A stretch of DNA of 64,000 nucleotides from Nitrospiraceae bacterium (GTDB lineage: Bacteria > Nitrospirota > Nitrospiria > Nitrospirales > Nitrospiraceae): positions 103,088 through 167,087 of the forward strand of contig JBFWWG010000010.1 of the NCBI GenBank assembly GCA_050246315.1, given 5' to 3'. Positions 1 to 64,000 of the stretch are shown in pieces. A program made the translations under genes and the position numbers. Under the pieces are notes generated by a model, which saw nothing but the letters and a program-made list of their open reading frames with translations, did not search any database and had not been told where the DNA came from. The first letter of the stretch is position 1. Each line of letters opens with the position of its first letter.

Positions 1-2
1 AG

Positions 3-416
3 ATCGGCCGTTACGCCCTGCTTTTCCAGGACATCGTCGTGCAGAAAGCCTACGGAGCCGTCCACGCCACCGTCCAGGGCAACCCCGACGACCTCCTGCA
101 CATGTTCGTCAATCTCATCACCAACGCCATTCAGGCAATGGACGGTCGGGGCACCCTGACCCTCCAAACCAGCGAGCGCGACGCCTGGCTGGAAGTCAGA
201 GTGACCGACACCGGCTGCGGCATCCCTCGCGACGTGCTGGAGCGGATTTTCGAGCCGTTCTATACGACCAAGGCGCCTGGGAAAGGAACCGGCCTTGGCT
301 TGTACAATGTCAAGGCCATACTCATGAAGCTGGAAGGCACGATCGCGGTCGAAAGCGAAGTCGGAAAGGGCACGACCTTCCTACTCCGGCTGCCGATCGC
401 CAAACCAGTCGGCTAG
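3..416 (+). CDS. Sensor histidine kinase, C-terminal HATPase_c domain (5' partial)
   Basis: N box (NLITNAIQAM), DTGCGI, FEPFYTTK, GTGLGL; frame open to the window edge. Confidence 0.9.
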   Translation: MGRYALLFQDIVVQKAYGAVHATVQGNPDDLLHMFVNLITNAIQAMDGRGTLTLQTSERDAWLEVRVTDTGCGIPRDVLERIFEPFYTTKAPGKGTGLGLYNVKAILMKLEGTIAVESEVGKGTTFLLRLPIAKPVG

Positions 417-422
417 CGCCCC

Positions 423-2885
423 ATGACGACCGCCGGCTCCCCGCCTGTTCGCCCCGCTCGGTGGGGGTTGAAGGGCAAGCTCATCGTCTCCATGTTGTTG
501 GTGGGCGTGGTCCCACTGCTCACCGGCCTGCTGTTGGCTTTTTTCCAGGGCTCGCGGGAAATCCGCGAAGTCAGCGGCGAAAGCTTCAAGGCCCTGGCCA
601 TTGAAGCGGCGAGAAAACTCGATCTGCTCGTGGGTGAAGAGGTCGCACGCACGTCCCGGATCGCCGTCGATCCGCTCATCGTCCTCGAAATGGAGCGGCA
701 GCGCGACGAGCGGCAAGACCTGTCCGAAGAGGAACGCCTGCGCCGCACGGCTCAGAAGCGCGAGAAGTGGGAAGCGCAAGACCCGGCCACCGTCAAAGCC
801 ATCACCGACAGTCCGATCGCACGCCTGTTACGGGATTACTACAGCGGCTCCAGCACCGAACTGGATCAGATGTTGCCACACGTCGTCCGAGCCGCGACCC
901 AGATGCTCTACATCACCGACCTCGACGGACAGTTGGTCGCCGCCCTCACCGTCAAACCGCCTTTTGACAACGGGACCTTCGCCTGGTGGAAGGGCGCGTA
1001 CAACAACGGGGCCGGTCTGCTCTTCATCCAGGATCTCTACTTCGACGAGCGATCCGACACCTATGTGTTCAGCATTTCGATTCCCATCATGGACAGCCTC
1101 CGGTACGAGACCGTGGGTGTGCTCCATCGGGTGATCGACGCCAAAGCCTTCTTTTCCCCCTCCACCCATCCGATTCGGTTCGGCAAGACCGGTCATGTCA
1201 TGCTTATCGACAGCCGAGGCATCGTGATGAGCTGCCCGATTCTTCCGACCGGCGTACGGATCGCCGATCTCGACCTGATCCCCCTCGTCACCCCGCATGA
1301 GCCCGGCTGGGTGCAGGCCTCGAGCGACGGGCACGGCGGCACATCCAAATCGATCATCGGCTTCTCTCCGCTGCCCGAGACGAGCCGGGCGACCAACGGC
1401 ACCACCGACGAAGGCGCCTGGCACACCTTCGTCTGGCAGTCCTCGGAGGAACTGTTCGCGCCGATCCAGCATCTCCTCACCTGGATGTCCGTCTTTGGGT
1501 CCTTGGCCGTGGTCCTGCTCGCCGCGCTCGGCTCGTTCGCCGCAGGCCGTATCGTCACTCCCGTCCGCAAGCTGCAATTGGCCGCCCGTGCGATCGGCCA
1601 CGGCGAGTTGCGGGAACCGATTGCCGTCAAGACCGGAGACGAGTTGGAGGAGTTGGCCGAGGAAATCAACCGCATGAACAGTCAACTCGAACGGGCCTTT
1701 GCCGGCCTCACCAGCCAGGTCGAACTCAAGAGTCAGGAAGTCCGTATTCTGGAACAATCCACCGACCGGATCCTGGACGCCGTCCCCTCGCCGATTTTCA
1801 TGGTGGACCACGAAGCCGCGGTTCACTACATGAACCGCGCCTCCCGCGAGGCCTTCGATCTCCAGGAAGCCAATCCGGAGGCCGGTACTCTCTACGACCT
1901 GTTGCACCTCCCGACCGGCGCGCGCGACCGATTGCAGCGAGAACTCGCGATCCTCGGCAACGGTCATGGCCGCGAACGCCTGACATCGGCGACTCGGACG
2001 GCATTGGCGCGAGACCCGCTTGCCCCCGGCGGCGGCGAGGAGGAGGCGGACCGCCGGGAACTCCAGGTCGGAAACGCCGTCTACCGCTACGAATGGTTCT
2101 CTTTACCGGCCAGGCCCGGGGAAGCAGACCGGCTGGGCCTGGTCTTGAGAAACGCCACCGACGAAAGCCGCCTACAGGAACAGCTTATCGAGGCGGAGAA
2201 AAAGGGCAGCCTGGGCGTGCTGACGGCCGGCATCGGACATGAATTGAACAATCCGCTCTTCGGCATTCTCGGGTTGGGGGAAGCGATCCAACACGAGCCC
2301 AACTCGGAACAGGTCAAGCAATATGCCAAGGACATCGTCCAACACGGCAAGCGGATGGCCGGCATCATTCGCGATTTTGCCGGAGTGACGCGGGCGGACA
2401 CAGGGGACCGGCGTGGGCTGGTCGATCTGACTCGACTGCTCGAAAGCGCGCTCCGGCTCGTTCAGCAATCCATGGGAGAGTGGGAGATCGAGGTCGAAAA
2501 GCGGTACGGATCGCTCCCGCCTATCAACGCGGTGGGCGAAGAGCTGTTACAAGCCTTCGTCAACGTCATCCTGAACGCCGCCCAAGCCATGAAAGGCACG
2601 GGGCGCCTGACGATCATCGCCGAGCAGGGGCCGGTTCTCATCCAGGTCACGATCCAGGACTCGGGACCGGGCATTTCGAAACCGCACCTCTTGAAGATTT
2701 TCGATCCTTTCTTCACGACCAAACAACAGGGACAGGGCAGCGGACTGGGGCTCACGATCGCGCGCCGGTTGCTCATGAAGAACGGCGGCCACATCCGGAT
2801 GGAGAGCACGCCCGGACAGGGCGCGTCCTGCATGATCACCTTTCCGATCCCCCAGGACACGGCTCAAACGGAGGGAACAGGATGA
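423..2885 (+). CDS. Membrane sensor histidine kinase (periplasmic Cache-like, HAMP, PAS-like, HisKA, HATPase)
   Basis: Two TM segments, HAMP (IVTPVRKL...GDELEELAEEINRM), H box GIGHELNNPL, DSGPGI, FDPFFTTK, GSGLGL. Confidence 0.92.
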   Translation: MTTAGSPPVRPARWGLKGKLIVSMLLVGVVPLLTGLLLAFFQGSREIREVSGESFKALAIEAARKLDLLVGEEVARTSRIAVDPLIVLEMERQRDERQDLSEEERLRRTAQKREKWEAQDPATVKAITDSPIARLLRDYYSGSSTELDQMLPHVVRAATQMLYITDLDGQLVAALTVKPPFDNGTFAWWKGAYNNGAGLLFIQDLYFDERSDTYVFSISIPIMDSLRYETVGVLHRVIDAKAFFSPSTHPIRFGKTGHVMLIDSRGIVMSCPILPTGVRIADLDLIPLVTPHEPGWVQASSDGHGGTSKSIIGFSPLPETSRATNGTTDEGAWHTFVWQSSEELFAPIQHLLTWMSVFGSLAVVLLAALGSFAAGRIVTPVRKLQLAARAIGHGELREPIAVKTGDELEELAEEINRMNSQLERAFAGLTSQVELKSQEVRILEQSTDRILDAVPSPIFMVDHEAAVHYMNRASREAFDLQEANPEAGTLYDLLHLPTGARDRLQRELAILGNGHGRERLTSATRTALARDPLAPGGGEEEADRRELQVGNAVYRYEWFSLPARPGEADRLGLVLRNATDESRLQEQLIEAEKKGSLGVLTAGIGHELNNPLFGILGLGEAIQHEPNSEQVKQYAKDIVQHGKRMAGIIRDFAGVTRADTGDRRGLVDLTRLLESALRLVQQSMGEWEIEVEKRYGSLPPINAVGEELLQAFVNVILNAAQAMKGTGRLTIIAEQGPVLIQVTIQDSGPGISKPHLLKIFDPFFTTKQQGQGSGLGLTIARRLLMKNGGHIRMESTPGQGASCMITFPIPQDTAQTEGTG

Positions 2886-3478
2886 CGAAGATCACCATAT
2901 TCACGCTAGGGGGTTGCCTGGCGCTGCTCGGAGTCTTCGCTGCCGGTGCAACGTCGGCCCCTCCCAAGAACAGAGACGAATCGCCTCCGCCTCTACTCTC
3001 TCACGAGAAAGTCGCCGGCTACATCCACGCGATCATCGAGGCGGATCGCAAATTCTATTCGGCGCAGGTGGTCAACCGGATGCAGGAGCGCGGCATCGTC
3101 AAGGCGACCGAGCATTGGGAAAACGAAGGCACGCTCCCGCTTCCGGCTCAGTTCCTCAAATATTCCGGGCAGGTCGTCGCCGAAAACGGCAGCGGCATCC
3201 GGTACAGGCTGATCAGCCTCTGGCCCATCAACCAACAAAACAGTCCCGCTACCCCATTCGAACGCAAGGCGCTCGAAACGTTGGCGGAGAACCCGGCGGA
3301 ACCCTATCGCGGCTTCGTCGCCAGCGGGAAGAAACGGTATTTCCAAGCCATCTATGCCGATCGAGCGGTCTCAGCGGCCTGCGTCAGTTGTCACAATCAG
3401 CATCCCTTGAGCCCCAAGCGGGATTTCAGGATGAGCGACATCATGGGGGGGATCGCCATCACCATCCCGGTCGAGTGA
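2882..3478 (+). CDS. DUF3365/Tll0287-like periplasmic c-type heme protein
   Basis: ATG overlaps the kinase stop (ATGA); signal peptide; LPLPAQFL, RLISLWPIN and C-terminal CVSCH heme motif. Confidence 0.85.
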   Translation: MTKITIFTLGGCLALLGVFAAGATSAPPKNRDESPPPLLSHEKVAGYIHAIIEADRKFYSAQVVNRMQERGIVKATEHWENEGTLPLPAQFLKYSGQVVAENGSGIRYRLISLWPINQQNSPATPFERKALETLAENPAEPYRGFVASGKKRYFQAIYADRAVSAACVSCHNQHPLSPKRDFRMSDIMGGIAITIPVE

Positions 3479-3526
3479 GGCCGTCCACTGGCACTTAGCA
3501 GGATGGGCGGAGAGAAACTGTTACCC

Positions 3527-3656
3527 GCAGAATGATCAAAAAGGCCGTCCAGCGAGGCCGCAGCAAGCGAGAGGGGTGAGGCCGTACTTTCTTCGGTACG
3601 TGGAGCGCTTGAGTGCCGCGAGAACAAAGCTGGCGGGCTTTTTCAACATTCTGCTA
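3527..3656. repeat. Intergenic MITE/REP-like element, family C
   Basis: Terminal inverted arms GCAGAATG.TCAAAAAG / CTTTTTCAACATTCTGC; core AGGCCGTCCAGC.AGGCCGCAGC shared with 26722-26849. Confidence 0.7.
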
Positions 3657-4760
3657 CGGCGAGTGGACGGCGGGGGCCGTCGGCTGATGATACTCCTCGC
3701 GGTAGATTTGCAGAGCCGTTAACAAGAGCGCGACCACGATCGGCCCCACGAAGATCCCGATCACGCCATAGACCGAGAGCCCGCCCAGCACGCTGAATAT
3801 CAGGAGAAACACGGGAATCTGAGCGCCCTGCCCGATCAGGAGCGGACGGAGCACCTGATCGACCGTGGACACGACGCCGCCCCCCCAGACCAGTAGAGCC
3901 ACGCCTTTCCACGCCGGCCCGGCCCAGAGCAACCACAGGGCGACCGGCACCCAGACGAGGGCGGTCCCGCCGAACGGGATCGGCGCGAGGATCGTCGTCA
4001 CCGCCATCAACACGACTGGAACCGGTACGCCGAGCACCGCATAGGCCACCCCGGCCAACAGTCCCTGCACGATCGCCGTCACCACCACGCCCTTGACGAC
4101 GGCCCGCATGGTCAAATCCAGCCGGGAAAAGATTTTCGACTTGTGCGACGAGTCGAGCGGGATCAGCTCATACAGTTTGGCAACCAAGTCGCGCCCGTCC
4201 CGAAAGAAAAAGAACAACGTTACGATCATGACCAGCGCGTTGGCAAAAAACGCGAAAACGTTCTTGACGAACCCGGTCAACCCGCCGACCAGAAACTGGC
4301 TGAGCGACTTGGCGCTCGAAATGAGGATCTCCTCGAGGTTGTCGGGTCCGGCCTCCAGGCGATCGTACCAGCCACGCAGATACTCGCCCCCCAGGGGCAA
4401 CTGCGACAACTGCTCGGGCAGCCGTGCGAGCCCTCCCTCCGCCACCCAGATCCGGATCGCCTTTTCCAACACCACCGCTTCTCGCACGATCACCCCGCCC
4501 ATCCAGATCAGGGGCAGAACGCCCAGCAACATGATGCCGACGGTGAGAATACCGGCCGCCAATGACCTTCTCCCTCCCAGCCGGCCCGTCAAACGGCTGT
4601 GGAGAGGATAGAGCAGATGGGCGAGCACTGTGGCCCAGACCATCGCCAGCAGAAAAGGCTGGAACATCAACGCGAGTTGATACACGAGGAACAGCAGGAT
4701 CGCGAAGAACGCGAGCCCAAAGACTTGCTGGCGTGTGAGGAACGACAGGGGCTTGTCCAA
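3654..4760 (-). CDS. AI-2E family (PerM/YdiK-like) membrane transporter
   Basis: Multi-TM protein with DQVLRPLLIG and GIFVGPIV motifs; TTG start at 4760 is uncertain. Confidence 0.85.
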   Translation of the reverse strand: MDKPLSFLTRQQVFGLAFFAILLFLVYQLALMFQPFLLAMVWATVLAHLLYPLHSRLTGRLGGRRSLAAGILTVGIMLLGVLPLIWMGGVIVREAVVLEKAIRIWVAEGGLARLPEQLSQLPLGGEYLRGWYDRLEAGPDNLEEILISSAKSLSQFLVGGLTGFVKNVFAFFANALVMIVTLFFFFRDGRDLVAKLYELIPLDSSHKSKIFSRLDLTMRAVVKGVVVTAIVQGLLAGVAYAVLGVPVPVVLMAVTTILAPIPFGGTALVWVPVALWLLWAGPAWKGVALLVWGGGVVSTVDQVLRPLLIGQGAQIPVFLLIFSVLGGLSVYGVIGIFVGPIVVALLLTALQIYREEYHQPTAPAVHSP

Positions 4761-5033
4761 GGCGTCATGTAGATAGCAGAGTACCGCACGTGTTGTCACG
4801 CAAGAGACAGATTCCCCGTCCAGCCGACGCCGCGGCGGGCGGACGCGACGGCAAGGAGGAAGGCGACAGCGGGCAGGACGTAGGATTTCCGTCACTCGTC
4901 ATTGGTCAATCGTACTGGAGTGTCGCGTCCTGGTGGCCTGACTTGTTCAGCTTTGACCGAATGACGATCGGCGGTTGACGCATCGCGGTCAAGCCCATCG
5001 GCAAGCACAAAGCCGGCGGTCTTCAGCGTCGCG

Positions 5034-5789
5034 TTAAGACAGGCGGGTGTAGATCAGATCGTCGAAGTAGGTGACCGCATCCGATCTGGTCCAGAGGCCG
5101 ATGCGGCCGGATTGAAACGTGCGGTCGCAGAGATGCAGCAACTCGCGGCCGTCGTACGAGATCGCGATTTCGCAGCCCTCTGTCCGCACGCGGAGCCGAT
5201 GCCAACTCTTGAGCGAGATCGTCTGGCTCCGGCTCTCCACTAATTGCTGCACCCCCTTCACTACCCGGTAGAGGCGGATGTTCTGTTCGACCGCGCTGGC
5301 ACGCAAAAGGTAATAGTTTCGGTCGTCGGCCGCGCGCCAGATCACCCCGGCCCCCAGCTCCGCCTTGCCGCCGACCGGGAGAAACGCTACCTCCACCTCC
5401 ACGTTCGCCGCTTCGGTATCGTTAATCAGCAACATCTTGTAGGCATGGTCGGCGCCTTTGGATTGGACCTGCGCCAGCACCTGCATTGAGCTTCTAGCCC
5501 GTTCGCTGTGAAAGACTTTCCATTCGCCGGCCGGGCGTCCATCGAACAACGTTCCCAGCGTGAATCCGGACGGCAGCCGTCCCGGCACATCGTCGTCGAA
5601 ATTCCAGCTCTTGGTTGGACCGGCACGCCGGTTCTCTTTTCTCTCCGCCGGCTCATCGGCCAGACCGGCGGATCGGAAGAGGATCACCAAGAGGGGGAAC
5701 CACAGCACGACACGGAGCCATCGCGCCCGAACCAGAGCCGGTAACCAGACTTCCTGACGACCAGCCGGTCGATGAGTCGCGGTTGTCAT
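5034..5789 (-). CDS. Secreted protein with DUF1080/concanavalin-like beta-sandwich
   Basis: N-terminal hydrophobic segment; GVIWRA..NYY and GRIGLWT..FDDL motifs; start overlaps the PBP1B stop. Confidence 0.65.
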   Translation of the reverse strand: MTTATHRPAGRQEVWLPALVRARWLRVVLWFPLLVILFRSAGLADEPAERKENRRAGPTKSWNFDDDVPGRLPSGFTLGTLFDGRPAGEWKVFHSERARSSMQVLAQVQSKGADHAYKMLLINDTEAANVEVEVAFLPVGGKAELGAGVIWRAADDRNYYLLRASAVEQNIRLYRVVKGVQQLVESRSQTISLKSWHRLRVRTEGCEIAISYDGRELLHLCDRTFQSGRIGLWTRSDAVTYFDDLIYTRLS

Positions 5790-8077
5790 ATGCCGAAGAT
5801 CCGTTTGAAACGATCCCAGAACCCTTCGCCGTGCAATTCACAGTACAGGGTTGGCTCGGTTCCTTCAATAAAGACTTCGCTCACGGATTCCGGGCATCGA
5901 GACGTAGCCAACTGCCCGGTCTGAGGATCGATCGCCTTGGTCACGATCCCGGATGGCACGAGGAAATCAGGCGAGTCGGCAGGAAGCACGTCTTTCATGA
6001 AGTCCGTCCAGATCGGGAGCGCGGCTTGGGCTCCGCTGAGCTTGACCTCTCGTCCGTCGTCAAACCCGACCCAGACGCCGACCACCAGTTCCGGCGTATA
6101 GCCGATGAACCAGGCATCCCGAAACCCGTCCGTGGTGCCGGTCTTGCCGGCTGCTGGATGCGTGAGTCCGAGGGACTTGGCCCGGGCGGCGGTGCCCCGC
6201 TCGACCACCCCCTTCAGCAGCGAGGTGACCAGATAGGCGGCCTGAGGCGAGACGGCCTGTCGGCGGTCCGTGACCGGCTGCCACAGGGGATCGCCGTCCT
6301 GTGCGATCACCTGCCGGAGCCCCGTTGGCCCCATCACGATTCCATCATGGGCCAAGGCGCCGTAACTGCCGGTCATTTCCAACAGCGAGACGGCGGAGCC
6401 GCCCAACGCCAGTGTCAGGTTCTCGTCCAGCGGGCTCTTGACGCCGAGCCCGCGCGCCACTTGCGCGATGCGCCTTACCCCGACAGCTTGGGCCACCCGC
6501 ACCACCGGCACATTCAATGAGTGTTCAATGGCCGCCCGGACTGTGACCTTGCCCCGAAACTGCTTATCGTAATTCTGCGGCGACCAGGTTCCTGCCGGCG
6601 ATTCGAAAGAGACCGGTTCATCGAGCAACAGACTGGCCGCCGTGATGGGTTGACCACCGTCCGTTTGCCTGGACTCGAACGCGGTCAGATAAACCAGCGG
6701 CTTAAACAGCGAGCCAGGCTGCCGCTTGGCCTGGACCGCACGATTGAACTGGCTCGCCCGGTAGTCGCGCCCGCCGACCATCGCGAGGATCTCTCCGCTG
6801 CGGGGATCAAGTGCGACCAGGGCGCCTTGCAGAGGTTCGCCGTGTTTCGTCAAATGCGCATGCGCCTGCTCCAAACGCCCAAGCCCACGCGAGAGGGCCT
6901 CGGCCGCTGTCCGCTGCAAGATCGGGTCGAGCGTCGTGTAGATCCTGGCCCCCGGCGGCAAGGGTTGACCGCTCAATTCTTCGATGCGTCCCATGACATA
7001 GTCCACGAAATAGGGCGCGTCGGCGACCATGTCCTGGGGCGGATGGACCGACAGCGGACGGTTCACGGCCTGCGTCCATTCCGCCTCGGAGAGTTTTCCT
7101 TCCTCCCGCAACCGGCGCAACACAATATCCCGTCGTTGCCGGGCCAGGTCCCGATCCCTGAGCGGTGAGTAGGTATTGGGACCCTTGATCAGGCCGGCGA
7201 TCAGGGCCATTTCATCGATCGACAAATCCTGCAGGGTCTTGCTGAAATAGCTGTTCGCGGCCGCCTCCACCCCGTAGATGCCGACCGATCCAGCCTGCCC
7301 CAAGTAGATTTCGTTCAGGTAGCTCTCCAGGATTTCGTCCTTTTGATACTTGGCCTCCAGGACCAGCGCCGCCATCGCTTCCTGGACCTTGCGCCCGAAC
7401 GTGCGCTTCGGACTGTAGAAGAGGTTCTTGGCCAATTGTTGGGTGATCGTGCTCCCGCCCTGGACGACTCCACCTTTCAGCAGATTGCGCCACAGTGCGC
7501 GCCCCACCGCGATGGGATCGATGCCCGGATGCCAATAGAACCGGTGGTCTTCCACTGCGAGGACCGTCTCGATCAAGCGCGGCGGCATGTCACGGATGGG
7601 AACCCACGAGCGCACCTGGCGGGATTCGCCGCGCAGACCGCTGATCAGTTGCGGCTCGAGCGCCACAGGAAAAGAGGGCACGTCCTGCGGCATGAGCCGC
7701 ACGTCGCTGATGCGAGTCTGATCGAGCACCAGACGAACCAGCGTCGGACTGACGTGCAGGTCCGGCTGCTCGCGCAGAAAGACATCCAACGCGGCGGGAG
7801 TCGGGCGAAATTCGCCGGGCTGGCGCGGTTCATGCGCGACCACATGGTAGCCGAGGCGCCCCAGTCGCTCGATCACGCGAGCCTCCCGAATATCCCGATC
7901 CACCCGGAGCGGGAAGGCCGCCCCGTAAATCAACAGTGGCGGTCGTTCTTCTCCCTTTGGTAAGGTCAGGGTGGTGGCGAGATAGCCGCCGGACAACAGG
8001 AGCATCGAAGTCACCAATGCGATCCCATAGAGGACGGCCGTAAGGCTGCGTGTCGTCCAGCGTGCGAGTCGGGGCAT
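5786..8077 (-). CDS. mrcB: Class A penicillin-binding protein 1B (UB2H, transglycosylase, transpeptidase)
   Basis: EDHRFYWH, GGSTITQQL, RKVQE; transpeptidase motifs SLFK, SLN, KTG; UB2H-like segment LGRLGY...PGEF. Confidence 0.9.
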   Translation of the reverse strand: MPRLARWTTRSLTAVLYGIALVTSMLLLSGGYLATTLTLPKGEERPPLLIYGAAFPLRVDRDIREARVIERLGRLGYHVVAHEPRQPGEFRPTPAALDVFLREQPDLHVSPTLVRLVLDQTRISDVRLMPQDVPSFPVALEPQLISGLRGESRQVRSWVPIRDMPPRLIETVLAVEDHRFYWHPGIDPIAVGRALWRNLLKGGVVQGGSTITQQLAKNLFYSPKRTFGRKVQEAMAALVLEAKYQKDEILESYLNEIYLGQAGSVGIYGVEAAANSYFSKTLQDLSIDEMALIAGLIKGPNTYSPLRDRDLARQRRDIVLRRLREEGKLSEAEWTQAVNRPLSVHPPQDMVADAPYFVDYVMGRIEELSGQPLPPGARIYTTLDPILQRTAAEALSRGLGRLEQAHAHLTKHGEPLQGALVALDPRSGEILAMVGGRDYRASQFNRAVQAKRQPGSLFKPLVYLTAFESRQTDGGQPITAASLLLDEPVSFESPAGTWSPQNYDKQFRGKVTVRAAIEHSLNVPVVRVAQAVGVRRIAQVARGLGVKSPLDENLTLALGGSAVSLLEMTGSYGALAHDGIVMGPTGLRQVIAQDGDPLWQPVTDRRQAVSPQAAYLVTSLLKGVVERGTAARAKSLGLTHPAAGKTGTTDGFRDAWFIGYTPELVVGVWVGFDDGREVKLSGAQAALPIWTDFMKDVLPADSPDFLVPSGIVTKAIDPQTGQLATSRCPESVSEVFIEGTEPTLYCELHGEGFWDRFKRIFGI

Positions 8078-8105
8078 CAGGTATCGCGAACGGAGGATTA
8101 CCGGT

Positions 8106-8324
8106 TAGGAGCCTGTCCGACATGACCGTTCGTAGCGAGACAACGGAGGCATGAGCAGATCTGCGGCCACAGGCCTTGAAAATCCGGAGGCGTCTTCACT
8201 GGAATCGAGAACCATTGCTCCGCAGAATGCAATGGGTGACCCGGATTTTTCGAGACCGAGAACAAAGCCGATGCTCGTGGATCGTTCGCCATAGCAGAAT
8301 GCGTCCTGTCGGACAGGCTCCTAG
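8106..8324. repeat. MITE-like element, family A
   Basis: TIR TAGGAGCCTGTCCGACA / TGTCGGACAGGCTCCTA; related copies at 20798, 50344 and 59362. Confidence 0.85.
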
Positions 8325-8553
8325 AATACGGGAACGCCCGGGCGGAAAAAAGAGCGTGCGGCTCCACGGGCAACCTGCCTGTCATCGCCACGTTTCTCTT
8401 GACAGTCCTGAAGAGTGTTTTACATTACTCTCACCATACCAATGGAAGGACCGGGCCACTAGCGAATTGTGCATCGTTTGGTGGTTGTCTTGTGCGTCTC
8501 GATCAAGAAAGGCAGGGACCCCCTGATCAAGGTGAGGAGAATTGGCACACACG

Positions 8554-10065
8554 ATGACTTCTATCATCCTTCGAACCGCCGGCCTGCTGGCGATCGGCGT
8601 CCTCATCGGAGCCGGCTGCACTGAATCCCCGCCTCCCTCGAACGCGAATCAGCAATCGGACATCGTCGCAGCCCAGGTCTCGCAGGCGGGGACGATTCCG
8701 GTGTCGGTGGCGACCACGGGAGCCGGGACGTTGCCGGCCAATGAAACGTTCATCAACATCGCCAAAGCGGCCCGCGCCTCGGTCGTCAATATTTCCTCTT
8801 CGCGCAAGATCAAGCAGGACACTCAACCGTTCGGGAGCCCGTTCGACGATCCGTTCTTCCGCCGGTTCTTCGGGGACGAGTTCGAAAAACGCTTCAAGGC
8901 TCCGCGCGAACGCGAGCGTCAGGAGCAGGGCCTCGGGTCCGGCGTGATCGTGAGCACGGACGGGTACATCGTCACGAACAACCACGTCGTCGAGCAGGCG
9001 GAGGAAATCAAGGTGTTGTTGGGCGACAAGCGCAGCTTCAAGGGTAAGGTCGTCGGCACCGACCCCAAGACCGATCTGGCGGTGATCAAGATCGATGCAG
9101 CCGACCTGCCGACGCTCAAGTGGGCCGATTCGGGGCAGTTGCAGGTCGGGGAATTGGTCCTGGCGGTCGGCAATCCCTTCGGACTCAATCAAACCGTGAC
9201 CATGGGCATCATCAGTGCCGTCGGCCGGGCCAACATGGGCATCGTCGATTACGAAGACTTCATCCAGACCGACGCCGCGATCAATCCCGGCAATTCGGGC
9301 GGTGCGTTGGTCAACCTGAGGGGCGAGTTGATCGGCATCAACACGGCCATTTTCTCACGGAGCGGCGGGTACATGGGGATCGGGTTCGCCATCCCCAGCA
9401 ACATGGTCCGGAACGTGATGAACAGTCTCGTCAAACACGGGAAGGTCGTGCGCGGCTGGCTCGGCGTGTCCATCCAGGAACTGACGCCGGATCTAGCCAA
9501 GGAGTTCGGCGTCGCCGATGGGCAAGGGGCCCTGGTGGCCGATGTGCTCGACGACAGTCCCGCCGCCAAGGCCAAGCTGCAACGCGGGGACGTCATCATC
9601 GCGTTCAACGGAGTTCCGGTCAAGGACCCGTCTCACCTGCGCAGCATGGTGGCGGAGGCCTCGCCGGACTCGACCAGTACGGTTACGGTCCTGCGCGACA
9701 AGGACAAGAGAGACGTCAAGGTGACCATCACGGAGCTACCCAAGGACCTGGCCAAGGCCTCCCAAGAAGGGCCGGACAGCTCCAAGGGCGAGCATGCGCT
9801 GGCCGGCATCACCGTGGAGGAGAATAAGGATCGGTCGGGAAAGAGCCGCCATCGCGGCGGCGTCGTGATCACGGACGTGGAGTCGGAAAGCGCCGCCGAA
9901 CGGGCCGGGGTCCGACCCGGCGACGTGATCATGGAGATCAACAGAAAGCCGGTACGAACGGTTGCGGATTTTGATAAACTCACCGGCCAACTGAGCGCCA
10001 AGACGCCGGTGCTCCTGCTGCTCAATCGAGGGAACGCCACCATCTTCCTCTCGATCGCGCCGTAG
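8554..10065 (+). CDS. HtrA/DegP-DegQ family serine protease with two PDZ domains
   Basis: TNNHVV, TDLAV, QTDAAINPGNSGG; lipoprotein-like signal (GAGC); two PDZ domains. Confidence 0.95.
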   Translation: MTSIILRTAGLLAIGVLIGAGCTESPPPSNANQQSDIVAAQVSQAGTIPVSVATTGAGTLPANETFINIAKAARASVVNISSSRKIKQDTQPFGSPFDDPFFRRFFGDEFEKRFKAPRERERQEQGLGSGVIVSTDGYIVTNNHVVEQAEEIKVLLGDKRSFKGKVVGTDPKTDLAVIKIDAADLPTLKWADSGQLQVGELVLAVGNPFGLNQTVTMGIISAVGRANMGIVDYEDFIQTDAAINPGNSGGALVNLRGELIGINTAIFSRSGGYMGIGFAIPSNMVRNVMNSLVKHGKVVRGWLGVSIQELTPDLAKEFGVADGQGALVADVLDDSPAAKAKLQRGDVIIAFNGVPVKDPSHLRSMVAEASPDSTSTVTVLRDKDKRDVKVTITELPKDLAKASQEGPDSSKGEHALAGITVEENKDRSGKSRHRGGVVITDVESESAAERAGVRPGDVIMEINRKPVRTVADFDKLTGQLSAKTPVLLLLNRGNATIFLSIAP

Positions 10066-10120
10066 CCCACGCGACTGAGAGGACTGGGGTCCATCTTTCA
10101 TACGGAGGACAGAGAACGCC

Positions 10121-10210
10121 ATGCTTGAACTGGTTGCGTACGGGTTCATGGGCGGCACCCTGTTGGTGTGCGCCATTGCCATCTTTTCATTCCTCAAGGC
10201 GATCGAATAG
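10121..10210 (+). CDS. Putative 29-aa single-TM small protein
   Basis: GGAGGA upstream; MLELVAYGFMGGTLLVCAIAIFSFLKAIE; below the ORF-track cutoff. Confidence 0.5.
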   Translation: MLELVAYGFMGGTLLVCAIAIFSFLKAIE

Positions 10211-10244
10211 GTCGCGCTGATCTGGACGGCGCCCGCCCGGGTTC

Positions 10245-10877
10245 TTGCGGGCATTGCGGACCTTGTCACCGGTGATTCCGCCTGTCGCCACCCAGTCGCA
10301 CAGCCTGTCCCGATGGGCGACGATCCTCTCGTTGCTCTCGGCTCTTGCAGGGCCGGCAATCGCCGACGACAATTCGACGGCCAAGACTCAGGGCACGGAG
10401 GCCCCGGCGGAAGCAGAGGGAACGGGGCAAGTCTTCCGGGCGCGCGACCTCAAGGGAGCGTCGGACGTCGGGTTGGAGGGCTGCGCGGCCAATTCGGGGG
10501 AATACACGCTCTGGGTCTATGCCACCGCGGCCGCTTGCGGAGTGCCACGCGAACAAGCCGAGCAAGTCGTGCTGGTGCGCCAACCGCTTCCTGGCGTCGC
10601 GCCCCTTCGGGCCAGAGTCGAGATCTCCGGCGGCACCTATCACCTCTGGGTCTTCGGGTCCGGCGATCCCGGCCACCCTTGGCTTCACATCTGTGGAAAG
10701 ACCTGTGTCATTGGAGAGCTCCCGGGCAAGCCCGAATGGGTCTCGTTCGGACCGATCGAAGTCCGGGATCTTCAGATGATCTTCATCCGCACCAAGGAAG
10801 TGCCCTATGGGCACACGCTTCGCCTCCATGCGATGGTGTTGTCCGCCCACGAAGGTCCACCCGAGTGGGTACCCTAG
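10245..10877 (+). CDS. Hypothetical secreted protein
   Basis: Signal-like segment (WATILSLLSALAGPAIA); start uncertain; stop TAG coincides with the MITE end. Confidence 0.6.
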   Translation: MRALRTLSPVIPPVATQSHSLSRWATILSLLSALAGPAIADDNSTAKTQGTEAPAEAEGTGQVFRARDLKGASDVGLEGCAANSGEYTLWVYATAAACGVPREQAEQVVLVRQPLPGVAPLRARVEISGGTYHLWVFGSGDPGHPWLHICGKTCVIGELPGKPEWVSFGPIEVRDLQMIFIRTKEVPYGHTLRLHAMVLSAHEGPPEWVP

Positions 10878-11121
10878 CCCACATTATTCATGACGGTTCG
10901 TGACGAAACCGACAAGACGCCACGCGTCGGACCCATTGCATGGAGAAGCGCAATGGGTACCCCCACGCGGAGCCCCGAGGGGGCGAAGCATACTTGAAAC
11001 AGTATGTTGAGACCATGAGGGGCGAGCCTACCCGTCAGCATGCGTTCCAAGCCGCATGCTGGCTCGTCGCAGCGGCGTATCGGCGGTTGCAGTAGAAGCG
11101 TTCATGAATAATGTGGGCTAG
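10874..11121. repeat. MITE-like element, family B (intact)
   Basis: Perfect TIR CTAGCCCACATTATTCATGA / TCATGAATAATGTGGGCTAG. Confidence 0.9.
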
Positions 11122-11249
11122 TGTTGTGTCCCGTAAGTTCCGGTAATTATCCGTTCGCACTGAGCGTGTCGAAGGGCGCCCACTTTCAAGGAGTTCCGTT
11201 CATGGTTCGACAGGCTCACCACGAACGAACTTCTGGGACGCAACACTAG
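11118..11249. repeat. REP/MITE-like element, family D
   Basis: TIR CTAGTGTTG.GTCCC / GGGACGCAACACTAG; internal TGAGC.TGTCGAA / TTCGACAGGCTCA arms; shares CTAG with the preceding element. Confidence 0.75.
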
Positions 11250-11275
11250 GAGGGTGTTGAAAAAGACCGCCGAGG

Positions 11276-11971
11276 TCATTCCCGTTCGAAGAGATCCTTG
11301 AGCACTTTCCGCGCCGCCGCTATCAGTTGCTGCCGATCCTCCTGATGCTGCGACAACAGCTCGCGCAACCGGTGGGCCTCCGCGCCATCCGGTTTCAGCC
11401 GGATGGCGCGGTCCAGCGCCGTGCGAGCCTCGTCCGCATCGCCTTGCACCATGCGCAGCAAGCCTAGATCGGCGTAGGCCTCCGCGTCGTCCGGCCGAAG
11501 CTGGACTGCCGTTTCCATGGCTCGCGCGGCGTCCGGCCATCGGCCGACTCCCATCCATGCCCGTCCCAGCCAATAGTAGACCTCTCCGTCATTCCGGTGC
11601 AGACGGACCGCCGCTTCCAACGCCTCCGCTGCCCCGACATAGTCGTGGTAATCCAGAAGCACCTGCCCAAGCCCGCGGTAGGCTTCGCCAAATTCCGGAT
11701 CGAGCCCGATGGCGGCGCGATATTCCTCCGCCGCCCCGTTCATGTCGCCGCGGCGCGCCAATTCCTCGGCCAGCCGATACCGAGTCTGCGCATCGGTTCC
11801 GCTGAACGCGGGGGACGCGCGAAGCAGGTCGCGGGTTCGGCGGAATTCCGCCTCCAGGTCGGCCTCCGTCGGACCTTCGAGAACCGCCGCAGTCCTCTTG
11901 GAAACCTCGGCAAGAGACGTGCTGGAGAACAGGAAGACCACGGACAAGAGGGTGGATAAAGAGAGACCCAA
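11276..11971 (-). CDS. Tetratricopeptide repeat protein
   Basis: Signal peptide followed by TPR consensus repeats (EAYRGLG, EVYYWLG, EAYADLG). Confidence 0.85.
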   Translation of the reverse strand: MGLSLSTLLSVVFLFSSTSLAEVSKRTAAVLEGPTEADLEAEFRRTRDLLRASPAFSGTDAQTRYRLAEELARRGDMNGAAEEYRAAIGLDPEFGEAYRGLGQVLLDYHDYVGAAEALEAAVRLHRNDGEVYYWLGRAWMGVGRWPDAARAMETAVQLRPDDAEAYADLGLLRMVQGDADEARTALDRAIRLKPDGAEAHRLRELLSQHQEDRQQLIAAARKVLKDLFERE

Positions 11972-11983
11972 AACAATCTACCG

Positions 11984-12934
11984 TTAGGCGATTGGGATGC
12001 GGGACTTGTGCTGTTCCAACCATTGATCAAACGTCCGGAGCGACGGATTCAAGGCTCGCGAGACTTCCAGGCTGCGGGCGCTGCGGAAGACGTCGTTGAA
12101 ATCATGCTTGAACTGGAACATGTTGCCGATATCGTCGGCGCCGGGGAACCCGAAGGACCGGTAGACGTCAAAGGGCACCGACTGATAGATCACCGGCTGG
12201 CCCAGCGCTCGGCTCAATGAGGCGGCCATCTGAGCGCCGGTGAGATGCTCGCCGGCGATGCCGACGGTCTTGCCGATGGACTCCCGGCCTTTCCGATACA
12301 GACCCATCGCGCATTTGCCGATATCCTCGGCGGCAATGCCGGGCAGCTTCTTCTCGCCCATCGGCAGCGTGAACACGAGCTTGCCGTCCGGTCCTTTCTT
12401 CGGCCCCATGCCAAAATAGATCAGGTTGTCCCAATAAAATGAGGTCAGCAGAAACGTCGTCGGCACGTCGAGCTTCGTAAATTCACCATCGGCCTCTCCC
12501 TTGGCGTCGAAGTGCGGCACCTTGTACTTCCCCATCAGCGTCGGCATCCGGTTGTCGCCCAACGGCACCCACCGGCGCGTGTCTTCCAAAGTGGACCAGA
12601 TGACATGTTGAAGGCCGGCTTGTTTCGCCGCCTTCGCCAGGCTCGCTGCCTCGGCATATTCCTTCTCCGGCGACATATGCGCCCAGAAGAAGGTGACGCA
12701 AAAGGCCCCGTAGGCGCCTCGGAAGGCTCGTTGGATGCTGTCCGGATCATGCACATCGGCCTGAACGACCTCGGCCCCCATTCGAGCGAGCTCCTTGGCC
12801 TTTTCTCCATTGACGTCCCGCGTGAGGGCGCGAACCGTGAAGCCGCTTTTCGGCTCGCTCATGATCGCGCGGACCAGTCCGCCGCCTTGAGCACCAGTCG
12901 CCCCGACAACCGCAATGATTTTTCTCTCTGTCAT
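11984..12934 (-). CDS. NmrA/HSCARG family NAD(P)-binding protein
   Basis: VVGATGAQGGG Rossmann motif; VPHFDAK. Confidence 0.92.
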   Translation of the reverse strand: MTERKIIAVVGATGAQGGGLVRAIMSEPKSGFTVRALTRDVNGEKAKELARMGAEVVQADVHDPDSIQRAFRGAYGAFCVTFFWAHMSPEKEYAEAASLAKAAKQAGLQHVIWSTLEDTRRWVPLGDNRMPTLMGKYKVPHFDAKGEADGEFTKLDVPTTFLLTSFYWDNLIYFGMGPKKGPDGKLVFTLPMGEKKLPGIAAEDIGKCAMGLYRKGRESIGKTVGIAGEHLTGAQMAASLSRALGQPVIYQSVPFDVYRSFGFPGADDIGNMFQFKHDFNDVFRSARSLEVSRALNPSLRTFDQWLEQHKSRIPIA

Positions 12935-13169
12935 GTTCATTCCTTTCCGTGACAATGGCTGGCAGGACGTGGCACGCGTCTGCCATCCTGGCATCCGCCC
13001 GGCGGAAGATCGCCACGTTCAGAAACTCGATATCTTGATAGGTTTGCCGACACGTCTCCCTGTCATACTGCCGATGCCTCGACTCACACGACCGATGGGT
13101 GATGATTGTGTCACGCAGGCGTATCGGCTGCAAGGCGAGTCAGTCGGGAAGATGGCGCCTGAACGCCCG

Positions 13170-13976
13170 TCATCTCGCTTTCCGGCCGCTCGCCGCCACC
13201 GTGGCGTAGTAGATGGCCCAGGTCTCCGGATCATCCGCAAATCGGCCGTACCGATCGAGATCCGATTCGGTGACGACGCCGGTCGCCAGATATTTTTCCC
13301 GCAGTTGCACCGCGGACAATTTCATGATCGTCGCCATACCGGACCCGCCGGCGGACAACGGCGCATCGTGCTCCACCGTCAAGGATTGTAGTCCGCGACG
13401 CTGCACCAGCGATGGCAGTTTCACCCCCAGCATGAAATCCATCCCGAGGCCGTTGTACATCCGCTCGATCGCCTGGTTGACCTTTTCTACGGAGCGCAAT
13501 GCGTCTTCCGTTCCCGTAATTCCGCGCGACGCCGAGAAGTCCGGCTCCTCAAGGACAATCCAGCCGCCCGGTTTCAGGCAATCCACCATTCGACCGAAGA
13601 CGGTTTCGTAGTCCGGCAGATGGATCAACACATAGCGCGCATGAACCAAGTCGAACGACTCCTGCGGCAGGGCAGCCGTGCGAATATCGTCCTGCCGAAT
13701 CTCCACGTTCGCGCCATGCTGATCCGCCAGAAACTTGGTCGAGAGATCCACGGCTACGACCTGTCCTGTCGGACCGACCACCTGACTCATCCAGGTCATG
13801 ATCGACCCGGCTCCGGGACCGACTTCCAAACAACGCCAGCCGGCGCTCAGCCCCGTGTCCGAGAGCCGCCGTCGGCTCGCCGGATCAATCACCTGCTCGA
13901 TGACGCGGAGTCGCTCCAGCTCCCTCTGATCCTTCGCCTGTAGAAAGACGTACTCCGATCGTCCTCTGCTCATCAT
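13170..13976 (-). CDS. Class I SAM-dependent methyltransferase
   Basis: LEVGPGAG, FDLVHARYVL, LKPGG. Confidence 0.88.
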   Translation of the reverse strand: MMSRGRSEYVFLQAKDQRELERLRVIEQVIDPASRRRLSDTGLSAGWRCLEVGPGAGSIMTWMSQVVGPTGQVVAVDLSTKFLADQHGANVEIRQDDIRTAALPQESFDLVHARYVLIHLPDYETVFGRMVDCLKPGGWIVLEEPDFSASRGITGTEDALRSVEKVNQAIERMYNGLGMDFMLGVKLPSLVQRRGLQSLTVEHDAPLSAGGSGMATIMKLSAVQLREKYLATGVVTESDLDRYGRFADDPETWAIYYATVAASGRKAR

Positions 13977-14781
13977 CCTCCGTTCTCCTCCATCCGGACA
14001 ACACGCAACGTTGGGCGATCAAAGGGGCAAAGCTGGATAAATCGTCGGATACCGGCTTCATCACCGCCTCTGCCAGTCGCGCATCCTCGAAACATTCGTA
14101 GACATCGTCGAGAAAGCCACCGCGCAGCAATGGATGATGGAGGAACGCTGGACCCGAGCCGGTGGGGACTTCAAGCGGCCACTCGGCCACAGTGATGCGT
14201 TCAAGCTTCGCCGCCTCCAGCCACTTCCGCCCCTCCTGTGCGGAGGGTCGCTCCGCGACATAGTCCGCCAGCCGTTGCCGCTCGGCCTTCAATCCCCTCT
14301 CGGTCATTTCCCGATCGATCCGGCGCCAGAGTGAATCGAACGTGCCGAGCGAGGGAAAGGTCAACACCAGTTGGCCACCCGGCTTGAGATGGGAAACCAG
14401 ACCGGAGACGACCGCAGGGCGGTCCGGACGAAAGAACATCACCGAGAGGTTGCCGGTAATGCGATCGAATGCGGGCAGGTCTCTGGGCAAGGCTCGCATA
14501 TCCAGACACTCGAAGCGGAGCCAGGGCAGATGCGACCGTTGAATTGCCCGTGCGCCCGCGACTTGCCGCTCGCTCAAATCGATGCCGAGAACGGCTCCCG
14601 TCGGACCGACCTGCTCGGCCACATGGAAGGCCGGAATTCCATCACCGGAGGCAATGTCGAGGACCGTCGCGCCAGGGAAGAGATCCAGATGGTAGAGCAA
14701 CAGCTCGGCGAATGGAGTGGACCAGTAGTCGTCGGGCGGAAGCGCCCATCGTGATCCGACATCATGCACCGGCTTGCGCAT
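13885..14781 (-). CDS. Class I SAM-dependent methyltransferase
   Basis: VLDIASGDG, LKPGGQL; the 3' end overlaps the next gene by 92 nt. Confidence 0.85.
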   Translation of the reverse strand: MRKPVHDVGSRWALPPDDYWSTPFAELLLYHLDLFPGATVLDIASGDGIPAFHVAEQVGPTGAVLGIDLSERQVAGARAIQRSHLPWLRFECLDMRALPRDLPAFDRITGNLSVMFFRPDRPAVVSGLVSHLKPGGQLVLTFPSLGTFDSLWRRIDREMTERGLKAERQRLADYVAERPSAQEGRKWLEAAKLERITVAEWPLEVPTGSGPAFLHHPLLRGGFLDDVYECFEDARLAEAVMKPVSDDLSSFAPLIAQRCVLSGWRRTEDDEQRTIGVRLSTGEGSEGAGATPRHRAGD

Positions 14782-14904
14782 GGTTCGACTTCCCTTCAGA
14801 AGGACTTAGCCTGCATTATTCACGAGGATTCGTGACGAAACCGCCAAGACGCCACGCGAGACGGGCACGCGGAGCCGTGAGAACCCGAGCACCTGTCTTG
14901 ATTG

Positions 14905-15854
<950 letters not shown>

Positions 15855-15870
15855 CGCCGCCTCCTTGGTG

Positions 15871-16020
15871 AAGCCCGTCCTTGTCCTGATGCGGGCTCGA
15901 TGGCCCAGGCAACTGTTCGGGCTTGTGGTAGGAGGAACGTGACGACCCGGCTCGGCCACGGTCTCTGCGGACCGGAGGCATATCGATCTATCACGTTCCG
16001 TGGGTCTCATGTATCACACT
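15871..16020 (-). ncRNA. Predicted IS110 bridge RNA
   Basis: Two stem-enclosed internal loops: GGAACGTGA/TCACGTTCC holding target guides GATATGCCT and CCGAG; AAGCCCG/CGGGCTT holding donor guides ACAGTTGCC and ACAAG; ends approximate. Confidence 0.82.
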
Positions 16021-16282
16021 TTCAAGATACAAGGCATACGTGAAACAGCATGTTGACCGACCGAGCAGCGAGCCCTCCCGCCTGGCCGTGTGAAAACCAC
16101 GGCCAGGCTTGTCGTAGCGGCGAATGCACGGTTGCAGTAGAAGTCATCGTGAATAATGCGGATTAGGAGCATACCGCATCGTCGCGCGGACACCATGCGA
16201 ACTGTTGAGCCGACCTGTTGGGATGGAACGATGAATGAACCTTCCGTTGATTTCTTCATCCGAGCCAACGAGCGCGTTTCTT

Positions 16283-16344
16283 CGTATCTGATCCGATACG
16301 AGGCCGTATCGGATCAGATACGAACGTGTATTGCATCCGATACG
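16283..16344. promoter_or_regulatory. Three phased palindromic sites (YGTATY-N6-GATACG), candidate enhancer/UAS
   Basis: Sites start at 16283, 16305 and 16327 (22-bp period); the first two lie within a perfect 20-bp inverted repeat. Confidence 0.6.
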
Positions 16345-16474
16345 GTTACGCATTGCAGAGGTGTGCCGAGGTGTACTCACTCCCCTTCACACGGTTTCCC
16401 AAGTCTCGACAAATCAGTCAGTTCCATATGTATGCATTTCGCGATTTCTGATTGCCATATTAGAGGATCGACAA

Positions 16475-16490
16475 TGGCAAGATGCTTGCT
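16475..16490 (+). promoter_or_regulatory. Sigma54 -24/-12 promoter
   Basis: TGGCAAGATGCTTGCT, matching TGGCA...TTGC with GG-N10-GC spacing, upstream of the protease operon. Confidence 0.65.
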
Positions 16491-16734
16491 CACTCCAGCA
16501 GCACGCGCATCTCACTCACTGGTGCACCGATGGCTCGCAGATGATCTGGTGTGTCCCATCTCGTATTTGTCACATCGCTCAGATACGCATGCTCCTTCAC
16601 CCTTCGCTAAATACGGTGGGAGAGGAAGAATCGGTGATGTGTTCTCGATCACGGTGCCCACCATTGCGCCTGATGTTGCGAGAACAAGCCGGCAAGAGCG
16701 CCAAGTTGCGACGTAGCCGAATCACGAGAAGGAG

Positions 16735-17016
16735 GTGGTGATAGTGCAAGTGATCATTCAGGTTTCCACGGATGTGGCGCTTAAACTTCACCAACGCGCG
16801 CCGCCTGCTTCAGAAACAGAGTCGCTCCTGCGGGTGATCGTGGCATTGGGTCTCACCCTGCAACCAATGCACCCTCATACGAATGATCCTAATCTCCAGC
16901 GCTATTTCATTGTGGAGGTGCTGGACCATGCAACCGCCCAGCAAGTGATGGACCGTCTCAGGCAAGTGCAAGCGGTCGAAGCGGCATATGTTAAGCCGCA
17001 AGATGAGTCCCCTTAA
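16735..17016 (+). CDS. Stand-alone subtilase pro-domain-like (inhibitor I9-like) protein
   Basis: AGGAGG RBS (start may be GTG 16744); shares G.TL.P, P.L..Y..VE and EAAYVKP with the N-terminus of the downstream S8. Confidence 0.75.
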   Translation: MVIVQVIIQVSTDVALKLHQRAPPASETESLLRVIVALGLTLQPMHPHTNDPNLQRYFIVEVLDHATAQQVMDRLRQVQAVEAAYVKPQDESP

Positions 17017-17049
17017 CGAGTAGTCGATTAATCAAAAGGAGTGCTGACT

Positions 17050-18861
17050 ATGGCTAAGTCCCCAAGGACAGGAAATCCCGTATCAGCCGGGACTTCACCG
17101 CCCCCTGAAGACCTGATGGGAAAACGTGAACTCGTGATCGTGGGAAAGCGTGAACTCGGCCTGCATGCAAGTAGGGAGGCTGTGGCTTCCGTTACCGGAG
17201 CGGATGTTAGTCGCCTAGCAGAATTACTGACATCCGAAGGAGTCACCTTGGAGCCGTTGTTTGGGATGAGCGAGGAGCGGCTTCAAGCCCAGGCCGCCGC
17301 GCTGGCCGCAGAAACGGGAGCGGATGTACCCGATCTATCGGTTTACTACCATGTTGAAGCCCCCGATGACCGTCTCGATGCCCTCGCAGAGCGATTTCAG
17401 CGGCTAGAGGGGATCGAGGCCGCATATGTGAAGCCGGCGGCGGAACCGGCGGAGTTTAGATTCAATGATATGGCTCCACAAACGGGAGAGCCGCCGACAC
17501 ACTCTCCTGATTTCACAGCACGTCAGGGTTATCTTGGCGCGAGTCCGGTGGGGATCGAAGCCCAGTATGCTTGGACCGTGCCTGGTGGACGTGGCCCTGG
17601 GGTCAATATCATCGACATTGAGTGGGGCTGGCGGTTTACCCACGAAGATTTGACCCAAAATCAAGGGGGCGTGGTCTCAGGAACCAACTCACCTGATGAC
17701 AACCATGGAACTGCCGTACTCGGTGAATTCAGCGGCGACCGCAACGCATTCGGCATCACGGGTATCGCCCCGGACGCCCACGCAAGCGCGGTGTCCCTGG
17801 TTACGCACAGCACAGCGCAAGCCATTCGCATTGCGGCTGACCGGTTGCGGCCGGGAGACATCATCCTGCTGGAAGTACACCGACCAGGCCCTCGGGCGCC
17901 GAGTGGGAGCGGCCAATTCGGTTTCATCGCTATCGAATGGTGGCCCGATGACTTCGATGCGATTCGCTACGCGGTGAGTAAGGGCATCATTGTCGTCGAG
18001 GCGGCTGGTAATGGCGGCCAAAACCTCGACGACCCCGTTTACAACACTCGTCCAGCTGGATTCCCTGCCACTTGGAGAAACCCTTTCAACCCGGCCAATC
18101 CCAGTTCCGGAGCCGTGGTCGCTGGAGCGGGCATGCCTCCTACTGGTACACATGGTAGGAATCGCCACCCCGGTTGGGGAGACGTTTACGCTGACCGGGG
18201 GCGCTGCTTCTTTTCCAACCATGGTGCGAGGGTTGACGCCCAGGGGTGGGGATGGGAGGTGACGACAACTGGTTATGGCGACCTTCAAGGAGGATCTAAT
18301 CGGAACGAATGGTACACTGATCAGTTCAGCGGCACCTCCAGCGCCTCACCTATCGTGGTGGGGACGTTGGCTTCTGTGCAAGGGGTCCTGCGAACCCATG
18401 GCAGAATTCCCCTGAGTCCTGCCAGAGCCATCGAATTACTGCGGGCTACCGGCTCACCTCAACAGGACGGTCCGGCATTTACTTTCATCCCCAACATGAC
18501 GGGCACTGGATATCCACAGAACCATCCGGTCCGTCCAAACACCCAGCGCATCGGCAATCGTCCCAACCTGCGACAACTGATCGCCCGCGCCTTGGATACA
18601 AGGATGTGGGTCGGCGTTCAGTTCACCGGCACGATCCCGGCTAATCAAACTCAGCGTTGGTTCACCTTCAACTGGCCAGCGCATTGGCACGTGGTGTGGA
18701 CAGTTGTCCCAACTAGCCCGCGACTTGGCGCACCACAAATTGAGTGGAAAGTGCAGGTCGAGCGTGCGTCCGATCCGTTCATCACTTACTGGATCAGTAT
18801 TACAAACCTGACACCGGTTCCGGTCACCATCGAAGCACGTTTCGCCGTGCTCGGCTGGTAG
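17050..18861 (+). CDS. S8 family subtilisin-like serine protease with pro-domain and C-terminal Trp-rich beta domain
   Basis: AAAGGAG RBS; IIDIEWG (Asp), NHGTAVLG (His), AAGNG (oxyanion Asn), FSGTSSASP (Ser); no signal peptide seen. Confidence 0.93.
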   Translation: MAKSPRTGNPVSAGTSPPPEDLMGKRELVIVGKRELGLHASREAVASVTGADVSRLAELLTSEGVTLEPLFGMSEERLQAQAAALAAETGADVPDLSVYYHVEAPDDRLDALAERFQRLEGIEAAYVKPAAEPAEFRFNDMAPQTGEPPTHSPDFTARQGYLGASPVGIEAQYAWTVPGGRGPGVNIIDIEWGWRFTHEDLTQNQGGVVSGTNSPDDNHGTAVLGEFSGDRNAFGITGIAPDAHASAVSLVTHSTAQAIRIAADRLRPGDIILLEVHRPGPRAPSGSGQFGFIAIEWWPDDFDAIRYAVSKGIIVVEAAGNGGQNLDDPVYNTRPAGFPATWRNPFNPANPSSGAVVAGAGMPPTGTHGRNRHPGWGDVYADRGRCFFSNHGARVDAQGWGWEVTTTGYGDLQGGSNRNEWYTDQFSGTSSASPIVVGTLASVQGVLRTHGRIPLSPARAIELLRATGSPQQDGPAFTFIPNMTGTGYPQNHPVRPNTQRIGNRPNLRQLIARALDTRMWVGVQFTGTIPANQTQRWFTFNWPAHWHVVWTVVPTSPRLGAPQIEWKVQVERASDPFITYWISITNLTPVPVTIEARFAVLGW

Positions 18862-18898
18862 CGCAGCGTGCGATCAATCTTTTGAAAGGAGCACTGTC

Positions 18899-19153
18899 AT
18901 GAGAGTCGGAGTGCAATTTACGGGAACCATTCCAGCAGGAGCTACTAGCCGCTGGTTCACCCACAGCTGGCCGCAGGCATGGCATGTTGCGTGGTACGTC
19001 GTGCCCACCTCGCCGAGGGTCGGCGCACCGCAGATCGAATGGAGCACGGCGGTGGAGCGGGCTTCCAGCACCCATATCACATACTGGATCACGATTAAGA
19101 ACCTCACCTCGACACCCGTCAATATCGAAGCCCGTTATGCCATATTCAATTGA
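18899..19153 (+). CDS. 84-aa stand-alone paralog of the S8 C-terminal domain
   Basis: AAAGGAG RBS; ungapped hand alignment to the S8 tail gives 58/84 identical residues. Confidence 0.88.
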   Translation: MRVGVQFTGTIPAGATSRWFTHSWPQAWHVAWYVVPTSPRVGAPQIEWSTAVERASSTHITYWITIKNLTSTPVNIEARYAIFN

Positions 19154-19165
19154 AAGGAGGCCTCG

Positions 19166-19450
19166 ATGCGCATCATTATTGAACCCGCCGAGCAAGGACG
19201 CACGGCAACTCCCTCATACGAGCCGACACACCCCGTCCATGTGGAAACAGTCGATGGCGGGGCTCCATCTCATACGCTTACACAAACCGTCGAGGAGACA
19301 CTACCTCTACCAATGGCAATGGAGAGAGAAGGAATGAGTGCTGGCTCCCCGCCTGAATGGTTGTTGAAAGCTATCCAGGGCTCAGCGCAACCTTCCACGG
19401 CGGGTTCGGGCATGGACACCGATGCGGGGAGTGCACCCAACGAGCGATAG
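19166..19450 (+). CDS. Small low-complexity protein with three (D/S)(G/A)G(A/S)(A/P) motifs
   Basis: AAAGGAGG RBS directly after the previous stop; motifs VDGGAPS, MSAGSPP, TDAGSAP. Confidence 0.72.
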   Translation: MRIIIEPAEQGRTATPSYEPTHPVHVETVDGGAPSHTLTQTVEETLPLPMAMEREGMSAGSPPEWLLKAIQGSAQPSTAGSGMDTDAGSAPNER

Positions 19451-19719
19451 AGAGAGGGACGCATCGAGATAAGGATGGGAGGGCCATCTGCACCGCCAGG
19501 AAGACACGGCGAATGGGGCCCCGTCATTCCGAATTGATCGGGTGAGGACGACCCGCTGCAGAAGCAGCACGTTCGGGCCTCCAGCGTCTGAGCCGTATGG
19601 AAGAGCAGTGAGCCAGCGTTTCATCCACGGGAGAGGATGGAGAACACACCGTGAAGAAACCAATTACGAAGAAAGCATCGATAATCAGGACACCTCCACA
19701 GAAGAAAGGAGCAAATGCC

Positions 19720-20772
19720 ATGAAGCTAGATGAGACGAAGATGGTGTTGTCGGAGTCGGCCAACGCGGAGGCAAAAAAAGCACAGAGGGCCGCCGAAACC
19801 GAGTTCCTGGACCCCGAGAGGGCTCGGGGCAATGTCGTTGGCATGGGAGTGGGCGTCAAGTGGAAAAATGGGCAGCCCACAGGAGAGCCCGCCCTTGTGG
19901 TACTGGTAACCCAGAAGTTGGAAAAGAGTCAGGTGAGAGCCGCTGACCTCGTGCCAGCCAAATTGGCAGAGATGCAAACCGATGTGCTCACCGTCGGATA
20001 CCCCTTCGCTGGCGGCGGGAACGACTCGCTGGAGGTCGGTGCCCAGACGCTGGCTAAACGCATCCGACCGGCGGAAGGCGGCTACAGTGTGGGACATTTT
20101 AAGATCACGGCGGGGACGATCGCCACTTGTGTTTACGATATCTTGCCAGGAGGCTCCATCAGCCCACCAGCGCATGGGATTGGCGTCCCACACCACTACT
20201 ACATTCTCAGCAACAACCATGTTCTGGCGAACAGCAATGCGGCTTCTATTGGCGACCCCATCCTGCAGCCCGGCCCCTTCGACGGCGGCACATTCCCGGC
20301 GGATCTCATCGCCCGCCTAAGCCGGTTCATTCCCATCGACCTAACTCCTGCGGTCCCCCTCGCTCACCACAACAACCTGGTCGATGCCGCTGTGGCCGCA
20401 GGGGAGTTCCACGATCTGGACAGGGAAATCTATTGGACCGGTTATGTCCGAGGTTGGCGACCGAAAGCACACGTGACGGTCGGGACGATTGTGCAAAAGA
20501 CTGGGCGTACCACGAACTACACAACCGGGCGCATCACAGCAATCAACGCCACTGTCGATGTCAACTATGGTGGTGGGAGGATCGGGCGGTTCAAAGACCA
20601 GATCGTGACGACTAACATCTCAGCTGGCGGTGACTCGGGGTCGTTGGTAACCACACTGGACGATGTGGCAGTGGGGTTACTATATGCGGGTTCTACGGCA
20701 GCAACCATCCTCAACCAGATTGAAAACGTGCGCGCGCTGCTGCGGGTGGAGGTGGCAGAAACAATAGCGTGA
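19720..20772 (+). CDS. Nal1-like trypsin-fold (S1) serine protease with N-terminal pro-domain
   Basis: AAAGGAG RBS; NVVGMGVG pro-domain; TAGTI, LSNNHVLA (His), VDAAVA (Asp), KTGRTT, GDSGS (Ser); no signal peptide seen. Confidence 0.88.
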   Translation: MKLDETKMVLSESANAEAKKAQRAAETEFLDPERARGNVVGMGVGVKWKNGQPTGEPALVVLVTQKLEKSQVRAADLVPAKLAEMQTDVLTVGYPFAGGGNDSLEVGAQTLAKRIRPAEGGYSVGHFKITAGTIATCVYDILPGGSISPPAHGIGVPHHYYILSNNHVLANSNAASIGDPILQPGPFDGGTFPADLIARLSRFIPIDLTPAVPLAHHNNLVDAAVAAGEFHDLDREIYWTGYVRGWRPKAHVTVGTIVQKTGRTTNYTTGRITAINATVDVNYGGGRIGRFKDQIVTTNISAGGDSGSLVTTLDDVAVGLLYAGSTAATILNQIENVRALLRVEVAETIA

Positions 20773-20797
20773 GAACTCGAGCAGACAGAGCGGTTGC

Positions 20798-20987
20798 CTA
20801 GGAGCCTGTCTGACATTGCCGTTCGTGACGAGGCGAGGGAGGTGCGGTCAGATGCAAGGCCGCAGGCCCGGAAAAACCGGAGGCGTATTCGCTGGAATAC
20901 GTTGAGGAGTTTTCCGGGCCGAGAACGACGCAGATGGTTGCACATCGTTCGCCGCAGTAGAAAGGTCAAGGTCAGGCAGACTCCTAG
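20798..20987. repeat. MITE-like element, family A
   Basis: CTAGGAGCCTGTCTGAC ... GTCAGGCAGACTCCTAG. Confidence 0.85.
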
Positions 20988-21237
20988 TAAATGAGGCGAG
21001 CTGCGGTACGTTCCGTGCCGGGGGAGATACAAGGTCGTGCAGGTGAGTGGCCTGCCTGAATGGACTCGGTCGGGCTGATGTTTGCCTGACAAGGCGGCAT
21101 GGCATTGCACATCGCATGATCAGGACCCTGGCGGCCCTAGGAATGAGAGTGGTAGGATACAAGAGAGTTGATCGAGGCTTGGGGGACTGGCCTGATGCTG
21201 TCCTCCAAGCGTCGAATTCTTGTTGATGGAATCTACC

Positions 21238-21591
21238 ATGGGATGTGCATGGGTTCGCGCAGCGTTCCTTACGCTCCTCGCCTCTCTCGGGCTGACAGAG
21301 GGAATTGCGTCGGAGGGAGGAGAGCCATCCAAGGAGGAAACCGCGATGCCGGATCAGTCACAGGAAGTCGGCCGTCCCAAAGCCACGATCGAGGCCGTCC
21401 GAGCTCGCAACGAAGGTAGTCTGATGGCCATTGAAGGAGTTGTTGGAATTGGGATTGGCCGGACTGCCAGCGGGGACGACGCCGTAGTAATCTACCTGCG
21501 TGATGAATCGGTGCGCCAGCGTGTGCCTGCCGCGATAGAAGGATATCCCCTGGAAATCGTTGTCACTGGCGGGATTGACGCGCAGCGCTGA
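21238..21591 (+). CDS. Stand-alone Nal1-type pro-domain-like protein
   Basis: LMAIEGVVGIGIG...AVVIYL...VPAAIEGYP resembles the N-terminus of 19720-20772; alternative start ATG 21346 has AAGGAGG. Confidence 0.7.
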   Translation: MGCAWVRAAFLTLLASLGLTEGIASEGGEPSKEETAMPDQSQEVGRPKATIEAVRARNEGSLMAIEGVVGIGIGRTASGDDAVVIYLRDESVRQRVPAAIEGYPLEIVVTGGIDAQR

Positions 21592-21918
21592 GCCGAAAAC
21601 CCGGAGGCTCCTTGGCTTTTCACGGGTTGGAGGGTATGGTTTGCCGAAAATCCAGATCGCCAGCAACCGCTCAGGGATGGGTCTTGTGCGCGACGCTCGT
21701 TGAGATATCCAGTGCACACAGGCCCATCATTCCTCCGAACCAGAAAGAGGAAGTCAGAACTAGGCTAGGAGGTCGTCCTTCAATCTGCACAGCACAGTCG
21801 AGAAGCCTGATCGTTCGGACTCCTCAACGAGGTAACCCGCGGTTACTCTCACGACCATCCACCCGGTGGCTAATTCCAAAGATGCCTCCTGCCCCGTTTC
21901 TCCGTATCTCATTCTTGG

Positions 21919-22011
21919 GGAGCGGCCTGGTTGGTGCCCCATTGCGCGCATCCAACGAGGGCCTTCTCAGGCCGCGCGTTGTGCGAGCACAGGACACCAA
22001 CCAGGCCGCTC
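21919..22011. repeat. Interspersed repeat, family E
   Basis: GAGCGGCCTGGTTGGTG ... CACCAACCAGGCCGCTC arms; core CCA.TGCGCGCA ... TGTGCGAGCACAG recurs at 26276-26630, 26853-27143, 52330-52680, 53790-53972. Confidence 0.75.
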
Positions 22012-22019
22012 CTCTCCCC

Positions 22020-22379
22020 TTACGTCTCCATCATCTCCAGCCTCGCATCGAACTCATGGCCGCAGGCGGTGCAGCGGATGCAGTCCGACTCGACCGTAAA
22101 CTCATCGGACCTGATGCCCATCCCGCCGCAATCCGAACAGCGGGCCAGGTGGACCTTGCGACCGTCCACCGTCTCATATTGAACACCCCGGAGACAGTAG
22201 ATCGGTGTTCCATCGAGCAGCCACGGCCGGCCCGCATTATCGACGACGGGCAACGCGAGATAGTGATGATTCACATAGTCCTGGATGTCGCGCTGGCTCG
22301 TGAACCCGTCACGGATGAGCTTCCCTCCCACCGCCTCGTAAAGCGCCTGTCCCTTCACGATCGTCTTGGTCGGCCCCAT
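22020..22379 (-). CDS. Conserved hypothetical protein with C-terminal zinc ribbon
   Basis: GGAGG RBS; CSDC...CTAC. Confidence 0.75.
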   Translation of the reverse strand: MGPTKTIVKGQALYEAVGGKLIRDGFTSQRDIQDYVNHHYLALPVVDNAGRPWLLDGTPIYCLRGVQYETVDGRKVHLARCSDCGGMGIRSDEFTVESDCIRCTACGHEFDARLEMMET

Positions 22380-22712
22380 ATTCCACCTCCCAATCTCGAA
22401 TAGGGCGTTGATGCGTGAGTGCGATACGTCTCGAACGAGCGCCAGTGGCCGTCTGCCAGAGGACCGAGCCTCGTTTCGCGGACGATCCAGATTCCGCCTA
22501 GCGGTTGGATGTGACAATCGAGGGGGACTTGAGACACACAGAGGATCGGTGCACCTCATGGCCCTGGCACCTCCTGCTGTCTTAAGTGGCGAGGAGGCCG
22601 ATCTTACCCCTGCTGTATCATAGAGGCAAGATGCCGTTTATGGAGCCGGTTGATCGAGCGCGTGATAACGAGATGACGACTGGACAAGGCATCGAGTAGG
22701 CCGACGGAGACC

Positions 22713-23396
22713 TTAATCGAAGAGGCGAAATCGGATGATGGTGTAGATGGCAGCCAAGCCATCTTTCCAGGTGATCTTCTTGCCTTCTTGATACGTGCGG
22801 CCTCGATAACTGACGGGCACTTCATAGATCCTATAGCCTCGTTTCGCGACCTTCATCGTAAACTCCGGCTCGAATCCGAATCGATTGGACCTGAGCGGCA
22901 GCCCCTTCAACACCTCCCGCTTGAACACTTTGTAGCAGACTTCCATATCGGACAAGTTCAGGTTACTGAGCGCGTTAGAGAGCAACGTCAGCATCTTATT
23001 TCCAACGTAATGCCAGAAGAACAACACCCGGTGAGGCCCACCGAGAAATCGCGACCCATAGACGACATCGGCATGACCATCTTGAATGGGCCGCAGGAGG
23101 ATCGGATAGTCCGCGGGATCATACTCCAGATCGGCATCTTGGACGATGACCACATCCCCGCTGGCGGCTTCAAATCCGGTACGCAAGGCCGCCCCCTTCC
23201 CTCGATTGCATTCGTGCAAGAGGACACGGACTTCCGAGCGCCGCTTGAGCACCTCAAGATGCGCTCTCGTGCCATCGGTGGATCCGTCATCGACGATGAT
23301 GATTTCCTTCTCAAAGGGCACTTGCTGCACGCGCGAGACAATCTCGTCGATAGTGGCGAGTTCGTTAAACACAGGGATCACAACCGAAATCTTCAT
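22713..23396 (-). CDS. Glycosyltransferase family 2 (DPM1-like)
   Basis: ISVVIPVFNE, VDDGSTDGT, NRGKGAA, QDADLEYDP. Confidence 0.93.
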   Translation of the reverse strand: MKISVVIPVFNELATIDEIVSRVQQVPFEKEIIIVDDGSTDGTRAHLEVLKRRSEVRVLLHECNRGKGAALRTGFEAASGDVVIVQDADLEYDPADYPILLRPIQDGHADVVYGSRFLGGPHRVLFFWHYVGNKMLTLLSNALSNLNLSDMEVCYKVFKREVLKGLPLRSNRFGFEPEFTMKVAKRGYRIYEVPVSYRGRTYQEGKKITWKDGLAAIYTIIRFRLFD

Positions 23397-23887
23397 CTCA
23401 TCCCGTCCTGACCGCTCCGCCCAAAAACCGGGGCTCGCCGCCGTCACCCTCGGCCCATGGCGACGTCCAGCCGCATTGGAGAAGACCAGGCTAGAACACG
23501 GGCAAACTTGTGTCAAGGCTAGGGCGCCCTATATATACGTATTTCACCCGCCACTTTACGCATGCGCCACTGCTTCACCGAAGGACCTTCGCGGGCTCAT
23601 GGATCAGATCGCCGCTGATTGCAATCTGCAAGACCAGAGACGTCTGAACAGCTCCACGCATCCTCAATAGAGTTCGAGTCCAGACGTTGACTCGACTCCC
23701 GTTCCTATGCTCTGCTCCCGCATGGTGGCACATCCTTTTGTAGCCGGGCCTTGGCTCGGTGGGTTTGATCACCCGAAATTTGCCGCCGCCTTATTCCTCT
23801 TTCCACATCTTTTGATCCTGCCTCCGATGCACAGACAGGCCGCGAATAACCACGTGCATGAGATACCCAGAGAGTGAGGAGACAACG

Positions 23888-24277
23888 ATGCCGAGACAGA
23901 CTTTTTCGTCCGGCACCCCATGGGAACCCATCGTGGGATATTCCCGGGCGGTGCGGGTCGGTCCGTACATTCACGTGTCGGGCACAACGGCCACCGATGA
24001 GAACGGCGAGATTGCCGCCCCGCATGATCCCTATGGTCAAACCGTTCAGTGTCTCCGCAATATCAAGGCCGCTCTAGAAAAGGCAGGCGTCGGGCTCTCC
24101 CATGTCGTGAGGACGAGAATCTATGTGGTCCATATCGACGACTGGGAGACAATCGGTCGCGCCCATGGCGAAGTGTTTCGCGATATCCGACCGGCCACGA
24201 GCATGATCGAGGTGCGTCGCCTCATCTCCCCCAAGATGCTGGTCGAGATCGAGGCCGACGCGTATGTCGGGGATTGA
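23888..24277 (+). CDS. RidA/YjgF family protein
   Basis: [24 protein letters not shown]. Confidence 0.92.
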
Positions 24278-24708
24278 TTGTTCAGAACTCTTCGATCTGA
24301 ACCCACGGGATACGGGGAAAGTCCTTGTGATCGTAGGTGAGAGTCTGCGAGAGCCCCTGCTCGATTATTTCACACGCGAACGGGCTAGCCATGCCCGGCC
24401 ACCTTCTTGGCAACGGAGCGCTTGACCACATGACGAATCCTGTGAAAATCTTCGAGATGCGCCGATGGAGAAACCGAGTCTCTAAGATCGGAGACTCTTA
24501 AGGGCGCGCCCCTTTGTTTCAGCAGAGTAGGCGAAGATAATCGCCCACCGGTTGGTCACAGCAGTTGAGGAGACATGCCGGATATGTTAGTGGAATGAAT
24601 GGCTGTAGTAATTCCTATCTACTAGCTGTACCATCGCAAGACACGATTTCAATAGCGTAAGTGCGTGGCCCAAGATTGGCCATTAGTTCATACTGATGGA
24701 GGGACAAC

Positions 24709-25323
24709 ATGAACCTTAATCTTGCGCTGATTCTGGCGATAGCGCTCTCTGTAGGTGGATGCACCTCGACCATTCACAAGACATTCACCATCGACAACCG
24801 GCCGGCCGGTAGCGTCAGTCTCGACGCGAAGCAGCGAGTCATTCTTGTTACTGACAAAGGCGGCCCTCGGCATGATGAGCGCATTGTCTGCGCGGAGCCC
24901 AGCCCGGATGCGGTCGTGGGTATCACTGCATCGGCGACGGCAAAAGCCATGGCACCCAACCAGCCGGTCGCGGAACTTTCCGGATCAATGACCGAGGCGC
25001 TGGCTCAACTTGGTCAGCGCACCCAAATGATTCAACTTCTTCGAGACGGCCTCTATAGAGTCTGCGAGGCATACATGAATGGGCTTGTAGACAAGGAGCT
25101 CTATGAGGAAGTCATATATATGTACGATGATTTCGTCGTTACCATTGTCGCGCTGGAGGCATTGGCCAAACAGAGTCCTTCTAGCTCAGTCTCCACTGAC
25201 AAGACGGACGCCAAAACAAACTCGACAACCGACCGAACGATCAAGGAAGTGATCGACACCTACCTTGATCACCAGAAGTGGCTATTCAAGCTGTATTATG
25301 AAAAGGAAAGGCAACGGAAGTGA
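24709..25323 (+). CDS. Hypothetical lipoprotein
   Basis: GGAGGG RBS; lipobox VGGC; CAEPSPD and LLRDGLYRVCEAY segments. Confidence 0.75.
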   Translation: MNLNLALILAIALSVGGCTSTIHKTFTIDNRPAGSVSLDAKQRVILVTDKGGPRHDERIVCAEPSPDAVVGITASATAKAMAPNQPVAELSGSMTEALAQLGQRTQMIQLLRDGLYRVCEAYMNGLVDKELYEEVIYMYDDFVVTIVALEALAKQSPSSSVSTDKTDAKTNSTTDRTIKEVIDTYLDHQKWLFKLYYEKERQRK

Positions 25324-25331
25324 GCGGCCAG

Positions 25332-25979
25332 TTATGTGGCAATTCTCTCAAAGCGGCCGATCATGCAAACGAGCTTAATTAGCGATGGAGACCAGATAAC
25401 GAACCGGATTGGCAAACCTCCGGCCGCCAAGATCTTGGCGATCGTGGTTGCACAATTGTTACACAGGAAGTGATAGGATTCTCTATTGCTTTCTGCGTCG
25501 TTAATTAGTCGTTCAATTTCCCGCAAGGCCTCCTCTGGATATTTTGGCACCCACTTGTATGCCATGGTTGCCTGTGACTCCTTCCATCGGGTACTTTTCC
25601 AACTCTGCGCGGACGTACCCATGGGATCATTCGTCACAAGAACGGTGTCTATCTGATCAGGTCGAGGAAACTCCCCTGGCATGTACCCTGGCACAATGGC
25701 GGCCTCTGCCAAACCATAAGACAACGTCCGGCGTCCTGGCTCAAAGCACATCCATTCGCGTGCTGTTCTCTTCACCTTCTCCCAAAATGACTTCTTGCTC
25801 TTTACGGCATCTCTGACGGTTGTAAAAGAGCGAGGCCACCAACCCCAGTAAGCCCGAGTCGAGCCATCGTCCTGTATCGCCAGAGAAACATGTCCATACC
25901 TCAGGCGAGGCAACCGAACGCGACCGGGTGACCTGCGGCGAGCGGGAGCCTCATGCCAATAGTAGATGATAACTGTCAT
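25332..25979 (-). CDS. Putative permuted papain-like (NlpC/P60-LRAT/PPPDE-type) protein
   Basis: N-terminal YGHVSL and C-terminal YHFLCNNCA (His before Cys). Confidence 0.55.
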   Translation of the reverse strand: MTVIIYYWHEAPARRRSPGRVRLPRLRYGHVSLAIQDDGSTRAYWGWWPRSFTTVRDAVKSKKSFWEKVKRTAREWMCFEPGRRTLSYGLAEAAIVPGYMPGEFPRPDQIDTVLVTNDPMGTSAQSWKSTRWKESQATMAYKWVPKYPEEALREIERLINDAESNRESYHFLCNNCATTIAKILAAGGLPIRFVIWSPSLIKLVCMIGRFERIAT

Positions 25980-26275
25980 CGGTCTTGTCCACGAGCGACT
26001 GGCCCCCCCATCGATTCAAGCGAAGACAGCCACGTTGTTCATTACTGAACGGATCGCGCAACCACCTACCCAAACCTTCAAAACCAGTCGCTTCATCAAT
26101 CTCCTGGAATGGCAATGTGCTGCTGCAACCGCAACCGTTGAAATCGAGAATGCGCGATGCAAGCTTGTTCGTTGTCTTATCTCCACTAAGGCATCCTTAG
26201 CGACCCGCCTAGTCCATTGCCCGTTCGCTTCGATACTCCTCGTCGACTGCTGATTCTTCCGCAGCGGAGCGGCTG

Positions 26276-26630
26276 GCGTGGTCTCCATTGCGCGCTGTCA
26301 ATGATCCTTCCAAACTTGTTGGTCCTCTCTTCACAGAAAGGTGGCCTGATTGATCTTCCACTGCGCGCGTCGCGACCCGTTGCAACCGAGAAAGCAACGG
26401 GTCCTCCGGCACCGCCCGCCACATAACAATCTGATCGCCCTTGTGTGCGCGTTGCGCGAGCACAGGAGATCAACAGGCCACCTTCCACTTTCCTATCGTG
26501 CGCCCTCTGCGAGCACAGAGACCATGCCAGCCGCTTCGGCAACTCCAATGCTCCTTCCAAACTTGTTCGTCGCCTTTTCTCGTACGAGCGGCCATCCTTC
26601 AACAAGGCCGTATTGCTATGTCTGTTTTAC
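26276..26630. repeat. Cluster of family E repeat units
   Basis: Repeated CTCCTTCCAA.CTTG.TCG, GGTGGCCTGATTG and GCGAGCACAG motifs matching 52330-52680; boundaries approximate. Confidence 0.65.
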
Positions 26631-26721
26631 TCGCTCGGTTACTAGCAGTGTGTTGACAAACCATATGATGAGACTCGAAAGGGAACGACGTCTCAGATCA
26701 CACACGCAGTCTGTGTGCATC

Positions 26722-26849
26722 GCAGGCTGTTCAGAAAGGCCGTCCAGCAAGGCCGCAGCGAGCGAAGTGGCGAATCGTACTCTCTGCCGTACGTTGAGCC
26801 TCTAAGCGACGCGAGAACGCCGCTGGCGGACTTTGTCAACAGCCTGCTA
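26722..26849. repeat. MITE/REP-like element, family C
   Basis: GCAGGCTGTT.A.AAAG ... CTTTGTCAACAGCCTGC arms; homologous to 3527-3656. Confidence 0.75.
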
Positions 26850-26852
26850 GAA

Positions 26853-27143
26853 GGGGCAGCCAGGTTGTCCTTTACTGCGCGCATCGAGCGACCACCGTTT
26901 CATCGTGGGGGCTCTGCGAGCAAGAAGGATGACCTGGCTGCCCCCTCCCCTTCGTCTGCGGCCGTGCATTGTGCGAGCAGCTACAAATGCTCCTTCCAAG
27001 CTTGCTCGTTGTCTTATCACCTAAGAGTAGCCTGGTTTGGTCCTCAACTGCGCACATCGAACGAGCACCGCCCTTGATTCACAAATCTAATCGGTCAGGT
27101 GTGCGCGTTCTGTGAGCACGGGGGACCAACCAGGCTGCTCTCC
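26853..27143. repeat. Family E composite repeat
   Basis: GCAGCCAGGTTG ... CAACCAGGCTGC arms; internal CTGCGCGCATCGAGCGA and TGTGCGAGCA. Confidence 0.65.
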
Positions 27144-29458
27144 TATTCCCTCTCCCGTCCATGCATCCGCATGAACAACTCCCAATCAAACGACTTGGGC
27201 GCGAGCGCGTGCAGCGGAATGGCTTCAACCACAGCATGGTCGCGATAGGCCAGCATGCAGCCGATGACATCACCCGGCCGTTCGACCAGCCTGCGGATCG
27301 TCTCATAGGCCAACTGCTGCGCGATAGTTTTGTCCTCCGGCGTCGGCGGGGCGCCGCGCAACGTATGGCCGAGGATCGTGGCCTTCGTGGCGGGCGTGAG
27401 CGGATAGTGCCCATCATGCGAGTGCACCTGCGGCCAGCCGGCGACCTCGCGCGCGACAAACTCAGGCAAGCCGTGCACACCGCCGTCCGGATGGTGGCGA
27501 TGCGGCGTCCGCTCGGCGACGATGAACAGATGGCTCTTGTTCGGCACGCCTAACGAGCGCTTCAAGGTGCCGAGAATCACCTCGTCGATGTAGGCGTCAG
27601 GATCGGGATGTTCATTGACCAGGACGCCTTCCGCTCTGGCCTGATAGGCACAGGCCAGGGCCAGATGCCCGGACCCGGCTCCCATGACCTCCACGAAAAA
27701 CACGCTCCCCATCGCCGAACTCGTCGCCTTCAACGATTCAATCGATTGATCCGCCAATCGAATAGCCGAGTGAAAGCCCAGCGACGTGGTACCGGCCAGA
27801 TTATTGTCGATCGTCCCCGGAATCCCGACGACCTGTACCCCGAAGGTCTCATAGACGGCGCGCGCCCCGCGCAGGCTGCCGTCGCCGCCGAGTACGACCA
27901 GAGCGCCATCCCGTAGGAACGGCTCCAGATGCCGCACCGCCGCCTGCTGCACCTGTTCATCCTTAAAGTCCTCGAACCGGCTACTGCCGATCGGGCTGCT
28001 CGGCCGGCTGCCCAACATGCGCGTATCCTGCTCGGAGATCTTCTCGATCCAGTTGTTGGCCAGTCCGAGAAAGCCGTGCCGCACGAAGTACACTTCCAGT
28101 CCGAACCGATTGCCGGTCACCCGCAGTTCTTTCAGCGCCGCGCCCGCACCCGCGAAGTCTCCGCCCGACACCAGCGCCACGATCCGTTTCACCTGCTGCG
28201 GCTTGAGTGTGACCCGATCCCGTCTCGTGCGTTCCACCGACATCCAGGCTTCCCGCTCCGCCCGATCGCGCTGCGACAGGCCCACGGCCGTGGAGTAGCC
28301 GGAGATCTGGCGGTTCTCATAGGTCAACAACACGACGTTGTCCTGACCTTCTTTGTATTCGCCGAACTCGGTGAAGGCCTCCGCGAACGGACGCGGGTCC
28401 AGAAAGATCATCAAGGCCCGCAAAGTCGAGCTGTGGGTATAGAGACAGGCCACGGTGCCACGATGAGCCTCCGCCAGCCGATGAATGCCGTCGACCACGT
28501 TCACATAGGTGTCAAAAAAGGAGTTGCCGCCCGGATAACAGTAGAGCGGATGCTTGAGCAACGTCTTCGCAACCTTCGCTTCGACCCCGAACGCCTGTGC
28601 CGCCGCCTCCGTTTCCGCCGCCTTTTCAACGCCGGTCGCCCAGCCGAAGTCCTGCGACTCCAAGGCATCCGCCGTCATGGGAGCGGCCGATTCGCCCCGT
28701 CCCGCCGCCAGCGCCGCGGACACTCGCTGATACAACTGCGTCGTGTTCGGGCTTCGGCTCACCAGATGCACGAACGAAGGCGGGTCCAGGTAATTGTGGA
28801 CGTGTAAGTAATCGAACTGCTGCCCGACGACCCCGAGAATTTTCGCCAAGGCCAATCCGACCGCATCCGCCTTGTCCACGCCGCGCCCCGGGTCCAACAC
28901 GTTCGCGAGGCGGCAGCCGACACGATGGGTCTTGCTCTCGACCTGCGAGATGCCGTGCCGCATCGCAAAGAGCAAGGTGCGTTCGGTCAGGTTGCGCGGG
29001 AGGAGCCAGAAACGGTCGTCTCCGAGATCGAGAACGATCCGTCCTTCCGCCAGTTGCGGGGTGAGTTGCGCGCGGGCCACGATCGCGACTGGACGCCGGA
29101 TCGGCGGCTTTTGCACACGCCCGATGGCGGCCCGGTAGAGCGGCGTCAGGCGGCCCTCTGAGACCAGCTTGTTCCAGGCCGCGTAAAAGACCAGTTCATC
29201 GCCGGCGCAGCCGTTATGAATGAGGGCCTGCCTGGCCGCACGATAGGCACCGGCATCGGCCATCCCGGTTACGGCAAGCTCCACGAAAGACAGGATGCCC
29301 TGTTCCGCGGCCGAAACGAGGCCGGCACGATCGGGAACCCCTGAGAGCGGGCCTGGAAGCGCAGCCTCACCGATACGAGGCAGGCGGCTCAGGGTTTCGC
29401 CGTAGGCCAACAGCGATTCCACCGTGACAAAGCCGAGGTTGTCCATCTTGGCTGCCAT
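27143..29458 (-). CDS. Histidine-phosphatase domain fused to ATP-type 6-phosphofructokinase
   Basis: FAMRHG, LESQDFG, YPGGNSF, YTHSSTL, then LVSGGD, IGSSR, LGGDGS, IPGTIDNN, VEVMG, ILGHTLRG. Confidence 0.85.
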   Translation of the reverse strand: MAAKMDNLGFVTVESLLAYGETLSRLPRIGEAALPGPLSGVPDRAGLVSAAEQGILSFVELAVTGMADAGAYRAARQALIHNGCAGDELVFYAAWNKLVSEGRLTPLYRAAIGRVQKPPIRRPVAIVARAQLTPQLAEGRIVLDLGDDRFWLLPRNLTERTLLFAMRHGISQVESKTHRVGCRLANVLDPGRGVDKADAVGLALAKILGVVGQQFDYLHVHNYLDPPSFVHLVSRSPNTTQLYQRVSAALAAGRGESAAPMTADALESQDFGWATGVEKAAETEAAAQAFGVEAKVAKTLLKHPLYCYPGGNSFFDTYVNVVDGIHRLAEAHRGTVACLYTHSSTLRALMIFLDPRPFAEAFTEFGEYKEGQDNVVLLTYENRQISGYSTAVGLSQRDRAEREAWMSVERTRRDRVTLKPQQVKRIVALVSGGDFAGAGAALKELRVTGNRFGLEVYFVRHGFLGLANNWIEKISEQDTRMLGSRPSSPIGSSRFEDFKDEQVQQAAVRHLEPFLRDGALVVLGGDGSLRGARAVYETFGVQVVGIPGTIDNNLAGTTSLGFHSAIRLADQSIESLKATSSAMGSVFFVEVMGAGSGHLALACAYQARAEGVLVNEHPDPDAYIDEVILGTLKRSLGVPNKSHLFIVAERTPHRHHPDGGVHGLPEFVAREVAGWPQVHSHDGHYPLTPATKATILGHTLRGAPPTPEDKTIAQQLAYETIRRLVERPGDVIGCMLAYRDHAVVEAIPLHALAPKSFDWELFMRMHGRERE

Positions 29459-29472
29459 GGCTCGATGAGAAG

Positions 29473-31182
29473 CTAGAAGCGCGACGCCGAGAGGGAGATA
29501 TCCGCCCGCACCCAGGCCTTCTGGAACTCCGCCTCCGCTGCCGCGGCCTCCTTCGTTTTCCGTTGAGCATCGAGGCTTTGCTTCAACCCGAACAGGGCCC
29601 AGCCGTTATGCGGGTGCTGCGTGAGATCGAGACGATAGACCTGCTCCGCTTCTGCCGGCCGCTTCGCCTGCAAAAGGACGGCGCCCAGCGAATGACGCAC
29701 CGGAATGTGCCACAGGGGCGGCTCATAGTAACGCAGGGCATCCTCCAGTTTCGCCGCGCCGCTCAAGATCGTGACAGCCTCATCATATTGCCCCTGGCGC
29801 GCCGCGATTTCGCCCGCCAGAACCCCCTCGGCGATTCGGGTCAAATCCACCACCCGGCTGATGCCGATCGTCCGGTCCTCCGGCAACGAGCCGGCCAAGT
29901 CGACCAGAGCCTGATTCTCCTTTTGCGCCTCGTCGAAGAGTCCCGTGGCTGCGAATGCCATGCCGCGGGCATAGTGCGCAATCGCCGTCGTATAGGTAAG
30001 CTCGGCCGGTGGTTTGGGCATCGTCAGGATCTCCTCCCACTGTCCGAACCGCACCAGCGAGAACAACAGCGAGGGAGTGAACTCTTCCAGCGCCGGCACT
30101 TGTTTCGCCGCCTCATACGGCACCAAGGTGTGAAGGTCGCGCGCGGCCTTGATCGCCTCCTTGCTGCGCCCCTCCATCGTCAAGGCCGACCAGAGAAAGT
30201 GCACGTTGTGAGGATAGTAGCCCATCGGATAGATGCCGGTGAGATGGCGATGCGCGAGATAATCGTGATCCACAGACACCGCGTGGACATTCTGCTCCGC
30301 CGCTTCCTTGTACATGCCCAGCCGAAGGTAGATGTGTCCCGGCATGTGGACCAGATGCCCGGCCCCGGGCATCAACGACGGCAAGCGCTTGGCGCAGGAG
30401 AGCGCTCGTTCCGGCTTCAACGAAGCCTCGACCGCATGAATGTAATAGTGACAGGCGCCCGGATGGTCGGGATTCAGCGTCAACGCCCGCTCCAACGTCG
30501 AAACAATTTCGTTGGCATGGCCTTTGGGCTGTCCCTCCGGCGTCCAATAGTCCCAGGGCTGGCGAACCATCATCGCTTCGGCGTAGAGGGTGGCGGCATC
30601 GGCATCGTCCATGTATTGCGCCCACAATTTGCCCATCACATCCACATAGACTTCATCCAACACGTCGCGCTTCGCATCGGCTCCGATCTCATAGCGCTCG
30701 GCGAGCGCCTCGATGTAGGTCCGCTCTTTCGGACTTGCGCCTGCGGCACGGGCTCGGGCCTGCTGAATCGCTCCGTAGGCCCGCTTCTCGGCCTCCCGAT
30801 CCATCGGCAAGTTGATGTTCGGGCCGAGCGCCAACGCGATGCCCCAGTGGGGCATCGCCGCCTTGGGATCGAGTTTGGCGGCTTCCTCAAACGAATTGAC
30901 GGCTTCCTCGTGATTGAAGGCGAAGACCAGGCGCAATCCCTGGTCGAAGTACTGCTGCGCCTTCGGTGACGCGGTCGTGATGGGATGGTGGAGCGTGCCG
31001 AGATTGTCGAATAACGGTGTGTGACTCTTGCCGACAACCGGAGGGGCCGGAGTTGTCGTATCGGGCTTGTCAGTCGTACGGAGCGGCCGATCGGCCGAGT
31101 AGCCGGTTCCAGAGAGCGCGCACAGTGCCACGAGCGCGAACACCCACATCCGCCGTGCGCCGCCAGGTGGTTGCATCATCAT
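29473..31182 (-). CDS. Secreted TPR-containing protein
   Basis: GGAGGA RBS; signal peptide; AQQYFDQGL, HPGACHYYIHAVE, HLVHMPGHIY; TPR-like helices. Confidence 0.8.
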   Translation of the reverse strand: MMMQPPGGARRMWVFALVALCALSGTGYSADRPLRTTDKPDTTTPAPPVVGKSHTPLFDNLGTLHHPITTASPKAQQYFDQGLRLVFAFNHEEAVNSFEEAAKLDPKAAMPHWGIALALGPNINLPMDREAEKRAYGAIQQARARAAGASPKERTYIEALAERYEIGADAKRDVLDEVYVDVMGKLWAQYMDDADAATLYAEAMMVRQPWDYWTPEGQPKGHANEIVSTLERALTLNPDHPGACHYYIHAVEASLKPERALSCAKRLPSLMPGAGHLVHMPGHIYLRLGMYKEAAEQNVHAVSVDHDYLAHRHLTGIYPMGYYPHNVHFLWSALTMEGRSKEAIKAARDLHTLVPYEAAKQVPALEEFTPSLLFSLVRFGQWEEILTMPKPPAELTYTTAIAHYARGMAFAATGLFDEAQKENQALVDLAGSLPEDRTIGISRVVDLTRIAEGVLAGEIAARQGQYDEAVTILSGAAKLEDALRYYEPPLWHIPVRHSLGAVLLQAKRPAEAEQVYRLDLTQHPHNGWALFGLKQSLDAQRKTKEAAAAEAEFQKAWVRADISLSASRF

Positions 31183-31696
31183 GACTCCTCCAGTGATCGA
31201 TGGGCGATACCAAGCCAATCAACACAGGACCCAGGGCAAGTTGTTGGATTCTTCCGGATCGAGGAAGGTAGGCTAGTTACCTAGCACAGGCAGGCGCTGA
31301 GGCACAAGAGCGGCCGGCAGGCGGGTACGTGCAGGCCGGCCGCAGATCACGACCAGACAACGCAGGTCCGCGGGCGCCTCATGGGCGTACTGGCGGTGGC
31401 AAGCGCGGACCCCGCGGCATGGAAGGATAATCTCGAAAGCCGGCTGATTCTGTTGCGCAAGGGATGGAACAGAAGTGTTCCGACACCCGGCTCGTCTCAC
31501 AGGGCTGTGGTCGATTCGCGCTCGAAACGGACGAGGCGATTGCCCTGTCGGAGCAATCTGGCTGACAGCGTTGATCCGAGCCCACGGTCGTCATGCCCGG
31601 TTTCTCGGCAACCACCGTGCGACCCGTTGCCATCAAAAGCGCAACGGATGAAACATCACGAATCGTCATCAATCCGGTGGGCTGGCTGTGACGCAG

Positions 31697-32110
31697 TCAA
31701 GGCAGCATGACGAGGAGAAACCATTTCGGCTTCATGCGACCGAAGTCCGTGCGGCAATGGACACGCAGCGAACGCTTGGGGTCCAAGACAACCGGACCAT
31801 CCGGCCCGCGGTGGAACACGACCCAATGCCAGAAGGCCGTTCCCTTCACACGATGCCACTTGATGGCGAGCAACGCGAGAGGCGGCAGCGCCTTCCAGGA
31901 ACGAAACGGCGTTTCACTCTTGGCCGGGCGGATGCGATACTGGACCAGCAACCGGCGAACATGAGCGGTCTCCGACCACAGCCGGGGATCTGTGGCAACG
32001 ATGCCGAGTCGGTACGCCGTCCGTCTAGCTTCTCGATAGGTGACCCCAGCCAAGGTCGCCACGGCTGCGATCCCACATCCGGTCCGTTCTTCCTGCACCA
32101 CCGGCTTCAT
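31697..32110 (-). CDS. Stand-alone peptidase C39-like protein
   Basis: QEERTGCGIA (Gln...Cys), HWVV (His), LDP (Asp). Confidence 0.65.
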   Translation of the reverse strand: MKPVVQEERTGCGIAAVATLAGVTYREARRTAYRLGIVATDPRLWSETAHVRRLLVQYRIRPAKSETPFRSWKALPPLALLAIKWHRVKGTAFWHWVVFHRGPDGPVVLDPKRSLRVHCRTDFGRMKPKWFLLVMLP

Positions 32111-32259
32111 ACCGAACCGAACCTTACGGCTCCGAAGCCATCTGTTTCAAGAGCGGCCACGATTTTCACGGTTGTCGATTGACGCGTGGCGCTTGGCGAA
32201 CAGCGGTGAGGGAGCACGAACGAGTGGTGCGTCGAGGACGGCGGGAAACACTGAGTGTC

Positions 32260-32637
32260 TTACAGCTTGCCGGCGGGATGCTCGCGCACGAACTTCCTGA
32301 TGCGGTCCTGCACGGTCGGTCGGATTGAAAAGAATTCAAGCCCGAACGTGTCTCCGGAAACCCAACGCACGATGGCGCCGTCAATTCTGATCGGCCAAGG
32401 ATGATCGGTCAGGAAGAGCGAGAGCTTCAGCTCCACCCCCATTTCCACCGGGCTGATCGATTCGGCGCGGCAGCCGCCGACGGAGAGATCCAAGACACGA
32501 GCCTCAGCCTCAAAATCGTTCTTGCCGAAGAGAAAGAGGCGACAGGCGATCGGCACTCGCCGGCCACGCCGCTCTTTTTGTTCCGCTTTCGCGGCAGGCG
32601 CGGAATTCCGGTGCACCGGCTGGGTCATCACCGCCAT
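32260..32637 (-). CDS. PilZ domain (c-di-GMP-binding) protein
   Basis: ERRGRR (RxxxR) and DLSVGG (DxSxxG) motifs. Confidence 0.88.
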   Translation of the reverse strand: MAVMTQPVHRNSAPAAKAEQKERRGRRVPIACRLFLFGKNDFEAEARVLDLSVGGCRAESISPVEMGVELKLSLFLTDHPWPIRIDGAIVRWVSGDTFGLEFFSIRPTVQDRIRKFVREHPAGKL

Positions 32638-32772
32638 CCCTTCTCGCGGACGAGGAGCGTAGAGTTGGCATCAGTCTATCGGAAGTGAAGTTCGCTTGAT
32701 ATCCATTTCACTCTTTCGACCAGGCGTCCTCGTTTGACGATCGAATCTTCATGGTTGTCGCCTGACGATCCG

Positions 32773-33570
32773 CTAGAAGCCCACCGACACCCCGACCGTC
32801 CCTTGCACGGCAGCCCGATCTGAAGGGCCGAAGAACTCCGTTCCAATTCCAGCATCCAGCACGACACGAGAGGTAAATTGGTGGCGCACCCCCATTTCAA
32901 TCCCGGTGTAGTTGGTCTGGCCGCGGAGATCGGATTGGCGCGTGTAGAGGCTGGCGATCACCGTTTCGCGAAATCGCATGGGATAGCCGAGCGGATAGCT
33001 GACGGCCACGATGGCACGATAGGTCCCCGGTCGCTCCTGGCCTTGCGGTGAACCCAGTACCGCGTAACCGGCATTGACATGGACGCGCCAGCGGTCGAAC
33101 GAGCGCGTCATGATTCCGGTCATCTGGGTATCCACCCCGCGTGAGTTGACGCCCGTCGGCAGGTCCGCCTCCACTCGCACTGCGAAGGCCGGGAGCCTTA
33201 GCGTCTCGGTGTTGAAGTTATAGAGCAGGGCTAGATGGAGGTCGCCGGATTTGTTGGCGCCGACCACGGTTTGCGGGTCCGTGAACAGATCACTCTGGAT
33301 CTCGATCTGCGTGTTTCGGAATGCGCCGTAGATGATCTGCGGCTGGAAGGCGGCCTGGGTCCGACCCTGGCGGCGATCGTTGAACCGCACGCCGGCTTCC
33401 ACCCCCATCTCCCCCTGCGGAATGGCGTACGCGTCCTCCACCGCGATCGGCCGATTCGGATCGAGGTTGTCATGGTCCAGGGCCAGCGCAACCGGACCTG
33501 TCAGATGTGCCGCAACCGCAAACCCGGCTGCGGCGAGGACGAGTCCACCGAACCACCGCGCCATCGTCAC
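32773..33570 (-). CDS. Outer-membrane beta-barrel/transporter-like protein
   Basis: Signal peptide; DHDNLD after the cleavage site; amphipathic strands; C-terminal Phe; start overlaps the upstream stop. Confidence 0.7.
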   Translation of the reverse strand: MTMARWFGGLVLAAAGFAVAAHLTGPVALALDHDNLDPNRPIAVEDAYAIPQGEMGVEAGVRFNDRRQGRTQAAFQPQIIYGAFRNTQIEIQSDLFTDPQTVVGANKSGDLHLALLYNFNTETLRLPAFAVRVEADLPTGVNSRGVDTQMTGIMTRSFDRWRVHVNAGYAVLGSPQGQERPGTYRAIVAVSYPLGYPMRFRETVIASLYTRQSDLRGQTNYTGIEMGVRHQFTSRVVLDAGIGTEFFGPSDRAAVQGTVGVSVGF

Positions 33571-34631
33571 CTGGACTCCCCATGCTGGTGATTCGTGGCC
33601 GGTGCCATGAGGCTCGGTGACACGGGGTCTTCATCTGAAGGACGCTCGGACTGAGATCCGAGGTGGGGCTCGTGCCCATCTCGAATCATCATGGGATTGT
33701 TCGCATCGGCCGAGGCCAGATAGTATGAATCCAAGACACGATAAATCTCGGCCCTCTTCGCCTCCCAGGTCGGGAGCAAGCCGCTCGCCAGGATGTCGCT
33801 GATGTTGTCGTGCAACATATGAAGGTTGTCGAAAATGTTGGCCAGCTCCGGATAGCGGGCGGCGAACGACGGGCTGTACTCGGCGGTCAAGGGCATGAAG
33901 GTCCACTGCACCGGCGGCCGCTCCAAATACCCACGATAGGTGGCCAGAATCGGCCGGACCGCGCGCGTTTTCGCCTCAAGATCGGCAGCCGCCTGCAGCG
34001 GGTCATAGACCGCCACTTGCAAGTAGTGATAGGACCAGATGGTGGCATTGAAGAGCGGGAAGCGTTGCCGAAATTCTCGTGAGTATGGGAACGCATCCAG
34101 ACGTCGGTGGTCCAAGCGGTGCGCCGTGAGCGCATAACGGCTGTCTTGATAATAGGCCAGAACCTTGCGGATCGCCGCGTCTTCATCGGAATCGGACAGA
34201 TTGGACACGACGATGTCGTACGTCGCCCGGTGTAAGGCATGCGCCTCATCAAAGGTATTCTGGGCGCGCCAGGCCAGCTTCATGTAAGTCGGGGCAATCG
34301 CCTCCTCGTTGGGATTCAGCCTGGGCTTGGTCGCGATGAATGCCAGCGTCTCCTTGCGGGCCCGAGATTCGATGGCTTCAACGTCGTGGCCGCCGGTCAA
34401 CAAAAGGTTCTCGTAGAGATTGGCATGTCCGAAGTCCACACCGTTGAACTCGCTGTCCAACTCAGCCAGATCCTCGCGGAGCGCAAAGTTCCAGAGGGCG
34501 CGGTAGTAGAATCGTTTGTCTCTCGGTTCGAACTCGGAGCAACCGGCGAGCGCCGCGACCAACCACAGGAGCGAGAGTAGCAAATGCATGCCGGCCACTC
34601 CCTTGAACGCCGTTCGGCGAAGCCAGTTCAT
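33567..34631 (-). CDS. His-rich helical lipoprotein, putative metal-binding
   Basis: GAGGAG RBS; lipobox LAGC; FGH, AHALH, YHYLQ, LHMLHD. Confidence 0.7.
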   Translation of the reverse strand: MNWLRRTAFKGVAGMHLLLSLLWLVAALAGCSEFEPRDKRFYYRALWNFALREDLAELDSEFNGVDFGHANLYENLLLTGGHDVEAIESRARKETLAFIATKPRLNPNEEAIAPTYMKLAWRAQNTFDEAHALHRATYDIVVSNLSDSDEDAAIRKVLAYYQDSRYALTAHRLDHRRLDAFPYSREFRQRFPLFNATIWSYHYLQVAVYDPLQAAADLEAKTRAVRPILATYRGYLERPPVQWTFMPLTAEYSPSFAARYPELANIFDNLHMLHDNISDILASGLLPTWEAKRAEIYRVLDSYYLASADANNPMMIRDGHEPHLGSQSERPSDEDPVSPSLMAPATNHQHGESR

Positions 34632-34696
34632 ACGTCTCCTCAATGGTCCGTCCTGTGGCACACTGGGCGGGCTCGTGCGAGCTTCATATCTCCACA

Positions 34697-35279
34697 TCAT
34701 GAATGCCCGTGATGGGCATGGACCAACGCATGCCCTCGGCCGCGGGCGATCAGCCAGCGGTTGACGGGAAAGGCGGCAGCACCTGCGAGAATCAAGGACA
34801 GCATGAGGCTGCCCCAGAACAGGGGCTCGCTCAATCCCGCCTGCATGGCGCCGGGGATTACCAGCATCAGCCCGTTATCCACGATCTCCATCGTCGCGAT
34901 GGACAAGGTATCCGACGCCAAGGCGAGCCCCAATGCCATAGCCGGCGCAAACCCGGCACGGAGCAACGGCCAGAGGGTCATGGCATATCCGGTTGCGAAG
35001 GCCAGCGACGGCCAGGGCGACGGTCTCCCCATTACCCCAGCCCAAGGCGGTCCCGATCACCATCCCCGCAACCTCTCCGACGGCGCAGCCGGTCAAGCAA
35101 TGGACCGTCGCGAAGAAGGTCAGCCGATTCAACGACGTGGGGCTGTCGCCCTCGGTCCTCCGGTGGTGGCAGTGCCCGCGCCCATGTTCCTGTGGGGGAA
35201 CATGCCCCTGGTGATCATATTGAGGACGTTCATGCTGATGGTGAGCCGTCCCGGCCGGTGCCTGTTCTGCCGTCATCAT
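34697..35279 (-). pseudogene. DUF4396 membrane protein with His-rich termini, frameshifted
   Basis: ATVHCLTGCAVGE then frame change near 35005 to LAFATGY...SIATMEIVDN...PVNRWLI. Confidence 0.8.
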
Positions 35280-35424
35280 CGTCCACCCTCCTTATCATCA
35301 GTCGGTGAAGGATCGCGTCCGCACACCGATTCAGACGGAGGAGGGGTTCCATGATTACAGTGCGATGCCACGACCTCGAGAGAAGAGGAAAAAGGAGGAC
35401 GGTGTCGGAGGCTCGGACGGCAAG

Positions 35425-36075
35425 TTACTCGCAGGTGCAATGGAGACAGCCGTGGGTCGTACAGATCCCGCAGGTCTCTTCCAAGCTTTCTCTCAGAGCC
35501 TGCCGGGCGCGATGGAGCCGGACCGTGAGATTATTCTGTGAAATGTTCAGCTCCTCGGCGACCCGCTGAGGAGATTCGCCGTCGAGGTCGATGCGACGAA
35601 TCAATTCGGCGTAGTTCGGCCGGAGCGCCGGCAACAGCCGGGAGAGGCAGGCGCACACGGAGGGCTGCAGCTCGTCGAACGCCGGCTCCTGGTCTTCACC
35701 GGCCTGCACCAGGTCACGCAGATAGGCATCATCACGGCGCGTTTCCGCATCGTGGGATCGATAGTAGTCGATCACCGCATGGCGCAGAATCCGATAAAAC
35801 CAGGGCACGACACTGTCGTCGTTCTTGACCGAATGGTAGCGCTCGACCGCCCGGGCCAGACTCTGCTGCAACAGATCCTCGGCAACCGCCTCGCTGCCGA
35901 GCCGCCGTCGCAGGAATCCCAAGAACTCCGGCTGTTGTTCGAGGAGTCTCTTGACCAGCAGCTCCGGCTCTCGGTCGGGTGTTCGGCTTCCGTTTCCGTC
36001 TCGCCGCTCCTGCAGATCCTGCGAGTCCTCGGCCGCTCTGTCGCCGGCAACCTGTCTGCCGCCATTTTCGGACAT
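35425..36075 (-). CDS. ECF sigma factor with CxC motif and Cys-rich C-terminus (CorE/ECF44-like)
   Basis: AEDLLQ, WFYRILRHAVIDYYR, VCAC, VRLHRARQAL, CGICTTHGCLHCTCE. Confidence 0.88.
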   Translation of the reverse strand: MSENGGRQVAGDRAAEDSQDLQERRDGNGSRTPDREPELLVKRLLEQQPEFLGFLRRRLGSEAVAEDLLQQSLARAVERYHSVKNDDSVVPWFYRILRHAVIDYYRSHDAETRRDDAYLRDLVQAGEDQEPAFDELQPSVCACLSRLLPALRPNYAELIRRIDLDGESPQRVAEELNISQNNLTVRLHRARQALRESLEETCGICTTHGCLHCTCE

Positions 36076-36451
36076 GAACAACCTCCCAGGTGGCTTCACA
36101 GCTTACCCTTCGTTCATACCCCTGCTCAAGACGCGACCTCCAACCACCCCAATGCCGTCCCTCGCCCACATGATTCATGAACGCTTCTCCTGCAAACTCC
36201 GTGCGACCCGTTACGGGTTGCGTCATACAACGGCTGGATCGTCATGAAGCGTCATGAGGAATGCGGGCTAAACATCTCATTCCTCCGGAGTCTGAAGTGT
36301 TTCATGGTTGCATCCGTTCGCCGGTCCATGTATTAACACGCATGATGGAACCGCTGATCGATCATGCTCCTGTCCGCCACCCGCTTCGGGGACTTCTCCG
36401 CAAGCCATGAAAAGACGTAAGCCCTCGAACGCACGAAACAAATCCCATGCG

Positions 36452-37018
36452 ATGCGAGCGGTCCGCTTGACCGTCTTCATGGTACTGTGGCTCACCGCCT
36501 GCTCTGCAATGGAAGCCATTAAGCCGACGATCCCTCCGCGATACCTGGCACGGGCGGAACGCGACGTCACCTTGACAACACTCGTGACCAATCCTGATCG
36601 GTACCGGGACAAGGTCGTGATTATGGGCGGGGTGGTCGTCGAGGAACGGCTGGAGCAGGATCAACTCTGGGTCAGGCTGAAGAATCGCCCGCTGGATGAT
36701 ATCTACCGTCCTCACCGACCGGTGACACAGGACGGTCCCGAGGCCGGCCATTACTGGGTGACGGCGTCGAGCCGGAGCCAGTTTTCCGGTCAGTATCGGC
36801 ACTGGGCCCGCATCACGGTCGTGGGTCGTGTCGTCGGAACCTGGTCCGCCTCGAGCGGGGCCGTCTCCGTCGGCGAACCGGTCCTCTTCCTCGTCTATGC
36901 CAAGGGGTGGACCACCGACGGCAAAAGCCATGACAACGCGTGGGAGATTTCAACGGACCCCAACGCGATCATGAATGTGCCGGCTGGACTTGGAGGAGAA
37001 TTCGGGTCGGCCCCGTAG
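36452..37018 (+). CDS. Slp family outer-membrane lipoprotein
   Basis: Lipobox LTAC; NPDRYRDKVVIMGG, RPLD...P, ITVVGRV. Confidence 0.75.
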   Translation: MRAVRLTVFMVLWLTACSAMEAIKPTIPPRYLARAERDVTLTTLVTNPDRYRDKVVIMGGVVVEERLEQDQLWVRLKNRPLDDIYRPHRPVTQDGPEAGHYWVTASSRSQFSGQYRHWARITVVGRVVGTWSASSGAVSVGEPVLFLVYAKGWTTDGKSHDNAWEISTDPNAIMNVPAGLGGEFGSAP

Positions 37019-37043
37019 GCGGCAGGGCGGGAACAGAACGGGT

Positions 37044-37436
37044 TCACGCGGACGACGGCAGGTAGCGCTTGATCGCTTCGTGAATCTTTCTCGCCCGTAC
37101 CTCGTCTCCAGTGAACCCGACACGAATGGTCAGACCGGTTCGACCCTCCGAGAGGGATTCCAGATCAATCCAGACGTGTTTTCCGTCGGCGAATTCCGAT
37201 TCGAGATGGGCCGACATCTTGTCGGCTTTGTTTTCTGACGGATTCAACCCCAGATCCTTCATTGCCGCAACGGTTGCCGCATGGACCGCGGGCACATCGT
37301 GATCCACCTCATCCTTGAGCTTGCCCATCACGTACACGGCCCCGGCAACCCCACCCGCCGCGCCCACGGCGAGCGCCACGCAGCCGGAGGCAAACACCCC
37401 AAGCACCAGGCAGAGCACGAGATGGCTCACCCGCAT
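37044..37436 (-). CDS. DUF3568 family lipoprotein
   Basis: Lipobox ASGC; GAAGGVAG; IRVGFTGDE. Confidence 0.8.
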   Translation of the reverse strand: MRVSHLVLCLVLGVFASGCVALAVGAAGGVAGAVYVMGKLKDEVDHDVPAVHAATVAAMKDLGLNPSENKADKMSAHLESEFADGKHVWIDLESLSEGRTGLTIRVGFTGDEVRARKIHEAIKRYLPSSA

Positions 37437-37718
37437 TGGCTGGTTCGTCCCTGACGCCTGCTTCAATCGATCTGACAGCATGTCCACTCCTTGGTTCTCT
37501 CGCTCCTACATACAGACGAGACCAGGCATCCCGCAGACGGTGGAACCAGTACCTTCGGCCGCACTGCATCGGCGCGAAGTCCGAGCGTCACATGCTTCCG
37601 CATGCTTTCCCATTGTGCCTGCACTCATCGGCCTCATCAACCGGCAATCCGCTGCCCAGCCGAGATCATGGAGACTGCGCCAATTCTGGAATGGTCATGG
37701 TACGATGGCGGAGACACC

Positions 37719-38522
37719 ATGATCGAGTCGACCTTTCTCTTCCTCCCCGGCATCGCCGCGGTGCGCGAGCGGCAATTGTGGTCGAGCGGCATCTCCACCT
37801 GGCAGACCTTCCTTGAAGCCCGCCGGATTCCTCGGATCAGCGAGGCCTGGAAGACGCACTACGATGAAGTGGTGAAAACCGCGCGGGACCAGTATGAAAA
37901 TGACAATCCCCGTTGGTTTGCGCCGCGCCTCAAGCCGCGCGCGCACTGGCGGCTATACGAATGGCTCCGTCCGCGGACCGTCTTCCTTGATATTGAAACC
38001 ACCGGGCCCTTCGGCGAGATCACCGTCGTCGGCCTGTTTGGACAGGGCCGGATGACTCAACTTGTCCGCGGTGAGACCTTGACTGAGGCGCGGCTCAGCG
38101 AGCATCTCTCGCAATATAGCCTGCTCGTGACCTTCAATGGCGCCGGCTTCGACCTGCCATGCCTACGAGCCCAATTTCCAAGACTCCTCCTGGATCACGC
38201 GCATCTGGATCTCCGCTTCGCGGGCCGAGCGCTTCAATGGAGAGGCGGGCTCAAACAGGTCGAACGGCAAGCCGGGATCGAACGTCCGGCGGGGATCGAC
38301 GGGTTGGACGGCTGGGATGCCGTGCGTCTCTGGAATCAGTGGCGACACGGGCATGATCCGACGGCACTCGATCGACTCTTGGCCTACAACGCCGCCGATT
38401 GCATCAACCTCGAACCGCTGGCCGACCTCCTGTACTGCGGTCTGCGCGAGCAATGCGGATTGGACGACTTCTACGATCCTATATCCTCTGCTCCGTCCCG
38501 CACGGCTCCCGGCGGCCTCTGA
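37719..38522 (+). CDS. YprB-like RNase H-fold exonuclease
   Basis: FLDIETTG, VTFNGAGFDLP, GGLKQVE, YNAAD. Confidence 0.85.
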   Translation: MIESTFLFLPGIAAVRERQLWSSGISTWQTFLEARRIPRISEAWKTHYDEVVKTARDQYENDNPRWFAPRLKPRAHWRLYEWLRPRTVFLDIETTGPFGEITVVGLFGQGRMTQLVRGETLTEARLSEHLSQYSLLVTFNGAGFDLPCLRAQFPRLLLDHAHLDLRFAGRALQWRGGLKQVERQAGIERPAGIDGLDGWDAVRLWNQWRHGHDPTALDRLLAYNAADCINLEPLADLLYCGLREQCGLDDFYDPISSAPSRTAPGGL

Positions 38523-38573
38523 CGCCACAATTCGAGGCCTCGTATCTCGATCCCCCGTATCGGATAAGCCGGA

Positions 38574-38933
38574 TCACCTTATCACTCCCGGGATCTGTCC
38601 ATACCAGGAAGGACAAGAACATGGCGCGCCGCTCGCACCGGGTTGCATCAACGGACATTGTCCGAGTTGAGTCGTGCAGGTCGAGGCCACGGCCACCGGC
38701 TGACCTCGTTTTGGAAATTGCCTCGCAAGCTCACTTTGCAGCAGTTGCCCAGTTGCCTGCACCACTTCGTCCGAGAGCTTATAGCTCACACAGGTCCTGT
38801 TGATGTCCTCCATGCTGAAGCCGCCTTCTTTCATCTTGACCATTTCTTCGCTGCTACAGGTGCGGTGGGCGACACAGGAGACAGATAGAACCAGCATACT
38901 GAGACACGCGATCATGACCATTACGCGTTTCAT
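38574..38933 (-). CDS. Small Cys-rich lipoprotein
   Basis: GAGGAGG RBS; SVSC lipobox-like; CTTQLGQC...CSC. Confidence 0.65.
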   Translation of the reverse strand: MKRVMVMIACLSMLVLSVSCVAHRTCSSEEMVKMKEGGFSMEDINRTCVSYKLSDEVVQATGQLLQSELARQFPKRGQPVAVASTCTTQLGQCPLMQPGASGAPCSCPSWYGQIPGVIR

Positions 38934-39273
38934 GGCCAACCTCCTCTTGGAGAGATGCGGAGCAGTTCACCTTGCCCTCGCGTCTCCGATAGACCATAGG
39001 ACCACTCAGGGTATTGTCCCTATTTACTCACACCACATAATTGAGCAAAGGGCGCGCCGGATCACAATTTGGACGCATTACGCGTAAGCTGTTGAAATGC
39101 AGAGGAGCCGCTCAGGAGGGGACTGGCAGGTGTATCTCTTCCAATACGCGGCTGTATCCGTCAAGGTCAGACCGGCCGAGCATCAAACAAATGGAAAACC
39201 GGAAAAGCGAATGGGCGGAAGGGCCGGTAAAAGGGAAGGAGCGATGTCTTGAGGTGGCGATGAGGGCGGTCGA

Positions 39274-39879
39274 TTATCGTCTGAACATTCTTGTATTGAG
39301 CACCTGGCCCGTTTGCGCCCCCTCGACGCTTTCCACATAGGCGAGGGCGACCTCGTCCGCCGGCATGCCGCCGGCCAGGTCCATTCCACGGGCCTTCAAC
39401 GTTTCAGTCACCCAGGTGGGGCTGACCACATTGATGCGAAGGCCTCTCGGCAGTTCCAGCGCCGCCGCCCGCACAAACCCGTCGAGCCCGCCGTTGACCA
39501 GGCTGATCGCGGCGCTGCCCTTCATCGGCTCCTGACTCAGCACGCCGCTCGTCAGCGTGAATGAGCCGCGATCTGACAGCAACGAAGCTCCGATCCGGAC
39601 CAGATTCACCTGCCCCATCAGTTTATGGGACAGGCTGAAAGCAAAATCTTCATCCGTGAGTTTCGCCAAATCGCCAAAGACGGCGCGTCCGGCCGTCGAG
39701 ACCACGGCATCCACCGAACCGATGGCCCGGTAGAGAGTCCGAATCGATTCGGAATTGGCAAGGTCAACCTGAAAGTCTCCGCTCTTATTCCCGACCGTGA
39801 TCACGTCATGCCGAGGCCCCAGCGCCCGACACACGGCCCGTCCGATCGTCCCGGTCGCACCGATCACGACAATTCGCAT
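39274..39879 (-). CDS. Short-chain dehydrogenase/reductase
   Basis: VIGATGTIG, KLMGQVNL, RINVVSP. Confidence 0.9.
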   Translation of the reverse strand: MRIVVIGATGTIGRAVCRALGPRHDVITVGNKSGDFQVDLANSESIRTLYRAIGSVDAVVSTAGRAVFGDLAKLTDEDFAFSLSHKLMGQVNLVRIGASLLSDRGSFTLTSGVLSQEPMKGSAAISLVNGGLDGFVRAAALELPRGLRINVVSPTWVTETLKARGMDLAGGMPADEVALAYVESVEGAQTGQVLNTRMFRR

Positions 39880-39900
39880 CCGCCTGCTCCTCTGTATCGC

Positions 39901-40503
39901 TTAGCCTTTCGAGTTCGACGTTCCAGACCGTACTACCCGCACGAAACAACCACACAGGTGATCGTTCACCATGCCGACGGCCTGCATATGGGCATAGATG
40001 ATGGTACTCCCGACAAAGCGGAAGCCGCGTTTCTTGAGGTCTTTGGACAGCGCGTCGCTCTCCGGACTGGTGGCCGGCACCTGAGCAATACTCGTCCAGC
40101 GATTGACTTTCGGTCTCCCCCCGACGAAGGGCCACACATATCGATCGAACGAGCCGAACTCTTCTTGGATCTCGATGAATGCCTGCGCGTTCGTCACGGC
40201 CGCATCAATCTTCAATCGATTACGGATGATGCCGGCGTCCTTGAGCAACGCCGCAGTCTTCCTCGCATCGAACTTCGCCACCTTCACCGGATCGAATTCG
40301 GCAAAGGCCCGCCGATAGCCCTCGCGCCGGCGCAGGATCGTATCCCAGGACAAGCCAGCCTGCGCCCCCTCCAACACCAGCATCTCGAAATGGCGTCGGT
40401 CATCGTGGACCGGCCTGCCCCATTCGTCATCGTGATACCGGATCATGTGGGGCTTGTCGCCCACCCATGCGCAACGAACCACGGCCTTGCGCCCACGCGT
40501 CAT
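39901..40503 (-). CDS. tag: DNA-3-methyladenine glycosylase I
   Basis: RCAW, YHDDEWG, LEGAQAGLSW, IIRNRLKI, GMVNDH...C; start approximate. Confidence 0.93.
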   Translation of the reverse strand: MTRGRKAVVRCAWVGDKPHMIRYHDDEWGRPVHDDRRHFEMLVLEGAQAGLSWDTILRRREGYRRAFAEFDPVKVAKFDARKTAALLKDAGIIRNRLKIDAAVTNAQAFIEIQEEFGSFDRYVWPFVGGRPKVNRWTSIAQVPATSPESDALSKDLKKRGFRFVGSTIIYAHMQAVGMVNDHLCGCFVRVVRSGTSNSKG

Positions 40504-41187
40504 CGGACTTACCATGGTCTGTCCAAACTGGTCTGGTCTTTCATCCCACCAGATCTGTGATGGTCGCCCCTCAGACAATGGGGCACCGGCGAGGCCGACC
40601 GCAGGAGATCCATGGGATGCGACCCTATCATATCCGGTCATATCCGGGAAGGCCGTTCCACCGGACATGGCCGCCGGTGCTGCAAGCGCGACTGTCTCAG
40701 AGAGAGAATGGTTGCCATCCAGTGGCCACTGGCATGAGCGCAAGGAGCAAAGCAGACCGTGTTTGCCGCTGCGGCCACAACAAACGGCAGCATCGCGTAT
40801 TGGCCGCAAGCCGCAGCTCCTGCCGCGACTGTGCCTGCGACCGGTATCGGCCCCGACAAAAACGCGCCCCAGGACGCCGCACGCCGTCGCGAAACCGCAA
40901 CCGCCGTCGGAGCTAACTTGACGCTGGCCATGACGAATGGGGCACGCGGCCATTCGGGCACGGCGAGGCATGAACGAGCAGCGCTGACCAAAGACCTGCG
41001 TCGAACCCGACAGATTCGGGAGGTGGTTCAGGTATCACTCTCCGGAACCATTCTCGCCAATCCGGACTCTCGCCGGCCTCTCATGCAAGGAGTCACCCGG
41101 CGTGCTCAGCAACTGGCGGCATCCGCCGGAGGGGCGTGTCCGATTGCGGACATTCAATAATCTCGTGAGAGATGAAAGGAGTGCGAC

Positions 41188-41484
41188 ATGATCGGCGTGT
41201 TCGTAACTTTTCGCTATGGGGAGCCCTTCGATGAGAACGTCATCCGAAAGATTGCCGAGACGGCGCGAGGACGGTTTGAAGGAATGCCGGGACTGCGCTC
41301 CAAAGCCTTCACCCTCAACCCCGGCGCACGGGAAGCGCGCAATTTCTATGTATGGGACTCCGAAGAGGCGGCCAGAGCGTTCTTCACCGATGAACTCATC
41401 GAGAAAGTAACCGGTCTCTACGGGGTACGTCCCAGCGTTGATTTCGTGGACATCGCCGCTCTGGTGGAGAACCTTCATCGGTGA
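41188..41484 (+). CDS. YdhR-like dimeric alpha/beta-barrel (putative monooxygenase)
   Basis: AAAGGAG RBS; MPGLRSKAF, YVWDSEEAA. Confidence 0.75.
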   Translation: MIGVFVTFRYGEPFDENVIRKIAETARGRFEGMPGLRSKAFTLNPGAREARNFYVWDSEEAARAFFTDELIEKVTGLYGVRPSVDFVDIAALVENLHR

Positions 41485-41891
41485 ATCTCGTCCGAGCGCC
41501 ACGGCGAGAGCCCCTCTTCGCTGTGGATAGTCCACCCTATTCAGGCTTCCAGTGGCAGTTGCACGCGCACGGGCATCTCTTCGTCACGTTGTGCCGTCGC
41601 GGCAACCCAGGCGTCATGTCACGGCGCCTGCCAGAATTAGGGAGAACTCACTCATTACACTATCGAGAGCCAAGCCTTGTACCTTCCTGCTTATCTTGTA
41701 CGGAATTCTGATCAGCATGTCGCTCATCCGCTTACGAATACTCACTTTACTTCCTATGGGCGCAGCGATACCCTAGCGATACCCTGTCACGTCAACGTTT
41801 CGTCTGTCTGTGGCGCTGTCCCTCGATGGCTCAGGATTCAGGCCGGTCAACCCATCGCAGTCAACCTCTCACGTTTCGGAAGGAGACTGTC

Positions 41892-42677
41892 ATGCCATTC
41901 ATCGTTGTCGCCTTGATCGCGCTTGCGATTCTCTCGGCCTGGTTGCCTGCGGACGCCGGTCAACCAACCCGCCCGCAAGCGGAGTATTCGGCCGATGCGA
42001 CGATTCAAAACGAAGAAGGCACTTTGCAGCAGAAAATTTTCGTTACGCCGAGCAAGGAGCGGAGGGAAACGTTGACGGGCACAGGCGAGGGAGCGGTCAT
42101 GATCTTCCGGTACGACACCAAGGTCATGTGGACCCTCATGCCGTCGGAAAAGATGTATATGGAATATCCTCTGGCTGGCGGCCAGGGACAGGGAAATGAT
42201 CCTTCGCAATGGACCTATGAGGACACGGCGATGGGCGAAGAGACGCTCAACGGCGTGACGGTGACCAAGTACAAAACCATCGCCACCAGCACGGATGGCA
42301 AAAAATTCGGAGGATTCTCTTGGCGAACGAAAGAAGGCATCACCCTTAAGCAGGATCTGCTCTACAAAGAAGGGAACGACAAGAAGCGGATGCTGACCGA
42401 GCTCAGCAACCTCACGATCGGCAAGCAGGAACCCAGGTTGTTCGAAATCCCGGAAGGGTTCACGAAATTCGACATGGGTGGCATGATGGGGATGATGGGA
42501 CACGAGAGCATGGGACAGCGCGGCATGCCGAATCCGAGACCGCAGACCGGAAGACCGCAGCGAACCATGCCGGCACCGCACGAGCAGCCGACGGCACCTG
42601 AAACCCCGCCCACACAAGAAGAGCCTTCAGATATGGAAAAGGCCGGCAACTTCATGAAGGGTCTGTTTGGCCGATAG
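41892..42677 (+). CDS. Secreted DUF4412-like protein
   Basis: AAGGAG RBS; signal peptide; EYSAD, GEETLNG..VTKY, LFEIPEGF. Confidence 0.7.
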   Translation: MPFIVVALIALAILSAWLPADAGQPTRPQAEYSADATIQNEEGTLQQKIFVTPSKERRETLTGTGEGAVMIFRYDTKVMWTLMPSEKMYMEYPLAGGQGQGNDPSQWTYEDTAMGEETLNGVTVTKYKTIATSTDGKKFGGFSWRTKEGITLKQDLLYKEGNDKKRMLTELSNLTIGKQEPRLFEIPEGFTKFDMGGMMGMMGHESMGQRGMPNPRPQTGRPQRTMPAPHEQPTAPETPPTQEEPSDMEKAGNFMKGLFGR

Positions 42678-42689
42678 GCGAACGGCAGC

Positions 42690-43541
42690 ATGAAGCGGCG
42701 GCTGAAAGGCACATCGCTGTTGGTCGCCGCATTGATGATGACGGCCACGGCCCTGCCGTGCGCCGCTCAAGCGAACGAGAGGAGTCCTTCAACCCTACCT
42801 GATAGGCCGGTCATCAACGCCTCTGCCTTGTATATGGTCGAACTCCAATCCGGGCGGGTATTGTTGGAACAAAACTCCACCCGCCGCCTTCCTCCGGCCA
42901 GCCTCACGAAAATTATGACGGCGCTGATTGCGCTAGAGTCCGCACCGCTTCAGGAGGTGGTGAAGATCGACGGACGCGCGGTGGTGCATCATTCCTCGTA
43001 CAATTTCCGGCCCGGCGAAGCATTCCTCTTGCGTGATCTGGTGACGGCCATGCTGGTAACCAGTGCCAATGATGCCTGCGAGGCGGTCGCCTGGCACATC
43101 GGGGGGGATGACAAGCGGTTCGTCGCCATGATGAACGAACGGGTCCGCAGGCTGGGGTTGGAGAACACGCATTTCGTCAATCCTTGTGGATTCGATGCGC
43201 CGGGGCACTACTCAAGCGCCGCGGATCTGGCCAGGTTGACCGATGCGGCTCTGCAAACACCCAATTTTTCAATGATGGTACGGACCGTCGTACGCGAGAT
43301 CTCCAGCGTCGACGGTGAGCGGACGGTCGCGCTCCATAGCACGAACGAATTGCTCATCGACCCCGATATCACAGGTGTGAAAACCGGATACACGAGCAAA
43401 GCCGGGCGCTGCCTGATCGCCAGCATGTTCAAGGAGGGCCATCGCCTATTACTGGTGGGCATGAACATCACGGATCGATGGGAACAGGCCGCCAAGATGC
43501 TCCGATACGGGCAGGCAGTCATGCTGAATTCGAACAATTGA
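42690..43541 (+). CDS. D-alanyl-D-alanine carboxypeptidase (S11)
   Basis: ASLTK, SAND, KTGYT motifs; signal peptide. Confidence 0.93.
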   Translation: MKRRLKGTSLLVAALMMTATALPCAAQANERSPSTLPDRPVINASALYMVELQSGRVLLEQNSTRRLPPASLTKIMTALIALESAPLQEVVKIDGRAVVHHSSYNFRPGEAFLLRDLVTAMLVTSANDACEAVAWHIGGDDKRFVAMMNERVRRLGLENTHFVNPCGFDAPGHYSSAADLARLTDAALQTPNFSMMVRTVVREISSVDGERTVALHSTNELLIDPDITGVKTGYTSKAGRCLIASMFKEGHRLLLVGMNITDRWEQAAKMLRYGQAVMLNSNN

Positions 43542-43551
43542 GGCGGGAACC

Positions 43552-44958
43552 CTACTGCCGTCCAACACTGTGGAGGTATGCGTCTCGAAGGTTCTTCTGA
43601 GCAAGGGCATAGTCCGGGTCAAGCCTTGCCGCGGTTCTGAATTTGTCGATGGCGTTCTCCCAGTCGCCTCGCATGGCGTAGGCATGGCCGAGGTTGTTGT
43701 GCGGCCTTGCCTTTTTTGGGGCTTTCTCCACGGCGTCGGACCAGAGCAGGACCGGGTCGCGATACAGAGCATTGCGTTCGATCGTCGTGAAACTGAGCAC
43801 GAGGACCAACGTGAGCCCGAGGCCGACCGCGCCGACGCGGACGAGCCTTGGTCGATGAAGGGTCTCGGACAGCCAGCCGGCCAGTTGTGAGCAGAGGAGG
43901 ACGAAGGCCAGCAGAATGCCGATTGACGGCAGATAGAGGTTACGTTCGCTCAACAGGTCGACGCGAGGAATCAGACTTGTGGGGAGGAGCTGAAGGAAGA
44001 ACCAGCCGACTCCGAACGTCACCAAGGGGAACCGCCGATATGCCGTCAAGGCCACACCGACCACTGCGCCCAGGATCAACAGATCGACAGGGAGCGGCCA
44101 TTGAAACAGGGAGTGCAACGCGGGCAGGTCGTGATCGAAGTTTTGGTTCCAGGGACAGACGAACAGCAAGAGCGCGTAGATGACGGCATGGAGTTCGCTC
44201 ACAAGATTGTCCCAGAGTGGACGCATCTCCAGGCTGTATTGGGCGAGCTCGGAATAGCGAGGGTGCCACCAGGCCCATGCGGCCACGACAAGCAGCACGA
44301 ACCAAAATGGGAGATGAGTTGAGAGGAACGTCTTACGCAATGCGGCAGGATCCAATCGGCGTATCAACGCATCCCAGAGCAAGAGAGCGAGCGGCAACGT
44401 GGCCGCGGTTTCTTTCGATCCAAGGGCCAAGACAAACGACAAGAGGGCGCCGGAGACATACCGTCCATGAGAGAGCCCGTCACGCTGACGCGCAGCACCT
44501 TCAATATAAAGAGCAAGGGCGAGAAGGTAGAACAACGTCATGAGGCCGGAGGCCCGACCGGAAATGTAGGTGACGGTTTCGGTTTGAAGGGGATGAACGA
44601 GAAACAACAGCGCAGTCCAGAACGGAACTTCCCGGGTTTCCTCCGAGACGGCGCGAGTCAGCACGAGATAGACAAGGATCCCGGAGCCCAGATGGAGCAG
44701 CAGATTCAACAGATGGTAGCCGGTCGGGCTGGTTCCGAAGATTGTCCGATCGGCGAGGAACGTCGCATACAACACCGGCCGGACCATGTGATCGAGATGG
44801 CCGATAAAAGTTCGCCAGCTATTGAGATGTGGATTCTCCAGTATGGTTGAGAAGTCGTCGTACTGGAAAGTGCCCGAGAACGCGTTTGCGTAGGCCACAA
44901 CTGCGACCACCATCAGGCAGACGCTCTGCCGGTTTCGTGTGGCAGTCACACTGTTCAC
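43552..44958 (-). CDS. TMTC-like GT-C membrane protein with C-terminal TPR
   Basis: FQYDD, YHLLNLLLH, HPLQTETVTYISGR, SKE, ERNLYLP, TPR; start uncertain. Confidence 0.8.
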   Translation of the reverse strand: MNSVTATRNRQSVCLMVVAVVAYANAFSGTFQYDDFSTILENPHLNSWRTFIGHLDHMVRPVLYATFLADRTIFGTSPTGYHLLNLLLHLGSGILVYLVLTRAVSEETREVPFWTALLFLVHPLQTETVTYISGRASGLMTLFYLLALALYIEGAARQRDGLSHGRYVSGALLSFVLALGSKETAATLPLALLLWDALIRRLDPAALRKTFLSTHLPFWFVLLVVAAWAWWHPRYSELAQYSLEMRPLWDNLVSELHAVIYALLLFVCPWNQNFDHDLPALHSLFQWPLPVDLLILGAVVGVALTAYRRFPLVTFGVGWFFLQLLPTSLIPRVDLLSERNLYLPSIGILLAFVLLCSQLAGWLSETLHRPRLVRVGAVGLGLTLVLVLSFTTIERNALYRDPVLLWSDAVEKAPKKARPHNNLGHAYAMRGDWENAIDKFRTAARLDPDYALAQKNLRDAYLHSVGRQ

Positions 44959-45015
44959 GATCGGATCAAGATTACTCTCTTGCAGGACAGGAGTATAGCG
45001 AAAGGAGACGCAGAC

Positions 45016-45786
45016 ATGCCATTTGATCGACGCGATGCCACGAGCCGCCGTGGTGCGCCTGAAACCCTCCGTCAGGCATGCAACCGGCAAGCCAGGTCTC
45101 ACTCGTTCGTATTGTGTGTGGCAGGCATCTCCCTACTTCTGACTCTCTTCACCGGGCTCGCGTACGGCGAAGGGCCCTGCACATGCAAGGACATCGACAA
45201 ATTGCAGGCACACCTGGACAGAGTCACGAAAGCGGAAGAGGCCTGGAAAGAGATCTTTGCCTGGGCCCGTGAACTCTATCCCGACGTGGATCCGCCTCAA
45301 TCCAATGACGATCTCAACCAGAAGTTTGTCCAATTGACAAGCTCCTCACAATCTCAATGGCGGACTCTGATCAAGCAAGGGCCTGTCAAAGAAAAGAAAG
45401 AACTGAAAAAGGTCGCCGGTCTGAGTCAAGAGGGGGAACCGATTATCGACGATGACTTCAAGAAGAACAACTGCGACGACGTGATTGAGGCCGAGCATGT
45501 CCATGAACGAGCGCATAAGGATTTCTATTTGAGCTTCCCCAAAATCTTCGATGCTGGCATGAGTTCTCGGCTCCTCCGGCTGCGCGCCGAATCGGAGGTC
45601 GAATCCTACCGCGCCCATAAGACCTTCCTCGAGAAGAAATTATCGGAGCTCAAACTGAAGTGCGTCGCCAAGCTGGACAACAGCACCAAGAAGATATTGG
45701 AGCAGGCATACGCGCAGCGTCAGCGGCTCAACGAGGCGGAACATCGTCTTCGTATGTATGGCAATTCTCAAGCCGTCCTCAATTAG
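45016..45786 (+). CDS. Hypothetical secreted helical protein with HExxH
   Basis: AAAGGAG RBS; hydrophobic segment; HERAH followed by ESEVESY. Confidence 0.65.
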   Translation: MPFDRRDATSRRGAPETLRQACNRQARSHSFVLCVAGISLLLTLFTGLAYGEGPCTCKDIDKLQAHLDRVTKAEEAWKEIFAWARELYPDVDPPQSNDDLNQKFVQLTSSSQSQWRTLIKQGPVKEKKELKKVAGLSQEGEPIIDDDFKKNNCDDVIEAEHVHERAHKDFYLSFPKIFDAGMSSRLLRLRAESEVESYRAHKTFLEKKLSELKLKCVAKLDNSTKKILEQAYAQRQRLNEAEHRLRMYGNSQAVLN

Positions 45787-45828
45787 CACGGTGAGCGAGA
45801 GTCTTTTTTCGAGACAGGAGGAACACTC

Positions 45829-47034
45829 ATGATGAAGACTTCGAGCATCTCGATTGCAGGCGTCGCCGGAAGCGCACTCCTCGGGCTCGCGTTGCTGCCA
45901 TCGCCCGCACCAGCGGCACCGCCGGCGACCGGCTCCAGTTCCTCTCCCAAGACCGTTCTGGTCAAGAAGTATATCGATGACTGTCGTCAAACACCCTCTA
46001 AAGACGCGGATTGCGACAAACTCCGAAAGGATGCGGTCGACATCCTGAAAGATGATCTGCATACGCTAGGCTCGTCGGCCGACCATGCTTATTTTCTGTC
46101 CATTCTCCCGGTGTTCCACAGCGATGAGATCGACTTACGGATCGCCGCAGCGGACGCGATCGGCATGATCGGACCGCAGGATCAGGACGTGGACGCGATC
46201 ATCCCGCTGACCAACGATCCCGTCCCAGACGTCAGACTCGCCGTTTCGAATATGATCTCTCACGGGAAGGGAACCGCCATCATGTTGCTCAGGCAGCGCA
46301 TGATGCCTCACCGCACGGGGCGCACGCCGGAGACTCCTGTAGATGTCGCAACACATTCCCTGCCGGTCGCCCCAGATAGTGTCTACCTCTTCGATTTCAG
46401 CGATGCAGCGGTCGGTCGCGTATCGTACATCGTGAAAGGCAAGAGCGATCCTACGCATTTCTATCGGGCGAAGGCCAAGAAAGGTCCCTTGAAATGGGAG
46501 CAGTTTCGAGAGCAATACCGCTTTCAGCTCCACGACGAACAGGAAGCCCTCAATCAGGCTCAAGCGGCGGCGGCGGAAGAGATGCAACAGGTGAAGCCGC
46601 CGGACCCCACCGATACACAAGCATTCTTGCAGTACATGCAAAAGATGCAATCCGTGTCGGCAGGACAAGGCACAAGAATGGCCCTCGATCTGTATGATCC
46701 GAAACTATTCGGCGCGCCGACGGTCTATGTCTTGGAAGAGCGCCAAATCGGCCAGCGAAGCTATCCGACACGCTATGTCGTGCTCTATCAGGAGCTGGCC
46801 CTTAAGAGGCCGGGATACCGCTTGAGTTGGATGACGGTGCCGGATAGCGCGATCAAGACCGCACAAGCCACGTCGCTGGTGGAAGAGAAAGAGGAATTGG
46901 CGAACAAGGCTGAACACGAAGCGCTGAAGAAAAAACAAGCAGAACTCGAAGCGCTGACCAAGAAGAAAGACGCGGCGGAAAAGAAGCAATTCAAGAAGGG
47001 GCAGGAGGATCTCGAAAAAGCCCTCGGCTTCTAA
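45829..47034 (+). CDS. Secreted HEAT-repeat protein with C-terminal coiled coil
   Basis: AGGAGG RBS; signal peptide; LRIAAADAIG, DPVPDVRLA. Confidence 0.7.
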   Translation: MMKTSSISIAGVAGSALLGLALLPSPAPAAPPATGSSSSPKTVLVKKYIDDCRQTPSKDADCDKLRKDAVDILKDDLHTLGSSADHAYFLSILPVFHSDEIDLRIAAADAIGMIGPQDQDVDAIIPLTNDPVPDVRLAVSNMISHGKGTAIMLLRQRMMPHRTGRTPETPVDVATHSLPVAPDSVYLFDFSDAAVGRVSYIVKGKSDPTHFYRAKAKKGPLKWEQFREQYRFQLHDEQEALNQAQAAAAEEMQQVKPPDPTDTQAFLQYMQKMQSVSAGQGTRMALDLYDPKLFGAPTVYVLEERQIGQRSYPTRYVVLYQELALKRPGYRLSWMTVPDSAIKTAQATSLVEEKEELANKAEHEALKKKQAELEALTKKKDAAEKKQFKKGQEDLEKALGF

Positions 47035-47160
47035 CTCCCGGCCGGCCGATGAAGACCCATTCCAACATTCCGGAATACGAGCCGTCGGAAATCAATATCG
47101 AGAATGACTGAGAGGCCTCCTACCAACCTAGCGGCCCTTTGCCCTTCTGCGAGGGGCCCG

Positions 47161-47189
47161 TTGACTTACCCACCACACAGGAATAGTCT
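47161..47189 (+). promoter_or_regulatory. Candidate sigma70 promoter
   Basis: TTGACT-N17-TAGTCT upstream of the USP gene. Confidence 0.4.
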
Positions 47190-47416
47190 GAAGGAACTCT
47201 GATCGCGTAGGTGGGCGGGGGCGACCCTCCATCCTACTCTTCTCGCCTACTGTTCTCGCATCAGCGCTCATCTTCACAGGAGGGGTTCAATGGAAGACCA
47301 TACTCCACCACATCACGATGGCCCACCGAACGGGTCCGGTTTCGAAGGCCTGCTGCGAGAAGAGATCAATGCAGTCAGTTGTGTCACCGGTTTCGCTGTT
47401 CCACCGGGGTGATCCG

Positions 47417-47971
47417 ATGGCTACTCCGACGAATGACAAACTCCTTTCTAGGGAAGCGCACGATGTGACGAGTCGAACCATCTCCAAAAGGATTCTGGTC
47501 GCCGTGGACGATTCTGAGGAGTCGGCCCGCGCGGTCCACTACGTCGGATCACTGCTCCGTGACACGCAAGACGTGGCGGTGACGTTGTTCCACGTGTTGA
47601 AGCCGATGCCTCGTGAATTGTTGGAGCACGGAGGCTCCGAAAATCCGACGGTGGAGGATCAGTTGGGGCGACAATTGCGGAAAGATCAGGAGGAATGGGT
47701 CAAGGAGGAGGGAACCATCGAATATCCGATCCTCCTGAAGGCCTTACAGGGTCTGGGGCAGACCGGCTTCCCGATCGATCACGTGACGCTCAAGTTCGGC
47801 CACGAACGCGATATCGCCGACACCATTCTCGATGAAGCGCGCGCCGGAGGGTACGGCACGATCGTGGTGAGCCGCCACGGCGCGTCCGGTGCGAAACGAC
47901 TCTTCGGGAACGGCATCACCGATCACCTATTGCGGGAGTCCTCCGGAATCGCGGTCTGGGTACTGGGGTAG
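47417..47971 (+). CDS. Universal stress protein
   Basis: ILVAVDDSEES, IVVSRHG...G.IT; start uncertain. Confidence 0.88.
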   Translation: MATPTNDKLLSREAHDVTSRTISKRILVAVDDSEESARAVHYVGSLLRDTQDVAVTLFHVLKPMPRELLEHGGSENPTVEDQLGRQLRKDQEEWVKEEGTIEYPILLKALQGLGQTGFPIDHVTLKFGHERDIADTILDEARAGGYGTIVVSRHGASGAKRLFGNGITDHLLRESSGIAVWVLG

Positions 47972-48087
47972 ATGGCGCGTGTTGCCCTCTCGATGCATCC
48001 GAACCCTCGTCCGGACGCGCCGAGAGACTGCGGCTCGTCGGCGAGGTTCTCTGCCGAGTGTCGAGAATGTCGGAGAGGGAGGTCGCG

Positions 48088-48843
48088 ATGGAGTGCCTCG
48101 CTTGTCAGGGCGCACTCCCACCGATGGCGCGCTTTTGTCCCACCTGTGGCGTTTCATTGAGGCCACAGGAGCAATCGGCAGGCGCCGAGCCGGCTTCGCC
48201 GACCGGGCAAGGCGGCGGGGCAGTGTCCCAGGAACCTGTCCTCTCTCCACAGATGCTCGCGGAGTGGCGCGACCAACTGATCGACTGTTATTTGAGTTTC
48301 TCTATTTCCAAGGAACTCTCCGACTGGCTGAATGACCTCGGGCTCCCTTCGACCGGAACAACGCAGGAAAAACTCGCCCGCCTACGCCAACAGGCCGACT
48401 CGCTGGTGCTGTCGGCCGAAAGTTTCCCCCGCCAGACCATCTTTTACCTCAGCAAGTACCCTGAAGATATTTTGGCGGAGATTGGCCGGGAACTCGGGAT
48501 CGATAGTGCGGGTTCCAAGGACGTGCTGCTGAAACGGATCTATCGCGAGGTCGGGACCAGAGAGGGCTGGCTTCAACCCCTGTCGGACGATGCCAGGCAG
48601 CTCTTCAAGGATACGTTCTTGCCGATCCTCAGCGGCTTTGACCACAAGAAGGATTATTGTCTCAGTCTCTGGGACGAGCTGTCCGACCTCCTCGGCCGGG
48701 AACCGACCAATGTGCCGGCATCCCAGGCGTACGGCAGAGCCGTCATCGCGGTCGCGATCCCTGATTTCTTGCAAGAGGCCCAGGCCGTCCTGTTTCAACA
48801 TGAACTCGACCACAGAACCGGGGACCTTTCCGAGCACGCCTGA
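48088..48843 (+). CDS. Zinc-ribbon protein with two SAP-like helical repeats
   Basis: GGAGG RBS; CLAC...FCPTCG; LGLPSTGTTQEKLARL and LGIDSAGSKDVLLKRI. Confidence 0.65.
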   Translation: MECLACQGALPPMARFCPTCGVSLRPQEQSAGAEPASPTGQGGGAVSQEPVLSPQMLAEWRDQLIDCYLSFSISKELSDWLNDLGLPSTGTTQEKLARLRQQADSLVLSAESFPRQTIFYLSKYPEDILAEIGRELGIDSAGSKDVLLKRIYREVGTREGWLQPLSDDARQLFKDTFLPILSGFDHKKDYCLSLWDELSDLLGREPTNVPASQAYGRAVIAVAIPDFLQEAQAVLFQHELDHRTGDLSEHA

Positions 48844-48844
48844 T

Positions 48845-49267
48845 TCATGAGCTGATATACCGATTGAGGCAGCCGATCAGCTCCTCCTTCTCCTCCATCA
48901 TCAAGGCCACCAGATCGCGGAGCGAGACCAGTCCCACAAATTCGTCCCCATCGAAGACGAGCAGATAGCGACAGCGATGCTCCTTCATTAGGTTCAAGCA
49001 CGAGCTGGCCGTCTCTTTAGGGCTGACCCGAACCACTTCGCTGGTCATGACATCCTTGATCCTCACCCGTTCAGGATCCCGGCTCTTTCCGACCACCCGC
49101 ATCATTAAATCACGCTCGGTGAAGATGCCGGTGATCTTTGAGGCGCTGGTGATGACCACCGACCCCACGAACTCCTCGGCCATCAGAATCGCAGCGTCGA
49201 GGACAGTATGACCCTCGTCGAGCACCACGACTTTGCGGACAATCTTCGGCTCAATGTTCCATTCCAT
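48845..49267 (-). CDS. CBS domain pair protein
   Basis: GIFTERD, VGLVSLRD; AAAGGAGG RBS. Confidence 0.9.
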   Translation of the reverse strand: MEWNIEPKIVRKVVVLDEGHTVLDAAILMAEEFVGSVVITSASKITGIFTERDLMMRVVGKSRDPERVRIKDVMTSEVVRVSPKETASSCLNLMKEHRCRYLLVFDGDEFVGLVSLRDLVALMMEEKEELIGCLNRYISS

Positions 49268-49354
49268 GTTGGTCCCCTCCTTTCTGCCTCAAGGCACGGC
49301 CGATACCCAAGCCGCCCGTGACACCACCCTCGCACGAAGAAGAATGAGAACCAG

Positions 49355-50212
49355 CTACCGAACGATCAGGACCGGGCAGGCGACCTGATGCAACACCGCA
49401 TGGGAGACGCTGCCGAGCAGGAAGTGCCCCATCCCCTTCCACCCATGAGAGCCGAGGACGACCAGATCGGCCTGGCGCGCCGCCTGCGCGATACAACGGG
49501 CCGGATCGCCGCGCTCGACCCACGGCATCACAGCGGGGAAGAGATCCCGTAGCGAGGCCGCGGTATCCTTCACAAGCTGTTCGGCATACTGCTCGATCTC
49601 CCCGATCCACTTTTCATGTCGAGCCCCGAGGATGTCGTCGCCGGTATGGAGACTTGGTGCCACACTGAGCAAGGAGAGGGAAACCCGCTGAGCGAAGCGA
49701 TGGCGATGCAGCCAGGCGACCAGCCGCTGCGAATCTTCCTGCCCTTCAACGGCCAGCAGGACAGATTGCACCTTCCCCGGATCGCCCCTCACCAGCAACG
49801 ATGCGCAAGGCGCGTGCAGAACCACTCGGTGCGACACGCTGCCGAGGATCAATTCCGCGACACGTCCCCGCCCTTGAGAACCCACCGCCACCAACTCACA
49901 CTGGGTCGAGCGGACCGTCTCGAGTATGACCTTGGCGGGACTCCCCGTCCGGTAGACCCGTTTGGCTGAGGGGACCGTGGGGGGTACCATGGCGCCGGTC
50001 TGATCAAGCAGCCGTTCGGCTGCCTCCATCATCGAGTGCCGAACTTCTTCAGAGGTTCTGCGCCCGATCGGCTGAGCAAAGATCGGATTTTCGATCGGGC
50101 GGAGATCCACGGCGTGGATCAACGTCAGCTCTTCGTGGACAAAGAGGCGAGAGACCACCCGCACCGCATTAAAGGCCTGGTCCGACCAATCTACGGCGAC
50201 CACGGTGCGCAT
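49355..50212 (-). CDS. Tandem-domain universal stress protein
   Basis: Two USP domains (GSQGRG...LGSVS; GSHGWKG...LGSVS). Confidence 0.9.
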   Translation of the reverse strand: MRTVVAVDWSDQAFNAVRVVSRLFVHEELTLIHAVDLRPIENPIFAQPIGRRTSEEVRHSMMEAAERLLDQTGAMVPPTVPSAKRVYRTGSPAKVILETVRSTQCELVAVGSQGRGRVAELILGSVSHRVVLHAPCASLLVRGDPGKVQSVLLAVEGQEDSQRLVAWLHRHRFAQRVSLSLLSVAPSLHTGDDILGARHEKWIGEIEQYAEQLVKDTAASLRDLFPAVMPWVERGDPARCIAQAARQADLVVLGSHGWKGMGHFLLGSVSHAVLHQVACPVLIVR

Positions 50213-50343
50213 GGCGCCTCCAAGGCAGGAATCCCCATCGACTCATCAGGCATGGGCTCGGAGGGGACTCTCCCGATGTCGATGGATGCGTCATCATACT
50301 CCCAACGCGATGATCCACGTCAACCATCGGTGCGGGCGTTCTC

Positions 50344-50529
50344 TGAACCTGTCTGACTTTGACCTTTCTACTGCGGCGAACGATGCGCGGCCACCTGCGT
50401 CGTTCTCGGCCCGAACAAATCCTCAATGTATTCCAGTGAATACGCTTCCTGTTTTTCCCGGGCCTGCGGCCCTGCATCTGACCGCACCTCCCTCGCCTCG
50501 TCACGAACGCCCATGTCAGACAGGCTCCT
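50344..50529. repeat. MITE-like element, family A (reverse orientation)
   Basis: Reverse complement aligns to 20798-20987. Confidence 0.8.
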
Positions 50530-50769
50530 CACGCACGGTCAGTCCATCCCCCGGCCGGGACTTCGCCATCTCACCCGCCGATGGCATCGCTCGCTCCGGC
50601 CGCACCAAGCGGTTCAAAAAGCACAAAGCTGATGCTCGTCCAGTGCGGGCCGCAGTAGAATGCCCACTGTCCGATACAATCCCGCATTCACTCCCAACCC
50701 TCAACTCGGCGCGGACTGCTGAGAGTGCGGGCGGATGCCCGTCGCGGAGATCACACAGTGGAGAGCCTG

Positions 50770-51543
50770 ATGTTTGAATGGTTGACTCATCCCGAATCCT
50801 GGATCGCCTTGGGGACCTTGACGGCGCTGGAGATCGTCCTCGGCATCGACAACATTATTTTCATCTCCATTCTGGTCGGCCGGCTCCCCGAACCGCAACG
50901 CGCTCTGGCCAGGCGGGCGGGGCTCGGTCTTGCCATGATCGCCCGTCTCGGTCTGTTGTTCTCCATCTCCTGGGTGATGAGCCTCACTCAGCCTTGGTTT
51001 ACCGTCCTGGCCCAAGAAATTTCCGGACGCGACCTGATTCTCATTGGAGGCGGCTTGTTTTTGCTGGCGAAGGCCACACATGAAATCCACAATAGTCTTG
51101 AGGGCATCGAAGAGGGCGATCCCGAGATCATGGCCGCGGGGCTGGGGATGGTCTTGCTGCAGATCGCGCTGTTGGATATCGTGTTCTCCCTGGATTCCGT
51201 GATTACCGCCGTCGGCCTCGCCGAGCATGTCTCGATCATGGCCATCGCCATCATCCTGGCTGTGGCCGTGATGCTCATGGCCGCCAAGGCAATCGGCGAT
51301 TTCGTAGAGGCCCATCCGACGATCAAGATCCTGGCCTTGTCGTTCTTAATTCTCGTCGGCGTCACCCTCATGGTCGAAGGGTTCGACGTGCACGTGCCCA
51401 AGGGTTACATCTATTTCGCCATGGCGTTTTCCGTCGGAGTCGAGATGCTGAACATCCGCATGCGAAAGAAGCGGCGGACACCGGTCAAGCTGCATAGCAA
51501 ATACGCGAGAGCCTCCGGGCAAGATGGCGATGAATCAGCTTGA
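50770..51543 (+). CDS. TerC family membrane protein
   Basis: LEIVLGIDN, DIVFSLDSVITAVG, PKGYIYFAM. Confidence 0.93.
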   Translation: MFEWLTHPESWIALGTLTALEIVLGIDNIIFISILVGRLPEPQRALARRAGLGLAMIARLGLLFSISWVMSLTQPWFTVLAQEISGRDLILIGGGLFLLAKATHEIHNSLEGIEEGDPEIMAAGLGMVLLQIALLDIVFSLDSVITAVGLAEHVSIMAIAIILAVAVMLMAAKAIGDFVEAHPTIKILALSFLILVGVTLMVEGFDVHVPKGYIYFAMAFSVGVEMLNIRMRKKRRTPVKLHSKYARASGQDGDESA

Positions 51544-51628
51544 GCAGACCAGGCCGTCACACAGCCTCCGACATCCCAACGCACTCGCGACGGCCGTCGG
51601 TTTCGAATGATCGAGATCCAGCCGCGTG

Positions 51629-51856
51629 CTAGTAGAAGTGATTTCTAAACCCTCCATTCACCCTTCGACCGGCTCAGGGCGAACGGACGTGTCATGAACA
51701 GATGATGTTTCTGCGTTCGTGTTGAGCCCTTCGATGAACCAACCGTTGATCCTGAGGCTCTCGAAGGAGACGGTTGGCTTTCTCAGGAGAGGCTTGTCGA
51801 AGCCAGTGGCGGATTTATCGAACCGAGTGAACGGAGGGCTTGAAATGACTTCTAAC
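51629..51856. repeat. REP/MITE-like element related to family D
   Basis: TAGAAGT.ATTTC...CCCTCC / GGAGGG...GAAATGACTTCTA arms; CTTCGACCGGCTCAGG and CCTGAGGCTCTCGAAGG units. Confidence 0.65.
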
Positions 51857-51874
51857 CATCCGAGGAGGTGTGCG

Positions 51875-52204
51875 ATGCACCATGTGATCAGAGCCGGCTT
51901 CGCGGTATTCTTGTTGGGGGTCCTCCTGTCAGCAGGATTCGCACATCCCACATGGGCAGATGACCAGACTCCGCCATCAACCTCCCCGCCCCCGGCAGCG
52001 TCCGACGCGCACAAACGTGGAAGAGAGATGATCAAGCAGGCCTGCGGCGACGATGTCAAACGGTTCTGTCAGGAAGTGAAGCCGGGCGGAGGGCGCATCG
52101 TGCAATGCCTCGAAGAACATGCGAAAGACTTGTCGCAAGATTGCTCGAAGCTCATGGAGAAGCGGGCCCAGAAAAAGATCGCGCAGCCGAAGACATCGCA
52201 GTAA
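51875..52204 (+). CDS. Secreted cysteine-rich repeat protein (GLG1/Cys-rich-FGFR-like)
   Basis: GAGGAGG RBS; signal peptide; ACGDDVKRFC...GGRIVQCL...LSQDC. Confidence 0.8.
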   Translation: MHHVIRAGFAVFLLGVLLSAGFAHPTWADDQTPPSTSPPPAASDAHKRGREMIKQACGDDVKRFCQEVKPGGGRIVQCLEEHAKDLSQDCSKLMEKRAQKKIAQPKTSQ

Positions 52205-52329
52205 TCGGGGAGACAGCCACGTTCCAGTTTACGAGAACGCTGACCGCGCTTGCAGGGTCAAGAAAAACGTCCGTTGCTGTTGAATCGATCATCCGGATGA
52301 CTCGGTTGTTCTCACCCGAAGAGTCTCTT

Positions 52330-52680
52330 GCACCCGGTCCCACTGCGGCCATGGAGCGAGCGTACTCTCGAATACTCCTACCGAGCTTGCTTGCTATCTC
52401 TTCTCAGGAAAGGTGGCCTGATTGGTCCCTAATTGCGCGCATCACGACCCGTTGCATCGGCAGAGCAACGGGTCCCCCGGCCACTTCCGAGGGCGCGGCC
52501 TCTGCGAGCACAGAAACCATACCAGCCGCCTCGCCCCCTCTTTGCGCGTTGTGCGAGCATTACGATGCTCCTTCCAAGCTCGCTCGTTGTCTCTTTTCCT
52601 GGACGGGCACTCGTACTGGTCCCACTGCGGCCATGGAGCGAGCGTGCTTCCCAGCGCGCGGGCTCTGGGAGCACTGGATC
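52330..52680. repeat. Cluster of family E repeat units
   Basis: Direct repeat GGTCCCACTGCGGCCATGGAGCGAGCGT twice; matches 26276-26630; boundaries approximate. Confidence 0.7.
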
Positions 52681-52698
52681 AGTACGAGTGACCGTCTC

Positions 52699-53712
52699 TC
52701 ATTTTATCCCCACCACCATCGCATCCGGCCCCACCAGCTTCTCGACCTTCGTCCGCTTGAACCCCGCTTCCTTCATCCACCGTGTGCAGTCCGTGCCGGT
52801 GAAGTCGAAGCCGCCGGGCGTCTCGATGAGCATGTTCAGGCTCATGAGCAACCCGAACGCGTGCCGCTTGCGCCCGTCGTCGATGATGGCCTCATGCACG
52901 ATCAGCGCGCCACCGGCAGGCAGCGCCTCATAGGCCTTGCGCAGGAGCATCATCTTTTCATCAAGATTCCAGTCGTGCAGGATATGGCCCATGATCAAGA
53001 CATCCGTCTTTGGAAGCGGTTCTTTGAAAAAGTCCCCTGAGTGGAAACGCAGCCGTTTGTCCACTCCCTTCGCCTTGGCATAGTGTTCGAACACCGGCTG
53101 CACCACCGGCAAATCCATCCCGCCGCCCATGAGGTGCCGATGCGCGAGCGCGATTTCAACCGCCACCCCGCCTTGTGCGCAGCCGATATCCATGAAAGAG
53201 TGATAGCGCTTCCAAGAAAACTTTTTTGCGATGGCCCGTGCCGTCCCCTGGCTAAGACTGGTCATAGCCCTGAGAAACCCTTCCAAACGCTTCGGGTCCG
53301 CATAGAGCGTCCCGAAGAAATCCTCGCCAGTCTTTGCCTCGTTCTGCGGCTTGCCGGTGCGCAGGGCTTCGGTGAGTGAGCCCCAGAACCGGTAGAGCCT
53401 CGCATTGGACATCTCCAGCATGCCGCCGGCGTAGGAAGGCTTGGCTCGATCCAAGAACAACGCCGTTTCCGGGGTATTGCCGTAGCGGCTGCCGGTCCGC
53501 TTGAGCATACCCAGCGCCACGAGCGCGTCGAAGAAATCTCTGGCGCTCCGTGGATGGAGATTCAGGCGCTTGGTCAAGGCCTCCGCATCCAGCGGGCTTC
53601 TCGCCAGTTCCGTGAACAGGCCCAGCTCAACGGCGCTGAGCAGGGTCTTCGATCCCCAGAAAGCAAACCCGAGCTGCATGATCCGATCGGGACGTACGGC
53701 GGGTTGAGGCAT
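52699..53712 (-). CDS. O-methyltransferase (dimerisation + Methyltransf_2)
   Basis: [28 protein letters not shown]. Confidence 0.9.
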
Positions 53713-53789
53713 GGCCGTGCTCCTTTATGGGAAAACCGCGCACAACCTCCGATGCTCCCTCCAAGCTTGCCGATTCTCTTCACAGTGGA

Positions 53790-53972
53790 AGGGCACTCGC
53801 GCTGGTCCTCTTGCGGCCGTCGAGCGGATATTACGATGTTCCTTCAAAGCTTGCTCGTTGATCTATCCATCCTGAGGGGCCAGCCTGATTGGTGTCCCAC
53901 TGCGCGCATTCAACGAGGCCCTTCCGAGGGCGCGCGTTGTGCGAGCACAGGACGCCGATCGGGCCGGCCCCC
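53790..53972. repeat. Family E repeat
   Basis: Aligns to 21919-22011 (CCTGATTGGTG.CCCACTGCGCGCA...GTTGTGCGAGCACAGGAC). Confidence 0.7.
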
Positions 53973-55463
<1,491 letters not shown>

Positions 55464-56046
55464 CTCGATTCCTTCCCTTTCCGATCTGATCGGCTCCGCC
55501 CGCGCTATTCCGAGAAAGCGGGAGAGCTCTCCCGTGCTTCTTTACCGAACGCTGCATCATCCATGCACCCGCCTCCGAGGTTGCGGGCGGGCAGGCGCGC
55601 GGAAGGGTGTCGGTCCTCAGGCACCTCGTGGGGATACCCATTGCGACGGGGTGCCCCATGCCCTCCCTTATGTAAAGGGTCGAGGCAATGGGGCCAACGC
55701 ATGGCGTTTACGGATACCCGTTGCTCTGTCGATGCCACGAGTGGAATGTCGAGCACCGTCATGAATACTATGGCCTAGGTACTGCCTCGCCAATCGACGA
55801 GCGCGTTGTATCACTCCCTCTTGTATCTACTTTCGCACAGCCGGAGGGACGGTCTCAATGATGGCACTCACACGGCGCGGGTGAATCGCTCCGTCCCGTT
55901 GGATCACGATGAACACAATCGCTCGGACACCGATGGCCATTCGGCGCAAGCGCAGCAGCAGATTCTACCCTGAATATCCCGCAAACCGGAGCAAATTGGT
56001 CAATGAGGGGGCGCAAGGATCGTTGATGATGGAGGAGAGTGCTGAA

Positions 56047-56074
56047 GGGCGCCGAGGCGGATGCCTCGGCGCCC
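56047..56074 (-). terminator. GC-rich hairpin after peroxidase copy 1
   Basis: Perfect 12-bp stem GGGCGCCGAGGC-GGAT-GCCTCGGCGCCC; no strong U-tract. Confidence 0.5.
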
Positions 56075-56081
56075 GTGCGGT

Positions 56082-57722
56082 TCAATTCAACGGAGGCACG
56101 ACGCCGGCAAACTTCAACAAATCGGTCATACGGAATTGTCCCGGCGTCGCCGAAGGCAACTCCGGTCTCCACCCTCGATTGGCACTCAGGTACGACGACG
56201 AATCAGCCCTCAAGAGACCGATAAATACCTCTCCCACAATGCCGCCTCCAACCGGTCCTAACCTGAGCCCGTTCTCCATCACTGCCGCCTCCTTCAGGAT
56301 GTAGTACCAGAGGGGTGTGCTTCGGTCCATGCCGTAGGGCGTCAGCTCGGAGAGTTGCGCGGGCGTGAGGGCAGGCACCTTCATGGTCTGAGCGATAGCC
56401 TGGCCCGACGGAAGACCGAAGTTGACGTGACGCATCAAATTCCGGGACGCGAGCGATTGCACCCCGTCGACCGGCAAGCCGGGGGCTGGACCTCGCGAAC
56501 CCGGAAGGAGCATAAGCACACTGGACAATTTGGTATCGATCTTCTTGTTGTTGCGCACATTGCTGTCGCCGAAGTCGAAAAAGGTTTGCCAGTCCACAAA
56601 CCGACGGGCCGCGCGCTTTCCACCTCGTAGGTCGTTCGGGTCCGTCTCGTTCGGATCGATGGTATCGTCGAAGACAAAGACAAAGACCTGAGATGCGTTG
56701 TCCACGCCGAAGTTGAGACGATAGCTCGGCCGCACCTGCGAATGACCGAACCGAAAGGCGGCCACCGAGAATTCGATTGGGATCAACGGCGCGTTGCGTC
56801 GATTACGCAGGTTCTGGGCACGTGCTGGATCGTCCACATTATAGAACGCCGGTCCCTTGCTCAGAATCGTGTCGACGCGCTCCTGCCCGATCGTCAACGG
56901 CAGATACTCGTGGACGATGATCCACTGGTAGTGCCAGCGGACCAGCCGTTGGGCCTGCTGAAAGACACGATCCGCCGGTTGCCGGGCAAAAGCCTGATCG
57001 GCGCGCAGATGGTCGATCACCGCGTTGTGAAACTTCAACATCGCCAGATGGAGCTGGGCGATGATCACATTCTCATCGTTCCGGCTATCGCCGATGAGCG
57101 CGTTCAGATTCTCATCACGCGGCAAATCATGCCGCAGCGCTCCTTTCCGTGAGACCGCTTCCGATCCGGGAAGCGGGTCCACACGAAATTTGATGTCGCC
57201 GGAACTCCGATCGTACATCTCCGGCGACTGATCAGGCCCGGCTCCGTACACGGTGTCCAGATCGAACGCCGCTGTCCGAAAGTTGGTTGTTTTTCCCGGA
57301 TCGGCCGGTTGCAACAGCGGGGACTTCAAATCCAGCGTCAGATCGTGATCCAGAAATTGGCCGAAGAAGGTGACTCCGGCCGTCATGTTGGGATTGTCCG
57401 GATTGTTCGGGCTAAACACGGTCGGGTTCGCAATCGATTGAACGGGATCGGTCAGATTGTCCGCCGCGTCGAGCAATCCACCCTTCTCCCCGAGCTTTTT
57501 TACCTTATCGCGCACCTCATCGCTGGCAGGCGCGAAGGCGGATAGGCCGGGAAACATGCGGGTGAAGGTTTCGTCAGGCTGTGAAGGCTGTCTCGGACGG
57601 TCGACGCGCAGGCTGTCTCGCCCCTGCGCAAACGCAAGGGACGAACTCAAAGATCCGATGCTAAGCGAACAGCAGAATCCGATCAGGGCAACTGAGCGCA
57701 GCTTTCCATGAGGATACGACAT
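56082..57722 (-). CDS. Secreted animal-type heme peroxidase (peroxidase-cyclooxygenase superfamily), copy 1
   Basis: Signal peptide; FGQFLDHD (distal His), DSRNDEN, FRFGHSQ (proximal His), TPLWYYILKEA. Confidence 0.9.
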   Translation of the reverse strand: MSYPHGKLRSVALIGFCCSLSIGSLSSSLAFAQGRDSLRVDRPRQPSQPDETFTRMFPGLSAFAPASDEVRDKVKKLGEKGGLLDAADNLTDPVQSIANPTVFSPNNPDNPNMTAGVTFFGQFLDHDLTLDLKSPLLQPADPGKTTNFRTAAFDLDTVYGAGPDQSPEMYDRSSGDIKFRVDPLPGSEAVSRKGALRHDLPRDENLNALIGDSRNDENVIIAQLHLAMLKFHNAVIDHLRADQAFARQPADRVFQQAQRLVRWHYQWIIVHEYLPLTIGQERVDTILSKGPAFYNVDDPARAQNLRNRRNAPLIPIEFSVAAFRFGHSQVRPSYRLNFGVDNASQVFVFVFDDTIDPNETDPNDLRGGKRAARRFVDWQTFFDFGDSNVRNNKKIDTKLSSVLMLLPGSRGPAPGLPVDGVQSLASRNLMRHVNFGLPSGQAIAQTMKVPALTPAQLSELTPYGMDRSTPLWYYILKEAAVMENGLRLGPVGGGIVGEVFIGLLRADSSSYLSANRGWRPELPSATPGQFRMTDLLKFAGVVPPLN

Positions 57723-57880
57723 ACTCCTCTCCCTCCTGGTTAGACTGTTAAGGTTGTGACCGGAACGCTGTGGCGCAAACAGGCCACAACATTGATATGA
57801 ACACGTAGTCCGCGGAACTTCGTTCGAGCCGGTTTGAGCTCAGCGTGTCGGTGAGAAAACCAGCCCTGGCATCACAATAC

Positions 57881-57895
57881 GCAATAGGTGTGCCA
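57881..57895 (-). promoter_or_regulatory. Sigma54 -24/-12 promoter for peroxidase copy 1
   Basis: Minus strand TGGCAC-ACCTA-TTGC matches the TGGCAC-N5-TTGC consensus. Confidence 0.7.
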
Positions 57896-58243
57896 CTAGG
57901 GCTGTTCTGTAGAACCCGCGCTTCTTCTCGCGCATCAATTTGGAATTCCAGACGATTCGCAATTTTAGGAGCAGGTGTTCCTGCATCGCCGACTGCGGTT
58001 GATTATCACTGCACCTGTAGGCTTGTATCTCGATGAGGTCACATCACGCGCGACGTGAAGAATTGGACGTGAAGAGCTGAGAGCGATCTGTCAATGGCCG
58101 AGTTTCCACCTCAAAGACGAGTGAGCGCGGGAATACCGTGCCTCTGATTTCACGAGAGGGTGAGATTGTTCCCGGCCGTTCCGTCTGTCATCTTGCGCGC
58201 CTTCTTTTCGTCTATCCGCATTTCACGTACCCTGCTGTCCACG

Positions 58244-59296
58244 ATGAGTCGTCAACCGCGGATTCTGACACCCAGTACCTTGTAGCCGGCACTGGGTGGA
58301 TGGTCGGACGAGGCACACCGCAACGGCGCAATCCTTTCGATCCCAACGGTGCTTGAGGCCATCAAGGATGACGGCATCGCCTTCATCACTCGCAGCATCG
58401 CGGCACTGGCGAAGAGAGCCGATGCAGCGACGATACCTCGCGATCGGTCCATTCACGAAACACTCCGCCTCCTGCAAATCCGTTCCTCCCTTACGATCCT
58501 GATCCGTTTGTCGCCGACCTTTCGCCCACCCATATCGCCTTGCTCAACAAGATCAACGTGGTGGACCGACACCTGTTGATCGTGACCTGATCACTCGAAG
58601 TGCAGGAGCGACTCCTGACGGAGCAGGATTGCCTGGCGCTCTTGGCCTGTCCGGCCGAGATTGACGGCTTGGCATTCTACAATGCAGGCCCGGTCGCTGA
58701 AGCTAGGGAAGGTCTGATCAATTCAAAATTCTAGGCCGCGATCAGCCAGATTCCCCGTCTCTTGTACACCTAGCAATCGAAATTGGGAATTATTCAGACC
58801 TTCCCTAGTCAGAGACACAAGCACCTGCAGCTCGTACCGCTCCCGCTGAGCCGGATCGGACCGACCCTGCAGACCGAACCGCTGTTGCATCAGGCGCGAG
58901 TAACAGGTCCGACCGGCATCATGCCGGCCTTGCCGTTTCTCCACGCCTATGCGCCGATGGACCCTCGTTGGTTCGATAGCCCCATGGAGTCAGCGCCTTT
59001 GTTGCTCGTACAGTATCAGGCACTCCTACGGCACGTGCAGGTGCCCACTCACCGGACGCCGGGAGGTCTGCGGGCCGGTCCCTACAATCTGCTCGTCACT
59101 CGGCAATGGATATCGGCAATGGATAATGGTGATTCCTCGATCGGCGGAATGTTTCGAAGGGCTTTCGATCAATGCGTTGGGCTTTGCGGGCGGGCTATCG
59201 GCGAAGAATGCGGCGCAAGTGGGCCTACTGCGGAGCCGTGGGCCCATGACCGCGTGGCGGCCAGTCGGCTATTCAAGACAGACTTCGGTCGGATAA
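58244..59296 (+). pseudogene. Ap4A phosphorylase II / ATP adenylyltransferase pseudogene
   Basis: Fragments GAILSIPT, NPFLPYDP...HIALLNKINVVDRHLLIVT, GLAFYNAG, SQRHKHLQ, PYNLLVTRQW, SINALGFAG; in-frame stops, frameshifts and a MITE insertion. Confidence 0.85.
58706..58805. mobile_element. 100-bp MITE with TA target duplication
   Basis: TIR GGGAAGGTCTGA / TCAGACCTTCCC flanked by TA at 58704-58705 and 58806-58807. Confidence 0.85.
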
Positions 59297-59361
59297 TAGA
59301 CGTGTCATCGTTCAGGACCTCGCAAGGCGAACACGGTTCAATAACACGCCAGCCGCGAGCT

Positions 59362-59549
59362 CGGAGCCTGCCTGATATTGCCGTTCGTGACGAGGCGAAG
59401 GAGGTGTGGTCAGATGCGAGGCCACAGGCCCGGAAAAGTCGGAGGCGTATTCGCTGGAATCCGTTGAGGATTGTTCCTGGCCGAGAACGACGCAGGTGAC
59501 CACAAATCGTTCGCCGCAGTGGAAAGGTCACTGTCGGACAGGCTTCTAG
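59362..59549. repeat. MITE-like element, family A
   Basis: GGAGCCTGCCTGA ... TCGGACAGGCTTCTAG; aligns to 20798-20987. Confidence 0.85.
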
Positions 59550-59762
59550 CCCACATTATTCATGACGGTTCGTCACGAAACCGCGAAGTCGCCACGCGAG
59601 ACGGGCGCGTGGAGATGCGAGGGAGGGAGGCATACTTGAAACTGTATGTTGACCGACCGAGCAGCGAGCCCGCCCGCCTGGCCGTGTGAAAACCACGGCC
59701 AGACTTGTCGTAACGGCGAATGCCCGGTTGCAGTAGAAGCGTTCATGAATAATGTGGGCTAG
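59546..59762. repeat. MITE-like element, family B (intact, contains an empty IS110-like target)
   Basis: Same TIRs as 10874-11121; contains GAGGCATACTTGAAAC. Confidence 0.9.
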
Positions 59763-60126
59763 TGTCCTGAGTCGGAAGTTCACCTATGCAGGGGCTTCGT
59801 CCGATGAGCCGCTGGTTCACACGAGATGTGGTATGTACCTCCTCGCCGCTTCGCTCCCTGCGGTCGCGACTGCGGAGAGGCGCGTCTTGGCGCCGGGATG
59901 GGCGGGTGAGATGGCGGCCTTTCGACCATCCTGCACGGGATTCTGATATCATCCGTGATCGGTCGCTGTGTCGCCTTTCACGGGTACTCGAACGATTTCT
60001 CAACAGCCTTCTCGATCAGTGCGGCTGAGTAGATACAAGGCACATTGTGACCCAGACAGCCGGCAGAGTCATTGTCACAGTCAAAACCCAACCCGCTCCT
60101 GTTGGATAATGGAAGAGAGTGCTGAA

Positions 60127-60154
60127 GGGCGCCGAGGCGGATGCCTCGGCGCCC
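60127..60154 (-). terminator. GC-rich hairpin after peroxidase copy 2
   Basis: Identical to 56047-56074. Confidence 0.5.
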
Positions 60155-60161
60155 GTGCGGG

Positions 60162-61826
60162 TCAATTCAACGGAGGCACGACGCCGGCAAATTTCAGCAG
60201 ATCGGTCATGCGGAATTGCCCCGGCGTCGCCGAAGGCAACTCCGGTCTCCACCCTCGATTGGCACTCAGGTACGACGAGGAATCAGCCCTCAGGAGACCG
60301 ACAAATACCTCGCCGACAATGCCGCCTCCAACCGGTCCCAACCTGAGTCCGTTCTCCATCACCGCCGCCTCCTTCAGGATGTAGTACCAGAGGGGTGTGC
60401 TTCGGTCCATGCCAAAGGAGGACAGTTCGGACAATTGCGCCGGCGTAAGGGCTGGCACCCCCATGGCCCGTGCGATGGCCTGGCCCGAAGGAATGCCAAA
60501 GTTCACATGACGCATCAAGTTCCGTGATGCGAGCGATTGCACCCCGTCGGAGGGCATCCCCGGGGCCGGGCCGCGAGATCCCAGCAGATGCATGAGCACG
60601 CTGGAGAGTTTGGTGTCGATCTTCTTATTGTTGCGCACGCTGCCGTCGCCGAAGTCGAAGAAGGTTTGCCAATCCACAAACCGGCGGGGTGCGCGCTTTC
60701 CGCCTCTCAAATCGTTAGGATCCGTCTCGTTCGGATCGATCGTGTCATCGAAGGCAAAGACGAAGACCTGAGATGCGTTGTCTACGCCGAAGTTGAGGCG
60801 ATAGCTCGGCCGAACCTGCGAATGGCCGAATCGATAGGCGGCGACCGAGAATTCAATGGGGATCAACGGCTCGTTCCGGCCGTTGCGAAATTCCCGGGAA
60901 CGCGAGCTATCGTCCACGTTGTAAAAGCGCGGTCCTCTCCTCATGATCGAATCGACGCGATCCTGCCCGATGGTCATCGGCAAAAACTCGTGCACGACAA
61001 TCCACTGGTAATGCCATCGCACCAGCCGCTGTGCCTGTTGGAACACGCGATCCGGCGCTTCCCCCGCATACCTCGGGGTAGCGCGCAGGTGGTCGACGAC
61101 CGCGTTGTGAAACCGCAGCATCGCCAGGTGGAACTGAGCGATCACCACATTTTCGTCGTTCCGGCTATCGCCGATAATGGCATTGAGATTCCCATCCCGA
61201 GGCAGGTCGTACCTCAACGCGCCTTTGCGTGAAACCGCTTGCGATCCGAGCAGCGCGTCCACGCGGAATTTGATGTCCCCCGAACTCCGATCGTAGAGTT
61301 CGGGCGAGTTATCGGGCCCTTCCCCATACACACTGTCCAGATCGAAGGCGGCCGTCCGGAAATTCGTCGTTCTTCTGGGGTCGGCCCGCTCCAATAAAGG
61401 AGACTTCAAATCCAGCGTCAGGTCATGGTCCAGGAACTGCCCGAAGAAAGTCACCCCGGCCGTCATGTTCGGGTTATCCGGATTATTCGGACTGAACACG
61501 GTGGGGTTCGTAATCGATTGAACAGGGTCGGTCAGATTGTCCGCCGCGTCGATCAATCCGCCCTTCTCCCCGAGCTTCTTCACCTTGTCCCGCATCTCAT
61601 CGCTGGCCGATGCGAAGGCGGATAAGCCGGGAAACATGCGGGTGAAGGTATCGTCCGGTTGCGTCGGCCTTGGCCGACTAAAAAAGAACAGGCTCTCGCC
61701 TCCTCTGCTATCTCCGCTGTCGCGACCTCTCTCTTGGCCCAATGCGAGCGACGCCTCCATCAAGTCGCCGACACAGAGTAATCCTGCCATGCCCATCAAC
61801 GCCCAAGGCAACTGACGCTTATTCAT
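60162..61826 (-). CDS. Secreted animal-type heme peroxidase, copy 2
   Basis: Same catalytic motifs as copy 1; different signal peptide; near-identical C-terminus. Confidence 0.9.
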   Translation of the reverse strand: MNKRQLPWALMGMAGLLCVGDLMEASLALGQERGRDSGDSRGGESLFFFSRPRPTQPDDTFTRMFPGLSAFASASDEMRDKVKKLGEKGGLIDAADNLTDPVQSITNPTVFSPNNPDNPNMTAGVTFFGQFLDHDLTLDLKSPLLERADPRRTTNFRTAAFDLDSVYGEGPDNSPELYDRSSGDIKFRVDALLGSQAVSRKGALRYDLPRDGNLNAIIGDSRNDENVVIAQFHLAMLRFHNAVVDHLRATPRYAGEAPDRVFQQAQRLVRWHYQWIVVHEFLPMTIGQDRVDSIMRRGPRFYNVDDSSRSREFRNGRNEPLIPIEFSVAAYRFGHSQVRPSYRLNFGVDNASQVFVFAFDDTIDPNETDPNDLRGGKRAPRRFVDWQTFFDFGDGSVRNNKKIDTKLSSVLMHLLGSRGPAPGMPSDGVQSLASRNLMRHVNFGIPSGQAIARAMGVPALTPAQLSELSSFGMDRSTPLWYYILKEAAVMENGLRLGPVGGGIVGEVFVGLLRADSSSYLSANRGWRPELPSATPGQFRMTDLLKFAGVVPPLN

Positions 61827-61982
61827 GATCCCCCCTATCGTTGATGTTGGTACCTGAGGCGCGCCAAGACAGTCTACGGCTGGTGCGGGCCGCTATGATG
61901 CGTATCACCGCGTAGTCTCGCGCACCCTGTGGCGAAGGGGTTTGGTGCCCGGGCGTCACAGCCCGCTCCGTCCGCCCAGGCC

Positions 61983-61997
61983 GCAAGAGGCGCACCT
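61983..61997 (-). promoter_or_regulatory. Degenerate sigma54 promoter for peroxidase copy 2
   Basis: AGGTGC-GCCTC-TTGC keeps GG-N10-GC at the position homologous to 57881-57895. Confidence 0.5.
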
Positions 61998-62240
61998 CAG
62001 ATACTTATTTGTAGAGCCCGCGCATCTTCTCGTGCATCGATTTGGAATTCCAGCCAATTCGCAATTTCCGGATCAGATCTTGCTGCGTCGTGTGCTGCGG
62101 CCGATTCCCCTCTCACCTGTAGGCCTGTATGCCGGTACGGTCTCTTTCTGGAACGACAGTGGAAGACAGAGTGTAAACGAGTGGATCCGCTTCCAGTCTG
62201 GTTCTTCTTTCCGTTTCCATTCGCGTACTCTGCTTCTACG

Positions 62241-62400
62241 ATGAGCCACCAGGCATCGTTCCTGGCGCCCGGTGCCTTGTGGCCCGCGTGGCGCGAACGG
62301 ACGGAGCAGGCTCGCCGCTGCCGCGCAATCCTTTCGATCCCAACGGCGATCGAGACCATCGAGGATCGCGGCATCACCTCCATCGACCTTCGCATTCCGG
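62241..62400 (+). pseudogene. Truncated second copy of the Ap4A phosphorylase II 5' end
   Basis: MSHQASFLAPGALWPAWRERTEQARRCRAILSIPTAIETIEDRGI parallels 58244 onward; similarity ends near 62390. Confidence 0.7.
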
Positions 62401-62547
62401 CAAGATCCTGCCCGCCAGACCGAACACCGAGGACATGAGGCCTGTAGCCGCAGCAGAATCAGATCACCGTGGCGCGGAGAATATGTACTCTACGTTTAGG
62501 TATGTACATGTTCATTCGACGGTTGAAACATGTTCATTTTCCATATC

Positions 62548-62712
62548 CCCGCTGATTCATGACGATTCGTCGCGTTGCACCCGCTGCATTAAAGAAGCAA
62601 CGGGTACCCGGCCGTCGCCCGGGTTGGACCCATTGCACGGAGACGTGCAATGGGTCCAACCCGGGGCGTCTCCGCACTTTCGTCAGGATTTTTCGTGAAT
62701 AATGCGGGTTAG
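62548..62712. repeat. Degenerate family B-like element with two hairpin modules
   Basis: ATTCATGACGATTCGT ... TCGTGAATAATGCGGGTTAG; ends at the OMP stop codon. Confidence 0.6.
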
Positions 62713-63811
62713 AAGAGGAACATCCGGAGCCCGAACGAGAGAAACACCGTATCGAGGTTCCCGGTCATGGTCGGGCCGTTGTTAATCTGAGCCGTAAAAC
62801 CCCGCGCGATCAGGTACTTTGCCTCGAGGGTTGCACAGATGTTGCTGGTCACAAAGTAATCCACCCCCACCCCGACGGTTCCCACCGGGGCGAAGTTTTC
62901 GGCCTGGATCTTTAAGGCGCTCCCGCTCGGGCTGGTATCGTTAAATTGAGCAAACCCCACTCCGGCCCCGCCGACCACGTAGGGTTCCACACGTCCATTC
63001 AGCACCGGATAGCGAAGCCGGGCTTGCAGCGTGAACGCATGGATCGCATACTCGCCGAGCTGCCCCTGATTCCCGGGCGGGAGCGCCAGCCGCATTTCGT
63101 ACCCTTCTCCGGACAACTCCAGCCCGAAAAAGCGGGTGAAGTTATACCCGGCGGAGGCGCCGAAATAGGGGTTGAGGGTGTCGAAGTAGGCAGATGTTCC
63201 GGCCATATATTGAATGCCGCCGAACGGCTGTTTCTGGGTGGGATAAGATTCATTCCATACGGAGCATAACCCTGGATTTCCACTGACGTCTGGCCGGAAT
63301 AGAAGTATTTTCCTTCAAACCCCACTGCGATATTGTCGGCGATAAAGTATTCGACACCGACCCCAACGGACCCGGCCCATACAGCGGAAATGTTGCCGTT
63401 GATCGTCAGGGACAGTCCATCCTCTTTGGGATCGTTGAACTGTGTCAGGGCTGCTCCGAATCCCGCCAGCGCGTACGGCACCAGCCGGTCGTTCAGGAGC
63501 GGATATCGAAGCCGAACCTGTGGAATGAGGGGCATGATCCCGAGTTCACCGATATCCCCGAGCTGAGGGAGCGCGACGAAGAGCTCATACGAATCCACCG
63601 CCATCTCGACGCCCAAGTAGCGGTTCAGGTTCTTCCCCAACGTGAAGCCGACGGCATCATGCGCATCCGAAAATGGGGCGCTTTCAGCAACACGCAGGGC
63701 GAAATACCAGCGTGATGTGTCACTGTCTTCAGCCTCAGCCTTCACGGGAGACAACAGCACCCACACGACCGTCCCGCAGAGCAGCGCTGCTACCTTCAAA
63801 GTCCTCCACAA
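62709..63811 (-). pseudogene. Two-domain outer-membrane beta-barrel (OmpW/OMP_b-brl-like) gene, frame-broken
   Basis: Two homologous halves (RLRYPLLNDRLVPY / RLRYPVLNGRVEPY; GVGVEYF / GVGVDYF) in different frames; first barrel lacks its last strand; C-terminal Phe. Confidence 0.7.
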
Positions 63812-63815
63812 AACG

Positions 63816-63881
63816 GGTCTCTGAGATGGGGTCAGGGTCTCTGAGATGGGGTCACTCTGAGATGTCTGAGATGGGGTCAGG
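63816..63881. repeat. Short imperfect tandem repeat (TCTGAGATGGGGTCA)
   Basis: Three full copies and one partial copy. Confidence 0.8.
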
Positions 63882-63882
63882 T

Positions 63883-64000
63883 TGAGGTGGCCCCGGAATA
63901 ACAGACACGTGAATTACGCACCACTCTCCTGCCGTTCGAACTCCTCTGGACTGCGATAGCCCAGTGCTTGATGTAACCGTTCTTGGTTGTAGAACACCTC
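63883..64000 (-). mobile_element. IS3 family element, right end (partial)
   Basis: IR-like TGAGGTGGCCCCGGAATAACAGACAC; minus-strand EVFYNQERLHQALGYRSPEEFE (integrase C-terminus), stop at 63914-63916. Confidence 0.85.

Follow-up and report, generated by a model that had tools for sequence, protein, structure and literature searches.

Stand-alone inhibitors that resemble subtilisin propeptides (the MEROPS I9 kind) include PBI2 of yeast and POIA1 of Pleurotus. SUB1-ProM of Plasmodium is a stand-alone propeptide-like inhibitor that is encoded beside subtilase genes (PMC6993865). The intracellular Bacillus subtilisin Isp1 is reported to have an all-beta inhibitor, IPI (PMC3901451), and in the S8-PTS of Gram-positive bacteria an S8 peptidase with a signal peptide serves a separate secreted polymorphic toxin and its immunity protein (PMC9424270). 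Prodomain, subtilase domain and C-terminal jelly roll or P-domain are combined in Tk-SP of Thermococcus kodakarensis (3afg, 9ues) and in kexin/furin. Rice NARROW LEAF 1 (NAL1; 7y77, 8pmm and others) is a cage-forming protease for which we know of no free-standing N-domain partner.

A sequence-only reading of the window, i.e. the whole 64,000-nt stretch of Nitrospiraceae DNA that was analysed, had picked out six plus-strand open reading frames in which two proteases each come with free copies of their own non-catalytic domains. All six were recovered at the same coordinates, and the pairing of each protease with such copies proved to be conserved across loci, with homology at the family level. 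The first four genes, here cassette 1, encode p93 (16735..17016, likely true start GTG 16744), an S8 subtilase (17041..18861, likely start ATG 17050), p84 (18899..19153) and p94 (19166..19450), while cassette 2 consists of a NAL1-like S1 serine protease (19651..20772, likely start ATG 19720) and p123 (21220..21591). The slightly shorter p93, S8 and S1 genes are indicated by Shine-Dalgarno-like sites, which precede p93, S8, p84, p94 and S1, in line with the ribosome-binding sites reported for most of the genes. A gap of 270 nt separates p94 from S1, and the spacer between S1 and p123 indeed holds the suspected MITE, a repeat of about 190 nt (20798..20987, no strand assigned) with 28 matches in its own genome, 12 of them spanning about 167–213 bases, and many copies in three same-genus genomes. 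A promoter and terminator scan gave counts not above those of shuffled sequence. At least half of the sampled words were present in eight RNA-labelled runs from three studies.

The part of the window from about 14065 to 21931 is missing where a same-genus genome (G024) is syntenic with it, and the flanks of the window are housekeeping-like. At the upstream edge of this strain-specific segment lies a multi-copy IS110-family element (14805..16166, minus strand; transposase ORF 14905–15678; Transposase_20, 2.2e-19, and DEDD_Tnp_IS110), which is present in at least ten copies in G024.

The S8 protease reaches 44 bits with Pfam Peptidase_S8 (PF00082, MEROPS S8; gathering score 21.8, E = 2.3e-11), and its triad is intact as claimed: D192, H222 and S433 (within GTSSASP), together with the oxyanion N324, are invariant in 42 sequences. 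It comprises a prodomain-like N-domain (~27–139), a catalytic domain (~155–519) and a C-terminal beta jelly roll (~522–606, nt 18604–18858). The structure model (pLDDT 84.3) shows the subtilisin fold (StmPr1, 9goi: Z 32.9, rmsd 2.7, 282 aligned), and its residues 29–519 align with unautoprocessed pro-Tk-subtilisin (2e1p, 2z2z, 3wiu) over 337–343 residues (Z 31.6–31.9); in this model alignment the alpha/beta domain at the N-terminus lies against the catalytic domain in the manner of pro-subtilisins. No hydrophobic N-terminus was seen, which agrees with the proposed lack of a signal peptide, as judged by eye only.

The description of p93 as a copy of the S8 pro-domain held up, since the p93 family aligns with S8 residues 27–139 (hhalign 98.3%, E = 1.2e-14). 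In a single-sequence alignment p93 is 24% identical to S8 residues 53–135 (E = 3e-6), and its C-terminus ...AAYVKPQDESP resembles the end of the S8 prodomain, AAYVKPAAEP. The link from p93 to I9 propeptides is transitive, via the S8 N-domain: Pfam Inhibitor_I9 gave no match to p93 at E ≤ 0.1 (sole match ACT_4, 0.0035), and the p93-family profile found nothing significant in the PDB. The earlier idea of an I9-type inhibitor or chaperone thus stands in part; the S8 N-domain is placed like an I9 propeptide at the level of the fold, whereas p93 itself has no Pfam I9 match. Since the modelled N-domain sits like an I9 propeptide, a role of p93 as inhibitor or chaperone of S8 is plausible. Small ORFs matching the p93-family HMM occur in 53 of the best 80 of 115 S8 loci; about a third (27/80, some on short contigs) show none, so p93 is not obligatory. 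Like SUB1-ProM, p93 is a small free homologue of a subtilase prodomain with its gene beside a subtilase gene, and this analogy would predict that p93 inhibits tightly in trans. Unlike there, S8 retains its prodomain in cis and lacks a signal peptide, p93 is missed by Inhibitor_I9, and the pair is prokaryotic and part of a four-gene cassette with two more partners.

In its domain order S8 resembles Tk-SP and kexin/furin, and residues 155–606 of the model align with furin and Kex2 at a Z of about 30.6; those proteases, however, are secreted or lumenal and have neither a free jelly-roll copy nor a p94-like partner. The 84-aa protein is the copy of the S8 C-terminal domain that it had been taken for, as 57 of 82 residues (70%) are identical to S8 524–605 (E = 1e-37). 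The p84 model (pLDDT 94.1) has six strands and matches the Tk-SP jelly roll at the background level of the tool (9ues_B, Z 8.3, rmsd 2.5, 75 aligned; 3afg_B, Z 8.1), tied with GOLD 7rrm (Z 8.2), and a Foldseek search of the PDB had no match at E ≤ 0.001. Likenesses of p84 to lectin-like pyocin fibre tips (Z 6.1–6.5) and H-type lectin clusters (feature score 0.85) are at the level of leads. In Isp1/IPI a cytoplasmic subtilase is likewise controlled by a small all-beta protein, as would be the case here; p84, however, is related to the C-domain of its own protease, as a paralogue, and IPI has no such relation to Isp1, and IPI is not among the 50 matches listed in a wide fold search with p84.

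Among the best 80 of 115 loci, 42 S8 genes have the jelly-roll C-domain, and a free p84 comes next in 35 of these cases, against none of the 38 S8 genes without this domain; apart from the cassette genes, no neighbour recurs in more than 6 loci. The free jelly rolls and the fused ones fall largely into clades of their own (3 label changes, shuffle mean 9.1, 0/500 shuffles as low), which implies that the duplication is old and that both copies were kept. In 28 of 33 loci p84 is directly followed by a small ORF that is acidic and carries the D(A/G)GxxP motif three times; the threefold motif of the 94-aa peptide is real and conserved. The acidic p94 has a strand-like N-terminal start, M-R-I-x-I-E, and its second D(A/G)GxxP motif is followed by W-L-x-x-A-I; it is probably disordered, its Atlas model has a pLDDT of 0.27 and its nearest clusters are all 'hypothetical'. 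Atlas searches with p84 and p94 returned unnamed clusters only, and NCBIfam and PADLOC gave no match to the small proteins. Across loci, p94 tracks the jelly roll and not the protease, following only C-domain-bearing genes, and in P0123 and P0148 the jelly roll is followed by the p94 mid-motif within one fusion protein. A complex prediction of S8 140–606 with p84, and with p94 as partner, gave an ipSAE of 0.01 in a run without controls and with an uncertain partner fold. Of five genomes searched, four have just two jelly-roll copies, one of them fused and the other free, and a cohesin/dockerin-like gathering of many jelly-roll enzymes by p94 was rejected because of these only two domain copies.

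The jelly roll is not confined to S8 proteases. Among the 47 proteins scanned, it ends proteins with Pfam-identified heads that are peptidases (S8 4, astacin 4, M64 2, M36 1, trypsin 1, NAL1-like S1 1) or belong to other kinds (Gln_deamidase_2 3, plus the one in locus L103; Sortilin/BNR propeller 7; HTH 3), and in P0094 a NAL1-like protease and the jelly roll are naturally fused. The glutaminase-headed protein of L103 is accompanied by a free paralogue of its N-domain (43% identical to the fused one, E = 2e-28) and a free p84. By eye, the ORF after p84 in L103 begins with MRIxIxIE and has a DAGP motif, as p94 does; the likeness was left unconfirmed by hhalign (1.5%, only the first 9 residues aligned). 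Members of the astacin, M36 and M64 families, which supply some of these heads, are usually secreted, an observation that counts against the explanation proposed below.

In cassette 2, the S1 protease scores just below the cut-offs of Trypsin_2 (27.0 against 27.6 bits) and NAL1_N (25.8 against 27), and its triad H190, D245 and S329 is invariant in 39 sequences, again bearing out the claim of an intact active site. Like S8, it has no signal peptide. Its N-domain (~57–126) resembles the NAL1 ATP-binding domain: residues 62–106 match NAL1 112–155, weakly at E = 0.002–0.03 against the NAL1 chains in the PDB, and a serine protease domain follows as in NAL1. Residues 112–155 lie within the ATP-binding domain of NAL1, given as aa 89–172 (PMC12012508). 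The sequence similarity to NAL1 is weak, the window's S1 has no match to Pfam Nal1_C, and its protease domain comes closest to those of the Streptomyces griseus/alpha-lytic type. Matches to PF25819 were absent from its own genome. As a probe for the S1 family Nal1_C is poor and misses the window's own S1 gene, so the figure of 2/200 obtained with it is unusable as a frequency.

The last ORF had been read as a copy of the Nal1-type pro-domain, which is borne out at the family level (p123 family against the S1 N-domain, hhalign 95.4%, E = 1.9e-8), whereas BLASTP with p123 itself was not significant. NAL1_N is matched by 28 of 37 members of the p123 family, and p123 itself matched no Pfam family. 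Small N-domain-copy ORFs accompany S1 in 60 of 79 loci, upstream in 43 (median gap about 26 nt) and downstream in 12, with two copies in 8 loci; p123 is of the downstream subtype, and a remnant of the usual upstream gene was looked for before the window's S1 and not found. Relatives in the downstream subtype carry a signal peptide or lipobox, and judging from these N-termini the subtype looks exported. Either p123 has a signal-peptide-like N-terminus or it starts at ATG 21346, behind AAGGAGG, which would give 81 aa; the label 'intracellular' is therefore not valid for every part. An exported-looking NAL1_N subtype is ill suited to a purely cytoplasmic partner, and this observation, too, counts against the explanation given below.

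S8 relatives were collected in a genome scan (115 relatives, best 80 loci kept, from many phyla and archaea). S8 is held by at least 115 species representatives, and the window's S8 is 76–80% identical to proteins in Bacteroidota, Thiomonas and Methanotrichaceae genomes; the jelly roll was found in 0/100 other sampled genomes of the same family. The two proteases are unrelated, and both gene sets are widespread in bacteria and archaea, usually apart. A NAL1-like S1 lies near S8 in only 3 of the best 80 of 115 S8-anchored loci (L003, L034, L058) and a jelly-roll cassette near S1 in 2 of 78 S1-anchored loci, many of them on short contigs, and L003, the closest relative of the window, has another gene order. 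The small genes thus recur with their own protease in other genomes, as expected from the sequence-only reading, whereas the protease pair does not hold together. Both cassettes are undescribed: PADLOC, Pfam and NCBIfam name no system, in agreement with the reading, and no description of either was found in a literature search with most subscription journals, and supplements, outside its coverage.

Starting from the homologies, folds, gene order, co-variation, patchy distribution and separate occurrence established directly, we infer inhibition, binding, localisation and a biological role as follows. The locus may represent two separate horizontally acquired protease cassettes, now neighbours in a strain-specific segment, which are kept latent by trans-acting copies of their own domains, an explanation that we consider about evenly poised between right and wrong. 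S8 would be produced as a cytoplasmic zymogen whose own N-domain is an I9-type prodomain, with autoprocessing near AAYVKP, after which p93 may bind the mature protease in trans as a second lock. The co-variation and the two fusions suggest that the S8 jelly roll acts with its free paralogue p84 and the disordered p94, the three D(A/G)GxxP motifs of which are likely docking sites. In cassette 2, the small N-domain protein would probably join or cap an oligomer of S1, the relative of rice NAL1.

A polymorphic effector cassette for conflict, defence or programmed death is unlikely. Its constant module, for sensing, targeting or packaging, would consist of the jelly roll with its free copy and p94, while S8 would be one of many interchangeable effector heads and p93 an immunity-like lock freed on infection or stress. 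The many kinds of jelly-roll heads, the L103 glutaminase with its free N-domain paralogue and free p84, the movement of the cassette across domains of life and its patchy distribution speak for it. Neighbours of S8 loci likewise include other peptidases (caspase L005, astacin L004, M10 L006, S8 L015 and L029), nuclease fusions (Trypsin_2+EEP in L027, S1+Endonuclease_NS in L058) and mobile-element genes (L013, L032, L043). However, immediate neighbours are mostly metabolic genes or have no family, the window's flanks are housekeeping-like, and no NTPase or sensor core is conserved near S8. PADLOC-DB 2.0 matched no component of the locus except a chance-level TniQ (E = 0.04), 50,697 phage records gave no match to the cassette, the sole plasmid match was one Haloferax megaplasmid filed as two records, and a beta-propeller or HTH would be an atypical effector. 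The locus resembles S8-PTS in that an S8 peptidase belongs to a gene set of conflict type; it differs in that S8 has no signal-like N-terminus by eye and no conserved toxin/immunity pair lies nearby.

Export without a signal peptide, through lysis, vesicles or another route, would make the proteases bacteriocin-like or nutritional enzymes outside the cell, with the jelly roll as target-binding domain and p93 as a cytoplasmic safeguard of the staphostatin or Spi type. FG-GAP and DUF346 propellers as alternative C-termini in the S8 family, jelly-roll heads from usually secreted families, the lead-level likenesses of p84 to fibre tips and lectins and the lipobox-like N-termini of downstream NAL1_N copies are compatible with this scenario. 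It is nevertheless improbable, given that 0/12 full-length head proteins read have a signal-like N-terminus, HTH–jelly-roll fusions point to the cytoplasm, and no export or lysis gene is conserved near S8.

The coupled two-protease cascade put forward in the sequence-only reading, in which S8 and S1 would process or activate one another with the small proteins as shared adaptors, found no support in the comparison of loci and is quite improbable. The partner cassette is absent from 77 of the best 80 of 115 S8 loci and 76 of 78 S1 loci (many S1 contigs being short), the 270-nt gap and the MITE inside the S1 unit separate the genes, and each small protein matches only its own protease. Joint arrangements of both cassettes do exist in the window and in L003, L034, L058, L103 and L148: they lie side by side in the window and also, with a different order, in L003, S8 adjoins NAL1-like S1 genes in L034 and L058, and in L103 and L148 a jelly-roll cassette is convergent with S1. 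This co-location in several arrangements and the P0094 fusion argue that the cassettes are not wholly unrelated.

Finally, p94 as a RiPP-like or pheromone-like precursor with three repeated cores cut by S8 is highly improbable: the repeated motifs and the conserved position in the S8 operon would suit it, but no modification enzyme or transporter is conserved near S8, p94 goes with the jelly roll of C-domain-bearing genes and not with the protease, and a positional, hhalign-unconfirmed equivalent follows the glutaminase-headed cassette of L103.

Returning to two latent cassettes, free prodomain inhibitors are known for a few eukaryotic subtilases; here there is a prokaryotic leaderless subtilase with its own prodomain, free copies of both end domains and a conserved disordered partner, some pairs of which from different domains of life are 76–80% identical. 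A broader generalisation, doubtful but tenable, is that the jelly roll of about 84 residues, its free copy and the D(A/G)GxxP protein form a portable three-part module on at least nine kinds of heads, that the window exemplifies a new class of self-locked polymorphic effectors, and that the S1 cassette is a second example of the same design. If true, at least nine kinds of heads without a signal peptide (six peptidase families, protein glutaminase, BNR propeller and HTH) would carry a module that moved between bacteria and archaea, for conflict or programmed proteolysis. Since the domain is common to many unrelated enzymes, the jelly-roll C-domain, which so far has had no name or annotation, probably serves quite generally as a handle by which proteins are regulated, targeted or assembled. 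Cassette 2 gives a bacterial context to NAL1, a protein studied for rice yield, and suggests that the NAL1 N-domain can act in trans.

The six plus-strand ORFs that a sequence-only reading had interpreted as one coupled proteolytic cascade are present in the window, at the coordinates assigned there. The first four make up cassette 1, namely p93 (a free copy of the N-domain of the S8 protease), the S8 protease itself, p84 (a free copy of its C-terminal jelly roll) and p94 (a small acidic D(A/G)GxxP protein), while the last two make up cassette 2, a NAL1-like S1 protease followed by p123, a small free copy of its N-domain. Shine-Dalgarno-like sites precede p93, S8, p84, p94 and S1 and suggest starts at 16744 (p93), 17050 (S8) and 19720 (S1). 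Translation of p123 may begin at 21220-21238, which would result in a signal-peptide-like N-terminus, or alternatively at the ATG at 21346, which has AAGGAGG ahead of it and would give a product of 81 aa. Only the two proteases among the six ORFs were matched by Pfam, NCBIfam returned distant subtilase matches and nothing else, and a comparison with PADLOC, proposed by the same reading, gave no match above chance. The catalytic residues of both proteases are invariant (D192, H222, N324 and S433 in S8; H190, D245 and S329 in S1).

The free-standing copies of the non-catalytic domains of each protease, which had also been claimed, are real, based on pairwise identity for p84 and on family-level hhalign for p93 and p123. 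p84 shares 70% identity with S8 residues 524-605 (E 1e-37). As a single sequence, p93 matches S8 residues 53-135 weakly (24% identity, E 3e-6); its family alignment (41 members) matches residues 27-139 of the S8 family (hhalign 98.3%, E 1.2e-14), and AAY-x-K-P forms the end of p93 as well as of the S8 N-domain. BLASTP showed no significant match of p123 to S1, and the p123 family (37 sequences) aligned with S1 residues 57-126 (hhalign 95.4%, E 1.9e-8). NAL1_N is matched by 28 of the 37 family members, the window's own p123 not being among these.

The AlphaFold2 model of S8 (pLDDT 84.3) aligns over residues 29-519 to unautoprocessed pro-Tk-subtilisin and pro-subtilisin E (Z 31.6-31.9) and over residues 155-606 to furin and Kex2 (Z about 30.6), which points to a predicted layout of prodomain, catalytic domain and P-domain-like jelly roll. 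The p84 model is a confident sandwich of six strands (pLDDT 94.1). It gave no Foldseek hit at E <= 0.001, and a wide fold search was topped by the C-terminal jelly roll of Tk-SP (Z 8.3 and 8.1, rmsd 2.5, 75 aligned), with a GOLD domain level at Z 8.2, all of these values lying at the tool's stated background level. By sequence, the S1 protease domain is nearest to the Glu-specific protease of Streptomyces griseus (E 2e-6) and to the alpha-lytic type; its N-domain matches NAL1 residues 112-155, contained in the region (aa 89-172) that PMC12012508 describes as the ATP-binding domain.

A scan with one genome per species identified 115 S8 relatives, and the S8 counts given here cover the best 80 of these 115 loci; a metagenome scan for S1 provided 78 loci. 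The two cassettes are mostly unlinked. A NAL1-like S1 gene was found near S8 in 3/80 S8 loci (L003, L034, L058), and a jelly-roll cassette near S1 in 2/78 S1 loci (L103, L148), L103 alone having been looked at in detail. The supposed co-occurrence of both proteases therefore fails for the pair, whereas some linkage stands, as co-located cassettes show several different arrangements and P0094 is a NAL1-like protease naturally fused to the jelly roll. In L003, the S1 protease shows 76% identity and the gene order is small ORF, S1, p93, S8, p84, p94; the S1-type gene of L034 matches Nal1_C (E 4.8e-6), and in L058 (9597-11498) a NAL1-like S1 (28% identity) adjoining the S8 gene is fused to Endonuclease_NS. 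The two cassettes may have a theme or an insertion habitat in common.

The 80 S8 loci come from Nitrospira, Bacteroidota, Actinomycetota, Planctomycetota, Acidobacteriota, Pseudomonadota, Cyanobacteria, Haloferax and a Methanotrichaceae archaeon, and the window S8 is 76-80% identical to those of a Lunatibacter, a Thiomonas and the Methanotrichaceae record. S8 carries the jelly-roll C-domain in 42 of these best 80 loci, and a free p84 then follows in 35/42, compared to none of the 38 loci where S8 has no C-domain. Where S8 lacks the jelly roll, FG-GAP propellers or DUF346 repeats take the C-terminal position, or nothing does. In L018, L025 and L035 (S8 of ~890-930 aa) as well as L013 and L023, FG-GAP or DUF346 beta-propellers replace the jelly roll, p84 is absent and a p93-like gene is mostly located upstream. 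A small ORF matches the p93 HMM in 53/80 loci, and tblastn detected p93-like sequences in L012, L071 and L072 beyond these. The p84 ORF cluster comprises 33 loci; in 28 of these, p84 is followed by an ORF whose start lies no more than about 250 nt away, mostly 10-40 nt. We aligned the window p94 with 23 of these 28 ORFs, leaving out the other five; by eye, 20/23 share an M-x-I-x-I-E start and three D(A/G)GxxP motifs with W-L-x-x-A-I after the second (retained with the window p94 as alignment A4), and three (L029, L077 and in part L076) are seemingly unrelated. For the most part, free jelly rolls form one clade and fused ones another (3 label changes versus a shuffled mean of 9.1; 0/500 shuffles as low), with Haloferax and flavobacteria as exceptions, which argues for an old duplication of which both copies were kept.

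No further neighbour of the S8 cassette recurs in more than six loci, and its large immediate neighbours elsewhere (97 scanned) are mixed, several being genes for other peptidases, for nuclease fusions or from mobile elements. A Trypsin_2 domain fused to Exo_endo_phos adjoins the S8 gene in L027 (437-2317), and a ~1,330-1,360-aa protein without Pfam family, directly downstream of the cassette in L054 (10700-14689), is conserved in six flavobacterial loci including this one. Two unrelated loci (L019:11433-13004, L034:5966-7516) each have a Tyrosinase plus DUF7868 protein beside the S8 gene. Phage records contained no match to p84, and among plasmids p84 occurred in the megaplasmid of Haloferax mediterranei alone (represented by two records), annotated with an "S8 family peptidase" and a "hypothetical protein". 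On pHME505 of this species (L170), a ~500-nt unannotated gap after the p84 gene (7255-7758) is the expected place of a p94-like gene, and Hsp20 is encoded further downstream.

When p84 was used as query in an exhaustive HMMER search, 227 cluster representatives were obtained at E <= 0.001; these include free-standing proteins of about 84-86 aa as well as longer proteins with the domain at the C-terminus. Of the 53 listed representatives with at least 200 aa, 46 were scanned for their heads together with L103, leaving out P0014, P0015, P0022, P0042, P0084, P0095 and P0099. Judged by these sequences, the jelly roll appears to be a handle common to many head types: Peptidase_S8 (4), Astacin (4), Peptidase_M64 (2), M36 (1), Trypsin (1), NAL1_N (1), Gln_deamidase_2 (3, plus L103), Sortilin/BNR (7) and HTH_23/29 (3), in addition to three weak matches under the curated cut-off (P0002, P0003, P0054) and 17 proteins without head family. 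P0010, P0016 and P0061 (~200-215 aa) consist of an N-terminal HTH_23/HTH_29, a low-complexity linker and the jelly roll, and are probable DNA-binding proteins, which would extend the jelly roll to this class. L103 encodes, in order, a free 170-aa ORF, a glutaminase-jelly roll fusion, a free p84 and a small ORF; the 170-aa ORF resembles the N-terminal region of fused glutaminases (43% identity, E 2e-28) and seems to parallel p93; for the small ORF at the end, a relationship to p94 was not confirmed by hhalign. A signal-like N-terminus was seen by eye in none of 12 jelly-roll head proteins. The p94 mid-motif is fused behind the jelly roll in P0123 and P0148, and 4/5 genomes searched harbor exactly one fused and one free jelly-roll copy.

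For cassette 2, a small plus-strand ORF (median 81 aa) clusters in 60/79 loci (the 78 S1 loci and L003), with 43 cases upstream of S1 (median gap about 26 nt), 12 cases downstream and two copies in eight loci. By eye, a signal-like N-terminus is lacking in the upstream type, and the downstream NAL1_N-like type has a hydrophobic N-terminus, often ending in a lipobox-like L-A-G-C or I-T-G-C (L090, L092, L095, L096, L098, L109), unlike the S1 protease itself, which has no such lipoprotein-like N-terminus. The window p123 belongs to the downstream type; before S1, the window lacks the copy usually found there, and a search for its remnant found none.

Synteny with G024, a complete genome of the same genus, extends over the flanks, but window positions ~14065-21931 have no counterpart there except for IS and MITE copies. 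The MITE noted in the sequence-only reading was recovered at 20798-20987 as a ~190-nt repeat with 28 matches in its own genome, and a multi-copy IS110-family element (14805-16166) occurs at least 10 times in G024 at near-full length. The jelly roll was found in 0/100 other genomes sampled from the same family. The wider window has ordinary gene content (a histidine kinase, PBP1, HtrA, methyltransferases, a GT2, RidA and PFK). Other short repeat families (~130-250 nt; 10874-11121, 11114-11251, 26722-26852), distinct from the protease-locus MITE, have dozens of copies in three same-genus genomes.

Our literature search retrieved no description of cassette 1 or cassette 2. SUB1-ProM is the nearest precedent (PMC6993865), S8-PTS (PMC9424270) differs from the cassettes in every defining feature, and neither subtilisin nor FG-GAP is mentioned in PMC8195603. 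Homology, fold, gene order, co-variation and mobility were established in this analysis, and the best reading places two separate, horizontally acquired protease cassettes side by side. In cassette 1, S8 would process itself near AAYVKP (residues ~128-133), p93 would relock the mature protease, and jelly roll, p84 and p94 would form a subcomplex; in cassette 2, the small NAL1_N protein would enter the S1 oligomer. With these proposed roles included, we give the reading as a whole an even chance of being correct.
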